Positions 1 to 46,921 of a DNA stretch of 46,921 nt are shown in pieces. This stretch comes from a bacterium (GTDB taxonomy: Bacteria; Patescibacteriota; Saccharimonadia; Saccharimonadales; SZUA-47), in the NCBI GenBank assembly GCA_030430915.1, contig JAUIKH010000002.1, positions 1 through 46,921 of the forward strand, given 5' to 3'. Both the position numbers and the translations under genes were made by a program. The notes beneath the pieces are model-generated. The model saw nothing but the letters and a program-made list of their open reading frames with translations. It was not told the DNA's origin and ran no database searches. Position 1 is the first letter of the stretch. Each line of letters begins with the position of its first letter.

Positions 1-894
1 GAAGAATACGACAAAGTTCAAGCACTTCTCGGTAGTAGAGGTTGCCCAAGACTTGCCCAGCGACGAGAATTTGCACTACGCGGCTTTATACGTTGTGGCG
101 AGTGCGACTGTATGATTACCGCGCAAACTAAAACGAAAAAATTGAAATCTGGCGCTGAATCCGTTCATAGATACTACCACTGCACCGGAAAGCGCACTTG
201 TTCACAGATTACATCCTATGGTTATAAAAAAGAGGACGAGCTTTACGGCGAGCTTAATGAACTGCTGGATAGCTATGAATTGGTTCCACAGCTTGAAGAA
301 TGGGCACTAGAGGCTTTTCGAGAGATGGCCTCCAGTGAAGTTAGTGACAGAAAAAACATTCAAGTAATGCAAAATAAGACTGCTCAAAGTATCGAGGATC
401 AATTAGATACACTACTCGATATGGCTAGCAAGAGGTTAATCGATAATGATGCATATGAACGTAAAACTAAACAACTCAAGCTAGAACTAAAGAAGATTCA
501 CGAGGATCAGGCTGACACCGCAAATAGAGTTGAGAACTGGTTTGACTTTGCGACAAAGACATTCGAGCAGCTTACAAATGCTAGTGAAAAGTTCATCGAC
601 GGTGACACACTCGAAAAGAAGGACATATTACTGGCAATCGGTCAGAACCCTGTTCTTATAGACGGTCATCTCCAAATAACCCCAAATGAATGGCTAGAAC
701 CGGTGAGAAACAGTGCTAAAAGCATCAGGCACAAGCTTGATGAGGTTAGAACCATGCCTCAACAGATACAAAAAGCCTCTTTGGAGGCTATTCGTCTTGA
801 ATGGCTGGGATGGAGGGATTCGAACCCCCGAATGCCGGAACCAAAATCCGGTGCCTTACCACTTGGCGACATCCCATTATTATTGAATTTTTAA
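1..894 (+). CDS. Large serine recombinase, C-terminal portion (5' end lies outside the window); the last ~30 codons run antisense through tRNA-Gln
   Basis: Frame 1 is open from nt 1 (EEYDKVQALLGSRGCPRLAQRREFALRGFIRCGECDCMITAQ...YYHCTGKR). It shows a Cys-rich zinc-ribbon followed by a long charged helical region, as in the C-terminal domains of large serine recombinases. The catalytic domain is not in the window. Confidence 0.7.
   Translation, partial: EEYDKVQALLGSRGCPRLAQRREFALRGFIRCGECDCMITAQTKTKKLKSGAESVHRYYHCTGKRTCSQITSYGYKKEDELYGELNELLDSYELVPQLEEWALEAFREMASSEVSDRKNIQVMQNKTAQSIEDQLDTLLDMASKRLIDNDAYERKTKQLKLELKKIHEDQADTANRVENWFDFATKTFEQLTNASEKFIDGDTLEKKDILLAIGQNPVLIDGHLQITPNEWLEPVRNSAKSIRHKLDEVRTMPQQIQKASLEAIRLEWLGWRDSNPRMPEPKSGALPLGDIPLLLNF
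802..876 (-). tRNA. tRNA-Gln (anticodon UUG), CCA encoded
   Basis: The reverse complement reads TGGGATGTCGCCAAGTGGTAAGGCACCGGATTTTGGTTCCGGCATTCGGGGGTTCGAATCCCTCCATCCCAGCCA. It has a 7-bp acceptor stem, an anticodon arm CCGGA/TTTTGGT/TCCGG with anticodon TTG, and a GGTTCGAATCC T-loop. It closely resembles the E. coli tRNA-Gln layout. Confidence 0.88.
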
Positions 895-1041
895 ACGAGT
901 CAATTCTTTCAGTCATTTGTTATGACTTGGTTATTTTACACTTTTATAGATAGAAAAGCCAGTCATATAAGAGGCTTATTGTTGAATTCTGTAGTACTTT
1001 ATACGTTTCAAGCTAAAGCCAAACATGTTATTTATATATAG

Positions 1042-2061
1042 ATGACACGCAAAGAAGAGAAACCATTTTTCTTAGAAAGTTTTATAGACCGTGAATCTTA
1101 CATGTCTAGACCACTAACCGAAGCTGTATCAATTGACCCTGAAAATTCTACAGAAATTGACGATGCGTTAAATATTGAAGTTATTTCAAAGCGAAAAAAG
1201 CAATATCAAGTTTCAATTTTTATAGCAGATCTGGGTCTTTTATACGGTATGGATTACGAAGTTAATAATGCTAGGGATAATGGATGGACTATATATGCCA
1301 GAGATGATGATACAGATTTCGAACCGATGCTAAGCAAAGATATTGTATCCAAGATTGGATTAACAAGTAATAATGATCTCGGTTCTCCATCAGTACAAAT
1401 TAACTTTGAATACAATGGGGGAAAAAGACTATCCGGAGATTTAGAATTACGTAAATCTAGAACTATAACTAAACCGTTTTCTTATAGAGAATACGACCAG
1501 ATTTTAAAAGGAAAAAGTAGAGATGACGATGAAAAAGTAAGGTCTAGACATCTATCAAATGTAGCGAGTATTATAAATTACCCAAGGAGACATAAACAAA
1601 CCGTTTCGACACGAAGTGAAGTAATGGTTGCCCAATTTATGGTTGCAGCAAACCGCTTAATTGCTGCAGAAAATGAAAAAATCAACAAAAGAGCAGGAGA
1701 AATAGTGTTGCCATGGCTATTCAGAAATCATGGAGCTTCAGCCTTTATAGATCTTAGAGATGAAAGGGAAAGGCAGGTATTTGAAACTATAAACCTAGCT
1801 CATTACGATACCGATTCATCTGGTCATGAAGCTTTAGGACTTACTAGTTATTGCCATTTCACTTCACCATTACGCAGGTTCCCAGACTTAGCTAATCACC
1901 TAAACGTACATGCCTATTTGACAGGACAAGAAATGGCTTTCACGACTCAAGACATGCAAAATATTGCACGAGAACAAGTAGCTTTAAAGGCAAAGCGCAG
2001 CGATAAAGTTTTACAAGTAATTGAAGATTATAATACTAGCATGGCGTCACCAAAAGAATAG
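1042..2061 (+). CDS. RNB-domain exoribonuclease (RNase II/R catalytic domain only, 339 aa)
   Basis: RNB motif I is present as IDPENSTEIDDALNIE (D-x5-E-x-D-D). Motif IV is present as HEALGLTSYCHFTSPLRRFPDLANHLNVH. No cold-shock or S1 domains flank it. Confidence 0.7.
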   Translation: MTRKEEKPFFLESFIDRESYMSRPLTEAVSIDPENSTEIDDALNIEVISKRKKQYQVSIFIADLGLLYGMDYEVNNARDNGWTIYARDDDTDFEPMLSKDIVSKIGLTSNNDLGSPSVQINFEYNGGKRLSGDLELRKSRTITKPFSYREYDQILKGKSRDDDEKVRSRHLSNVASIINYPRRHKQTVSTRSEVMVAQFMVAANRLIAAENEKINKRAGEIVLPWLFRNHGASAFIDLRDERERQVFETINLAHYDTDSSGHEALGLTSYCHFTSPLRRFPDLANHLNVHAYLTGQEMAFTTQDMQNIAREQVALKAKRSDKVLQVIEDYNTSMASPKE

Positions 2062-3011
2062 AAACGATAACTATTTTTTAATGCGTGATTATATATCTTT
2101 TGCATTTCTAATTTTGATCCAATAAACGCCTCAACCATTAGAAGTAGGGAAGTGCCTGGTAAGTGAAAATTTGTAATTAAACTATCAACGGCTTTAAACT
2201 CATATCCTGGCTGAATAAAAATATCTGTAAAACCAGAAACATTTCTGTACAAGGACGGGCCTTGTACAGTAGATTCTAGGGTGCGAGCGGTCGTTGTACC
2301 AACAGCTGTTATGTGATTTGCATTTTTCAGTTTTTTTAGTTCTTTTTCTTTTATAGAAAAGTATTCTTCGTGTAATTTACCTGTATTAAAATTCTCTTCT
2401 GTCAAGCTACCAAAAGTACCTAGTCCTACGTGCAATGTGACTTCAGCAAGTTCATGATGTTTTTTTATCTCGTTTAGCAGTTTATCGGTAAAATGAAGGC
2501 CTGCAGTAGGTGCGGCTTTGGACCCCAAAGGTTTTGCATAAACAGTCTGGTATTCATTAGCCAATTTATCGTTTTGCGTTATGTAAGGTGGCAGGGGAAC
2601 ATGTTCAAATTTTTTCAATCTTTTATCATCATGATTAACGCTAAGTTTTAATGTTCTTATTCCTTCTTTGTCTATAGAAACTGTATGAAAAGTGAGCCAT
2701 TCATTAATCTTTAGTTGTTTTTCGAGCTTAAATTTTTTACCAGGTTTGACTAAGGCTCGAATTGTATTGGTATCTAGTTTTTCAATGACAAATATTTCAA
2801 TTTTTGAGTCATTAAACAACCATCGACAATTTTCTACCTTAGAATTATTAATTGCTAATGTTGATTGTTGAGGCAAAAATTTTATTAAATCACGAAAAAT
2901 AGCATCAGTAATCTGCCTTGTCTGTCTATCATAGACTAATAATCTTGCAGAGTCTCTAGGGTTCACCGGCTCTTGTGAGATTAGCTCACTGGGTACATTA
3001 AAATTAATCAT
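2028..3011 (-). CDS. queA: S-adenosylmethionine:tRNA ribosyltransferase-isomerase
   Basis: The N-terminus FNVPSELISQEPVNPRDSARLLVYDR, the internal GTTTARTLES, and the C-terminus YRFYSFGDAMLVL are typical QueA signatures. Confidence 0.9.
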   Translation of the reverse strand: MINFNVPSELISQEPVNPRDSARLLVYDRQTRQITDAIFRDLIKFLPQQSTLAINNSKVENCRWLFNDSKIEIFVIEKLDTNTIRALVKPGKKFKLEKQLKINEWLTFHTVSIDKEGIRTLKLSVNHDDKRLKKFEHVPLPPYITQNDKLANEYQTVYAKPLGSKAAPTAGLHFTDKLLNEIKKHHELAEVTLHVGLGTFGSLTEENFNTGKLHEEYFSIKEKELKKLKNANHITAVGTTTARTLESTVQGPSLYRNVSGFTDIFIQPGYEFKAVDSLITNFHLPGTSLLLMVEAFIGSKLEMQKIYNHALKNSYRFYSFGDAMLVL

Positions 3012-3101
3012 TTCATGTATTTATAGCAAAATTTAGTAAAACATGCTCCATTGACCTTTTGCACTATTTGTATTATTATTTATACATTAAAGCTTAAGGT
3101 A

Positions 3102-3530
3102 ATGACGAATAAATCTGAACTAGTCACAACCTACCCCATATCAGAAATACCAAGAAATTGCGATGATTGTGTAGGTGCTTGCTGTAAAAAAGGAGTCACA
3201 CTCCCACTTACTGACGTGGAGCTTCAATTCATGGAAAATTCAGGTGCAGAGCTAGACTACTATTCAACGTTTGATAAAAAGACAAGTAAACTATCCAAGC
3301 TTGCCAGCTTTATCTCAGGAAAAAAACAGCAGGAAAATGTTTCAATATACGAATTTACAGAAGATTGCCCATTTTTAGAAGATAATCAATGTCAAATATA
3401 CGATAGCCCGGATAAACCTGAGATATGCTCTAATATGAAAGCCGATAGTTATTCTTGCCTAAACATAAGAATGGATGCAGGACTTGAAACTAATGTTTCA
3501 GTTAACAATAGACTTCAAATTAAAGATTAA
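3102..3530 (+). CDS. YkgJ/UPF0153-type cysteine-cluster protein
   Basis: It contains CDDCVGACCKKG and CPFLEDNQCQIYDSPDKPEICS (CxxCxxCC plus a second Cys cluster). I prefer the ATG at 3102 (AAGG 6 nt upstream) to the TTG at 3051 used by the track. Confidence 0.6.
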   Translation: MTNKSELVTTYPISEIPRNCDDCVGACCKKGVTLPLTDVELQFMENSGAELDYYSTFDKKTSKLSKLASFISGKKQQENVSIYEFTEDCPFLEDNQCQIYDSPDKPEICSNMKADSYSCLNIRMDAGLETNVSVNNRLQIKD

Positions 3531-3552
3531 TTTTTTATAACTATTCATAAGC

Positions 3553-3558
3553 TATAAT
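3553..3558 (+). promoter_or_regulatory. -10 box TATAAT, 6 nt upstream of the msrA ATG (leaderless geometry)
   Basis: The sequence is gcTATAATatagctATG, with no SD between the box and the start. Confidence 0.4.
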
Positions 3559-3564
3559 ATAGCT

Positions 3565-4077
3565 ATGAAATCTATAGTATTAGGTGGTGGATGTTTTTGG
3601 TGTTTAGAGGCCGTTTATCAGCAAATTAACGGCATAGAAAAAGTTACGTCTGGTTATGCTGGCGGAACTCTAAATAATCCAAGCTATCATAAACATGGAG
3701 ATCATGCCGAAGTTATAAAAGTGCAATATAACGAAAACAAGATAAGCTTGAAAAAGATTTTCGAAGTATTTTTCTCAATACATGATCCGACAACTGTTAA
3801 TAGGCAAGGGAATGATGTCGGAAGCCAATACCGATCAATAATTCTTTGTAATGACTACCTGGAGTCAAACATCGCACATGAAGTCATAGATGGTATTAGT
3901 GAGTTATGGGACAACCCCGTGGTCACTGAAGTAAATCTACTTGATAAATTTTATCCAGCTGAAGACTACCATCAAGATTTTTATAAAAAAAATCCTGGAA
4001 ACTCATATTGCCAAGTAATAATAAATCCAAAATTGTCAAAATTTAAAAAGAATTTTTCTCATCTATTAGCTAAGTAG
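3565..4077 (+). CDS. msrA: Peptide-methionine (S)-S-oxide reductase
   Basis: It carries the GGGCFWCLEAVY active-site motif, plus GYAGG, HAEVIKV and QYRS. Confidence 0.92.
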   Translation: MKSIVLGGGCFWCLEAVYQQINGIEKVTSGYAGGTLNNPSYHKHGDHAEVIKVQYNENKISLKKIFEVFFSIHDPTTVNRQGNDVGSQYRSIILCNDYLESNIAHEVIDGISELWDNPVVTEVNLLDKFYPAEDYHQDFYKKNPGNSYCQVIINPKLSKFKKNFSHLLAK

Positions 4078-4087
4078 CTAAAGACTG

Positions 4088-4093
4088 TACAAT
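4088..4093 (+). promoter_or_regulatory. -10 box TACAAT, 6 nt upstream of the helicase GTG start
   Basis: The sequence is ctgTACAATagtaatGTG, with no SD. Confidence 0.35.
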
Positions 4094-4099
4094 AGTAAT

Positions 4100-7000
4100 G
4101 TGACAGAAATTAAATTAAATGATGCTCAAAAAGATGCTGTAAATCACATTTACGGTCCATTGCTTGTTTTAGCTGGTCCAGGAACGGGTAAGACCCAGCT
4201 ACTTTCTGCTAGAATTGCAAATATTCTAGAAAAAACTGATACAAATGCACAAAATATACTTTGCTTAACCTTCACCGAATCAGCGGCACAAAACATGCGC
4301 GAAAGATTGACTAGCTTAATTAAGGATGATGCATATGATGTTCATATAGCAACCTACCATGGTTTTGGGAATGACATTATCCGTAGCTACCCAGAATATT
4401 TTGAAAATATTGATTTAGAAACAGGTAAGGATAGTCGCCTTGAAAAGCCTATAGACGACCTACAGAGACTACAAATTATTAGTGAGATTGTAGAGAGATT
4501 GCCGTATTCAAGCCCATTAATTGGTGCGAGAAATCATGTAAAACACGTTGTCAGCACAATAAGTGAACTAAAACGTGGATTATTCACTCCAGATAAACTA
4601 AAAGAGCTAGCTAAAAGTAATTTAGCCCAAATACGCGACATTAGCCCAAAAATATCCAAGCAAATTGGGATAATTAATAGCTTACCGAGAACTGCTGATA
4701 AATCTATAGAGCTTTTCTCAGGAGTTTTAGAAATTTTAGAAGGTTATGAAGGTCTAGCTGAAATTGCATATGAAGAACTGGAACAGTCATTAGCCCAAGC
4801 AGCAGACACAAATAAATCTAAGCCATTGACAGCATGGAAAAATAACTGGCTAAAAAAGGACGGAAACAACTACTTTATTTTTTCAGATGAAGACCAAAAC
4901 AAAAGAATATTAGAGCTTGCAAATATATATGACAACTACCAAAAAAAGTTAGAGGAAAATCATCAATATGACTTTGAAGACATGATTTTAAAAGTAATTG
5001 ACGGTTTGAAAAATAATAGCGAGCTAAAGTACAATCTTCAGGAAAAATATCAATTTATTTTACTAGATGAATTCCAAGACACAAATGCCGCGCAGTTTGA
5101 ACTAGTAAAACAGCTAGGCGATAATCCCGTAAATGAAGATCAACCAAATATATTTGCTGTAGGAGACGATGATCAAGCAATCTATGCTTTCCAAGGCGCA
5201 CGATCTAGCAATATGTTATCATTCATAAATTCTTTTAGGGATGTTAGGGTTATAAATCTGACAGAAAATTACCGCTCCCACCCAGACATAATTCATACGG
5301 CCCATAGTATTGCTGGGCAGATTGAGTTCAGACTGCATAAAGAATTAGAAGGAATAGACAAAACCTTAAATGCAGCAAGCAACAAACTGCCAAATGTTTC
5401 AGAAATTGAGAGACATGAATTTGACGGTGAAGCTAATGAATATGGCTGGGTAGCTAAACAGGTAGAAAGACTTATCAAAGATGGTGTGGATCCAAATGAA
5501 ATTGCAATTTTAGCACCACGACATAAATATCTAGAGAAAGCTGTTTTGTTTTTAAACAAACTAGATTTACCGATATCTTACGAGAAAAGGGAAGACATCT
5601 TACAAAGCAAGATAATTAGATATTTAAGATTAATGACCGAGCTGGTAGTGGCATGCAGCGAAGATGACATATATAAAATGAACGAATTATTCCCAAGAGT
5701 TTTGTCACTAGACTTTTACGAAATACCGATAAAAGAAATTTTGCAAACTAACTGGACAATTAAAAATATACGAAATAAAAACGAAGAGTATTCTGAAAGT
5801 TCTAATTGGGGTATACACGGTCTGCAGCAAAAGAATCTAGCCCCTCATATTGAATTCTTTCTAAATTTAGGCATTAAATCGCCTGAAGAACCACTCGAAT
5901 ATGTACTCGATTACTTGATTGGAAGCTACCCAGTCAAGCTGGATAGCGGCACTAACTACAGCTCGCCCCTAAAATCTTACTACTATAAAAAAAGTAATAG
6001 TTATAAATTAGAGTATTACGAATCAATAGCAAACCTTTCGTCAATACGTGAAAACCTAAGAACATATCAAAGTAACACGGAAAAACTTCTAAAAATTGAT
6101 GACTTTATTAGCTATATAAATGCTTACGAATTGGCAGAGCAGCCACTAATAAATACTCACCCGATAGCCACCAGCGAAAAATCTGTTCAGTTACTAACGA
6201 CTTATAAAGCAAAAGGCTTGGAATTTGAACATGTTTTCTTGTTATCAGTACATGATGATGTTTGGGGTAAAAAAGCTAGAACCAACTCAAATAAAATCAG
6301 CCTACCATCGAACCTAACACATATTAGATATCAAGGCAGTGATGAAGATGAACTGAAAAGACTGTTATTTGTAGCAATAACGCGATCAAAACATGGACTC
6401 TACTTAACTAGTCATAACTTAAAAGATTCTGGCAAGAAGAATGAGCCTGTCAAATACCTATTAGAATTTGAAGATAAAAACACACGTAAAACCACTGTGC
6501 TCCCAGAGCACAAACAACAAGTTATCAAGACAACCTTTAATATGGATATTTCTATGATGCAAACAGAAACACTCTGGGAAAGCCGACATTTAAATATTGA
6601 CGTTAGTTTACGTAACTTGTTGAAAGATCGACTTGTAAAATATCAAATGAATCCTACCCATCTAAACACATTCATAGATATGGAGTATGGTGGACCTGAA
6701 GTCTTCCTACTACAAACTCTGTTGAAATTCCCCCAAGCTCCTGGTGAGAATGGAGAATATGGGAATGCAGTTCACGGTGCACTTGACTGGTATCAGAGAG
6801 AATTAGATAAAGATCCGGGACTTGATTCGAGTATAATTTTGAAGCAGTATGACAAAATATTATCAGCACGTTACATTCTTGAAAAAAATATTGATGATTT
6901 TAGAAGACGAGGACACAACGCACTAAAAACTTACATGAACGCACGCCAAGAAATGTTTGGCAACGTTGCTAAAAGTGAGGTAGATTTCAGAAAAGAGGGA

Positions 7001-7420
7001 GTAATATTAAATAATGTAAATTTAAGTGGAAAAATTGACCGCCTCGAAATTGATGAAGAAAATAAATCTGTAAATATTGTTGATTACAAAACTGGTAAAC
7101 CACATAAAAAATGGGAAAATAGCACAAAACTTCTAAAATACAGACAACAACTGTACTTCTATAAATTCCTTATTGAAGGCTCTCACACTTGGCAAAAATA
7201 TACTGTTAATTCAGCCCGTTTAGAGTTTGTTGAGCCAGACATGAATGGAAAAGTTATGGAACCTTTGTACGTAGACTTTAATAATCTAGAAGAAACAGAA
7301 GTGAGAAATCTTATTTTAGCGGTCTGGAGCAGAATTAAATCGGTAGATTTACCATATACCGAGAAGTACTCTAAAGACTATAAAGGTACCAGACAATTTA
7401 TCGAAGACTTAACCATATAA
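4100..7420 (+). CDS. UvrD/PcrA-family helicase fused to a C-terminal PD-(D/E)XK (RecB/AddA-like) nuclease, 1106 aa
   Basis: Walker A is VLAGPGTGKT, motif II is LLDEFQDTN, and NYRS and TYKAKGLEFEHVFL are present. The C-terminal nuclease motif is GKIDRLEIDEENKSVNIVDYKTGK...QLYFY. The start codon is GTG. Confidence 0.85.
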   Translation: MTEIKLNDAQKDAVNHIYGPLLVLAGPGTGKTQLLSARIANILEKTDTNAQNILCLTFTESAAQNMRERLTSLIKDDAYDVHIATYHGFGNDIIRSYPEYFENIDLETGKDSRLEKPIDDLQRLQIISEIVERLPYSSPLIGARNHVKHVVSTISELKRGLFTPDKLKELAKSNLAQIRDISPKISKQIGIINSLPRTADKSIELFSGVLEILEGYEGLAEIAYEELEQSLAQAADTNKSKPLTAWKNNWLKKDGNNYFIFSDEDQNKRILELANIYDNYQKKLEENHQYDFEDMILKVIDGLKNNSELKYNLQEKYQFILLDEFQDTNAAQFELVKQLGDNPVNEDQPNIFAVGDDDQAIYAFQGARSSNMLSFINSFRDVRVINLTENYRSHPDIIHTAHSIAGQIEFRLHKELEGIDKTLNAASNKLPNVSEIERHEFDGEANEYGWVAKQVERLIKDGVDPNEIAILAPRHKYLEKAVLFLNKLDLPISYEKREDILQSKIIRYLRLMTELVVACSEDDIYKMNELFPRVLSLDFYEIPIKEILQTNWTIKNIRNKNEEYSESSNWGIHGLQQKNLAPHIEFFLNLGIKSPEEPLEYVLDYLIGSYPVKLDSGTNYSSPLKSYYYKKSNSYKLEYYESIANLSSIRENLRTYQSNTEKLLKIDDFISYINAYELAEQPLINTHPIATSEKSVQLLTTYKAKGLEFEHVFLLSVHDDVWGKKARTNSNKISLPSNLTHIRYQGSDEDELKRLLFVAITRSKHGLYLTSHNLKDSGKKNEPVKYLLEFEDKNTRKTTVLPEHKQQVIKTTFNMDISMMQTETLWESRHLNIDVSLRNLLKDRLVKYQMNPTHLNTFIDMEYGGPEVFLLQTLLKFPQAPGENGEYGNAVHGALDWYQRELDKDPGLDSSIILKQYDKILSARYILEKNIDDFRRRGHNALKTYMNARQEMFGNVAKSEVDFRKEGVILNNVNLSGKIDRLEIDEENKSVNIVDYKTGKPHKKWENSTKLLKYRQQLYFYKFLIEGSHTWQKYTVNSARLEFVEPDMNGKVMEPLYVDFNNLEETEVRNLILAVWSRIKSVDLPYTEKYSKDYKGTRQFIEDLTI

Positions 7421-7500
7421 CTAATACTTAAACATTAGTAATATTTTAATAATCATATTTAACTTGTATAGTTTGAAAAAACTAAATAAAATACCTGAAA

Positions 7501-8151
7501 ATGGCTAGCGATAGACAACAATTTAAACAAGCAATGGACCACTGGGAATCACTACATGAAAAAGAGTTATATAGTGTTCCTGAAAAAGAAGGTATAACTG
7601 CAATATTGGCGTCCGGCTACCCTTTTAATTTAAAAACCGCATCAAAAGATGGTGAAAACAGAGAAAAAATAACTGAAGCAATACTGTTAGACTCTGAAGA
7701 CACAGATGAATTTAACGCAGAAGCAGCTGAAATAGCCGAAAATCTAGAAGAGTACGGCAACAAAACTCTAGTAATAAAGAATGCCAAGTATAGTGATGCA
7801 GAATCAGTAATTAGAGCAAAAGAAGTCGCAAATATAATTTTTATTGGACATGGAAGCTTAAGTGATATACAACTAGCTGGTTCTCCGAAAGATGTACTTG
7901 ACTGGAAAAGAGTGTCAGAGTTATCAACCCATTTAAAAACAGGTGGGGTAGAGCAGAGGCAATGTGGTATAGCTACAAGAGACTTAAATGTGCCACTGGG
8001 AATGTTTGTGGTTAGTGATTTTTTCAAAGTTAGGGCAGCTGTTGGACAAATTTTTGAACCGGACAGCTTAAGTAGCTGCGTTAATAGTCTAATTACGCCC
8101 GTACTAGAAGATGGAGATGAATTAAGCTACAACTTTTTCAAGCGTGAATAA
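7501..8151 (+). CDS. Hypothetical protein (216 aa)
   Basis: Long ORF on the same strand as the helicase. It has an acidic N-terminal half and the pair IIFIGHGS ... RQCGIA. I recognise no family. Confidence 0.5.
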   Translation: MASDRQQFKQAMDHWESLHEKELYSVPEKEGITAILASGYPFNLKTASKDGENREKITEAILLDSEDTDEFNAEAAEIAENLEEYGNKTLVIKNAKYSDAESVIRAKEVANIIFIGHGSLSDIQLAGSPKDVLDWKRVSELSTHLKTGGVEQRQCGIATRDLNVPLGMFVVSDFFKVRAAVGQIFEPDSLSSCVNSLITPVLEDGDELSYNFFKRE

Positions 8152-8168
8152 ATACTCTAATTTATTTT

Positions 8169-8873
8169 TCAACTTGCCTTAAAACTATCAGGCAACACGA
8201 CTCCTGTAACTTTCACCAATTTTCCGACCGTTAGCCTGCTAAGACTTGTTATATTTCTCCTAGCAAAACTCATATTTTCTTGTAACGTGATTTCCTCACC
8301 AGAGTTATTTATAAAAACTGGTGGTGGATTAATATAGCAAGATAGAAGTTCTTCTACCTGTTGACAATATTCTCTGAAGCTATATTCTATCGGGACTTTT
8401 CTTTCTACCGCTTCTTGAATGATCAAACCGAAGTTTTTTAAAAACTCTGTTTCGTTACCCATAACATTACCGACATCAGCTATCCTCACGGCTTTGTCTA
8501 GATTGGACTCGGGTGTTATATCATATCTAGTACTAAGAATGGCCTGAGACACCTTATCGATTACTGAGGAGTTCATTCCTCTATTTGCTAGTTCGTTTTT
8601 AGCAATTTCTGCTGAATACTCCTCTTTATAACTATGTCCTACAGCAATATGATCTTTATGATAATTTGCGTCATGCGCATAGAGCGCTAAGTGACCTAAG
8701 TTTCTATCGATATCAACATCTTGTCGGCCTAGAACTTCTGTTAAGTGATTAAAATAATTAACACTATTCATAACGTGACCATCAAAGTTATGAAAGGGCA
8801 GATCAATATAATATTTTCGCATGTCTTCAGCAAAATCCTCTACAAAAGATTTATTCAGTAAATTTTCTGACAT
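8169..8873 (-). CDS. Putative HD-superfamily phosphohydrolase
   Basis: The H...HD...D pattern is present: HNFDGHVMNSVNYFNH, LALYAHDANYH, RIADVGNV. Confidence 0.5.
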   Translation of the reverse strand: MSENLLNKSFVEDFAEDMRKYYIDLPFHNFDGHVMNSVNYFNHLTEVLGRQDVDIDRNLGHLALYAHDANYHKDHIAVGHSYKEEYSAEIAKNELANRGMNSSVIDKVSQAILSTRYDITPESNLDKAVRIADVGNVMGNETEFLKNFGLIIQEAVERKVPIEYSFREYCQQVEELLSCYINPPPVFINNSGEEITLQENMSFARRNITSLSRLTVGKLVKVTGVVLPDSFKAS

Positions 8874-8910
8874 AATTAAAAATACTATATTATAATTTTA
8901 TAAATTGTAC

Positions 8911-8945
8911 AAAAATATAAAAGCAGGCCCAATATTAGGCCTGCT
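8911..8945 (-). terminator. Rho-independent terminator after the LysM-CHAP gene
   Basis: On the minus strand the stem is AGCAGGCC, the loop TAATATTG, the return stem GGCCTGCT, followed by TTTTATATTTTT. Confidence 0.7.
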
Positions 8946-8973
8946 TATGTTTAATTTACAATTTAATTAAATT

Positions 8974-9750
8974 CTAATACACAAACATCCAGCCGCTTGA
9001 AGGTACTGTACGAACGGTAACTTCATAAAGCCTCCTATGATTCATATCACTAATTACGAATGTTCCATCACTATTTACAGACTGCACATAGCCAACATGA
9101 TTACCTCTTTGTGCGATCGCACCTGTTCTAGGTGTTGAGCCTGTAGGTATTCCTTGAGCTGATGCTCTGGACACCCATGATATAGCATTTCCTAAATTGT
9201 TAGGTAGGTCTGGACGCATATTTTTAGCATGCCAAGTACAATATCCTGCCACGTATCTGTTACCACTTGATGACCCCCGACTAACAACAGTATGTGGACT
9301 AGATGTTTGAGCGCTTACAGCTTTACTTTTATGCATTGTCGTAGTTGGAGAAGGCTCAACCTCTATCTCAGGAAGATCTCTGGGTGGGACATCTTCATCT
9401 TTTTCAGGAATTACAATTTCTTCACCAGGATTTATGATATCTGGATTTTTAATATTTTCATTTTTATCATAAACTTTTTTCCAAGTGGTTTCGTATTTTT
9501 TTGCAATTGTACTTAGTGTCTCTTTTTCTGCAATTTTATGAACTTTCTGCTGTTTATCCTGTTTTTCTTCTGCTTTTTGATCTTTTTCTTTAATAACCAG
9601 TGGATCTTTAACTGTAGCGCTAGCAAGTAGCACTGCCTTATTGGCCTCTGGTTTAGTTTGTATACTTTCTAGTTCAAATGCACTAGATTTTGAAGTGGTC
9701 CCAAAAAATATTGCACACACAAACAGACCCGCTAAAACGGATTTACGCAT
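8974..9750 (-). CDS. Secreted LysM + CHAP-domain peptidoglycan hydrolase
   Basis: There is a signal peptide (MRKSVLAGLFVCAIFFG). The LysM segment is HKIAEKETLSTIAKKYETTWKKVYDKNENIKNPDIINPGEEIVIP. The CHAP segment is GYCTWHAKN ... GNHVGYVQSVNSDGTFVISDMN. An AAGGAG SD precedes the ATG. Confidence 0.85.
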   Translation of the reverse strand: MRKSVLAGLFVCAIFFGTTSKSSAFELESIQTKPEANKAVLLASATVKDPLVIKEKDQKAEEKQDKQQKVHKIAEKETLSTIAKKYETTWKKVYDKNENIKNPDIINPGEEIVIPEKDEDVPPRDLPEIEVEPSPTTTMHKSKAVSAQTSSPHTVVSRGSSSGNRYVAGYCTWHAKNMRPDLPNNLGNAISWVSRASAQGIPTGSTPRTGAIAQRGNHVGYVQSVNSDGTFVISDMNHRRLYEVTVRTVPSSGWMFVY

Positions 9751-9968
9751 TTAAATTGTCTCCTTTTTCTTGTTTAGTGTGACGAGTAGTTAATATTTGA
9801 ATTCTCGTCGACGCATCATTCCACCTCACATGAAAAGACACGAATCTTAAGATTACACAGCAAACCCTCTACCCGTCAACCACCCAAAGTGCTTAAGGTG
9901 TTATAACAGAGGTAAATTTTCATATTTTTTTGTTGTAATATTGTACATACAGACAAATGCGGTTGAGC

Positions 9969-9997
9969 TTGAATAATCAACTAATTAAGTATATACT
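9969..9997 (+). promoter_or_regulatory. Promoter TTGAAT-17-TATACT ending 6 nt before the ATG at 10004
   Basis: The sequence is TTGAATaatcaactaattaagtaTATACTcgtgtgATG. Confidence 0.4.
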
Positions 9998-10003
9998 CGT
10001 GTG

Positions 10004-10567
10004 ATGCCAGAATGGGATATATTTCCTTTTGAAAATCCGAGAACGGAAAAATATAAAGAGTATGGAGATAAAGACATACTTGAAAGAATCGTAGCGTCTC
10101 AAGTTGCGTTTCTGCTTTCAAAATATGGTGAGCTATACGTTGAAGAAGTAGATAACAGTGATGGCACTGAATTTGACGGTTCCATGAGTTATAAGGGTAT
10201 TAGAATTGAAAGAATACCCCTGGAAGATGATGGAGAGATTGAAATTTCTCAGTTTCCTTTAATAAATGGTGAGTTCTCCACTCAACCTGGACATCATAGT
10301 GTTACAAAATTCAACGAAGATGATGTCTCAGAATTTATGGTAGGAATTGGCGACCCAGAAAAGCCTGGAATACCTAAAGTTACAGACAGCTCAAAAAATA
10401 GCGTAGACGGAAAACAATTGTTGGAACTACACGATGCACTAGATGAGGTTGAAGCCCAGTTCAAGCTTATGTCTAAAACCGTAAATGATCCATTTATAGA
10501 AACTACTGTTTATCCTGTTAGAGTAAATGATGAGCTAATCGACTGGTTTGATAGTCAACTTATGTAA
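10004..10567 (+). CDS. Hypothetical acidic protein (187 aa from the ATG; the track starts at the GTG at 10001)
   Basis: Long ORF with coding-like composition. I recognise no motif. Confidence 0.5.
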   Translation: MPEWDIFPFENPRTEKYKEYGDKDILERIVASQVAFLLSKYGELYVEEVDNSDGTEFDGSMSYKGIRIERIPLEDDGEIEISQFPLINGEFSTQPGHHSVTKFNEDDVSEFMVGIGDPEKPGIPKVTDSSKNSVDGKQLLELHDALDEVEAQFKLMSKTVNDPFIETTVYPVRVNDELIDWFDSQLM

Positions 10568-10579
10568 ATAATACATGTT

Positions 10580-10607
10580 AAAGCTTCCTGAAAAGTAGCT
10601 TTTTTTT
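10580..10607 (+). terminator. Weak candidate terminator
   Basis: The hairpin is AAAGCT-(11 nt)-AGCTTT followed by T-run TTTTTTTT. The stem is short and AT-rich. Confidence 0.4.
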
Positions 10608-10644
10608 GTAACCTTAAGTATAATTACATTAAATCGGAGGTTTA

Positions 10645-12102
10645 ATGTCGGAAAACGATAATTTATCTAGTGAAAGTAACACACCTCAGGTAATAAAGCC
10701 TGATGAGATACCAAGTAAGAATAATTCTCGATTTTCTTTTATTGGTAAAGCCGTAGATAAAATCAAGGGATTAAATCGTAATACAAAATTAGCGCTTAGT
10801 TTGGTGTTAATCTTGGTAGTAGTAGGGGTTACGACTTTTACAATTAACGGTGATGATTCTTATGAAATAGCAAATACTGAAGAAGAAATTGAGCAGATTG
10901 ATACAGCTGAACCAATCGAAGTTACTGTGGTGTATTCTGATGGTACTCTAGAGTACAAAAATGAAGATGAAGGCTGGCAAAAAGTATCAGAAAACATGGG
11001 ATTAGAAACTGGAATGAGTCTGAAAACTACAGGGGCAGGCTCAAAAGCAGCAATAGAACTGGAAGATGGCAGTATTATTCGTATTGATTCCAACACAGAA
11101 GTAAACCTTGAAACTCTAACCGAATCTAAAGTTGTTATAGCTCAAGAGAGTGGATACATATACCACCGAGTCATACCCTCTGAAGAAAGAACTTATATAG
11201 TACTTACAGAAAATGCCCAATTTCAATCTGTAGGAACAGCATTTAGGACTGTTACAAGTGGTGACGAAGAAGCTGTTGAAGTATTTCAAAGTAGTGTAGA
11301 AGAGACTAACCATGATTTAAAAGCTGAAGAGGGTGAAAAAATTATTGCAAAAAGCAGCGTAGACCCATCAAAAGATAAAACCGTTGAAAAACTTGATATA
11401 GAAACTATAAAAAAAGATGCATTTGTTCTGTGGAACAGGGAGCAAGACCTTAAAAATGAAAACTTTAAAGACTTGCTAGGTTTTTTATCTGATTTTGATG
11501 GACCTAGTATTGAAATTACCAGCCCCGGGCCAGACAGCACAATTGAAATTCCTGCCGATAAAGCTAATGGCAGTGTTGCGATAACAGGCAAAACAGCTAA
11601 AGGCGCGAAATTAACCGTTACCTCCAAATCTATCCCAGGTAGCCAGCCAGTAGATGTGAGTATTGATGCAAACGGAAATTTCACAACTCCAGCACTTGAA
11701 GGAGCACCAGGAAGTTCTGTATTTGAATTCACAGCAACAGACAGCAGAGGAAATAAAACCACTAAAAACGTTAGCTACAATTTTGTTAAGAAAACAGTAA
11801 CCCAAGAGCAAGGGATAGCATTAACTGTAGACGAAAAATCAATAGAAAATAAAGCAATATTTTCATGGGGATTAGTCGGTATTACCACTCCAGATGGAGT
11901 TAAGCTAGTTTACAGTGAAACAAATGCTAATCCTAAATTTGGTACTGACAGCAGTATATATGTCAAATCAGGTGACAGCTACACTTTAAAGAAATCTGAG
12001 TTCCCATCAGGAAAAACCTACAATTTTAAAGCATGTAGATATATCAAAGCATCTAGCTCTTGTGATACTTACAGCAACAAAGTCACTATAGAAATTCCTT
12101 AG
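10645..12102 (+). CDS. Membrane-anchored FecR-domain-like protein with Ig-like repeats
   Basis: An N-terminal TM segment (LALSLVLILVVVGVTTF) is followed by a FecR-like segment (GSKAAIELEDGSIIRIDSNTEVNLE). The C-terminal half is beta-rich and Ig-like (VAITGKTAKGAKLTVTS...FEFTATDSRGN). SD is GGAGG. Confidence 0.6.
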   Translation: MSENDNLSSESNTPQVIKPDEIPSKNNSRFSFIGKAVDKIKGLNRNTKLALSLVLILVVVGVTTFTINGDDSYEIANTEEEIEQIDTAEPIEVTVVYSDGTLEYKNEDEGWQKVSENMGLETGMSLKTTGAGSKAAIELEDGSIIRIDSNTEVNLETLTESKVVIAQESGYIYHRVIPSEERTYIVLTENAQFQSVGTAFRTVTSGDEEAVEVFQSSVEETNHDLKAEEGEKIIAKSSVDPSKDKTVEKLDIETIKKDAFVLWNREQDLKNENFKDLLGFLSDFDGPSIEITSPGPDSTIEIPADKANGSVAITGKTAKGAKLTVTSKSIPGSQPVDVSIDANGNFTTPALEGAPGSSVFEFTATDSRGNKTTKNVSYNFVKKTVTQEQGIALTVDEKSIENKAIFSWGLVGITTPDGVKLVYSETNANPKFGTDSSIYVKSGDSYTLKKSEFPSGKTYNFKACRYIKASSSCDTYSNKVTIEIP

Positions 12103-12127
12103 AAATACAAGCTTAACTAAAAGTTTA

Positions 12128-12772
12128 CTACTTCTTACTTTTCTTTTCTGTTGGCGCAATAGCTAAAGAATAAAGATTCATTCCTACTATCATACCTAGA
12201 ATTGGTGCAAGTAAGTATGTAGAATTTAGTGAATTGTTAGCTAGTGCTACGGCAGGATTCAAAAAGCCTGCAGCTGCTAATGAAGCTACTAAGGCGCCGA
12301 AAGTTAGTGCACCTCCGATAGCAAAAGCCGAATAACCACCTTTGAGCTTCTGCGAAATAGCTGCAATTATGCCCATGCCAAATACAGCTGAGCCGATCAT
12401 TTCAGCCCAAAAAACACGCCATTCAAAGCTACCGAAACCTACTTCTGGTAAATTAGTATTGGTCAGATAATTGTACATCAACAAAGCACATGCTCCACCT
12501 AGCATTTGAGCTGCGATATAGACTAGAGCATTAGTAGTGTTGATTTTACGTAATGTCCAAAGCCCCAAAGTAACCGCAGGGTTAACGTGTGCGCCAGAAA
12601 CACTTCCAAATAGTGCTACGACTAGGGCTAGGGTTGCGCCTGCAGATATTGAAATATACCATGCTGCTGTACCCAAGCCAAACATGTTAGCGACTACTAA
12701 AACTACTGATGCTAAAATTAGAGTTCCTAAAAACTCAGACAATATTAGTTTAATTTTATCCTTTGAAAACAT
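12128..12772 (-). CDS. MIP-family channel (aquaporin/glycerol facilitator)
   Basis: It has two NPA boxes (HVNPAVTLG and FLNPAVALA) and six hydrophobic segments. SD is AGGAGG. Confidence 0.9.
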   Translation of the reverse strand: MFSKDKIKLILSEFLGTLILASVVLVVANMFGLGTAAWYISISAGATLALVVALFGSVSGAHVNPAVTLGLWTLRKINTTNALVYIAAQMLGGACALLMYNYLTNTNLPEVGFGSFEWRVFWAEMIGSAVFGMGIIAAISQKLKGGYSAFAIGGALTFGALVASLAAAGFLNPAVALANNSLNSTYLLAPILGMIVGMNLYSLAIAPTEKKSKK

Positions 12773-12843
12773 ATAGACCTCCTAAAATGTTAATGCGCTA
12801 AGTATACATCTATTTTGAAGTTTTAAAAAATCTTAGGATTAAA

Positions 12844-13758
12844 CTAATCTACGATGACAGGAATGTCTTCGTGGCAAAGAATGGAAGCAGTGGCTAGGTT
12901 TAGCAATGCTAGTGTTTCTACCGTTCTATCCGTTTCTTCCTGATAACCCGAAGAGTTTAGGGCCTCAGCAGTCTTAGGAAAAGCCCAAGCATGGACTACA
13001 AAACCAGAAACTCCGAGCTCTTCTTTGACTTTCTGCATTTCAGGAGTCTTACCTGGTTTGGTTTTAATTAGAATAAATTGTCCATCATGATCACCCACTA
13101 GCTCTTCAAACCCGGCTCCAGAATCTCTAGAGGCATCTAATACACTGGCTCTGTCTTTGGCAAAGTAATCACCTTGTTCGACTCTAGCTTTGGCATTTGA
13201 TCCATATTCTTGTATACGCTCTGGTGTAATTTGATATCCTAGAGCATTTAAAGCGCTCCCTAAGTTTTCTCTGCTATCAGAAATTTCTTGATGTCTTTCT
13301 TGAGCTTTATTTGTCTGACCGCAACCACATGGTCCATGATTGTCACCGTGAGCACTTACACCTTCATTGCCTTTAGTTAGTGCAGCTGTGTTGCTTTTAA
13401 CTATTTCGATTTCTGTACTGCTTGCTGTTGTCTGTGCAATATCATGAGCATGGGCATTGCCCACTGGACCTCCAGCACTTCTTGGCAGTAAGCTTCTTGT
13501 TCCGTCTTCATAAAATCTTTCATCTATACAAATAGATGCAATAGAATCTTGCGATATATCATCATCAAACTCTCCGCTGAGAATACGGCTAAATTTTTCT
13601 GATAACTCAGGAGTCACTACTGTTCCTTCTCCGACAGATCCCTTACCTAATCCAAATTCGCCCAGTGTTTTATAGTCTACTTGTAACACATTTCCTCCTA
13701 ATAGATTAGGATCCTGTCCGTGCGAATCAAGCCCCAATTCAAAACTATTTTCTTTCAT
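12844..13758 (-). CDS. Hypothetical protein; possible divergent beta-carbonic-anhydrase-like zinc site
   Basis: ICIDERF (C-x-D-x-R) and, about 65 residues later, NHGPCGCG (H-x-x-C-G) match the two beta-CA zinc-ligand motifs. The rest is unrecognised. Confidence 0.5.
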   Translation of the reverse strand: MKENSFELGLDSHGQDPNLLGGNVLQVDYKTLGEFGLGKGSVGEGTVVTPELSEKFSRILSGEFDDDISQDSIASICIDERFYEDGTRSLLPRSAGGPVGNAHAHDIAQTTASSTEIEIVKSNTAALTKGNEGVSAHGDNHGPCGCGQTNKAQERHQEISDSRENLGSALNALGYQITPERIQEYGSNAKARVEQGDYFAKDRASVLDASRDSGAGFEELVGDHDGQFILIKTKPGKTPEMQKVKEELGVSGFVVHAWAFPKTAEALNSSGYQEETDRTVETLALLNLATASILCHEDIPVIVD

Positions 13759-13858
13759 TAATTTTCTCTTTCCTAGTGATTACTATCAATATTTTACTTG
13801 ATAATTATCACTTATAGCTGGCCATTATTCAAGTAAAATATTTGTTATAAGAGGTATT

Positions 13859-14230
13859 ATGCAATCATCAGTTAATCCAGAATGCAAAGAGTTACCAGTA
13901 AACTTGCCTACTGGTAGAGGGGAGACTAGCACAAAAACTGTAATCCCTGTAGACGTATTAGCAGTAGTTAATGCTCAAGATCTTGACTTACCTGATTTAG
14001 CATATTCAAACGTCGTAGATACGCTACAAAGATCTGATGATGTGCAAAGGTTTACAATAAACAGTATTCACGAAGCATCTAAGCAAGAGATGAACGACAG
14101 AGATAAGCGCAGAACAATATCTTTGTCTATACTAGTTGGACGGGTTATTCAAGCCGCAAATGATAGAGAAGCAGCCGAAGCCTCATTAAAAACAACTACA
14201 CAAGTCTTCTACCAGCCAAGAATATTTTAA
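13859..14230 (+). CDS. Hypothetical protein (123 aa)
   Basis: ORF only; no motif recognised. Confidence 0.4.
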   Translation: MQSSVNPECKELPVNLPTGRGETSTKTVIPVDVLAVVNAQDLDLPDLAYSNVVDTLQRSDDVQRFTINSIHEASKQEMNDRDKRRTISLSILVGRVIQAANDREAAEASLKTTTQVFYQPRIF

Positions 14231-14251
14231 TTAATAAAAATATTCCAAAGA

Positions 14252-15814
14252 CTATGAAGCCTTGTTTGCACGGGCAATCTTTTGTTCTTCTTTAAGTTTT
14301 AGTCCAAGTTTCTTTATTAGTGCAGGAGAAACAAAAGTAGTGATTATAACAACCAGAATAATTGTACTGAATAGCTCATCGCTTAAAACCCCTAACGCAC
14401 TACCAGTAGCTGCAAAGATCAGCCCAACTTCACCTCTTGGTACCATTGAAACTCCAACTAGCATTTTTTCTGTCATGCTGCCTTTCATTCCTATTCCAGA
14501 AACAAACTTGGCTGCAACTGCAACAACAGAAATAATACCCGCTATTAAATAAAGTTTTGGTTGTAGCAAAGAACCGAAATCAATTTGTAAACCTGTATAT
14601 ACAAAAAATACTGGAATAAAAATCAAACCAATACTGTTAATTAAATCTTCTACATGTGCATGTCTATGCTTTTTAATTAACTGTGCGACATTTGCACCAT
14701 TCTTATCGTCAGCTTCCAGATATTTTATATCTTCAATGATTTCTGGATCTGAAAAAGATTCAAAATGAACTGAATCCAGCAATAAACCGGCTGCAAAAGC
14801 TCCAATAATAGGCTCTAGACCAAAGATTTCTGCTAAATATCCAAAAACCAAAGCGAAGCTTATTGCTAAAGTAACCTTCATGCCTATTCCCGTGTTAATT
14901 GCACTAAACATTTTAGATAATGGTCTGGCAACTAAAGTACCTATATAAAGCGACCCAACCAAGAATCCAAATGACTTAAGAGCTAAAACTAACACGAGAC
15001 TAGCTGAGAGCTCACCGCCCGAAACTAACGCAGAAATTACAGCTAACACAATAAGCCCTAGAACATCATCGATAACTGCTGCCCCTAAGACTGTCTGAGC
15101 GGCTTTACTTCTTGTTAGCTTTAATGACCTAAAAACAGATGCGGTTATACCTACGCTAGTTGCTACTAAAGATGCTCCCAAAAATAATCTAGCGTTTGAA
15201 GATGCGTCACTAAAAAATATTGGCCCCAACACAAAAGAACCAACAACAAAAGGCACTACGACACCAATTATCGCAATTACAAGCGCACTTGCTCCAACCT
15301 TTTTCATGTCTTTAATCTGCGATTCTAGGCCGATAGAGAACAATAGCAAAAGGGCCCCAAACTGAGCTAAGAAACTGATTATTTCATTTGTCGCAACTTG
15401 AGATATAAAATCCCAGCCAAAGTAACCCAACGCAGATAAGGCTATGCCAGCTAGCAACTCTCCTATTACGGCAGGCTGACCATATTTTTCGACAATATTT
15501 CCTAATTTACCAGCTACAAGAACCAAGGCAAACATAGCAAACACTAATCCAAAGTGGTGCACAGCTGAATGGTCGGAATGATCTGACCCCATATCTTCTT
15601 CTATATGAGCTGCGTCTACATTTTCTTCAGAAGAATAATCTTCATCAATAACTATTATATGATCTTCTGAGGAATCGCGTTCTGTAATTGAGCTATTTGT
15701 TTGTTCTGAGTCCGCTCTAGCTTGAAATGGAGCAGCTATTTGAAACGCAGACACAGAAAAAATAATCAGGACAAAGCTAATCAAAGCTTTTTTCATATTT
15801 GCTTTATTCTCCAA
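14252..15814 (-). CDS. CPA2-type monovalent cation:proton antiporter with a signal peptide and an acidic/His-rich N-terminal extension
   Basis: GQPAVIGELLAGIALS and multiple TM segments are typical of the Na+/H+ exchanger family. The N-terminal ~85 aa hold a signal peptide plus DSSEDHIIVIDEDYSSEENVDAAHIEEDMGSDHSDHSAVHH. Confidence 0.8.
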   Translation of the reverse strand: MENKANMKKALISFVLIIFSVSAFQIAAPFQARADSEQTNSSITERDSSEDHIIVIDEDYSSEENVDAAHIEEDMGSDHSDHSAVHHFGLVFAMFALVLVAGKLGNIVEKYGQPAVIGELLAGIALSALGYFGWDFISQVATNEIISFLAQFGALLLLFSIGLESQIKDMKKVGASALVIAIIGVVVPFVVGSFVLGPIFFSDASSNARLFLGASLVATSVGITASVFRSLKLTRSKAAQTVLGAAVIDDVLGLIVLAVISALVSGGELSASLVLVLALKSFGFLVGSLYIGTLVARPLSKMFSAINTGIGMKVTLAISFALVFGYLAEIFGLEPIIGAFAAGLLLDSVHFESFSDPEIIEDIKYLEADDKNGANVAQLIKKHRHAHVEDLINSIGLIFIPVFFVYTGLQIDFGSLLQPKLYLIAGIISVVAVAAKFVSGIGMKGSMTEKMLVGVSMVPRGEVGLIFAATGSALGVLSDELFSTIILVVIITTFVSPALIKKLGLKLKEEQKIARANKAS

Positions 15815-15838
15815 AAGAGTAACTTATTTTACCAATGT

Positions 15839-15866
15839 ATTATATATCACATTTTACATGTGTCAA
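15839..15866 (-). promoter_or_regulatory. Consensus sigma70-type promoter for the antiporter gene
   Basis: The minus strand reads TTGACA-16 nt-TATAAT. It is followed by a ~18-nt leader containing a GGAG SD. Confidence 0.55.
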
Positions 15867-15897
15867 TCATCACTTATATAAAATGTGTGCTTTTAGG

Positions 15898-16323
15898 CTA
15901 TCGCCTTGAACGTCTACGTAATTCGGCAATCTTAAGCCTTGATGCTTGTCGATCCACAATTGCCTGTGCTTTGTCTAAAGATACCTGATCTTTTGCTTCT
16001 GAACGCAACTGTTTAGCACGTTTTAGTGCTTCTTCAGCTTCTTTAGCGCTAACTTCTGAATCTTTGTCGGCTTCATCTACCAACACTCTAACTGTACCCC
16101 CCGAAATCTCAATAACACCACTGTCTATGGCATAGTTTTCCATCATGTCGTCTGGATGATTATCCTTTTTTCTGACACTAATTACACCAGTTGAAGCTAT
16201 GCTAACTAACGGTGCATGGTTTTTGAACACTGCTATTTGTCCTTGTGGGGTAGGCAATAATACTTCGTGCACAGAATCACGTAATTTTACACCTGTTAGT
16301 GTTACTAATTCAAAATGAATCAT
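15898..16323 (-). CDS. atpC: F1 ATP synthase subunit epsilon
   Basis: MIHFELVTLTGVKL...GQIAVFKNHAPLVS...GGTVRVLVDEA, followed by a C-terminal helical hairpin. Confidence 0.9.
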   Translation of the reverse strand: MIHFELVTLTGVKLRDSVHEVLLPTPQGQIAVFKNHAPLVSIASTGVISVRKKDNHPDDMMENYAIDSGVIEISGGTVRVLVDEADKDSEVSAKEAEEALKRAKQLRSEAKDQVSLDKAQAIVDRQASRLKIAELRRRSRR

Positions 16324-16495
16324 TATCTATTCTTTCTATAATGTTGAAAATTATTAAAAATCTTCTTACCTGCCATAGCTACTCCTGCCATAGCTACAGC
16401 TCCAATAGCCGCATTGAAGGCTACAAATTTTATTGCTTCTTTATCTTCTACCATTTTAGGCAAAGGTACTATATCGATACGTTCTGATGAAACCA

Positions 16496-16496
<1 letters not shown>
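16323..16496 (-). CDS. Unannotated 57-aa single-TM micro-ORF between atpD and atpC
   Basis: My own translation is MVSSERIDIVPLPKMVEDKEAIKFVAFNAAIGAVAMAGVAMAGKKIFNNFQHYRKNR. Its ATG overlaps the atpD stop (TAATG at 16494-16498). Its TAA overlaps the atpC ATG (TAATG at 16321-16325). It fills the spacer exactly. Confidence 0.5.
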
Positions 16497-17887
<1,391 letters not shown>

Positions 17888-17932
17888 TTAATTCCTTTCT
17901 GATTGTTCTGATGTTTATTTATCTGGATTAAA

Positions 17933-18304
17933 TTATTCTTCATACTCATATTGGAACCTCTCTCTTTCTTCTGCAATCCCAAGCCTATGCCCTACAATCA
18001 GTCCACGGTGAGCTACACTATAAATAATGTTTTCAATAAGTTCATCTACTTCGCTCTTGGTCTGTTCATCAATGGTTGATATTCCTAAGCCAAGAACATT
18101 TATTATAGACCTTCTTGATGCAAGCTCAGTAATATAATCAACCGTATCCTTAAATTGGTGCAAAACATCATCTGTTATCATATCAGCAACATCATCACTA
18201 TTTACCGCCTCTTCTGGAGAAGAATTTGCTATTGGAAACATACGACCCCAAGCTTCTGCCGCATTGTCATTTGATAATAATTCCATATTTGTTGGATTTT
18301 TCAT
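17933..18304 (-). CDS. Hypothetical acidic protein (123 aa) embedded in the atp operon
   Basis: It is on the same strand as the operon. Its ATG overlaps the stop of the upstream 155-aa ORF (TAATG). There is no TM segment and no recognisable motif. Confidence 0.6.
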   Translation of the reverse strand: MKNPTNMELLSNDNAAEAWGRMFPIANSSPEEAVNSDDVADMITDDVLHQFKDTVDYITELASRRSIINVLGLGISTIDEQTKSEVDELIENIIYSVAHRGLIVGHRLGIAEERERFQYEYEE

Positions 18305-18771
18305 TATTTCATAGCCTCTGTTATTTCTTTTGTTAGACCTAGCTGTTTGGCTTCAGTAAATCTCTGGGCATAGTCAGGTGCCCAGTCGCTCCTCAAGAAA
18401 GAGTCCATGCTAGTTTTTTTATCAGCCTCAGGAACTTTTAAGTTATTCTTACTTCTGTATAAAAAATCAGCAAACCTAACATCATCAGATATTTCATCCA
18501 CCACTAAAGACCCTACATCAATAGCCAACTCTCTTGTTATAGTCTCTAGATCGTTTTCAGGAAATAACTTTTCTGATTCTTTTTTATAATGCTCATCAGA
18601 TCTAAGCGCACTGCCTAATGAAATGTTACCAGCATGAAACACTATGTCATCAGAATATCTGCTTATAACTCCGTCTATTCTTCTATTTCGTCCATGAAGG
18701 TTCGCTAATAAATCTATAGTCATGTCATTTATTAACTCACGTGACTCATGAACATTTGAGGTTGTCATCAT
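18304..18771 (-). CDS. Hypothetical protein (155 aa) embedded in the atp operon
   Basis: The start overlaps the atpG stop (ATGA/TGATG at 18766-18771), with a GGAGG SD inside the atpG 3' end. No motif recognised. Confidence 0.6.
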   Translation of the reverse strand: MMTTSNVHESRELINDMTIDLLANLHGRNRRIDGVISRYSDDIVFHAGNISLGSALRSDEHYKKESEKLFPENDLETITRELAIDVGSLVVDEISDDVRFADFLYRSKNNLKVPEADKKTSMDSFLRSDWAPDYAQRFTEAKQLGLTKEITEAMK

Positions 18772-19691
18772 TTCATAGCCTCCGCACCACCGGTAATTTC
18801 TGCTAGTTCTTGAGTAATAGCTGATTGTCTGGCTGAATTTGCTGCTAGTGTTAAATCATCAATTAAATCACCCGCATTATCGCTTGCAGTTTTCATAGCC
18901 ATCATTCTAGAACTTTGTTCACTAGCTTGGCTCTCGAGATATGCTTGCCAAAGCTGTACATCAATTAATCTATCTGACACTTCATCCAAAACTACTTTTG
19001 GACTTGGCTCAAAAATAGCGAGCTCAAGATCATTGGAAACCCTAACTTCAGAAAATGCTGCAGGTAACAATCTTTGTAGTGTAACTTCTTGTACAACGCT
19101 TGACTTATAGTCCGTAAACAAAACATCCACCGCATCTACTACGGGCTCGGACGTTACTTTTTTAGGTATTCCTGATTCCTCAGATTTAATTATCGTAGTT
19201 TCACCAGCAAATTGATTTTTGATAGTTGTCAACACCGCTTGCAGGTCACTTATTGTTGGTTTTTCTGGCATGTGATCATAACTACCAACTATCTCTAACC
19301 CTTGTACACGTGCAGCAAATTTTGCTGCTTGTTTGCCAATCAGAATAAGCTTAGTGTTAATTCCGTTTTCTTTATCCTGTTTTAATTCTTTAGTAAGTTG
19401 TCTTAATACGTTACTGTTGTAGGCTCCTGCTAGACCCCTATCACTTGTAATAACTATTAGTGTGCGGCATTTTACCTGTCTAGTCACAAAAAGTCGATGA
19501 TTACTGACGTCTGTTAATTCCCTAAGTCTAGTTAATATCTGAGCTGCAGTTTTTGTATAATCACGACTGGATAGGGTAGTCTCTTGAGCACGGCGCATTT
19601 TTGATGCAGCCACTAATTCCATAGCCTTGGTAATCTGTTTTGTATTCTTAACAGTTTTGATTCGGGCTTTTATCTGTTGCGTACTAGCCAT
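18768..19691 (-). CDS. atpG: F1 ATP synthase subunit gamma
   Basis: The canonical N-terminus MASTQQIKARIKTVKNTKQITKAMELVAASKMRRAQ has an AAGGAG SD 6 nt upstream. I therefore prefer the start at 19691 to the track's 19724. Confidence 0.92.
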   Translation of the reverse strand: MASTQQIKARIKTVKNTKQITKAMELVAASKMRRAQETTLSSRDYTKTAAQILTRLRELTDVSNHRLFVTRQVKCRTLIVITSDRGLAGAYNSNVLRQLTKELKQDKENGINTKLILIGKQAAKFAARVQGLEIVGSYDHMPEKPTISDLQAVLTTIKNQFAGETTIIKSEESGIPKKVTSEPVVDAVDVLFTDYKSSVVQEVTLQRLLPAAFSEVRVSNDLELAIFEPSPKVVLDEVSDRLIDVQLWQAYLESQASEQSSRMMAMKTASDNAGDLIDDLTLAANSARQSAITQELAEITGGAEAMK

Positions 19692-20013
19692 AGAAAGCTC
19701 CTTGACTTGCAGCGTTTTTAACATCTAACTGTCTGCTAATCTCTTGTGCAACGTCCATTACTTCAGTTAAATCTGTATGTACCTCACTAGATAGAGCAAC
19801 AGCAGAAAGCCACTCTTCTAACGGATAAGTCCGTTCGATCATATCAATTCTATCGTCTGAGAAGACTGGCTCATATTCCATAACTTCAACATCAGCAGAT
19901 TTTAATAAGAAGAATTGCCTTGTTTTCTCTAGGTAATCAACGCTAGGCTGAGTTGAGCTCTGATGTATAAAATCAGAAGCTGTTCTTACTAAATCTGCTT
20001 CAGATGATGCCAT
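19684..20013 (-). CDS. Hypothetical acidic protein (109 aa) embedded between atpA and atpG
   Basis: Its ATG overlaps the atpA stop (TAATG at 20011-20015). Its 3' end overlaps the atpG start by 8 nt (ATGGCTAG) and encodes the atpG SD. No motif recognised. Confidence 0.55.
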   Translation of the reverse strand: MASSEADLVRTASDFIHQSSTQPSVDYLEKTRQFFLLKSADVEVMEYEPVFSDDRIDMIERTYPLEEWLSAVALSSEVHTDLTEVMDVAQEISRQLDVKNAASQGAFYG

Positions 20014-21557
20014 TATTTACTACTTTCTTCCTTGTATTCCTTGGCTACTTTTTCAGCCTGATTAAGTATTACTTGCTTAACTTCATCAGATGGTTTGCCG
20101 CCCTTGTCTAGCTCTTGCATGTCAGATTTCTTCTCGCTCCATAACTGCGACATCAGAGCGGACTGAGCTTTTTTAATACTTTCGACAGGAACTGAGTCAA
20201 ATTTGCCTTCTGTGGCTGCTATTAGACTTGAAGATTGCTGCCAAATACTTAGCGGTGAATACTGTGGTTGCTTAAGAAGCTCGGTTAACCTTTGTCCTCT
20301 TTCAATCTTTGATTTAGTTTCTGCATCAAGGTCTGAGCTAAATTGAGCAAATGCAGCTAACTCACGGAATTGAGCTAAGTTTAGTCTCAATGGTCCAGCA
20401 GCAGCTCTTATGGCTTTTGTCTGGGCTGCGCCACCAACACGAGACACGGATAATCCTACAGATATAGCTGGTCTAATACCTTGGTTAAATAGATTAGTCT
20501 CCATGAAAATCTGACCATCAGTAATAGAGATCACATTAGTTGGAACGAATGCAGAAATATCTCCTGCCTGAGTCTCTACGATTGGTAGGGCAGTTAGTGA
20601 TCCACCACCTTCTTCGTCGCTCATTTTTGCTGCTCGCTCTAGTAAGCGTGAGTGCAGATAGAATACGTCACCAGGATATGCTTCACGTCCTGGAGGTCTA
20701 CGAAGTAGTAAACTCATTTGACGGTATGCAACGGCATGCTTGGACAGGTCATCATAAATAATCAGAGCATGCTCTGAATTATCTCTGAAATACTCACCCA
20801 TAGCAGCCCCAGAATAAGGCGCTAGATATTGCAAGGAAGCAGGATCATTTGCACTTGTAGCTATGACAATGGTCTGGTCCATTACACCTTCACGTTCCAA
20901 ACGCTCAACCATTCTGGCTACTTTGCTCATCTTTTGACCAATAGCTACGTAAATATTTATAACACCGGTAGATTGCTTGTGCTGGTTGATCATTGTGTCT
21001 ACAGCTACAGCAGTTTTACCAGTCTGACGGTCACCAATAATAAGCTCACGCTGACCACGACCTATCGGGACCATGGCATCAACTGCCATAATTCCTGTCA
21101 TCAATGGCTCGTGCACAGATTTACGAGCTAATACTCCTGGAGCAGGGCGCTCAACTAGTGCTGTTAGCTTAGTCTTAACTGGACCCTTATCATCTAATGG
21201 ACGACCAAGTGGGTCAACAACTCTACCGACTAACTCAGGGCCAACAGGAACCTCTAAAACTTTACCTGACAATCGTACTTTTGCGCCTGCTTTTACTTCT
21301 ACATCACTACCAAGTAGCACTGCACCGATTTCGTCCTCCATCAAGTTAAGGGCGAAAGCATTTACAGTTTGTCCGCTTGAGCCTTCAATTTCTATCATTT
21401 CGTTGAAACCACATTCACTCAAGCCATAAATCCAGGCTACACCGTCACCGATTCTAGTAACAACACCTGCTTTTTCTACTCCGCCGGTCTTTTTTAATTC
21501 TGAAATTGCATCACGTACTTCTTTTGCTAGCTCTGCAACCGATACTTCTGCTGACAT
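20013..21557 (-). CDS. atpA: F1 ATP synthase subunit alpha
   Basis: Walker A is GDRQTGKT; also present are [52 protein letters not shown]. Confidence 0.97.
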
Positions 21558-21565
21558 ATATTCTC

Positions 21566-21958
21566 CTAATTACTGCTATTTATTACTTGTTGTTTAAATC
21601 TATTCAATCTACCTTCTACAGTAAGGTCTACTTCTTGTTCTTTGGCTGAAGCCTTAACTCCACCTATCACACTCTTGTCTATTGTCTCGTTAAATACTGG
21701 ATTTTCTACATTTAAAAGCTTAGCGAGTTGCTTTTTAGTTGCCTGATCAATTTTGTATGCACTAACTATGCTAACTTGTGTACTGCCTCTTTTATCTAGC
21801 TCTTTTTCAATCGCTCTAAATAGCAAAGAAGACTCACGAGATCTTCTCTCAGCAAGTAAAAAAGAAGCTAGTGAATTAGCGACATCTTCAACCTTTGAGC
21901 CAGATCCAATTCTGTCAGCAGCATATGATGCTAGCTGGTTTATCGAGACTTTTGACAT
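21566..21958 (-). CDS. atpH: F1 ATP synthase subunit delta (OSCP), short form (130 aa)
   Basis: The C-terminal half ([21 protein letters not shown]...[31 protein letters not shown]) aligns with the delta C-terminal domain (IDxSvigG...DgSvrgrL). The position between atpF and atpA fits. Confidence 0.7.
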
Positions 21959-22515
21959 TACTTCATGGCCTCCTTGAGATAATCTTCTACTAGTTTTCTG
22001 TCTGAATTAGCATCTAGTTTTTGATTCAGTACTGCTTCTGTTGCTTCGGTCACCAAACCAGCCATTTCAGATTTCAGTTTGTTACGCGCCTGGGCGATTT
22101 CTCTCTCAATTTTGCCTTCTGCATCACGTAAGATATTTTCTGCTTTGCGGTTAGCAGATTCTTCAGCTTGCTGAATTATCGAACCAGATTCATTATGTGC
22201 TTCAGCAATAACTGCATCAGCATCTTTACGAGCTATTTTAAGTACTTGCTCAACCTTTTCATCTAGTTCTGCCTTTTGCTTATCCATCTCAGCAGTCAAA
22301 TGAAGCCCACGGTTAATATCATCGTGTCTTTTATCTAAATTTTTAACAATTCCATCTAGTGCAAACTTCTTTACTAGCCATAAAAGCAGTAAGAAAGTTA
22401 TTGCTTGTGCAGCTATGGCAAAAATATCTAAGCCCAAAGCACCAATACCTTCTGAAGCTTCTTGTGCATGCTCACCAGCTTTTTCTGCTGCTGCAAAAAT
22501 TCCCATTATATTCAT
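21958..22515 (-). CDS. atpF: Fo ATP synthase subunit b
   Basis: A single N-terminal TM segment (IAAQAITFLLLLWLVKKF) is followed by a long charged helix. The position fits. Confidence 0.85.
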   Translation of the reverse strand: MNIMGIFAAAEKAGEHAQEASEGIGALGLDIFAIAAQAITFLLLLWLVKKFALDGIVKNLDKRHDDINRGLHLTAEMDKQKAELDEKVEQVLKIARKDADAVIAEAHNESGSIIQQAEESANRKAENILRDAEGKIEREIAQARNKLKSEMAGLVTEATEAVLNQKLDANSDRKLVEDYLKEAMK

Positions 22516-22633
22516 CTGTTATATTATATCCTTTCTGGCTGCAATAACCACGACCGCTTCAAATCTTTTGAAAAGTTCGTCATTATTGCATATTACTCTC
22601 TATGTTTTGTTAATCGATTGAAATTTGTTGGGT

Positions 22634-22739
22634 TATTCGCTGATGAAGTACAAGGCAGAGGGCGGAGCTCAAGCGAGCTGTATTAGCTATACAGTGAGCG
22701 AGCACCGCAAACCTCTAACGCAGTAATTCGCTGCGAATA
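22634..22739 (-). other. G+C-rich nested-helix RNA element in the atpE-atpF spacer
   Basis: Four nested helices were read by eye. P1 is 22634-22640/22733-22739 (TATTCGC/GCGAATA). P2 is 22657-22665/22705-22716 (AGAGG+GCGG with an AAA bulge). P3 is 22667-22671/22695-22699 (GCTCA/TGAGC). P4 is 22678-22683/22689-22694 (CTGTAT/ATACAG). Total is about 27 bp in 106 nt. Confidence 0.4.
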
Positions 22740-22742
22740 TCC

Positions 22743-22994
22743 TTACAAAAGGAAGGCACCAAGTAGGAAGGCAAGCAACGCCGTAACCTCAATCATCGCT
22801 GCGATGATGATGATTTGACTTGCGGCTTTTCCAGCTTCTGGGTTACGGCCCAAAGCTTTCATGTAGTTTGAGCCAACAAGAGCCAAACCAATTGCAGCAA
22901 GAGCTAAAGCTAGTCCAAGCATAATGCTTTTTGACCAAGCTTGTGCAACTTCTACGCTGAATTCGTTTGCTTCAGCTAATATTGTGTTTAACAT
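22743..22994 (-). CDS. atpE: Fo ATP synthase subunit c
   Basis: It is a two-TM hairpin with the polar loop GRNPEAG and the ion-binding carboxylate in AAMIEVTALLAF. SD is AAGGAG. Confidence 0.9.
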   Translation of the reverse strand: MLNTILAEANEFSVEVAQAWSKSIMLGLALALAAIGLALVGSNYMKALGRNPEAGKAASQIIIIAAMIEVTALLAFLLGAFLL

Positions 22995-23058
22995 TTTTTC
23001 TCCTTAGGACATTGTCCATATGGTTACTTTTAAAAGAACTTTTTTAGGGTTCTTATTA

Positions 23059-23892
23059 TCACGCCGTTAGCTCCTCGACCTTTTGAGCTGATGGTTCATG
23101 ATCTTCCTCAGGGTGCGCATGAGATATAGCTAAGCTTAGGTATGTAGCTGAAAGCACGGTAAACACATACGCCTGTATACCGGCTACAAGAAGTTCAAAT
23201 AAAATAATTGGTATTACTGCAATTGGAGTACGACCTCCACTCAATATAAGGCTTGTGAAAACAGCTATTAGTATCTCGCCAACAGCGGTATTCAAAAACA
23301 GCCTTAGAGCTAAGCTCAATATTCTGGTAAACTCACCAAAAACTTCTAATATGCCAATGAAAAAGTTAATCGGGTTCAGAGGTTTATCGCTAAAATAGTG
23401 CTGGAAATGACCCTTAAATCCCTGAGCTTTAATAGACAAAACTTGAACTGCAATAATTGCAATCACGGCCATAACAAGAGTCCCGTTAAGATCGGCTGTA
23501 AACGGTCTAAATATCGGAATACTATCAACTGTTATGCCAGGCCCAACAATTGGTATTAAGCCTAAAGTGTTACTAAATAAAATAAAAAGAAAAAAAGTTG
23601 CAAATAAAGGAGCATACTTATATGCCTGCTTACGATTACCGAAAGCTCCTTCTAAGACCCCAATAACGAATTCAACTACCACTTCAAGAACAGCTACAGC
23701 TCCTTTTTGAGCCTTAACTCTGGACTTCTTGGCAAGCATTATTAATACAATAGCCATAAATGCAGCAACAATTAGACCGTAAAGCATTGAATTTGTTACA
23801 GTCACACCACCAATTTCAAATACTTTTTCAGCCTTCAATGACACATGAATGTCACTGTTTGATGACGATAGAATAGATAAGGTATTTAGCAT
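23059..23892 (-). CDS. atpB: Fo ATP synthase subunit a
   Basis: It is polytopic and carries the essential Arg motif LSLALRLFLNTAVGE. It is the first gene of the operon. Confidence 0.9.
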   Translation of the reverse strand: MLNTLSILSSSNSDIHVSLKAEKVFEIGGVTVTNSMLYGLIVAAFMAIVLIMLAKKSRVKAQKGAVAVLEVVVEFVIGVLEGAFGNRKQAYKYAPLFATFFLFILFSNTLGLIPIVGPGITVDSIPIFRPFTADLNGTLVMAVIAIIAVQVLSIKAQGFKGHFQHYFSDKPLNPINFFIGILEVFGEFTRILSLALRLFLNTAVGEILIAVFTSLILSGGRTPIAVIPIILFELLVAGIQAYVFTVLSATYLSLAISHAHPEEDHEPSAQKVEELTA

Positions 23893-23952
23893 GTGCTAAC
23901 CCCACAAAAAATCGTCGGCATAAGGTCGGCGTTGAATCTCATATTTAATTGC

Positions 23953-23982
23953 ATTATAACAGTTATAAGTACTAGCATACAA
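23953..23982 (-). promoter_or_regulatory. Candidate atp operon promoter (extended -10)
   Basis: The minus strand reads TTGTAT-18 nt-(TGT)TATAAT, about 60 nt upstream of the atpB ATG. Confidence 0.45.
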
Positions 23983-24021
23983 CACCTATGAGCAAATTTA
24001 ATTCATATTTATTTTTTAGGG

Positions 24022-24027
24022 TATAAT
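24022..24027 (+). promoter_or_regulatory. -10 box TATAAT, 6 nt upstream of the ATG at 24034 (leaderless geometry)
   Basis: The sequence is gggTATAATtagcttATG. Confidence 0.4.
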
Positions 24028-24033
24028 TAGCTT

Positions 24034-24342
24034 ATGTTTAATATATTTGCACATGCAGGAGAAAGACACGAAAGTGCAGCGGTGGCTGCAGCTCATGAAA
24101 TACCGTGGTTCATACAACTACCACTGTTCGTTGGCTTAATAATGTTATTTGCATTGATAGTTTGGCAACTGTCTAAGAAAACAGAACTTACTGTGTTGCT
24201 TACTTCCGCATTATTATTGATCAGCGGAATTGGCTTCTACGAAGCGGCACCAGCCATAAGTATTGTCGCCATTACTGCTGGCCTGTTTTCAACACTCTTT
24301 ATAACTTTAGTTGGTCTTGGGCCTAAACCAAGCAAAAAATAA
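24034..24342 (+). CDS. Small membrane protein (102 aa, ~3 TM)
   Basis: It has three hydrophobic segments. It is divergent from atpB. It does not look like AtpI. Confidence 0.5.
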   Translation: MFNIFAHAGERHESAAVAAAHEIPWFIQLPLFVGLIMLFALIVWQLSKKTELTVLLTSALLLISGIGFYEAAPAISIVAITAGLFSTLFITLVGLGPKPSKK

Positions 24343-24351
24343 TCAAACGAC

Positions 24352-24360
24352 TGTTACAAT
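24352..24360 (+). promoter_or_regulatory. Extended -10 (TGTTACAAT), 6 nt upstream of the ATG at 24367
   Basis: The sequence is cTGTTACAATaacagtATG. Confidence 0.35.
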
Positions 24361-24366
24361 AACAGT

Positions 24367-24936
24367 ATGGCATTTGAAGATTTTGAAACTAAAGAATCTG
24401 TAGTAGTCGTTTACACAGGCGAGGGGAAAGGCAAAACCAGCGCTAGTGTGGGATTAATGGCTAGAGCCCTCGGAAGAGACTGGAAGGTAGCTTATATCCA
24501 ATTTATAAAGCACTGGAACGTTGGAGAACATGATTTTATTAGAAAAATTGAACCCGTCTTCAAAGATAATTTATTTTTTTACAAAGGGGGTAAGGGCTTT
24601 TTCGATGCTGGTGACATTAGCGCAAAAGGCGTGTCTGAAGCTGAACACAAAAAAGCAGCTAAAAAAACATACGACAAAGCATATAAGCTTGCCGTATCAG
24701 GTGATTATAACTTGGTAATTTGTGATGAGATATGCAATGCAGTACACGATGGATTATTAAGTAAAGCACAAATGAAAGACTTAATAGTCAATAAAAGTAA
24801 AAACACAAGTCTGTGCTTAACAGGCAGAAATTTTCCAGAAGATTTAGTTGAATTGACAGACATATCAACAAATATGACTAAGCTAAAACACCATTTCGAC
24901 GATAAATTTCTAGCAAACGAAGGAATTGACTACTAA
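24367..24936 (+). CDS. CobA/CobO/BtuR-family cob(I)yrinic acid a,c-diamide adenosyltransferase-like P-loop protein
   Basis: VVVYTGEGKGKTSASVGLMARALGRDWKVAYIQFIK and LVICDEI are characteristic of the family. Confidence 0.75.
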   Translation: MAFEDFETKESVVVVYTGEGKGKTSASVGLMARALGRDWKVAYIQFIKHWNVGEHDFIRKIEPVFKDNLFFYKGGKGFFDAGDISAKGVSEAEHKKAAKKTYDKAYKLAVSGDYNLVICDEICNAVHDGLLSKAQMKDLIVNKSKNTSLCLTGRNFPEDLVELTDISTNMTKLKHHFDDKFLANEGIDY

Positions 24937-25610
24937 TTGTCGAACATTTGCCCTAACATAGCTGCTTTAGCCAGTAACGCTGGATGTTTTCTGTGGCCTT
25001 CTAATCTGCTTAACTCTTGATTTTTAGCAAAATCGTAAGACTCCATAATTAGTTGCCAATTAAAGTATGGCCTTGCTTCTTGAAGCTCTTCACCACGACC
25101 ATCTGCAAAAGCTTCTTGCATATCACTTAGTAAGTGCACTTGGTACAAATCTTTATCTAGACCCGTTGTTACTACCAGAGTCTTATCAGTAACAAGTTTG
25201 CTGCCAGCGACGGCACCCTTAGGATCTTGACAGTCGGCACACATCGGCAATGTAGGGGTAGCAGCCCCAGTAACACCCTTTATAAGTTCAATGTCTGTTG
25301 TGGCAACAACAACCACCCCAAGAGCTTCTATCATTCCTGCTTTTTGAGCTTTCTTAATAGCAATTTTCTCAGCACATACTTTATCTTTTTCTCTTTTGAC
25401 TTTTAGGTTTCCTGCAGAAAATATTTCTGATGACTCGTCTACAGGATTTATTGCAAATACAGCTGCTCCCACGTGAAAATCTCTATACGAATTAGCCTTT
25501 TCATTAGCTGCAACACGAGCGGACTCCACCATATAAGGCATAGCTGAAAGCATTAAATGATATGGCTCAAAACTACCTTCATGCTCAGAAAAAGTTTCAG
25601 GACTCTTCAT
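24933..25610 (-). CDS. Cytidine/deoxycytidylate deaminase-fold protein
   Basis: The zinc motifs are VCAEKIAI (C/H-A-E) and PMCADCQ (PCxxC). FHVGAAVFA is also present. Confidence 0.65.
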   Translation of the reverse strand: MKSPETFSEHEGSFEPYHLMLSAMPYMVESARVAANEKANSYRDFHVGAAVFAINPVDESSEIFSAGNLKVKREKDKVCAEKIAIKKAQKAGMIEALGVVVVATTDIELIKGVTGAATPTLPMCADCQDPKGAVAGSKLVTDKTLVVTTGLDKDLYQVHLLSDMQEAFADGRGEELQEARPYFNWQLIMESYDFAKNQELSRLEGHRKHPALLAKAAMLGQMFDN

Positions 25611-25657
25611 ATCTATATATTATAACATTTTTTGTATTTTTGACAATGCTAGATATT

Positions 25658-25969
25658 CTATAAAGAATTACTTAGACGTTCGAATGCGTCTAGTAATCTT
25701 CTAAGAGGTTTTTTGTGGTCTGAAATAGAGTAGTATACCCTCAAATGATCATGTGTTCTATCAGCAGAAATCAACCCAACCTCGACTAATAATTTGAGTT
25801 TTTTAGAAAGAGTGGCTGGATTAATTTTCAGCTCGTCTCGAAGTTCTGAAAAGTTCTTTTCTCCATACCTTTCTAATTCAAATAGAATCTTTAGATTTGT
25901 AGAGTCTCCAAAGATAAAAAAGCCTCTGTGAAGCACCACTAATTCTTTTTCTGTCAGTTGTTTATTCAT
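25658..25969 (-). CDS. ArsR/SmtB-family winged-helix transcriptional regulator
   Basis: The wHTH core is NLKILFELERYGEKNFSELRDELKINPATLSKKLKLLVEVGLISA. Confidence 0.8.
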   Translation of the reverse strand: MNKQLTEKELVVLHRGFFIFGDSTNLKILFELERYGEKNFSELRDELKINPATLSKKLKLLVEVGLISADRTHDHLRVYYSISDHKKPLRRLLDAFERLSNSL

Positions 25970-26073
25970 ACTACACTTTCTATACTGGTTATGTATATAT
26001 ACTACTATAGATTGTTAACTACTGTAAACTAATGAACTTATGCTATTGTTAATTTATAAAAAAGGAGCCGGTA

Positions 26074-26697
26074 ATGAATCAAAAAACATTAGATTTAACT
26101 GCTTGGAGTTTAGTAGTTTTATCAATTAGTTTAGCTGTAATCTCTTGGGGTAATGGCTTTAGTTGGAACATAGAATCATTAAACGCTTACCAATGGTTTC
26201 CGCTTTTTGGGCTAGTAGCCTGGATGACAATGTGGGGGCACTACATAATAGGAGCGAGCAGAATAAAGAACAAAGGTCTGCAAAAACCGAAATATTACTC
26301 TACCATTACTGGATATATCGTTTTAGCTTCATTACTATTACACCCTGGAATTTTAGCTTATGAACAAAAAGAAAATGGCCAAGGTCTACCACCAGACAGT
26401 TTTATTGACTACGCTGGTCAAAGCCTTAAACTAGCTGTGTTCATTGGGACATTATCGCTTTTTATATTTTTGAGTTACGAAATATTTAGCAGAATGAAAA
26501 AAACTGATTATATTAAAAAAGTATGGCCAGTTATATCCGTCTCTCAAAGCCTAGCAATGATATTGATTTTTGTTCATGGGCTAAGACTCGGAAGCAACTT
26601 AGGAAGTGGGTGGTTTAGGATAGTTTGGATAATTTATGGACTAGCTCTAATTCCTTGCTTTTATATCATCCACAAACAAGACTTCGAAAAACAATAA
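26074..26697 (+). CDS. Integral membrane protein (about 6 TM, conserved His residues)
   Basis: There are multiple TM segments. The SD is AAGGAG. It is divergent from the ArsR gene. Confidence 0.6.
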   Translation: MNQKTLDLTAWSLVVLSISLAVISWGNGFSWNIESLNAYQWFPLFGLVAWMTMWGHYIIGASRIKNKGLQKPKYYSTITGYIVLASLLLHPGILAYEQKENGQGLPPDSFIDYAGQSLKLAVFIGTLSLFIFLSYEIFSRMKKTDYIKKVWPVISVSQSLAMILIFVHGLRLGSNLGSGWFRIVWIIYGLALIPCFYIIHKQDFEKQ

Positions 26698-26730
26698 ATT
26701 CTTTATTCGAATTACATTTTAAGATGTTAT

Positions 26731-26736
26731 TATACT
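26731..26736 (+). promoter_or_regulatory. -10 box TATACT, 7 nt upstream of the ATG at 26744
   Basis: The sequence is ttatTATACTtaacattATG. Confidence 0.35.
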
Positions 26737-26743
26737 TAACATT

Positions 26744-27247
26744 ATGAAACCAACACTTCATCTTATTGTTGGCTTGCCAGGATCAGGCAAATCTACTTTG
26801 GCAAAACAAATACAAAAACTAACTAAGGCAGTTAAGCTAACCTCTGATGATTACAGATTATTGATATTCCCAGAACCGACATTCAGCCAACAAGAACACG
26901 ACAATTTATATGGAATGATTGACCACAATGTGGAGCACCTATTATCTGCAGGTCATAGCGTTATATATGATGCTAATCTAAATAGAAAAAAACACCGTGA
27001 TGAAAAATATGCACTAGCCAAAAAATATGGAGCAAATACTAAGCTTTGGTGCTTAACAACACCTGACGGTTTATCCAAAAAACGACGTATTGAAGACCAA
27101 AACCACACTTTAATCCCAGAAGGAGAGACACCTGAAAGGATGTTTGATAGGATTTCAAAAATTTATGAGCCGCCTTCTAGAAATGAAAAATGTGTTGATA
27201 TAGATGGAACTAACATAACCAAAGAGGCCGTGAAAGAACTACTTTGA
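26744..27247 (+). CDS. P-loop kinase (AAA_33/zeta-toxin-like fold)
   Basis: Walker A is LIVGLPGSGKSTLAK near the N-terminus; size is 167 aa. Confidence 0.7.
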   Translation: MKPTLHLIVGLPGSGKSTLAKQIQKLTKAVKLTSDDYRLLIFPEPTFSQQEHDNLYGMIDHNVEHLLSAGHSVIYDANLNRKKHRDEKYALAKKYGANTKLWCLTTPDGLSKKRRIEDQNHTLIPEGETPERMFDRISKIYEPPSRNEKCVDIDGTNITKEAVKELL

Positions 27248-27251
27248 TTTA

Positions 27252-27791
27252 TTATTTCTGACTAGATAATATTGCAACACTGACAAATCTCTCGCCGTTA
27301 TCTGTAGTGTCGAATTTTTCAACTCTAAATCCTATGAAGCTAACGCGAGAATCAAGCAAGCATTCTCTATGACCTTTATCACTATTCATCCAGTCTTTAA
27401 ACGCTTTTTTGTGACTGTCAGTGCTAGCTAAATCCAGATTTTCACAGCTAAATAATCTCTTTTCTTTGAATAAAGACGAAAAATCAGTGCCGTTAGGTGT
27501 AATATGAGAATAATATTGATTCAGGACCATATCATATGTTCTTGTATCAGCAATCTTATTTAAGTCACTATCAATAGCAAGAGGTAGCTCTCCTTCTTGC
27601 TTTCTAGCTTCATTGATAAGATCTACAATTTCTATACCTGTTGACTCGTTATTTATCGTTGAAGCTCCAGCTACCTTTGTGTTGTTTTGATTAGCTTGAA
27701 CTACCTCTGTAACGCCAAAACCCTGACTCACAGCAAAGAAAAATGCAGCATAAAAAACGATAGTTATTGCCACAAATCTAAAAGTCTTCAT
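27252..27791 (-). CDS. Secreted CAP/SCP (YkwD-like) domain protein
   Basis: A signal peptide is followed by INEARKQEGELPLAIDSDLNKIADTRTYDMVLNQYYSHITPNG ... WMNSDKGHRECLL. Confidence 0.75.
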   Translation of the reverse strand: MKTFRFVAITIVFYAAFFFAVSQGFGVTEVVQANQNNTKVAGASTINNESTGIEIVDLINEARKQEGELPLAIDSDLNKIADTRTYDMVLNQYYSHITPNGTDFSSLFKEKRLFSCENLDLASTDSHKKAFKDWMNSDKGHRECLLDSRVSFIGFRVEKFDTTDNGERFVSVAILSSQK

Positions 27792-27798
27792 ATATATT

Positions 27799-27828
27799 AT
27801 TATATCACGTTTAGATGCTTTTTGTCAA
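27799..27828 (-). promoter_or_regulatory. Strong promoter TTGACA-18-(TGA)TATAAT ending 7 nt before the ATG at 27791 (leaderless geometry)
   Basis: The minus strand reads TTGACAaaaagcatctaaacgTGaTATAATaatatatATG. Confidence 0.55.
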
Positions 27829-27876
27829 GCCTTACCTATAATTTTTGTGATTTTACTCACAAAACGCCAAAAATCA

Positions 27877-27906
27877 TTGACGTCATATATAGCGTAGTAG
27901 TAATAT
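27877..27906 (+). promoter_or_regulatory. Orphan promoter TTGACG-18-TAATAT with no downstream CDS
   Basis: The sequence is TTGACGtcatatatagcgtagtagTAATAT. The only plus-strand ORF here (27687-27935) starts upstream of it and looks spurious. Confidence 0.35.
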
Positions 27907-27912
27907 TGAACT

Positions 27913-28003
27913 ACACCATCGTTGAGGTGGTTTAGCGACACGAGAATCGTCAAAGATTTTCTGGAGCGACTAAAGAGAGACTGTCAAAGGTCTCTCTTTT
28001 GCC
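27913..28003 (+). ncRNA. Candidate ~90-nt small RNA (promoter-to-terminator unit)
   Basis: It is bounded by the orphan promoter and the hairpin at 27972-28000, which has a better U-tail on the plus strand (TTTTGCCTTT). Confidence 0.3.
27972..28000. terminator. 10-bp hairpin, possibly a bidirectional terminator (GT2 gene on minus, candidate sRNA on plus)
   Basis: The hairpin is AAAGAGAGAC-tgtcaaag-GTCTCTCTTT followed by T. Confidence 0.55.
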
Positions 28004-28004
28004 T

Positions 28005-28859
28005 TTAATTGAACCACTTTTTGTTTTTTACAACTTTTAGCATAATGAAATCTAGAGGAAATATAATAAGAGAGACCAAGAACCCAGCTATTGCTACCGG
28101 TACAGACAATAGATGAGAGCCAATTCTTTCAACCATAGGGATTCTAAACTTTAAAGGAGCTGGTAAGTTACCAAGCTCTTTGTGTAATTTCTTGGTTTTA
28201 TTTCGTAGTTTTGAGTAGTGAATAAATTTTGGGATATAACGGAAAGATTGGTTATCAGAGTAAGTTAGCAGGTCATTAGCTTGAATTATTTTATGACTAT
28301 TGCTGACTATCCATAAGGCAACATCTTGATCTTCATGCACCATTGAATCGTCTAGGCAAACTACATCTTTTACTTCTAGCCAAGCACTCTTTGTGATTGC
28401 CATATTTCCGCCCCATGTTGTTATCGTGCCGAAAATCCCGTGAACATTCCAGTAATAACTCCGCAAAAATAATGTAGTTTTTGGCCATTTTAAAATAGGG
28501 AGAAGTGAAGTCTTGCCGAGCCCCGTTATGCCACACAGTTCGCTATCATTGCTAAAATAATTTACTAATTTTTCTACCCAATCATTATTTAGCCTTGTAT
28601 CTGCATCAATTCTGCCTAGTATTTGATTTTTTGCTGCGTTAAAGCCAGCTGAGCGAGCATGAGCTCGGCCTTGGTTCTTCTCCGTTACTATGGTTACAAA
28701 TTCATATTTTTTAGCTATTTCAATTGTTTTATCTGAACAGTTATTATCAACAATTATAACCTCGTCTGGTAAAACATTTTGAGTTGCAATACTATCAAGA
28801 CACCCTCTAATGTGGTGTTCCTCGTTGTAAACAGGTATAATTAAACTAACCTTAAGCAT
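28005..28859 (-). CDS. Family 2 glycosyltransferase
   Basis: MLKVSLIIPVYNEEHHI...VIIVDNNCSDKT...RIDADT. I prefer the start at M30 of the track ORF, the canonical GT2 N-terminus. Confidence 0.85.
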   Translation of the reverse strand: MLKVSLIIPVYNEEHHIRGCLDSIATQNVLPDEVIIVDNNCSDKTIEIAKKYEFVTIVTEKNQGRAHARSAGFNAAKNQILGRIDADTRLNNDWVEKLVNYFSNDSELCGITGLGKTSLLPILKWPKTTLFLRSYYWNVHGIFGTITTWGGNMAITKSAWLEVKDVVCLDDSMVHEDQDVALWIVSNSHKIIQANDLLTYSDNQSFRYIPKFIHYSKLRNKTKKLHKELGNLPAPLKFRIPMVERIGSHLLSVPVAIAGFLVSLIIFPLDFIMLKVVKNKKWFN

Positions 28860-28878
28860 AAAAAAGTGATTACCTACA

Positions 28879-30021
28879 TTGAAGCATAACAAACAAGCTA
28901 ACAAGTCTAAAGTAACTTCGAAGAAAAAGGTTGCTAAACCAGCCAAGATTTCGAAGTTAAAGCATTTTTTTGCAGAGACATTATGGAAAGACAGAAGCCG
29001 TAAGGGTAAGTTATTTGTAATTCTTGTCTACATATCTTTGTTTTTAACAGTAACGTCTTATGGAATATCACAGTGGTATACCTTTAGGCATAAAGATCGA
29101 CCTTTAGTAATCGGGGCTACTTTCATACCTGACTATGCAAGATACTTTAATCTAGACCCCAAAGAGACTATGCAAGCAATGATAGATGATTTAGGAATAA
29201 AACGATTCAGACTTGTATCATATTGGAAAAATCATGAGCCAGCAGATGATAAGTATGATTTCACTGAGCTTGATTGGCAGTTTGACATGGTTGAAAAAGC
29301 CGGCGGCGAAGTGTCGCTAACATTGGGCCTAAGACAGCCCAGGTGGCCAGAATGCCATGGACCTGCTTGGGCCATGGAAAAACCAATCGAACAATGGTCT
29401 AAAGATTTGAATGAATATATGGGAGCCGTAATTGACCGATACAAAGACCGTGATGTATTAGTTGAATATCAGTTAGAAAATGAATACTTCTTAAGTGTTT
29501 TTGGTGACTGTCCAGATCACAGCCGGGAGAGACTAGTCGATGAGTTTAACTATGTAAAAGCTAAAGACCCGACAAGACCACTAATTGTTAGCCGAAGCAA
29601 CAATGCAACTCCTAGCTGGCCTGTAGGGGAGCCAAGAGCTGATATAGTTGCGGCATCTATCTATAAACGGGTATGGGATAAAACCGTAACGAATAGGTAC
29701 TTTGAATATCCTTATCCGGCTTGGTTTTATGGTTTCTTAGCGGGAGCTACAGAACTAACGACAGGTAGAGACACAATTATCCATGAATTACAGACTGAGG
29801 CATGGCTGCCTGAAGGCTACAGCATGGTTGATGCACCGATAAGTGAGCTTTATAAATCATTTAACCCTGAACGTGTAAAAGACAGGATAAATTATGGCGT
29901 AGCGACTGGTATCAGAACCATAGATATATGGGGTGTTGAGTGGTGGTATCAAATGAAAACTAAACGTAATGCTCCCGAAATCTGGGATAACGCTAAGGAA
30001 ACCTTGGAAAGTTATAGATAA
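28879..30021 (+). CDS. Membrane-anchored TIM-barrel glycoside-hydrolase-like protein (GH5/GH42-like NEY motif)
   Basis: An N-terminal basic tail and TM segment are followed by RLVSYWKNHEP..., the acid/base-like motif YQLENEYF, and WGVEWWY. TTG is the only available start, so the start is uncertain. Confidence 0.5.
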   Translation: MKHNKQANKSKVTSKKKVAKPAKISKLKHFFAETLWKDRSRKGKLFVILVYISLFLTVTSYGISQWYTFRHKDRPLVIGATFIPDYARYFNLDPKETMQAMIDDLGIKRFRLVSYWKNHEPADDKYDFTELDWQFDMVEKAGGEVSLTLGLRQPRWPECHGPAWAMEKPIEQWSKDLNEYMGAVIDRYKDRDVLVEYQLENEYFLSVFGDCPDHSRERLVDEFNYVKAKDPTRPLIVSRSNNATPSWPVGEPRADIVAASIYKRVWDKTVTNRYFEYPYPAWFYGFLAGATELTTGRDTIIHELQTEAWLPEGYSMVDAPISELYKSFNPERVKDRINYGVATGIRTIDIWGVEWWYQMKTKRNAPEIWDNAKETLESYR

Positions 30022-30027
30022 CCGGCT

Positions 30028-30723
30028 TTACTGTTCTGGAAATATTGAAGGAGTTAGAAGACCAATCGTCTTTTTAGGAGCAAATAATACTTCGTTATGG
30101 TAGTGATTAGGGATTTCGACTGCTGTGATGCCGTTGCCTGCCGCTCGATGCATATTTGCTAACTCTGAAAACCCAAAACCATCTAGCTCTGAATGGACAA
30201 TGGCACGGCCCTCAGGGAAAGATTTCTCACCCTTTGCTATCAAGTCTTCAACAGCGGAATATCCACCACTTATTCTTCTGATTGTAGATATTGAACTAGT
30301 AGGACTGTCTGCCAATTCAAGGCCCGCACCTAGCAAATCTAGTAGTCCAGTCTTGTGTGAACCTACTTCTGGCTCTATAGGATCATTGGCAATTTTTGAT
30401 GCCGCTTTTAATAAGTCTAAGGTAGAAGCTGGTTCTGGAGGGTTTATTGCCACGAACTGCAATGCTTCATCAATCCGCGTACTAGCGGCTGAATGACCAA
30501 AAACAGTGCTTTTTTTCATAACTGACTTTAATAGAGAACTGTCTCGGAGTCTATCTAATCTATTAATAGTAACTACGTCTATATCTTCAAATATATCTAA
30601 ATTATCTATTTCGGATGCCCATTTTTCACCAACCATTTTTCTCTCACTGTGACCAAGAGCAATAATAGCTCTGTCAGATGCAAATTCAAACTTAGGGCCC
30701 ATAGCTACTGGCTTTTCACTCAT
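30028..30723 (-). CDS. Hypothetical protein, possibly an alpha/beta-hydrolase
   Basis: It has a nucleophile-elbow-like VFGHSAAS. The assignment is weak. Confidence 0.45.
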   Translation of the reverse strand: MSEKPVAMGPKFEFASDRAIIALGHSERKMVGEKWASEIDNLDIFEDIDVVTINRLDRLRDSSLLKSVMKKSTVFGHSAASTRIDEALQFVAINPPEPASTLDLLKAASKIANDPIEPEVGSHKTGLLDLLGAGLELADSPTSSISTIRRISGGYSAVEDLIAKGEKSFPEGRAIVHSELDGFGFSELANMHRAAGNGITAVEIPNHYHNEVLFAPKKTIGLLTPSIFPEQ

Positions 30724-30729
30724 TGCAAT

Positions 30730-30738
30730 ACTATAGCA
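30730..30738 (-). promoter_or_regulatory. Extended -10 (TGCTATAGT), 6 nt upstream of the ATG at 30723
   Basis: The minus strand reads caTGCTATAGTattgcaATG. Confidence 0.4.
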
Positions 30739-30751
30739 TGTTTTTTGTATT

Positions 30752-30780
30752 TTGTAAATAAGCTTAACCTCTGTTACACT
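30752..30780 (+). promoter_or_regulatory. Promoter TTGTAA-17-(TGT)TACACT ending 7 nt before the smpB ATG
   Basis: The sequence is TTGTAAataagcttaacctcTGtTACACTtatctacATG. Confidence 0.4.
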
Positions 30781-30787
30781 TATCTAC

Positions 30788-31249
30788 ATGAAAAAGAAAC
30801 AAGACAATACTAAGCGCATATCAAATAAACGTGCCTATTTTGATTATGAATTAGGTGATAGCTTTACTGTTGGTATTGTTTTAAACGGTCGTGAGACAAA
30901 AAATTTAAGGATGGGGCACGGAAACCTTAAAGGAGCATATGTCACGATAAAAGAAGGCGAGCTATGGCTAATAAATGCAACAATAACAGGCAGTCGGGGA
31001 ATCCCAATTGATGAAAATGAGGTAACACAAGCCAGAAAACTATTAGCAAAATCTAAAGAGATTCACAAAATTATTGAAGCAAAACAAAACGGAATGACTA
31101 TCTTGCCAACTGAGATGTTAATAGGCGGACGATTTATAAAGCTTAAAATTGCGCTAGGAAAAGGCAAAAAAAGCTACGATAAACGTCAAGTTATTAAAAA
31201 GAGAGATGATACAATAAATCTGCAGAGAGAGGTAAAATCATGGCGCTAG
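30788..31249 (+). CDS. smpB: SsrA-binding protein
   Basis: ISNKRAYFDYELGDSFTVGIVLNGRETKNLR...GAYVTIKEGELWLINATI...RKLLAKSKEI. Confidence 0.92.
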   Translation: MKKKQDNTKRISNKRAYFDYELGDSFTVGIVLNGRETKNLRMGHGNLKGAYVTIKEGELWLINATITGSRGIPIDENEVTQARKLLAKSKEIHKIIEAKQNGMTILPTEMLIGGRFIKLKIALGKGKKSYDKRQVIKKRDDTINLQREVKSWR

Positions 31250-31737
31250 AAGAAAAAGCAATAATAGTTGACGAAGACGACAACGTTATTGAATTCGTGC
31301 CAAGATCTAAAGTAAATGGTAGGCGGATCAGAATGACGGCCATCTGGATAGAAGATAGTGATGGAAATGTTCTGATCCATAAAAGAAGTAAGCAAAAATC
31401 GAATTGGCCAGGATACTGGGAGAATGCGGCGGCTGGGGGAGTTGCCCATGATGAATCCTATGAAGAAAACGCTTATAAAGAATTGGAAGAAGAGATAGGG
31501 GTTAAGGGAGTTGAGCTCGAGTTTGTTGCAAAAACGCGGTTTGATACAAAAAACGGAGAGCGATATTGTAGCTGGTATAAAGCAGTGGTTAACTTGCCAA
31601 TAGAAAAATTTGAACTTCAAGAATCTGAAGTAGAAAAAGTAGAGTGGGTTAAAAAACAAGCTTTGCTTGAGGACCGTGATAAAAATCCAGATAAATACAT
31701 GCCATCTTCGCAGATGTGGCGAAAACTATTTGCTTAA
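31240..31737 (+). CDS. NUDIX hydrolase
   Basis: The Nudix box is GGVAHDESYEENAYKELEEEIGV. It overlaps smpB by 10 nt. Confidence 0.8.
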   Translation: MALEEKAIIVDEDDNVIEFVPRSKVNGRRIRMTAIWIEDSDGNVLIHKRSKQKSNWPGYWENAAAGGVAHDESYEENAYKELEEEIGVKGVELEFVAKTRFDTKNGERYCSWYKAVVNLPIEKFELQESEVEKVEWVKKQALLEDRDKNPDKYMPSSQMWRKLFA

Positions 31738-32438
31738 GAAATCTTAGTTCCGATATTTGCGCCAGCTGCGACTTTTGCGATATTCCCATCGGGTTCAAGT
31801 GTGCAGATAATTACTGGCATTTCTTGCTCCATTGCTAATCCCATCGCAGCTTTATCCATAACTTTAATTTGTGGATTTTCTACAGCATGTTGAAAGTCTA
31901 AAGTATCGAATTTTTTAGCGTCATCATTAGTTTCTGGATCTTTGTCGAATACTCCATCAACTTTTGTGGTCTTTATAACTGCGTCACAGTTCAACTCCAA
32001 AGCTAAACTGACTGCTGCTGTATCAGTAGTTAAATATGGCCTGCCTATACCGCCAGCTACTATTACTACGCGCCCATTCTGAAGGTGTTTCTCAGCTAAA
32101 CGATGAACGAATGGCTCAGCTACTTGTTCAGCAAATATACTACTAAGACACCTGGTTCTGACTTGCTGTGCTTCAAATACGTCAGTTAGAGCTAATGCGT
32201 TCATCATTGTGCCTAACATACCCATGTGGTCGGCTGTGACTCGCTTTATGCCGTGTCCAGCTATCTGAGCACCTCTTACGTAATTACCGCCACCAACCAT
32301 GATAACTATCTGTGTGCCATTTTCTGTTGCTTGTTTGATTTCATTTGCAAGCCAATTGCCTAATTCGGGGTCAAATCCGCTTTCATGCTTACCTGATAAC
32401 TGTTCTCCAGAGAGCTTGAGCAATATTCGCTTATACAT
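31734..32438 (-). CDS. pyrH: UMP kinase
   Basis: YKRILLKLSGEQL, VVGGGNYVRG, DGVFDKDP. Confidence 0.93.
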   Translation of the reverse strand: MYKRILLKLSGEQLSGKHESGFDPELGNWLANEIKQATENGTQIVIMVGGGNYVRGAQIAGHGIKRVTADHMGMLGTMMNALALTDVFEAQQVRTRCLSSIFAEQVAEPFVHRLAEKHLQNGRVVIVAGGIGRPYLTTDTAAVSLALELNCDAVIKTTKVDGVFDKDPETNDDAKKFDTLDFQHAVENPQIKVMDKAAMGLAMEQEMPVIICTLEPDGNIAKVAAGANIGTKIS

Positions 32439-32445
32439 CCTGACT

Positions 32446-32454
32446 ATTGTACCA
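32446..32454 (-). promoter_or_regulatory. Extended -10 (TGGTACAAT), 7 nt upstream of the pyrH ATG
   Basis: The minus strand reads cTGGTACAATagtcaggATG. Confidence 0.4.
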
Positions 32455-32487
32455 GATTAGTCTTTGCATAGTGTAAACTAAGGAAGT

Positions 32488-33282
32488 ATGAAACTTTACT
32501 CATGGAATATAAACGGAATTAGGGCTATATGGAACAAAGGAGCACTTCAAAGTTTTATCGAAGAGCACAACCCAGACATTCTGTGTATGCAAGAGACAAA
32601 AGCACAACAAGATCAGTCTCCTGTAGATTTAGATGAATACGAAGAATACTGGTATAGTGCAGAAAAAAAAGGCTACAGCGGGACAGCAATTTTCAGTAAA
32701 GAAAAGGCACAAAAAGTAGTTTGTGGTTTCTCAGATTCAATAAATAGTAAATATAACTTCAAAGATACATTTGGCGACACATCTAAAGAGGGCAGGGTGC
32801 TAACGATAGAGTTTAAAGATTTCTACGTCTGCACTGTTTATACTCCCAACAGTAAGGGTAATTTAGGGCGACTTGAGCTACGTGAGAAAGTTTGGGATCC
32901 AGCATTTAAAGATCACATCCAAGAGCTTCAGTCTAAAAAGCCAGTTCTAACATGCGGAGACTTTAATGTAGCCCACCAAGAAATTGACCTCGCCAGACCA
33001 AAAGAGAATATTGGAAAACACGGATTCACAAATGAAGAGCGAGAAGGATTTGAAAAATTATTAAACACTGGATTAATTGACACTTTCAGGGAACTTCACC
33101 CGGAGGAACTAGAAGCATACACATGGTGGACTCACTGGGGCGGTTCCAGAGCCAGAAATGTTGGATGGCGTATAGACTACTGGCTAGCAAGTAAAGAATT
33201 AAAATCTCAGATTAAAGAAGCTAATATCCACCCACAGGTCATGGGCAGTGACCATTGCCCAACCTCCATTATAATAAGATGA
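32488..33282 (+). CDS. xth: Exodeoxyribonuclease III
   Basis: MKLYSWNINGIRA, LCMQETK, GDFNVAH, RIDYWL, SDHCP. SD is AAGGAAG. Confidence 0.92.
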   Translation: MKLYSWNINGIRAIWNKGALQSFIEEHNPDILCMQETKAQQDQSPVDLDEYEEYWYSAEKKGYSGTAIFSKEKAQKVVCGFSDSINSKYNFKDTFGDTSKEGRVLTIEFKDFYVCTVYTPNSKGNLGRLELREKVWDPAFKDHIQELQSKKPVLTCGDFNVAHQEIDLARPKENIGKHGFTNEEREGFEKLLNTGLIDTFRELHPEELEAYTWWTHWGGSRARNVGWRIDYWLASKELKSQIKEANIHPQVMGSDHCPTSIIIR

Positions 33283-33294
33283 TATTGAAAAACA

Positions 33295-33864
33295 TTAATC
33301 TTCTGAGTTATCTACGCAGTAGGTAGCGTCTGCAGGCGCAAAACTATCAGTAGGCAGCCAATAGTCGTTTCCGTTTCCATAAGTATTATCACTTAAATCA
33401 CCAGGCTCAAGACCAATGACTACAGCGACCTTACTTCTATCACCTCCTATGGCATCCGTACTACTACTTAGCACGTCTCCATCACACCAAGCACCCCAAA
33501 CCCAATCAATATGCCCAAGCCCTGATATTGAAGGACCCCAATTGATTGTATATTTTTCCCCACCTAGCGGCTCGATAAAGTTTTCATTATTGTTTACATA
33601 CCTGTTACTCCAATCCTCTGCTGCTCCGTGAAATTGATGATAAAATTTATATTGAGCGCCAGGATACTTGCCTCCGTTATGGCTCCGAGCTGTTTCTAGT
33701 TCGGCTAAAAATAGTTCTGCTTGTCTTTTACGTTGGTGATTTCTTACATTTCTCTGAAGTTGGGGTATTGCAAGAAGCGCTATTAGAAGTATTAAAGCTG
33801 CAATAGCAAGAACTATCAACACTTCAATAATTGTAAATCCAGTGTTTTTTAATCTTGTATTCAT
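33295..33864 (-). CDS. Type IV pilin-like protein (prepilin N-terminal cleavage/methylation motif)
   Basis: NTGFTIIEVLIVLAIAALILLIAL has the G|FT(I/L)IE signature. Confidence 0.8.
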   Translation of the reverse strand: MNTRLKNTGFTIIEVLIVLAIAALILLIALLAIPQLQRNVRNHQRKRQAELFLAELETARSHNGGKYPGAQYKFYHQFHGAAEDWSNRYVNNNENFIEPLGGEKYTINWGPSISGLGHIDWVWGAWCDGDVLSSSTDAIGGDRSKVAVVIGLEPGDLSDNTYGNGNDYWLPTDSFAPADATYCVDNSED

Positions 33865-33940
33865 AAAGCTTTAGCACATTCATAATACCAGTTGTTTTTA
33901 TTAAATACTAAATTAGTAAAAATTATTATAAAATTAGTAT

Positions 33941-34729
33941 ATGTTAGATGACTACTGGTTAAAACAAGAAGACGAACCATTGTATGAAGATATTTTATGG
34001 AGTAGGCCAGAATCAAAGACGAGTGCTGGTAAGATGGTAATTATTGGTGGTAATGCACATGGCTTTTCTGCCCCCGGTCAAGCATACAACGTATCGATGG
34101 AAGCTGGAGCAGGCACAAACCAAGTACTGTTGCCAGACGCAGTTAAAAAAATTGTTAAAGGTATGTTGCCTGATGCTGATTTTGCACCCAGCAATCCTAG
34201 CGGTAGCTTTAGTAAGTCAGCGCTTGATTCATTCTTGCAAGCAGCAAAATGGGCTGACCTAGTTTTGCTAGCAGGAGATGTTGGACGAAACAGCGAAACA
34301 GCAATATTATTAGAAAATTTTGTTCAGAAATATAATGGTTTGCTGACATTGACTCAGGATAGCGTAGACTACTTTAAAGAGACACCGAAGCTTATTGTAG
34401 ATAGGGCTGGAACCCTGATTGTTTTAAGCTTAGCTCAACTACAAAAAATTTTTATCAACACACCTTCTATTACTCCAATTACATACAGCATGACAACTCA
34501 GCAACTTGTTGCTGCACTCCACGACTACACCCAACCACATCAGGCATGCATAGTAACCATGCATAATAATCTTTTATTCATAGCTCACAGTGGTAAAGTA
34601 GTGACCCAGAAGCATGAAGATAAAACCTGGAGAGTAAATACTGCTACAAAAGCTAGTGTATTTTGGATGCAAAACCCAAATAAAATATTTAAATCTGTAG
34701 TTAGCTCAAATTATGAAAACGATTCATGA
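33941..34729 (+). CDS. YjeF-C/NAD(P)H-hydrate dehydratase-like (ribokinase-fold) protein
   Basis: GKMVIIGGNAHGFSAPGQAYNVSMEAGAG resembles the GKVLVIGGS...GA...AGAG motif. DLVLLAGDVGRNSET resembles the DAVVIGPGLG segment. Confidence 0.5.
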   Translation: MLDDYWLKQEDEPLYEDILWSRPESKTSAGKMVIIGGNAHGFSAPGQAYNVSMEAGAGTNQVLLPDAVKKIVKGMLPDADFAPSNPSGSFSKSALDSFLQAAKWADLVLLAGDVGRNSETAILLENFVQKYNGLLTLTQDSVDYFKETPKLIVDRAGTLIVLSLAQLQKIFINTPSITPITYSMTTQQLVAALHDYTQPHQACIVTMHNNLLFIAHSGKVVTQKHEDKTWRVNTATKASVFWMQNPNKIFKSVVSSNYENDS

Positions 34730-34743
34730 TTACACAGCCAACT

Positions 34744-34765
34744 AAAAACCGTCCAAAAAGGACGG
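34744..34765 (-). terminator. Rho-independent terminator after tRNA-Leu
   Basis: The minus strand reads CCGTCC-TTTTT-GGACGG-TTTTT, 8 nt after the tRNA 3' end. Confidence 0.65.
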
Positions 34766-34773
34766 CCTTTAGT

Positions 34774-34861
34774 TGGTGCCGCAGGACGGACTTGAACCGT
34801 CACGAGCGTAAAGCTCACAGGATTTTGAGTCCAGCGTGTCTACCAATTCCACCACTGCGGC
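34774..34861 (-). tRNA. tRNA-Leu (anticodon CAA), long variable arm, CCA encoded
   Basis: The reverse complement reads GCCGCAGTGGTGGAATTGGTAGACACGCTGGACTCAAAATCCTGTGAGCTTTACGCTCGTGACGGTTCAAGTCCGTCCTGCGGCACCA. Its layout parallels E. coli tRNA-Leu(CAA). There is one U-U mismatch in the anticodon stem. Confidence 0.88.
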
Positions 34862-34954
34862 TAAACAAAATCTTCGTTATTATACTATAGTTATCAATTT
34901 GATTACAGATGTAGGCGTAAAATTGCTTAACTTTACGCTATAATACTAAAATAT

Positions 34955-36409
34955 ATGAGCTCAACATTGCTACCGAACCCAGATGATGACAATCAAGATC
35001 AACACCATGACTTGAAGGCCAAAAAAGACAAAGTTATACAGCCTCTGAGTCACAACAATGATGAATTAAAAAATCTGGAAGATAAAGGTGTAGATGACGA
35101 TTTATTGCAAGAACTACGTGCAAAAACTGCTGAGTTAGCCAAAAGTGTTAAAGGGGAAGATGAGACAAAAAAAATACTAGACTTAGATGCAGATAAGACA
35201 GATATTGTAGAAGTAAATAGCCCTAAGAATCCAGAAAAGGCAGCTGCAAAAAATAATGTCGACAAACATTCAAAAAACACTACAGACCCAGCTGTAAAGT
35301 TAATAAGAGAGAAACTCTCAAAACTATACAAAAAAGAGCCCGATGCAGCAGAAGAAGCTATAGAGTCATTCCAAGCAGGTGAAAACAGATCAAAACACCA
35401 AGATTTTATGTATAAATTAACTACATCTGGCAAATCTCTGGCAGATATACAAACAGAATGGCACGTATACTACACGAACTTGACCGACCAGGAGAAGCAT
35501 GAGGTATGGAAAGAATTTTATGACACTCAGCAGCAAACCTCAGAATATGCTAAAAAACTACAAAAGAAAGAAAAAATCTCCAAACCAAAAGTCACAACAA
35601 AGAAACACAAGACAACCAGTAAAGTTCTAGATCCAAGAAGTGCCGCAGATATTAAAGCTCATATCCTAGATAAAATAAGTGCAGGTGGGAAGCTTAAAGC
35701 AGGTCATCATGTAAGATCATTAATGTTCGGACTGGCGATGGCTGGAATGGTTGGTCTTTTATTATCTTTTACATTTTTTAACGAGGTATTTATTGCACCT
35801 TTAATCAGCCCCAGTAAATCAGTTAGTGCTACGCCAATAATCGGTTCTCAAGATGGACCTGTTGGGCCAGAACCAAAAATTATCATTCCAAAAATAAACC
35901 TGGAAGTGCCTGTGGTTTTCGACCTAAACAGTACCGCAGAAGATGACATACAGAATGCACTTGAAGATGGTGTAGTACATTACTCAAGTACACCTAATCC
36001 TGGAGAAATAGGTAATTCTGTGATTGTAGGACACTCTAGTAATAACATTCTAAATTCAGGAAAATATAAATTCGCTTTCGTATTATTAAAGAGGTTAGAA
36101 CCTGAAGACACATTTTTTGTTCAAAAGGACGGAGTTAGATACACATATAAAGTCTATAAAAAAGAAATAGTTGGACCCAACGAAACTTCAGTTTTAAGTA
36201 CTCAGGAAAGAGCCAACACAATGACCTTGATCACCTGTGATCCACCAGGAACCTCTATTAACAGATTGATAGTAACTGCCGAGCAGATATCACCAGATCC
36301 AGAAAATAACAAAGCAAGCACAGCAACAAATACGGTTAACAATACTGCCCAGACAGAGCAGTTACCAAGTAATGCACCTAGTTTGTGGTCTAGAATCTGG
36401 CCTTTCTAG
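34955..36409 (+). CDS. Sortase-family transpeptidase with a ~260-aa Lys/Asp-rich N-terminal extension
   Basis: A TM segment (LMFGLAMAGMVGLLLSFTFF) is followed by the catalytic His (VIVGHSSN), TLITCDPPGT (TLxTC) and NRLIV (Arg). Confidence 0.8.
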   Translation: MSSTLLPNPDDDNQDQHHDLKAKKDKVIQPLSHNNDELKNLEDKGVDDDLLQELRAKTAELAKSVKGEDETKKILDLDADKTDIVEVNSPKNPEKAAAKNNVDKHSKNTTDPAVKLIREKLSKLYKKEPDAAEEAIESFQAGENRSKHQDFMYKLTTSGKSLADIQTEWHVYYTNLTDQEKHEVWKEFYDTQQQTSEYAKKLQKKEKISKPKVTTKKHKTTSKVLDPRSAADIKAHILDKISAGGKLKAGHHVRSLMFGLAMAGMVGLLLSFTFFNEVFIAPLISPSKSVSATPIIGSQDGPVGPEPKIIIPKINLEVPVVFDLNSTAEDDIQNALEDGVVHYSSTPNPGEIGNSVIVGHSSNNILNSGKYKFAFVLLKRLEPEDTFFVQKDGVRYTYKVYKKEIVGPNETSVLSTQERANTMTLITCDPPGTSINRLIVTAEQISPDPENNKASTATNTVNNTAQTEQLPSNAPSLWSRIWPF

Positions 36410-36424
36410 TAGAAAATTGAATGA

Positions 36425-37909
36425 CTACCTATCAGCTAGAGTCCTCATAAAACCCAACATTAACCTTGCAGGTGAACCGGCTTTTTCAGGAGGTAAGAAC
36501 GTATACATATCATCTATTGAACTATCAAATATGCTACCTAGCAATGGATCTGACTCTAGAAGTGTGTAGATATTACTTCCATCAAAATCCATCATTATTT
36601 GCTTGCCACCAGAACTAAAAGTGAGGTGTTGACCATCCATCCACCTAGTTTCCTGACCTTTGTCGGGAACTTCTTCTACCTTATAGTTGTAAGACCTTGC
36701 GGCATCAAATTCATGAGAAGCAAATCTTTGACCACCACGTGCCATAATTGTGCTAGAGTCAGATGATATTGCTAGCTCTTCAGGACCGTCAACCCTTAAT
36801 ACTGTAGTAGGAACAGGAATACTTGAAAAATCGTTATCATTAATTGCAGCTATCGGATCATTAAAAACAATTACACGATTTTCAGCTTTCGAACCCACAC
36901 CGATAACTAGTGCATTGCCCAATTTTGACATATCTAGTAGATATTTGGTGTCTTTTTTAATTTCGCGTAGGAGATAATCTTCGCCATCTTTATTTAAAAT
37001 GGCTTTTACATGACCTTCTTTAGCCCCTGTTTCAGACACATAGAGTATTGCATCATTACCGAAAGACGTATAGTCAACTACATCGTTCAGTACTGGTTCA
37101 ATCAATGCGGACGTAGAGTTAGCCCTGAATAATGCTCCGGTGGATGCATAGTGCAGAAATAGTAAGTCTTTTTTACGATCACGCATAGAAACAGAAGTAA
37201 ACTTTTGGTCCTTAAAAACATCTTTAATATTAATACTATTTTCGGGCTTATCTCTGTCAATCAATGCATATTCTACAGATTCTGTAGTCCGGTATTCAGC
37301 CAAAAAAGTTTTATTATCATCTGCCCAATCGAGCACCTTCCAGCTTCCAGGAAGTTTAGTTTTTAAAAGCTCAAGAGGCAAAGGGACTTCTTCTAGATTT
37401 AATGTATCTTTATTTAGATCTAAAACACGCATAATCAGCGGATCATCTTTAAAGGCCATTATTAACCATCTTTTATCAATACTTTGCGATTGCATAGTAG
37501 GAACCGATGGAAGATTTACTGCAAGCTGGTTATCAATATCTTCAGGTACAAGCCTTGCATAGGTTAACCTACGAAGACTTCCTCCTTCTAGTATTAGTTT
37601 TCTGGACCAGTCTCTGTAGCCTTCTCTATATAAAGAAATATCATATTTTCCTTCTGGCACTACTAATCGTGCATCTGTAGAACCTCTTTGCTTTTCGCCA
37701 TTTAGGTAGACTTCAGCTGATTCTGGTTTACTGTCAATATATATCAGTCCATTTTGAATTACTGTACCTGTTGTATTATCTAGATAGTACCCGTTTGTTA
37801 AATAAACAAATATTATAGTCGCGAAACCAATTGCTATACCTAATAGTGCATAGCCCAGCATCAGTCTTGCTCGTTTATTTTTCTTTTTTTTAGGATCGAG
37901 ATAGTCCAT
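36425..37909 (-). CDS. PEGA-domain membrane-anchored protein with a beta-rich C-terminal region
   Basis: An N-terminal TM segment is followed by IYIDSKPESAEVYLNGEKQRGSTDARLVVPEGKYDISLYREGYRDW (PEGA). Confidence 0.75.
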   Translation of the reverse strand: MDYLDPKKKKNKRARLMLGYALLGIAIGFATIIFVYLTNGYYLDNTTGTVIQNGLIYIDSKPESAEVYLNGEKQRGSTDARLVVPEGKYDISLYREGYRDWSRKLILEGGSLRRLTYARLVPEDIDNQLAVNLPSVPTMQSQSIDKRWLIMAFKDDPLIMRVLDLNKDTLNLEEVPLPLELLKTKLPGSWKVLDWADDNKTFLAEYRTTESVEYALIDRDKPENSINIKDVFKDQKFTSVSMRDRKKDLLFLHYASTGALFRANSTSALIEPVLNDVVDYTSFGNDAILYVSETGAKEGHVKAILNKDGEDYLLREIKKDTKYLLDMSKLGNALVIGVGSKAENRVIVFNDPIAAINDNDFSSIPVPTTVLRVDGPEELAISSDSSTIMARGGQRFASHEFDAARSYNYKVEEVPDKGQETRWMDGQHLTFSSGGKQIMMDFDGSNIYTLLESDPLLGSIFDSSIDDMYTFLPPEKAGSPARLMLGFMRTLADR

Positions 37910-38055
37910 TTGTATATTCCTTAATCTTTACTCATTATCTCATAAAAAAGGCGATTGTATAAAAAGATTATGCAAAAAGCTTGCGTTAAATACGTTTGCA
38001 ATATAGGATATTTAGAAGATAGGGTAACAAGATAAAGATAAGGGGTATCAGGCGC

Positions 38056-39135
38056 GTGGGTACAAAACATCAAAACATTATAGAAATTAATGGCAATAAA
38101 TATGATGCGGTATCCGGCAAGCTACTTAATTCATCACCTAAAAGTTCATCTACTCCTAAGAATAAAATAGTTGATGGATTCAGCAAACCTTCCAGCAAAA
38201 AATCTTATGTTAGCCAAAGAAAAACGCCGGTATCCAGTGCTAAAAAACCCGTGCAAAAATCTAAAACCTTAATGAGAAGTGCCGTAAAGAAACCCACTGC
38301 ATCTACAAAACACTCTAAAACAACTCAAGTAGCTTCTATTCGAAAACCTTCTTTAAATACACCGAAACAACGACAGCAAAATGCCAAAAAAACTAAACAG
38401 AGTGAACTGGTTTCCCATTATGGAGAAAATCTAGCCAGAAGTTCAGTGTCAAAACAAGTTAAACCGCTATCTGTTAAACAACAGAGCACGAGCGCTCACG
38501 GTACACATCATAAAGCCAAGCAAAAAAACTCAAGTCAAGCTAAAAACCTAGCACATAAAGGCGGAATATCAGCCGCCTCAGTTATGATCGATAAAGCGCT
38601 TGCAGATGCAAATTCTCATGAAAACAAAACGCACAAAAAAGAGAAAAAACATCACAGAGTAGCTAAAAAACTTGGCATTAGTGCAAAAGCAATGGCTATA
38701 AGCTCAGCTGTGCTGGCAGGAGTTTTATTAGGTGGATTTTATGCAATTCAAAATGTACCAAACCTCTCAATGAGAGTCGCTGCCACTAGAGCCGGATTTA
38801 ACGCTTCTATGCCTGGATATAGCCCGTCGGGATTCAGTTTCTCGGGCCCAATAAACTATAGCCCGGGTCAGGTAACGGTTACTTTTAAATCCAATACTGA
38901 TGATCGAAATTTCAGCCTTAAGCAAACTGCAAGCAACTGGAACAGTGACGCCTTATTATCCAATTTCGTGGCCACAGATAACCAAAAGTATCAAACATAC
39001 CAAGACAGAGGTAGAACCCTGTACATATATGATGGCTCAAATGCCACATGGGTAGACAACGGAATATGGTACCAAATTGAAGGCTCTTCTCAATTGACAA
39101 CAGATCAGCTTGTTCGTATAGCAGCAAGTTTGTAG
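38056..39135 (+). CDS. Lys/Ser-rich membrane protein with a DUF4367-like C-terminal domain
   Basis: The start is GTG with AAGGGG upstream. A basic low-complexity N-terminal half is followed by a TM segment (ISSAVLAGVLLGGFYAI). The C-terminus is ...TWVDNGIWYQIEGSSQLTTDQLVRIAASL. Confidence 0.55.
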   Translation: MGTKHQNIIEINGNKYDAVSGKLLNSSPKSSSTPKNKIVDGFSKPSSKKSYVSQRKTPVSSAKKPVQKSKTLMRSAVKKPTASTKHSKTTQVASIRKPSLNTPKQRQQNAKKTKQSELVSHYGENLARSSVSKQVKPLSVKQQSTSAHGTHHKAKQKNSSQAKNLAHKGGISAASVMIDKALADANSHENKTHKKEKKHHRVAKKLGISAKAMAISSAVLAGVLLGGFYAIQNVPNLSMRVAATRAGFNASMPGYSPSGFSFSGPINYSPGQVTVTFKSNTDDRNFSLKQTASNWNSDALLSNFVATDNQKYQTYQDRGRTLYIYDGSNATWVDNGIWYQIEGSSQLTTDQLVRIAASL

Positions 39136-39140
39136 TTTGG

Positions 39141-40841
39141 CTAGCTACTGCTTAGTCTTTTTTTGACTCTTTCAGCTCCCATAATTTGCATTATTGTATA
39201 CAAGTCTGGAGTGCGAGTTTTACCAGTTAAATACACTCTTATAATCTTTGCGAAGTCTGCCAGTCCACCTTTAAAATTTTCAGGGTTGGCTTTTAGATCT
39301 TTTCGATTAAGTGCATATCCGTCTTTTTTTGCTGCTAACTTCATGTTTTCAAACCATGTATCTTTGTCTACATCATGATCATATGTTGATAATAATGACT
39401 TGATTGCCGATATTTGATCCTCGGTTGACACATGTTCGTCTAAGTCACAAATTGCACTTGGCAAGAAGTTAGATTCAAAAATACTGTCATAGAAATATCC
39501 AAATTGGTCAGAAGAGTCAGACCATTTTGACACATCTTTTCTAGGATTTTCTCCTTCGCGCTCTATGCATAAAACTTTTTTTGTATAATCTGAGTCTATC
39601 ATCATTTCTTCATAAAGCGTTTTGTCGTGTATATTTGCCCATTGTAGAACTTCCTTATTAAAGTGACTTTGAGGCATGGAGGCAATTTCGTCTTTTGCAT
39701 AATCTTCCAACTTTTTAATGTCTAGTAACGGCGACCTTGATGTAGAAAGTTTTTTTAGACTGAAAGGGAAGTCCGACAAGTCGGCCTCTGGATTCTGTTT
39801 ATACCAATCTTCAAAGTTTGAATTTGCCAGTCCTAACAAGTATGCCTTTATACTCCTCATTGGATAGGCTGCTTTTATCCAAAAATCTACATCAGCCTCT
39901 GGATCTCTTCTTTTACTTAACTTCCTTTTACCTCCGCCACTTGGGTCTATTATAGAAAGAACTGGTGTGTGTGCGTATTTGAAAGGTTCTATACCTAAAC
40001 TCTGTGCTATCTCTATATGTAAGGGAGTACTCGGCAACCACTCTTCTCCTCTTGTAATTATTGTTGATTTCATTAGAAAATCATCAACAACATGAGCCAA
40101 ATGATATGTAGGCAAGTTTGATCCATCAGATTTAATTAACGGAACGTCTAAATCGTTCTCAGGTAAGCTCATTTTACCTTTTATAGCATCGTTAAATTCA
40201 ATTCTTTTATTGTGATTTCCAATGGATTTAAAACGCAACACAAAACTTTTACCAGAATCTAAGGCTTGAGATGTCTCTTCGTCAGTTCTATCTCTCCAAA
40301 TCGCCCATTCACCATAATATCCAGGCCTGAGTTTTTTAGATATTTGATCCTTTACAGCCGCATCTAGCTCATCTTTTGTAGCAAAACATGGATATGCACG
40401 ATCTCTTTTAATTAAGTCAACGGCGTAAGCTAAATATATATTTTTACGCTCAGACTGGGTATATGGGCCATACTCACCAATTTCTTCTCCGTTAGCCTGT
40501 AAACCCTCGTCTGGTGTTAGGTCAAACGCTGTTAGTTGATTTGCTATTAGCTGTTTTGCACCTTCTACTTCACGCTTTTTATCAGTATCTTCAATCCTAA
40601 GAAAATAAACGCCATCAGACTGTCTAGCTAAATACTGGCAGATTGTGGCAGTAAATATAGCACCTATATGAACAAAACCCGTAGGACTTGGACAAAACCT
40701 CGTTACCTCAGCAGCTTCGCTCAGTGATCTGTCAGGATAAGAATCTTGTATCTTACTCCTTGTAGAAACTAGTTCGTCCTTAACGAGAAGTTTTATTATT
40801 CGGTCTTTTAGCTCATCGCTCATACAAACTGATTGTACCAT
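39141..40841 (-). CDS. gltX: Glutamate--tRNA ligase
   Basis: RFCPSPTGFVHIGAIFTA (HIGH) and KLSKR (KMSKS) are present. The start may instead be the ATG at 40823. Confidence 0.9.
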   Translation of the reverse strand: MVQSVCMSDELKDRIIKLLVKDELVSTRSKIQDSYPDRSLSEAAEVTRFCPSPTGFVHIGAIFTATICQYLARQSDGVYFLRIEDTDKKREVEGAKQLIANQLTAFDLTPDEGLQANGEEIGEYGPYTQSERKNIYLAYAVDLIKRDRAYPCFATKDELDAAVKDQISKKLRPGYYGEWAIWRDRTDEETSQALDSGKSFVLRFKSIGNHNKRIEFNDAIKGKMSLPENDLDVPLIKSDGSNLPTYHLAHVVDDFLMKSTIITRGEEWLPSTPLHIEIAQSLGIEPFKYAHTPVLSIIDPSGGGKRKLSKRRDPEADVDFWIKAAYPMRSIKAYLLGLANSNFEDWYKQNPEADLSDFPFSLKKLSTSRSPLLDIKKLEDYAKDEIASMPQSHFNKEVLQWANIHDKTLYEEMMIDSDYTKKVLCIEREGENPRKDVSKWSDSSDQFGYFYDSIFESNFLPSAICDLDEHVSTEDQISAIKSLLSTYDHDVDKDTWFENMKLAAKKDGYALNRKDLKANPENFKGGLADFAKIIRVYLTGKTRTPDLYTIMQIMGAERVKKRLSSS

Positions 40842-40874
40842 CCCTGTTGTATTTTACTAAAAACAGGTTTATAG

Positions 40875-40880
40875 TAATAT
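40875..40880 (+). promoter_or_regulatory. -10 box TAATAT, 7 nt upstream of the ATG at 40888
   Basis: The sequence is tagTAATATcaagattATG. Confidence 0.35.
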
Positions 40881-40887
40881 CAAGATT

Positions 40888-42090
40888 ATGTTTAAAATAA
40901 ATAAACCGAGGAAGGATTATGATGTTAATCCCACGCAAAACAATTTAATAGATAAAAATAAATCTGGTTTTGTTAAATTTAAAGAAAAGTTTCTAGAAAA
41001 ACCTCCAAAAGAAAGACTAATAGTCGTATCTGTTCTATCTATTAGTGTCTTAGTACTCGGGGTGCTTTTACTAAGCCTATATGGCCCTAAAGACCCTGAA
41101 CCAGTCCCAGAGCCACAAATTACAAAAAAGGAACTACCACCGGAGCCAACAACTGTACCATCTAGACTTACAGGTGTACAGATAGAACCGTCTCTTAACG
41201 AAAGAGCTGTGACTGGTGTCATGATTGAAAACAGTATTGATGCGAGGCCACAAGCTGGATTAGAAGAAGCTGATATAGTCTTTGAAGCTATAGCGGAAGG
41301 TGGCATAACTCGGTTTCTAGCCCTTTATCAAGAGTCAAAACCAGGAAAGTTAGGACCAATTCGAAGTGCTAGACCATATTATGTAAGATGGGCCGCAGGA
41401 TTTGATGCAGCCTACGCACACGTGGGGGGCAGTGGAGAAGCATTAGGTTTAATAGGTTCATTAGGACTCAAAGATTTACCTTATGACGGCACACATTTTG
41501 ACAGAGTAAGCTACAGGTATGCTCCCCATAATGTATACACGAGTATGGACAGGCTAGATGCCTTAAAACAGTCTCGAGGCTACCATACAAGTAACTTTAA
41601 AGGGTATGCCTACCTTGAACCATCAGAGGACGCAGACAAAGTAGAAATTGAGTTAGATACCGAAGAGACAGAACAGGTTGATAAAGTTTCAACTACACCT
41701 AAGGCTTCGAACATAAGCTTTAATATTTCTGGGCCTCAATATAACACAAGCTATACATATAACCCAGAATCTAAATCTTATGACAGGATAATGGCCGGAC
41801 AGCCACATACAGATGAAGTTTCCGGCAAGCAGATTAGTCCAACTGCAGTAATTGCCTTGATCACGACTTACGGTTATCACCCGGATGGCGTACATAGTCA
41901 GTATGCAACTATCGGTTCAGGTAGAGCAATAATTTTCCAAAATGGAGAAGTATTTGAGGCGAAGTGGTCTAAGACTGCCGATAAAGAGCCGTTGGTATTC
42001 ACAAATGCCGCTGGCGAACCTTTCGAATTTCAACCAGGACAAAAATGGATTACTGCAATCCCTGAAGGCAGAATAAGCCACAGTCCTTAA
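40888..42090 (+). CDS. DUF3048 (YerB-like) domain protein, membrane anchored
   Basis: VTGVMIENSIDARPQAGLEEADIVFEAIAEGGITRFLALY...IRSARPYY. Confidence 0.75.
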   Translation: MFKINKPRKDYDVNPTQNNLIDKNKSGFVKFKEKFLEKPPKERLIVVSVLSISVLVLGVLLLSLYGPKDPEPVPEPQITKKELPPEPTTVPSRLTGVQIEPSLNERAVTGVMIENSIDARPQAGLEEADIVFEAIAEGGITRFLALYQESKPGKLGPIRSARPYYVRWAAGFDAAYAHVGGSGEALGLIGSLGLKDLPYDGTHFDRVSYRYAPHNVYTSMDRLDALKQSRGYHTSNFKGYAYLEPSEDADKVEIELDTEETEQVDKVSTTPKASNISFNISGPQYNTSYTYNPESKSYDRIMAGQPHTDEVSGKQISPTAVIALITTYGYHPDGVHSQYATIGSGRAIIFQNGEVFEAKWSKTADKEPLVFTNAAGEPFEFQPGQKWITAIPEGRISHSP

Positions 42091-42110
42091 GCTAAATCAA
42101 CGGTGGATAA

Positions 42111-43649
42111 ATGGATTATAGTAAGCACTTTTCTAGAAATCTTACACTAATAATATTTATATTTCTTGTCATAGCCGTATTTGGCTCTTATTTTTTATGG
42201 CAATTTTCAGAATACATCCTAGAAGATGATCTGGTTTTGAAAGTATTATGTTGGCTTTTACTTAGCACAATACTGCTGGGTTTAATATCGTCAGTATTAA
42301 CAAAAATTGCTTTCAAACCACTATCTAAGCTGATGGATGTGATTGTATTTACTGGACACAACAGCAGAGAAGGTGCACCTCCTAATTTAGATAAGCTATT
42401 TTTAGGTCGTGAAATGATTACGTCACTAGCTAGACAAGTTTATGATCTATCAAATATGAGCAGTCAAGCATTAGAAAGCAACAAAAACTCAGAAAACCTT
42501 CAAGATTCGGGAAGCTATATAATTGAGCATATTGGCTTACCAATTATTGGTATAGATAATTCACAGAAAGTCGTGTTAGCTAATAAAGCTGCTTCAGAAT
42601 ACCTCAATCAATCTACTGATGATATCTTAGAAAAACCGATTTATGATGTAGTCAAACTATCTTTTTCAAGTGAAGATACATTTGAAAATTGGCTTGCCGC
42701 CTCTCAACAAAACACAGCTGTCAACTCGAGAACATGGGAGCATGTTAAATTAACAGATCAGAAGAACAACCAAACAAGGCAACTGAACCTCATAGCTAAT
42801 TTTAGTAAAGACCCAAAAAATGGTATAGAAACAATCCTTACAATTTATGATAGAACTGAAGAATACTCTAGAAACGATGGCCAAATGGACATAATAACAT
42901 TAGCTGTTCATGAACTTAGAACACCATTAACCATCATGAGGGGCTACATTGAAGTTTTCGAAGAAGAAATCGGCCCTACACTTAACCCAGAAATGACCGG
43001 ATTTATGAGAAAAATGAAGGCGAGCTCTGAACAGCTTACTAGCTTTGTGAGTAATATTCTTAGTGTTGCAAAAATTGAAGAAAATCAATTAATATTAAAA
43101 CTTCAAGAAAATAACTGGTCAAATGTAGTTAAAAAATCAATTGAAGATTTAGAGCTTAGAGCAAGAGTACATAATAAGCATATTGAACTAAATATATCTG
43201 ATGATTTACCAAATGTCGCAGTTGATCAGATTAGCATTCATGAAGTTTTAAATAATCTAGTAGATAATGCAATCAAATACTCCGGTAATTCTAGTCGAAT
43301 TGTACTGACTAGTTTTTTAAACTCTGAAGGAATGATAGAAACTAGCGTCCAGGATTTCGGCATTGGAATACCTCAGGCAGTTATGCCCGACCTGTTTCAG
43401 AAATTCTTTAGAAGTCACACAAGTAAAGGCAAAGTGGGGGGTACAGGACTTGGATTATTCCTCTCTAAATCAATAATAACCGCACACGGTGGCAGTATTT
43501 GGGTTAGAAGTAAAGAAGGCGAAGGTAGTATATTTAGTTTTACAGTACAACCATTTGATAATATCAAACATGAACAAGAAAAAGGTCAAGATGGTATCAT
43601 GAGAGGAGCTCATGGCTGGATAAAAAACCACAACTTAAATAGGCAATAA
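42111..43649 (+). CDS. Sensor histidine kinase (2 TM, PAS-like, HisKA, HATPase_c)
   Basis: The H-box is LAVHELRTPLTIMRGY, the N-box is LNNLVDNAIKYS, and the G-boxes are DFGIGI and GGTGLGLFLSKSI. Confidence 0.9.
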   Translation: MDYSKHFSRNLTLIIFIFLVIAVFGSYFLWQFSEYILEDDLVLKVLCWLLLSTILLGLISSVLTKIAFKPLSKLMDVIVFTGHNSREGAPPNLDKLFLGREMITSLARQVYDLSNMSSQALESNKNSENLQDSGSYIIEHIGLPIIGIDNSQKVVLANKAASEYLNQSTDDILEKPIYDVVKLSFSSEDTFENWLAASQQNTAVNSRTWEHVKLTDQKNNQTRQLNLIANFSKDPKNGIETILTIYDRTEEYSRNDGQMDIITLAVHELRTPLTIMRGYIEVFEEEIGPTLNPEMTGFMRKMKASSEQLTSFVSNILSVAKIEENQLILKLQENNWSNVVKKSIEDLELRARVHNKHIELNISDDLPNVAVDQISIHEVLNNLVDNAIKYSGNSSRIVLTSFLNSEGMIETSVQDFGIGIPQAVMPDLFQKFFRSHTSKGKVGGTGLGLFLSKSIITAHGGSIWVRSKEGEGSIFSFTVQPFDNIKHEQEKGQDGIMRGAHGWIKNHNLNRQ

Positions 43650-43650
43650 A

Positions 43651-44052
43651 ATGGAAGATAAATCCCAAAAGTATCAACAAAACAGTAAATCAATTTTAAT
43701 CGTTGAAGACGAAAGGTTTATTACAGAACTTTACACGAGAGCTCTAGAAAATGCAGGATATTTTGTATCTTCGGTTTACGACGGAGAGCAGGCGCTAAAA
43801 GAGATTAACTCTAACAGCTATGATATTGTCCTATTAGATATTATGTTACCTTCTTTAAGTGGTATAGAGATATTAAAAAAACTTAAAGAAAATTCAGCCA
43901 CAATAAATACAAAGATTGTAATCACTACAAACTTAGACCAGAAAGACGAACAAAAAGAAGCAATTGAGTCATTAGCAGATGGATACCTTATAAAAGCAGA
44001 GGTTACACCAAAAGAATTACTCGCTTATATTAATGAGCTACAAGACCTATAG
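43651..44052 (+). CDS. Single-domain (CheY-like) response regulator
   Basis: ILIVEDE..., DIVLLDIMLP and ...ITTNL...GYLIK are present. There is no output domain. It starts 1 nt after the HK stop. Confidence 0.9.
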   Translation: MEDKSQKYQQNSKSILIVEDERFITELYTRALENAGYFVSSVYDGEQALKEINSNSYDIVLLDIMLPSLSGIEILKKLKENSATINTKIVITTNLDQKDEQKEAIESLADGYLIKAEVTPKELLAYINELQDL

Positions 44053-44057
44053 CCACA

Positions 44058-44802
44058 CTAACTAGCCCTAGATACGGCTCCATCTAGACTATTTTTAAAG
44101 TCAACAACGTAATCATTGGCAGTTACTTGATTACCTACTACGGGGATAGGTTCCCCATAGCTAATTACTAAATCTTTTGGTATGTAACCGCTGGAGGCGT
44201 TTGAAGAGCCAATTGATATCGGAAGAATCAGTGCCTCTTTCTCTGGTAATACTTGACTTGCCAGCAAAGCAAACCCTGGTTTAATATCTGCAGATTCTCT
44301 TTCCCCTGGGGTGAATATTGCTATACTTCCGTCGTTTTCATTAATATGATTGGCAGATACATCTAGTAGTCCTGCCCGGAAATTCCTTCTAGTGTCTATA
44401 TCGGGAACTTCCTTCTTTCTCAAAGCTACCTGTAATCCAAGAGGACTAGTAATTCTACGATAGACAAAATTATTCATAATCGATAGCTTACCCCATACGC
44501 GAAAGCTGTCTACCCGTTCCATAAAATTATCAATATTTTTCATAGATGTTAAAGCTGCTATAGGATCATGTGTTTCAGTTTTTCCAGGATGATCGTATCC
44601 AATAATTACAGACCTGCCTTCGACTTGCTTCAAAAACTCATCTTTAGTTGATGGATAAACAAAAATCGGATTAGTTTTTTTTAACGGCAACTGATCCTAC
44701 AGCACTGCTGTAACGCTTACGCGGATAGGATTTTTCAAACGTTTCATTATAAAATTCATGTGGATCACGTTCGAGAATTTTTTCTATCGAATAGTGTGTC
44801 AT
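44058..44802 (-). pseudogene. Gene split at an A8 tract: a 43-codon 5' ORF (44671-44802) and a 210-codon 3' ORF (44058-44690) in the +1 frame
   Basis: My translation of the upstream frame is MTHYSIEKILERDPHEFYNETFEKSYPRKRYSSAVGSVAVKKN*. The downstream frame has only a TTG start with no SD. The frames overlap across AAAAAAAA (44675-44682). An A7 tract would fuse them in frame (...VAVKKTNPIFVY...). Confidence 0.5.
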
Positions 44803-44887
44803 TAAATATAGAATTACATATTATTTAATAAACCGCAACCAAAATTCTATCTTATGTACGAAAACCTAGACTACATATTTAAATTGA

Positions 44888-45985
44888 TTAAAATAGGACA
44901 TGAGTTTTTCTATTGGCATAAATTGCTCCAGCCAAAATTACAAATATCCCGTACTCGATGTCAACACTGCTTGTATATAGATGGACGATGGCTACTAAGC
45001 AAGCTGCCACGAAAACGGTAGGGAATATCATACCTCCACGAAAACCCATACTCTTTGACCAAACTATGGCAATAACCTTAACAATCACTAACCACAATAA
45101 CCCAAGGAGTCCGAGACTTGCAGACTGTTCAAACATAGGAATAATTGATTTATTTCCTGTAAATTGAACCAGCGACCCCCCAATTAGGTATATAACGGCA
45201 AGACCGCTTGAAGCCATTAATCCATGCACCCACCACTTACTACTTTTACTGTATTCTTTAGCTCTTTCTGACAAATTAAACAATTCACGCATTGCATAGA
45301 CAACTAATACACCAGCAGCAAAAAGCAACATGTAAATTAATAGATTCATGAAGCTGATAGTGCTTGTGTGTTGTGGTGTTGCAAAATAGGGCTCAGAGGG
45401 TAAATTATTTAATGTAATTAATGTTGCAACTGAAGCTATAAGAGAAAAAGATACAATTACCATATTTAGTTTGACTTTTGGCTGCTGTGAAACTAAATAT
45501 AGCCCTAAAAGTCCTGCAATAATACTGCTAAAAAAGGCAGTGAATAATGCTACGAAACCAACCAGTCCAAGCAGTTTTACAAGCTTCTTGTCTTTTCCAA
45601 AAAATGATTTACCTGCTAACGTACCTACAAGTATACTTGCTGGTATTAAAATAGCCTCTGGACCCAGCGAAGCTCCCGCAACTAAAGAAAAGAACCCAAT
45701 AAACAGAACCCTTAAAAGGTTTAAAACAGTAGGGGAAGGGACGCCACCTAATCCTTCTGACTCCTTTTTCTCCGATGCTCTGTCTAGGAGATGTTGTAGC
45801 GCAAAGAATACTAAACCAATGACTATGGTTAGTGGGACTACTAAAATCCAGTTAGCTTCAATATCAACGAAGTCATACCAGAAGCCATCAATAGCAGCCT
45901 GAACCAAACCTTCGAAAACAAAATATGTTAGTCCGACTCCAACACCAACAAGTAAGCAAGCTATTAATAATTTTAAAAACTTCAT
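44888..45985 (-). CDS. ClC-family (chloride/fluoride channel-like) membrane protein, short form
   Basis: It is polytopic. GLGGVPSP, GASLGPEAILIP and GFRGGMIFPTVF loosely match the ClC GSGIPE / GREGP / GxFxP motifs. Confidence 0.55.
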   Translation of the reverse strand: MKFLKLLIACLLVGVGVGLTYFVFEGLVQAAIDGFWYDFVDIEANWILVVPLTIVIGLVFFALQHLLDRASEKKESEGLGGVPSPTVLNLLRVLFIGFFSLVAGASLGPEAILIPASILVGTLAGKSFFGKDKKLVKLLGLVGFVALFTAFFSSIIAGLLGLYLVSQQPKVKLNMVIVSFSLIASVATLITLNNLPSEPYFATPQHTSTISFMNLLIYMLLFAAGVLVVYAMRELFNLSERAKEYSKSSKWWVHGLMASSGLAVIYLIGGSLVQFTGNKSIIPMFEQSASLGLLGLLWLVIVKVIAIVWSKSMGFRGGMIFPTVFVAACLVAIVHLYTSSVDIEYGIFVILAGAIYANRKTHVLF

Positions 45986-46052
45986 TTACAGATATTATAC
46001 ATAGATTCTTGATCAATGTAATAAATGTTAAAGACTTAATTTATTAAGCTAA

Positions 46053-46325
46053 TTATATTCCAAGTATTTGTTTTTTCTTGGCATTAAATTCTTCTTCGGT
46101 AAGTATGCCTTCAGACTTTAATTGACCTAACTTTTCTAGTTGTGCATATGCATCATTTTGTTGAGGCACAGATGCAGACTGCTGATTAGGCTGCTGCGCA
46201 GGAGCTTGAGTCTGCTCATTTTCCTGCCATCTGCGCGCCTGACGTCGACTTACATTGTTTGACACGTGTGTTGCTGTACCTGCAATTACTGCTGTTCTGG
46301 CAACTCCTCTTAATAATCCTGGCAT
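46053..46325 (-). CDS. SHOCT-domain protein
   Basis: The C-terminus YAQLEKLGQLKSEGILTEEEFNAKKKQILG is a typical SHOCT motif. Confidence 0.7.
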   Translation of the reverse strand: MPGLLRGVARTAVIAGTATHVSNNVSRRQARRWQENEQTQAPAQQPNQQSASVPQQNDAYAQLEKLGQLKSEGILTEEEFNAKKKQILGI

Positions 46326-46326
46326 A

Positions 46327-46743
46327 TTATTTCTCCTTACTTTCTAATTCATTTACAGCGTCTGGGTGAATTCGACCTTCAGACACCAAAACTCCGTTGG
46401 CATTCATTAGAGCCTTTTTAAAGTCTTTTGCCCATAGATGTTCGAAAATCAGTAGACCAGCAGACGTATTGTTTTCAAGTAAATCTCCAACCTCATCTAT
46501 GTCGTCATCACCAATTAAGTCACCTTTAATGCCGTTGCTACTAGCAAAGCTGAGCGATATTTCATCTCCAAGATTTTCAATATCTAAAATAGCTACCTCG
46601 CCTTTTTCGTTTTTTGTTATTACCGCAAGATCAAGAACGTTTATAACTTCGTCTGATATTGACTTCTGCAATGCAGACAATATCTCTCCATTAAATTTAT
46701 TTCCTTCAAACCCTACAACTATATAGTCTACTGGTCCTCTCAT
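46327..46743 (-). CDS. Hypothetical protein co-transcribed with the SHOCT gene
   Basis: An AGGAGG SD precedes it, and a 1-nt gap separates it from the downstream SHOCT ORF. No motif named with confidence. Confidence 0.55.
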   Translation of the reverse strand: MRGPVDYIVVGFEGNKFNGEILSALQKSISDEVINVLDLAVITKNEKGEVAILDIENLGDEISLSFASSNGIKGDLIGDDDIDEVGDLLENNTSAGLLIFEHLWAKDFKKALMNANGVLVSEGRIHPDAVNELESKEK

Positions 46744-46921
46744 TTTTCCTCCTTTTTATAGTCTTATTATATTCTCTTATGTGTGTTTAATAAAGCTTAT
46801 AAGCTCTTATTAAACTAAAAATGAAAAGTGCGTAACAAGTATATATAGTACCTAATAATCTACCTTGGGGTAACTATAATCTAAGATTAAACATAAAAGA
46901 TGCGTAAAAAAGAAGAATTAA

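What the first reader, a model, noticed from the sequence alone, without database searches (positions are those of the whole stretch)
17933..18771. Pair of overlapping unknown ORFs (155 aa + 123 aa) between atpG and atpD
The two ORFs are chained gamma-stop/X2-start and X2-stop/X3-start. A 54-nt spacer with a strong AAAGGAG SD then precedes atpD. Both are soluble-looking. X3 is strongly acidic and ends in ...ERERFQYEYEE. X2 ends in ...LTKEITEAMK, mirroring the C-termini of gamma (…GGAEAMK) and b (…YLKEAMK). A two-gene insertion between gamma and beta is not part of any F-, N- or described F1-like ATPase cluster that I know of.
Basis: seen in the sequence. Interest (0 to 1): 0.65.

Follow-up and report, generated by a model that had tools for sequence, protein, structure and literature searches.

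The report
Variable extra genes inside ATP-synthase operon
Two real, co-translated small acidic genes of unknown function sit between the gamma and beta subunit genes of a Saccharibacteria (TM7) ATP synthase operon. They are one example of an apparently undescribed pattern: most Saccharibacteria carry fast-changing small genes at exactly three junctions of this otherwise very conserved operon.

Summary
On the minus strand, X2 (18771-18304, 155 aa) overlaps the atpG stop by 4 nt (ATGA). X3 (18304-17933, 123 aa) overlaps the X2 stop by 1 nt (TAATG). A 54-nt spacer with AAAGGAG precedes atpD. Both ORFs have native codon usage and no match in Pfam, NCBIfam, PADLOC, PHROGs or PDB.

X2 belongs to a five-member Saccharibacteria-only family (26-28% identity, 13 invariant residues). 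It is always encoded directly after atpG, with stop/start overlap. X3 is an orphan: 1.84 billion representative proteins gave only itself. It is not a conserved partner of X2.

The shared 'EAMK' C-termini reflect a Shine-Dalgarno/start cassette (GAGGCTATGAAAT).

Across about 75 Saccharibacteria species, gaps over 150 bp filled by sense-strand, mostly acidic, mostly unrelated ORFs occur at alpha|gamma (35/77), gamma|beta (48/74) and beta|epsilon (39/67). They are rare at the other four junctions.

In one related pair the gamma|beta content was swapped wholesale, with boundaries at the atpG stop and just upstream of the atpD start. Cultured Southlakia epibionticum has a different protein in the same slot (SEML1_0356).

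The function is untested. My best guess is an F1-associated accessory factor. The main rival is unrelated hitchhiker cargo.

The parts
18768..19691 (-). atpG (F1 gamma, 307 aa). Its last codons GAG GCT ATG AAA TGA carry the SD and the overlapping start of X2.
   Evidence: PF00231 1.6e-83; TIGR01146 285 bits against a cut-off of 194; junction sequence.
18304..18771 (-). X2, 155 aa, pI 5.0. Member of a five-protein Saccharibacteria-specific family always encoded directly after atpG. Predicted mostly helical.
   Evidence: family, synteny, invariant D16 M17 D20 R31 P71 E72 G87 R106 W130 D133 Y134 R137 A141; codon usage; AF2 pLDDT 58, pTM 0.53.
17933..18304 (-). X3, 123 aa, pI 4.4. Orphan ORF translationally coupled to X2 (TAATG).
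   Evidence: No relative in 5.8 billion clusters or 1.84 billion representatives; the only other hits are repeat-protein artefacts. None in 80 related loci or in JGI metagenomes.
17879..17932 (-). 54-nt untranslated spacer with SD AAAGGAG, giving atpD its own initiation site.
   Evidence: No terminator-like site on this strand in the spacer or in X2/X3.
16496..17878 (-). atpD (F1 beta, 460 aa).
   Evidence: PF00006, PF02874 and PF22919.
18770..18782 (-). Coupling cassette GAGGCTATGAAAT, copy 1 (end of atpG).
18306..18318 (-). Coupling cassette GAGGCTATGAAAT, copy 2 (end of X2). The two exact 13-nt copies flank X2 as a direct repeat. A copy with two mismatches lies at the end of atpF (21960-21972).
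19684..20013 (-). X1, 109 aa, pI 4.2. Orphan ORF in the alpha|gamma slot (1-nt overlap with the atpA stop). Same phenomenon.
16323..16496 (-). X4, 57 aa, basic, with one hydrophobic segment. Orphan ORF in the beta|epsilon slot, with 1-nt overlaps on both sides.

Best explanation
X2 and X3 are genuine protein-coding genes. They are transcribed with the F-type atp operon of a Saccharibacterium and translated by coupling to atpG (ATGA, then TAATG). They occupy the gamma|beta 'slot', one of three junctions of the F1 gene block (alpha|gamma, gamma|beta, beta|epsilon). In most Saccharibacteria these three junctions hold small, mostly acidic, fast-turning-over ORFs.

X2 is a constrained member of a small family locked to the position right after atpG. 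X3 is a species-level orphan in the same slot.

Inferred, not shown: the products are made next to gamma, possibly at gamma-like levels through translational coupling, and act on F1 as lineage-specific accessory factors. They might be a gamma- or stalk-binding assembly chaperone, or a brake on ATP hydrolysis, in an organism whose ATPase probably runs in reverse. The slot contents are exchanged between lineages, plausibly by recombination through the conserved flanking atpG and atpD.
For: Shown:
- Real coding sequence with native codon usage.
- Stop/start overlaps and SDs at every junction.
- No terminator-like site inside X2, X3 or the spacer.
- X2 family: 5 members, E 6e-22 to 1e-62 against 5.8 billion clusters. 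All lie directly after atpG (4 with ATGA, 1 with TAATG) and upstream of atpD. Identity is 26-28% where gamma is 60-66% and beta 82-85%.
- Junction specificity across about 75 species, gaps over 150 bp: a|c 2/58, c|b 9/60, b|delta 5/47, delta|alpha 3/49, alpha|gamma 35/77, gamma|beta 48/74, beta|epsilon 39/67.
- The longest sense ORF beats the longest antisense ORF in 46/48 gamma|beta gaps. In 37 of the gamma|beta gaps the first ORF overlaps the atpG stop, by 4 nt in 30 and by 1 nt in 7.
- Gap-ORF families are position-specific, with one exception: the 23S_rRNA_IVP family spans beta|epsilon and alpha|gamma. No family has copies in about 460 kb of flanking DNA.
- An alpha|gamma ORF pair shows dN/dS of about 0.1.
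- 85% of gamma|beta ORFs have pI below 5.5, against 45% of other genes in the window (Fisher p = 4e-5).
- Southlakia epibionticum has a 160-aa gene in the same slot, overlapping both gamma and beta. It is flagged 'core family' and 'Patescibacteria-enriched'. Its transposon mutants decline like atp mutants: 1470/748/275 against gamma 1393/918/302 (PMC10633639 Table S1).
Against: - There is no direct evidence of binding to F1.
- Structure models are weak (X2 pLDDT 58, X3 pLDDT 43) and match nothing in the PDB.
- Slot contents are extremely heterogeneous: 146 singletons among 190 gap ORFs.
- The closest relatives (gamma 69-75% identical) have entirely different ORFs, with DNA similarity ending at the canonical gene ends.
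- Some slots hold obviously unrelated genes: basic 23S-rRNA-IVP/Avd-like proteins and a Crp regulator.
- The Southlakia slot protein has a different fold (N-deoxyribosyltransferase-like). The matching Tn-seq decline can be a polar effect on atpD and atpC.
- ATP synthase is dispensable in Southlakia, which would relax selection against insertions (PMC10633639).
- X3 has no comparative support for any constraint.
- No RNA data were found.
Confidence: 0.42

Rival explanations
1. Hitchhiker cargo. The three F1 junctions are permissive 'landing pads' in a non-essential operon. Unrelated small genes (for example immunity-, antitoxin- or anti-defence-like acidic proteins, IVP/Avd-like proteins, regulators) are dropped in and swapped by recombination through the conserved atp genes. 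They are kept for their own functions and have nothing to do with ATP synthase.
For: - Wholesale replacement of the gamma|beta content between L024 and L019. About 79% nt identity runs through alpha, the alpha|gamma ORF and gamma, stops exactly at the atpG stop and resumes about 25 nt before atpD.
- Families are scattered over the gamma+beta tree.
- 5 slot genes are PF05635 23S_rRNA_IVP, and one 3.8-kb insertion carries a Crp regulator.
- The slot protein has a different fold in Southlakia.
- ATP synthase is dispensable there, and Saccharibacteria are naturally competent (PMC10633639).
- Small, acidic, orphan-like proteins are typical of conflict genes (own knowledge).
Against: - Occupancy is restricted to three of seven junctions.
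- Families are position-specific apart from the 23S_rRNA_IVP family, and none was seen outside atp operons in the flanks sampled.
- X2-family synteny is 5 of 5.
- No PADLOC or PHROGs hits.
- Native composition and codon usage.
- No mobile-element genes or repeats beyond the 13-nt cassette.
Confidence: 0.33
2. Translated spacers. The DNA between F1 genes is kept as open, ribosome-covered reading frames only to maintain or tune translational coupling and subunit stoichiometry (3:1:3:1 for alpha:gamma:beta:epsilon), or to avoid polarity and mRNA decay. The peptides themselves have little or no function. This would apply mainly to X3, X1 and X4.
For: - Start/stop overlaps are conserved while the sequences are not.
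- Slots lie at the transitions between three-copy and one-copy subunits.
- X3, X1 and X4 are orphans.
- atpD re-initiates from its own strong SD after a spacer.
Against: - The X2 family keeps 13 invariant residues across deep divergence.
- dN/dS is about 0.1 for an alpha|gamma family.
- The gap ORFs have an acidic bias, whereas (by my reasoning, not computed here) chance ORFs in AT-rich DNA should be K/N/I-rich and basic. They also show the GC1>GC2>GC3 pattern and codon usage typical of established genes.
- Many Saccharibacteria and other bacteria manage without any spacer.
Confidence: 0.15
3. Artefact or decay: misassembly, a frameshifted single gene, or a pseudogenised remnant of a canonical subunit.
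For: None beyond the lack of homologues for X3.
Against: - Identical sequence in independent runs and contigs.
- Intact frames with native codon usage.
- X2's C-terminus lies where the other family members end.
- No similarity to any atp subunit.
Confidence: 0.02

Closest known systems
Canonical bacterial F1Fo atp operon (atpIBEFHAGDC)
   Same: Same eight core genes in the same order (B-E-F-H-A-G-D-C). All pass the Pfam models, and gamma passes the TIGR01146 equivalog cut-off.
   Different: Four extra ORFs (X1-X4) sit at alpha|gamma, gamma|beta and beta|epsilon. No atpI was seen upstream. In the two non-Saccharibacteria loci the alpha|gamma and gamma|beta gaps are 55-154 bp. In E. coli all three are about 20-50 bp (own knowledge).
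SEML1_0356 of Southlakia epibionticum ML1 (cultured Saccharibacterium; Wang et al. 2023, PMC10633639 Tables S1/S2)
   Same: A gene of about 160 aa in exactly the same slot, overlapping the gamma stop by 4 nt. It is annotated 'hypothetical', non-essential, and not discussed in the passages of that paper's text that mention ATP synthase.
   Different: The authors' structure-based annotation is N-deoxyribosyltransferase-like/DUF4406 (an alpha/beta fold), whereas X2 is predicted to be mostly helical. It overlaps atpD directly, with no second ORF.
Protein inhibitors and regulators of F1 (epsilon C-terminal domain, zeta subunit of Paracoccus, IF1, cyanobacterial AtpTheta) and F1 assembly factors (Atp11, Atp12)
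   Same: Small soluble proteins that act on the alpha/beta/gamma interface or on unassembled subunits. This is the functional analogy I consider most likely for X2.
   Different: No match to any Pfam family at E<=1, and therefore none to these. Those proteins are generally not encoded between atpG and atpD (own knowledge). Nothing tested here shows binding.
N-ATPase (atpDCQRBEFAG) and Mycoplasma F1-like-X0 clusters
   Same: ATPase clusters that carry extra small genes.
   Different: Gene order and subunits here are standard F-type. The alternate gamma model TIGR03323 scores 72 bits against a cut-off of 282. AtpQ and AtpR are membrane proteins, whereas X2 and X3 are soluble.
23S rRNA intervening-sequence protein / Avd-like four-helix bundles (PF05635, PF22296)
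   Same: Small helical proteins known for sitting inside otherwise conserved genes or operons. Five Saccharibacteria have one in an atp slot.
   Different: Those are basic (pI 8.6-9.9 for the four full-length ones) and well conserved. X2 and X3 are acidic and do not match PF05635 even at E<=1.
Flagellar/T3SS export chaperones (FliT, FlgN, FliS) that bind FliJ, the gamma homologue
   Same: Small, acidic, helical proteins that dock on the stalk protein of an F1-like ATPase (own knowledge). This is an analogy only.
   Different: No homology was tested or found. It is a lead from memory.

Membership tests
F-type ATP synthase operon (context) | Core subunits a, c, b, delta, alpha, gamma, beta and epsilon present and in canonical order. 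| tested here: met
   Pfam hits for all eight. TIGR01146 gamma scores 285 bits, above the cut-off of 194.
Known ATP-synthase accessory, inhibitor or assembly families (AtpI/AtpZ, zeta/DUF1476, IF1, Atp11, Atp12, AtpQ/R) | Sequence match of X2 or X3 to the family model. | tested here: not met
   Pfam at E<=1 gave no hit for X2 and only sub-threshold noise for X3. No Pfam hit for any of the 5 X2-family members at E<=5. NCBIfam gave nothing.
N-ATPase / alternate F1Fo | Alternate-type gamma (TIGR03323) and atpDCQRBEFAG order. | tested here: not met
   TIGR03323 scores 72 bits against a cut-off of 282. The gene order is canonical.
Anti-phage defence systems / phage proteins | Match to PADLOC or PHROGs profiles. 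| tested here: not met
   PADLOC gave 0 hits. The best PHROGs hit has E = 0.08, function unknown.
23S_rRNA_IVP / Avd-like | Match to PF05635 or PF22296; basic four-helix bundle. | tested here: not met
   No hit at E<=1. X2 and X3 are acidic.
X2 family (new; defined here) | Significant profile match plus the motifs ExDMxxD, FPE and W(A/S)xDY(A/S)xR; gene directly after atpG with stop/start overlap. | tested here: met
   X2 against L008 gives E 1e-7 and against L024 6.5e-5 in the pool. The profile search gives E 1e-62 to 6e-22 for four relatives. Synteny holds in 5 of 5.
X2 family (new; defined here) | X3 as a conserved partner gene. | tested here: not met
   L008, L082 and L083 have atpD directly after the X2-like gene. 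L024 has two unrelated ORFs.
Physical subunit or accessory factor of F1 | Co-purification or a predicted interface with gamma, epsilon or alpha3beta3. | not testable with these tools
Diverged duplicate of a canonical atp subunit | Detectable similarity to a, c, b, delta, alpha, gamma, beta or epsilon of the same operon. | tested here: not met
   Best phmmer E-values are 0.016-0.05 in a 12-sequence space. hhalign of the X2 family against delta gives probability 0.2%.

The most novel reading that the evidence does not exclude
The three F1 junction slots of Saccharibacteria are a conflict-driven or niche-driven cassette system. Rapidly exchanged, translationally coupled small acidic proteins dock on the gamma/beta region of F1. 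There they either gate its reverse (ATP-hydrolysing) operation or shield it from inhibitors made by hosts, competitors or phages. On this reading, X2 and X3 are two such lineage-specific F1 modulators, and an 'invariant' molecular machine carries a hypervariable regulatory periphery in an episymbiont.
Probability: 0.12. Interest if true: 0.85.

Novelty: new variant of a known kind. Interest (0 to 1): 0.6.

Why it matters
The F1Fo operon is one of the most conserved gene arrangements in bacteria. Why respiration-less Patescibacteria keep an ATP synthase is an open question (PMC11665869, PMC10633639).

If the slot proteins act on F1, they would be new accessory or regulatory subunits. They could explain how these episymbionts control a reverse-running ATPase.

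If they do not, the operon is a striking natural example of a conserved, translationally coupled operon used as an exchangeable expression platform for orphan genes. That is relevant to gene birth, gene turnover and recombination in naturally competent ultra-small bacteria.

Either way it is testable now, because genetically tractable Southlakia epibionticum carries a gene in the same slot (SEML1_0356).

Tried and rejected
- **Word-indexed homology searches with X2 and X3.** They returned only the queries themselves.
- **Exhaustive HMMER search with X3.** It returned only X3 itself plus two proteins of about 980 aa made of 10-11 tandem repeats. Their scores are sums of weak repeat matches, so I rejected them as artefacts.
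- **Two JGI metagenome scans** (X3; X2-family profile). Neither found anything.
- **tblastn, phmmer, jackhmmer, hhalign and shuffled Smith-Waterman** of X1-X4 against the gap ORFs of 80 loci. Only X2 found relatives. Nothing matched in the six closest genomes.
- **AF2 models.** They are too weak for fold assignment, and Foldseek against the PDB gave a best E-value of 1.6.
- **PDB sequence search.** Nothing.
- **X2 or X3 as diverged copies of delta or b.** Rejected.
- **The 'VVLHDVDHG' slot family (L004, L016, L021, L031) as the Southlakia N-deoxyribosyltransferase-like protein.** It looks plausible by eye but has no Pfam support, so it remains a lead.
- **RNA-seq evidence.** No runs were available.
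- **Population variation for pN/pS.** The contigs in other runs are identical and carry no signal.
- **Literature.** No paper in the held library describes genes between atpG and atpD in Saccharibacteria or CPR.
Full report
**What is in the sequence.** The window is a 37% GC contig of a Saccharibacterium (TM7, Patescibacteria). The 75 best atpG matches in the species-representative genome collection come from Saccharibacteria/Patescibacteria MAGs or unclassified 'bacterium' MAGs, apart from one binned as Burkholderiaceae. The F-type atp operon lies on the minus strand:

| Gene | Coordinates |
|---|---|
| atpB | 23892-23059 |
| atpE | 22994-22743 |
| atpF | 22515-21958 |
| atpH | 21958-21566 |
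| atpA | 21557-20013 |
| X1 (109 aa) | 20013-19684 |
| atpG | 19691-18768 |
| X2 (155 aa) | 18771-18304 |
| X3 (123 aa) | 18304-17933 |
| atpD | 17878-16496 |
| X4 (57 aa) | 16496-16323 |
| atpC | 16323-15898 |

- ATGA overlap between gamma and X2.
- TAATG overlap between X2 and X3.
- A 54-nt spacer with AAAGGAG before atpD.
- An acidic X3 ending ERERFQYEYEE.
- X2, gamma and b all ending in EAMK.

**Are they genes?** Yes.
- An open frame of 155 or 123 codons has a chance probability of 2e-5 or 2e-4 at this composition.
- A codon model trained on 18 other long genes of the window gives +0.30 (X2) and +0.33 (X3) bits per codon in frame. The atp genes give 0.29-0.45, and all five alternative frames are negative.
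- GC1>GC2>GC3 matches the neighbouring genes.
- Each ORF has an SD at the right distance. No terminator-like hairpin lies on the coding strand in X2, X3 or the spacer.
- Near-identical contigs over the stretch (0-1 differences) are present in metagenomes of independent studies: aquaculture, biofloc, invertebrate and food.

**What are they related to?** Nothing known. Pfam, NCBIfam, PADLOC, PHROGs and PDB sequences gave no credible hit.

X3 is an orphan. The word-indexed search of 5.8 billion clusters returned only X3 itself. So did the exhaustive HMMER search of 1.84 billion representatives, apart from two ~980-aa tandem-repeat proteins with 10-11 weak stretches, which are artefacts. A JGI metagenome scan found nothing.

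X2 has a small family. Among the ORFs I extracted from the gaps of 80 related atp operons, X2 matches the ORF directly after atpG in L008 (E 1e-7) and in L024 (E 6.5e-5). A profile of the three retrieved two more members, P0007 and P0008 (E 6e-22 and 8e-21 against 5.8 billion).

All five are encoded immediately after atpG, four with an ATGA overlap and one with TAATG. All lie upstream of atpD. Identity is 26-28% where gamma is 60-66% and beta 82-85%. Thirteen residues are invariant: D16, M17, D20, R31, P71, E72, G87, R106, W130, D133, Y134, R137 and A141. So X2 is under protein-level constraint but evolves much faster than the core subunits.

X3 is not its partner. In three of the four other genomes atpD follows the X2-like gene directly, and in L024 two unrelated ORFs follow.

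AF2 gives a mostly helical, low-confidence X2 (pLDDT 58, pTM 0.53) and an unreliable X3 (pLDDT 43). Foldseek finds nothing. Neither protein resembles any canonical atp subunit.

**The EAMK 'mirror'.** Gamma ends ...GAG GCT ATG AAA TGA and X2 ends ...GAG GCT ATG AAA TAA. The 13-mer GAGGCTATGAAAT is exact at 18770-18782 and 18306-18318. A copy with two mismatches closes atpF.

The motif is the SD (GGAGG or AGAGG) plus the spacer and the overlapping start of the next gene. Gamma ends in EAMK or EAIK in 40 of the 65 gamma termini counted in the 12 commonest classes. The gamma-end cassette is conserved in all five X2-bearing loci, but only this window repeats it at the X2 end.

It is therefore a translational-coupling cassette, not a protein motif. 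The exact direct repeat flanking X2 may be a recombination or duplication scar, or it may be convergence. I cannot tell which.

**The wider pattern, which is the main result.** I located the core genes by tblastn in about 75 Saccharibacteria species representatives and measured every junction.

| Junction | Gaps over 150 bp |
|---|---|
| a\|c | 2/58 |
| c\|b | 9/60 |
| b\|delta | 5/47 |
| delta\|alpha | 3/49 |
| alpha\|gamma | 35/77 |
| gamma\|beta | 48/74 (median gap about 300 bp, maximum about 1.3 kb) |
| beta\|epsilon | 39/67 |

- Of 65 genomes with all three F1 junctions measured, 53 have at least one occupied slot and 19 have all three.
- The gaps are filled by sense-strand ORFs. The longest sense ORF exceeds the longest antisense ORF in 37/37, 46/48 and 37/38 cases for the three junctions.
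- In the gamma|beta gaps, the first ORF overlaps the atpG stop by 4 nt in 30 and by 1 nt in 7.
- The ORFs are small (median about 100 aa) and acidic. 85% of gamma|beta ORFs have pI below 5.5, against 45% of other genes in the window (p = 4e-5).
- They are extremely diverse: 190 ORFs fall into 163 clusters, 146 of them singletons.
- The multi-member clusters are position-specific, with one exception: the 23S_rRNA_IVP family spans beta|epsilon and alpha|gamma. No cluster had copies in about 460 kb of DNA flanking the operons.
- One alpha|gamma family pair gives dN/dS of about 0.1.
- Only a few slot genes are recognisable: five basic PF05635 (23S-rRNA-IVP/Avd-like) proteins and a Crp regulator inside a 3.8-kb insertion.
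- On a gamma+beta tree, basal lineages mostly lack inserts. The derived clades have them, with families scattered across the tree.

**Turnover.** The six closest genomes (gamma 69-75% and beta 88-91% identical) align at 68-81% nt identity across every core gene. Similarity ends at or within about 40 nt of the gene ends, and their slot ORFs show no similarity to X1-X4.

L024, which carries an X2-family gene, and L019 give the clearest case. They are about 79% identical without interruption through atpA, a conserved alpha|gamma ORF (71% aa identity) and atpG. Similarity stops at the atpG stop and resumes about 25 nt before atpD. In between lie unrelated ORFs: 164+169+69 aa in L024 against 161+244 aa in L019.

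The X2 family stays recognisable over much deeper splits. Its absence from L019 and from this window's nearest relatives therefore means replacement or loss, not divergence. This is an inference.

**A cultured example.** In Southlakia epibionticum ML1, Table S1 of PMC10633639 lists SEML1_0356, 'hypothetical protein', at 341945-342427. It lies between gamma (ending at 341948) and beta (starting at 342420).
- It is flagged as a core and Patescibacteria-enriched family, and as non-essential.
- Its normalised transposon reads fall 1470 to 748 to 275. This parallels gamma (1393, 918, 302) and beta (2824, 1682, 607), while flanking non-atp genes stay flat or rise.
- Table S2 assigns it an N-deoxyribosyltransferase-like/DUF4406 fold.

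The decline may be a polar effect. The passages of that paper's text that mention ATP synthase do not mention this gene; they note only that all ATP synthase components are dispensable. I found no paper describing genes inside the F1 block of Saccharibacteria or CPR.

**Interpretation.**

Shown:
- X2 and X3 are real, translationally coupled genes in a lineage-wide, junction-specific, rapidly turning-over slot.
- X2 belongs to a constrained, syntenically fixed family.
- X3 is an orphan.

Inferred as most likely (about 0.4): the products act on F1, as a gamma-proximal accessory, assembly or regulatory factor. The grounds are the restriction to the three F1 junctions, the position-specific families, the strict coupling to gamma, and the atp-like Tn-seq behaviour of the Southlakia slot gene.

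Main rival (about 0.33): unrelated cargo exploiting a dispensable operon, exchanged by recombination through the conserved flanks. The grounds are the heterogeneity of folds and families, the IVP and Crp insertions, and the wholesale replacement.

Third reading (about 0.15, mainly for X3, X1 and X4): translated spacers whose peptides hardly matter.

An artefact or pseudogene is excluded.

**Comparison with known systems.** The operon is a bona fide F-type operon, not an N-ATPase or a Mycoplasma F1-like cluster. X2 and X3 are not members of any described accessory, inhibitor or assembly family (zeta, IF1, AtpTheta, AtpI/Z, Atp11/12). They are not members of defence or phage families, or of the IVP/Avd family. 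The functional analogies to F1 inhibitors and assembly factors, and to the acidic helical chaperones that bind the gamma homologue FliJ, are leads from memory, not tests.

**Verdict.** I rate it a new variant of a known kind, with interest of about 0.6. The interest lies mainly in the phylum-wide slot phenomenon and in the fact that it can be tested in a cultured strain.

Noticed in passing
window 19684-20013 (-) and 16323-16496 (-): X1 (109 aa, pI 4.2) lies between atpA and atpG. X4 (57 aa, basic, one hydrophobic segment) lies between atpD and atpC. Both are coupled by 1-nt overlaps, have native codon usage and have no relatives in the 80 loci. X4 has a weak (z = 3) resemblance to the 52-aa ORF just before atpC in L072.
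   Followed up: partly
window 21566-21958 (-): The delta subunit is only 130 aa and matches just positions 62-171 of the 172-position OSCP model, so the first ~60 positions of the model have no counterpart. Southlakia's delta is also short (381 nt). This may be a lineage feature of the peripheral stalk.
   Followed up: no
window 22516-22742 (-): A 227-nt stretch with no ORF between atpE (c) and atpF (b). Nine of 60 Saccharibacteria have more than 150 bp here, but none has more than 300 bp.
   Followed up: no
window 12128-15866 (-): Directly downstream of atpC there is a perfect sigma-70 consensus (TTGACA-16-TATAAT, 15866->15839). It is followed by a Na+/H+ exchanger (14252-15814), a CDCA-type (cadmium) carbonic-anhydrase-repeat protein (12844-13758) and a MIP channel (12128-12772). 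This looks like an ion/pH-homeostasis neighbourhood next to the ATPase.
   Followed up: partly
window about 19136-19576 (-), inside atpG: DNA similarity to several close relatives breaks inside gamma. Gamma match length varies from 861 to 948 nt among loci, so gamma itself carries a lineage-variable insertion of about 20-30 aa in its globular part.
   Followed up: no
L007:3963-4337, L032:3617-4009, L060:7671-8084, L070:9432-9800 (beta|epsilon); L052:1315-1524 (alpha|gamma): Five slot genes are PF05635 '23S rRNA intervening sequence protein' (Avd-like four-helix bundle). The four full-length ones have pI 8.6-9.9. This family is known for sitting inside conserved genes; here it is inside the atp operon.
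   Followed up: partly
L020:9335-13095: A 3.8-kb insertion between atpD and atpC contains a Crp/cNMP-binding regulator and several small ORFs.
   Followed up: no
L024:7867-9078 vs L019:7867-9026: The gamma|beta cassette was replaced between two genomes that are about 79% identical across the rest of the operon. The boundaries are at the atpG stop and about 25 nt before the atpD start.
   Followed up: yes
L004:7867-8292, L021:3557-4006, L016:8421-8765, L031:7864-8238: A recurrent gamma|beta slot family (motif VVLHDVDHG ... aDhvliqDsLl). By eye it looks like an alpha/beta N-deoxyribosyltransferase-like fold, as annotated for Southlakia SEML1_0356. It has no Pfam support. L029:657-1286 shows the motif by eye but clusters with L048.
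   Followed up: partly
L015:2429-2686, L034:1692-1916, L054:7870-8163: Short acidic C-terminal motif D(A/S/P)SG(L/N)D(Q/T/S)EF(N/Y)E(P/T). L015 and L034 cluster together and L054 is a separate singleton. It may be a linear docking motif.
   Followed up: no
window 24034-24342 (+): No atpI/AtpZ-like ORF lies on the operon strand upstream of atpB. Instead a 102-aa membrane-protein ORF lies on the opposite strand.
   Followed up: no
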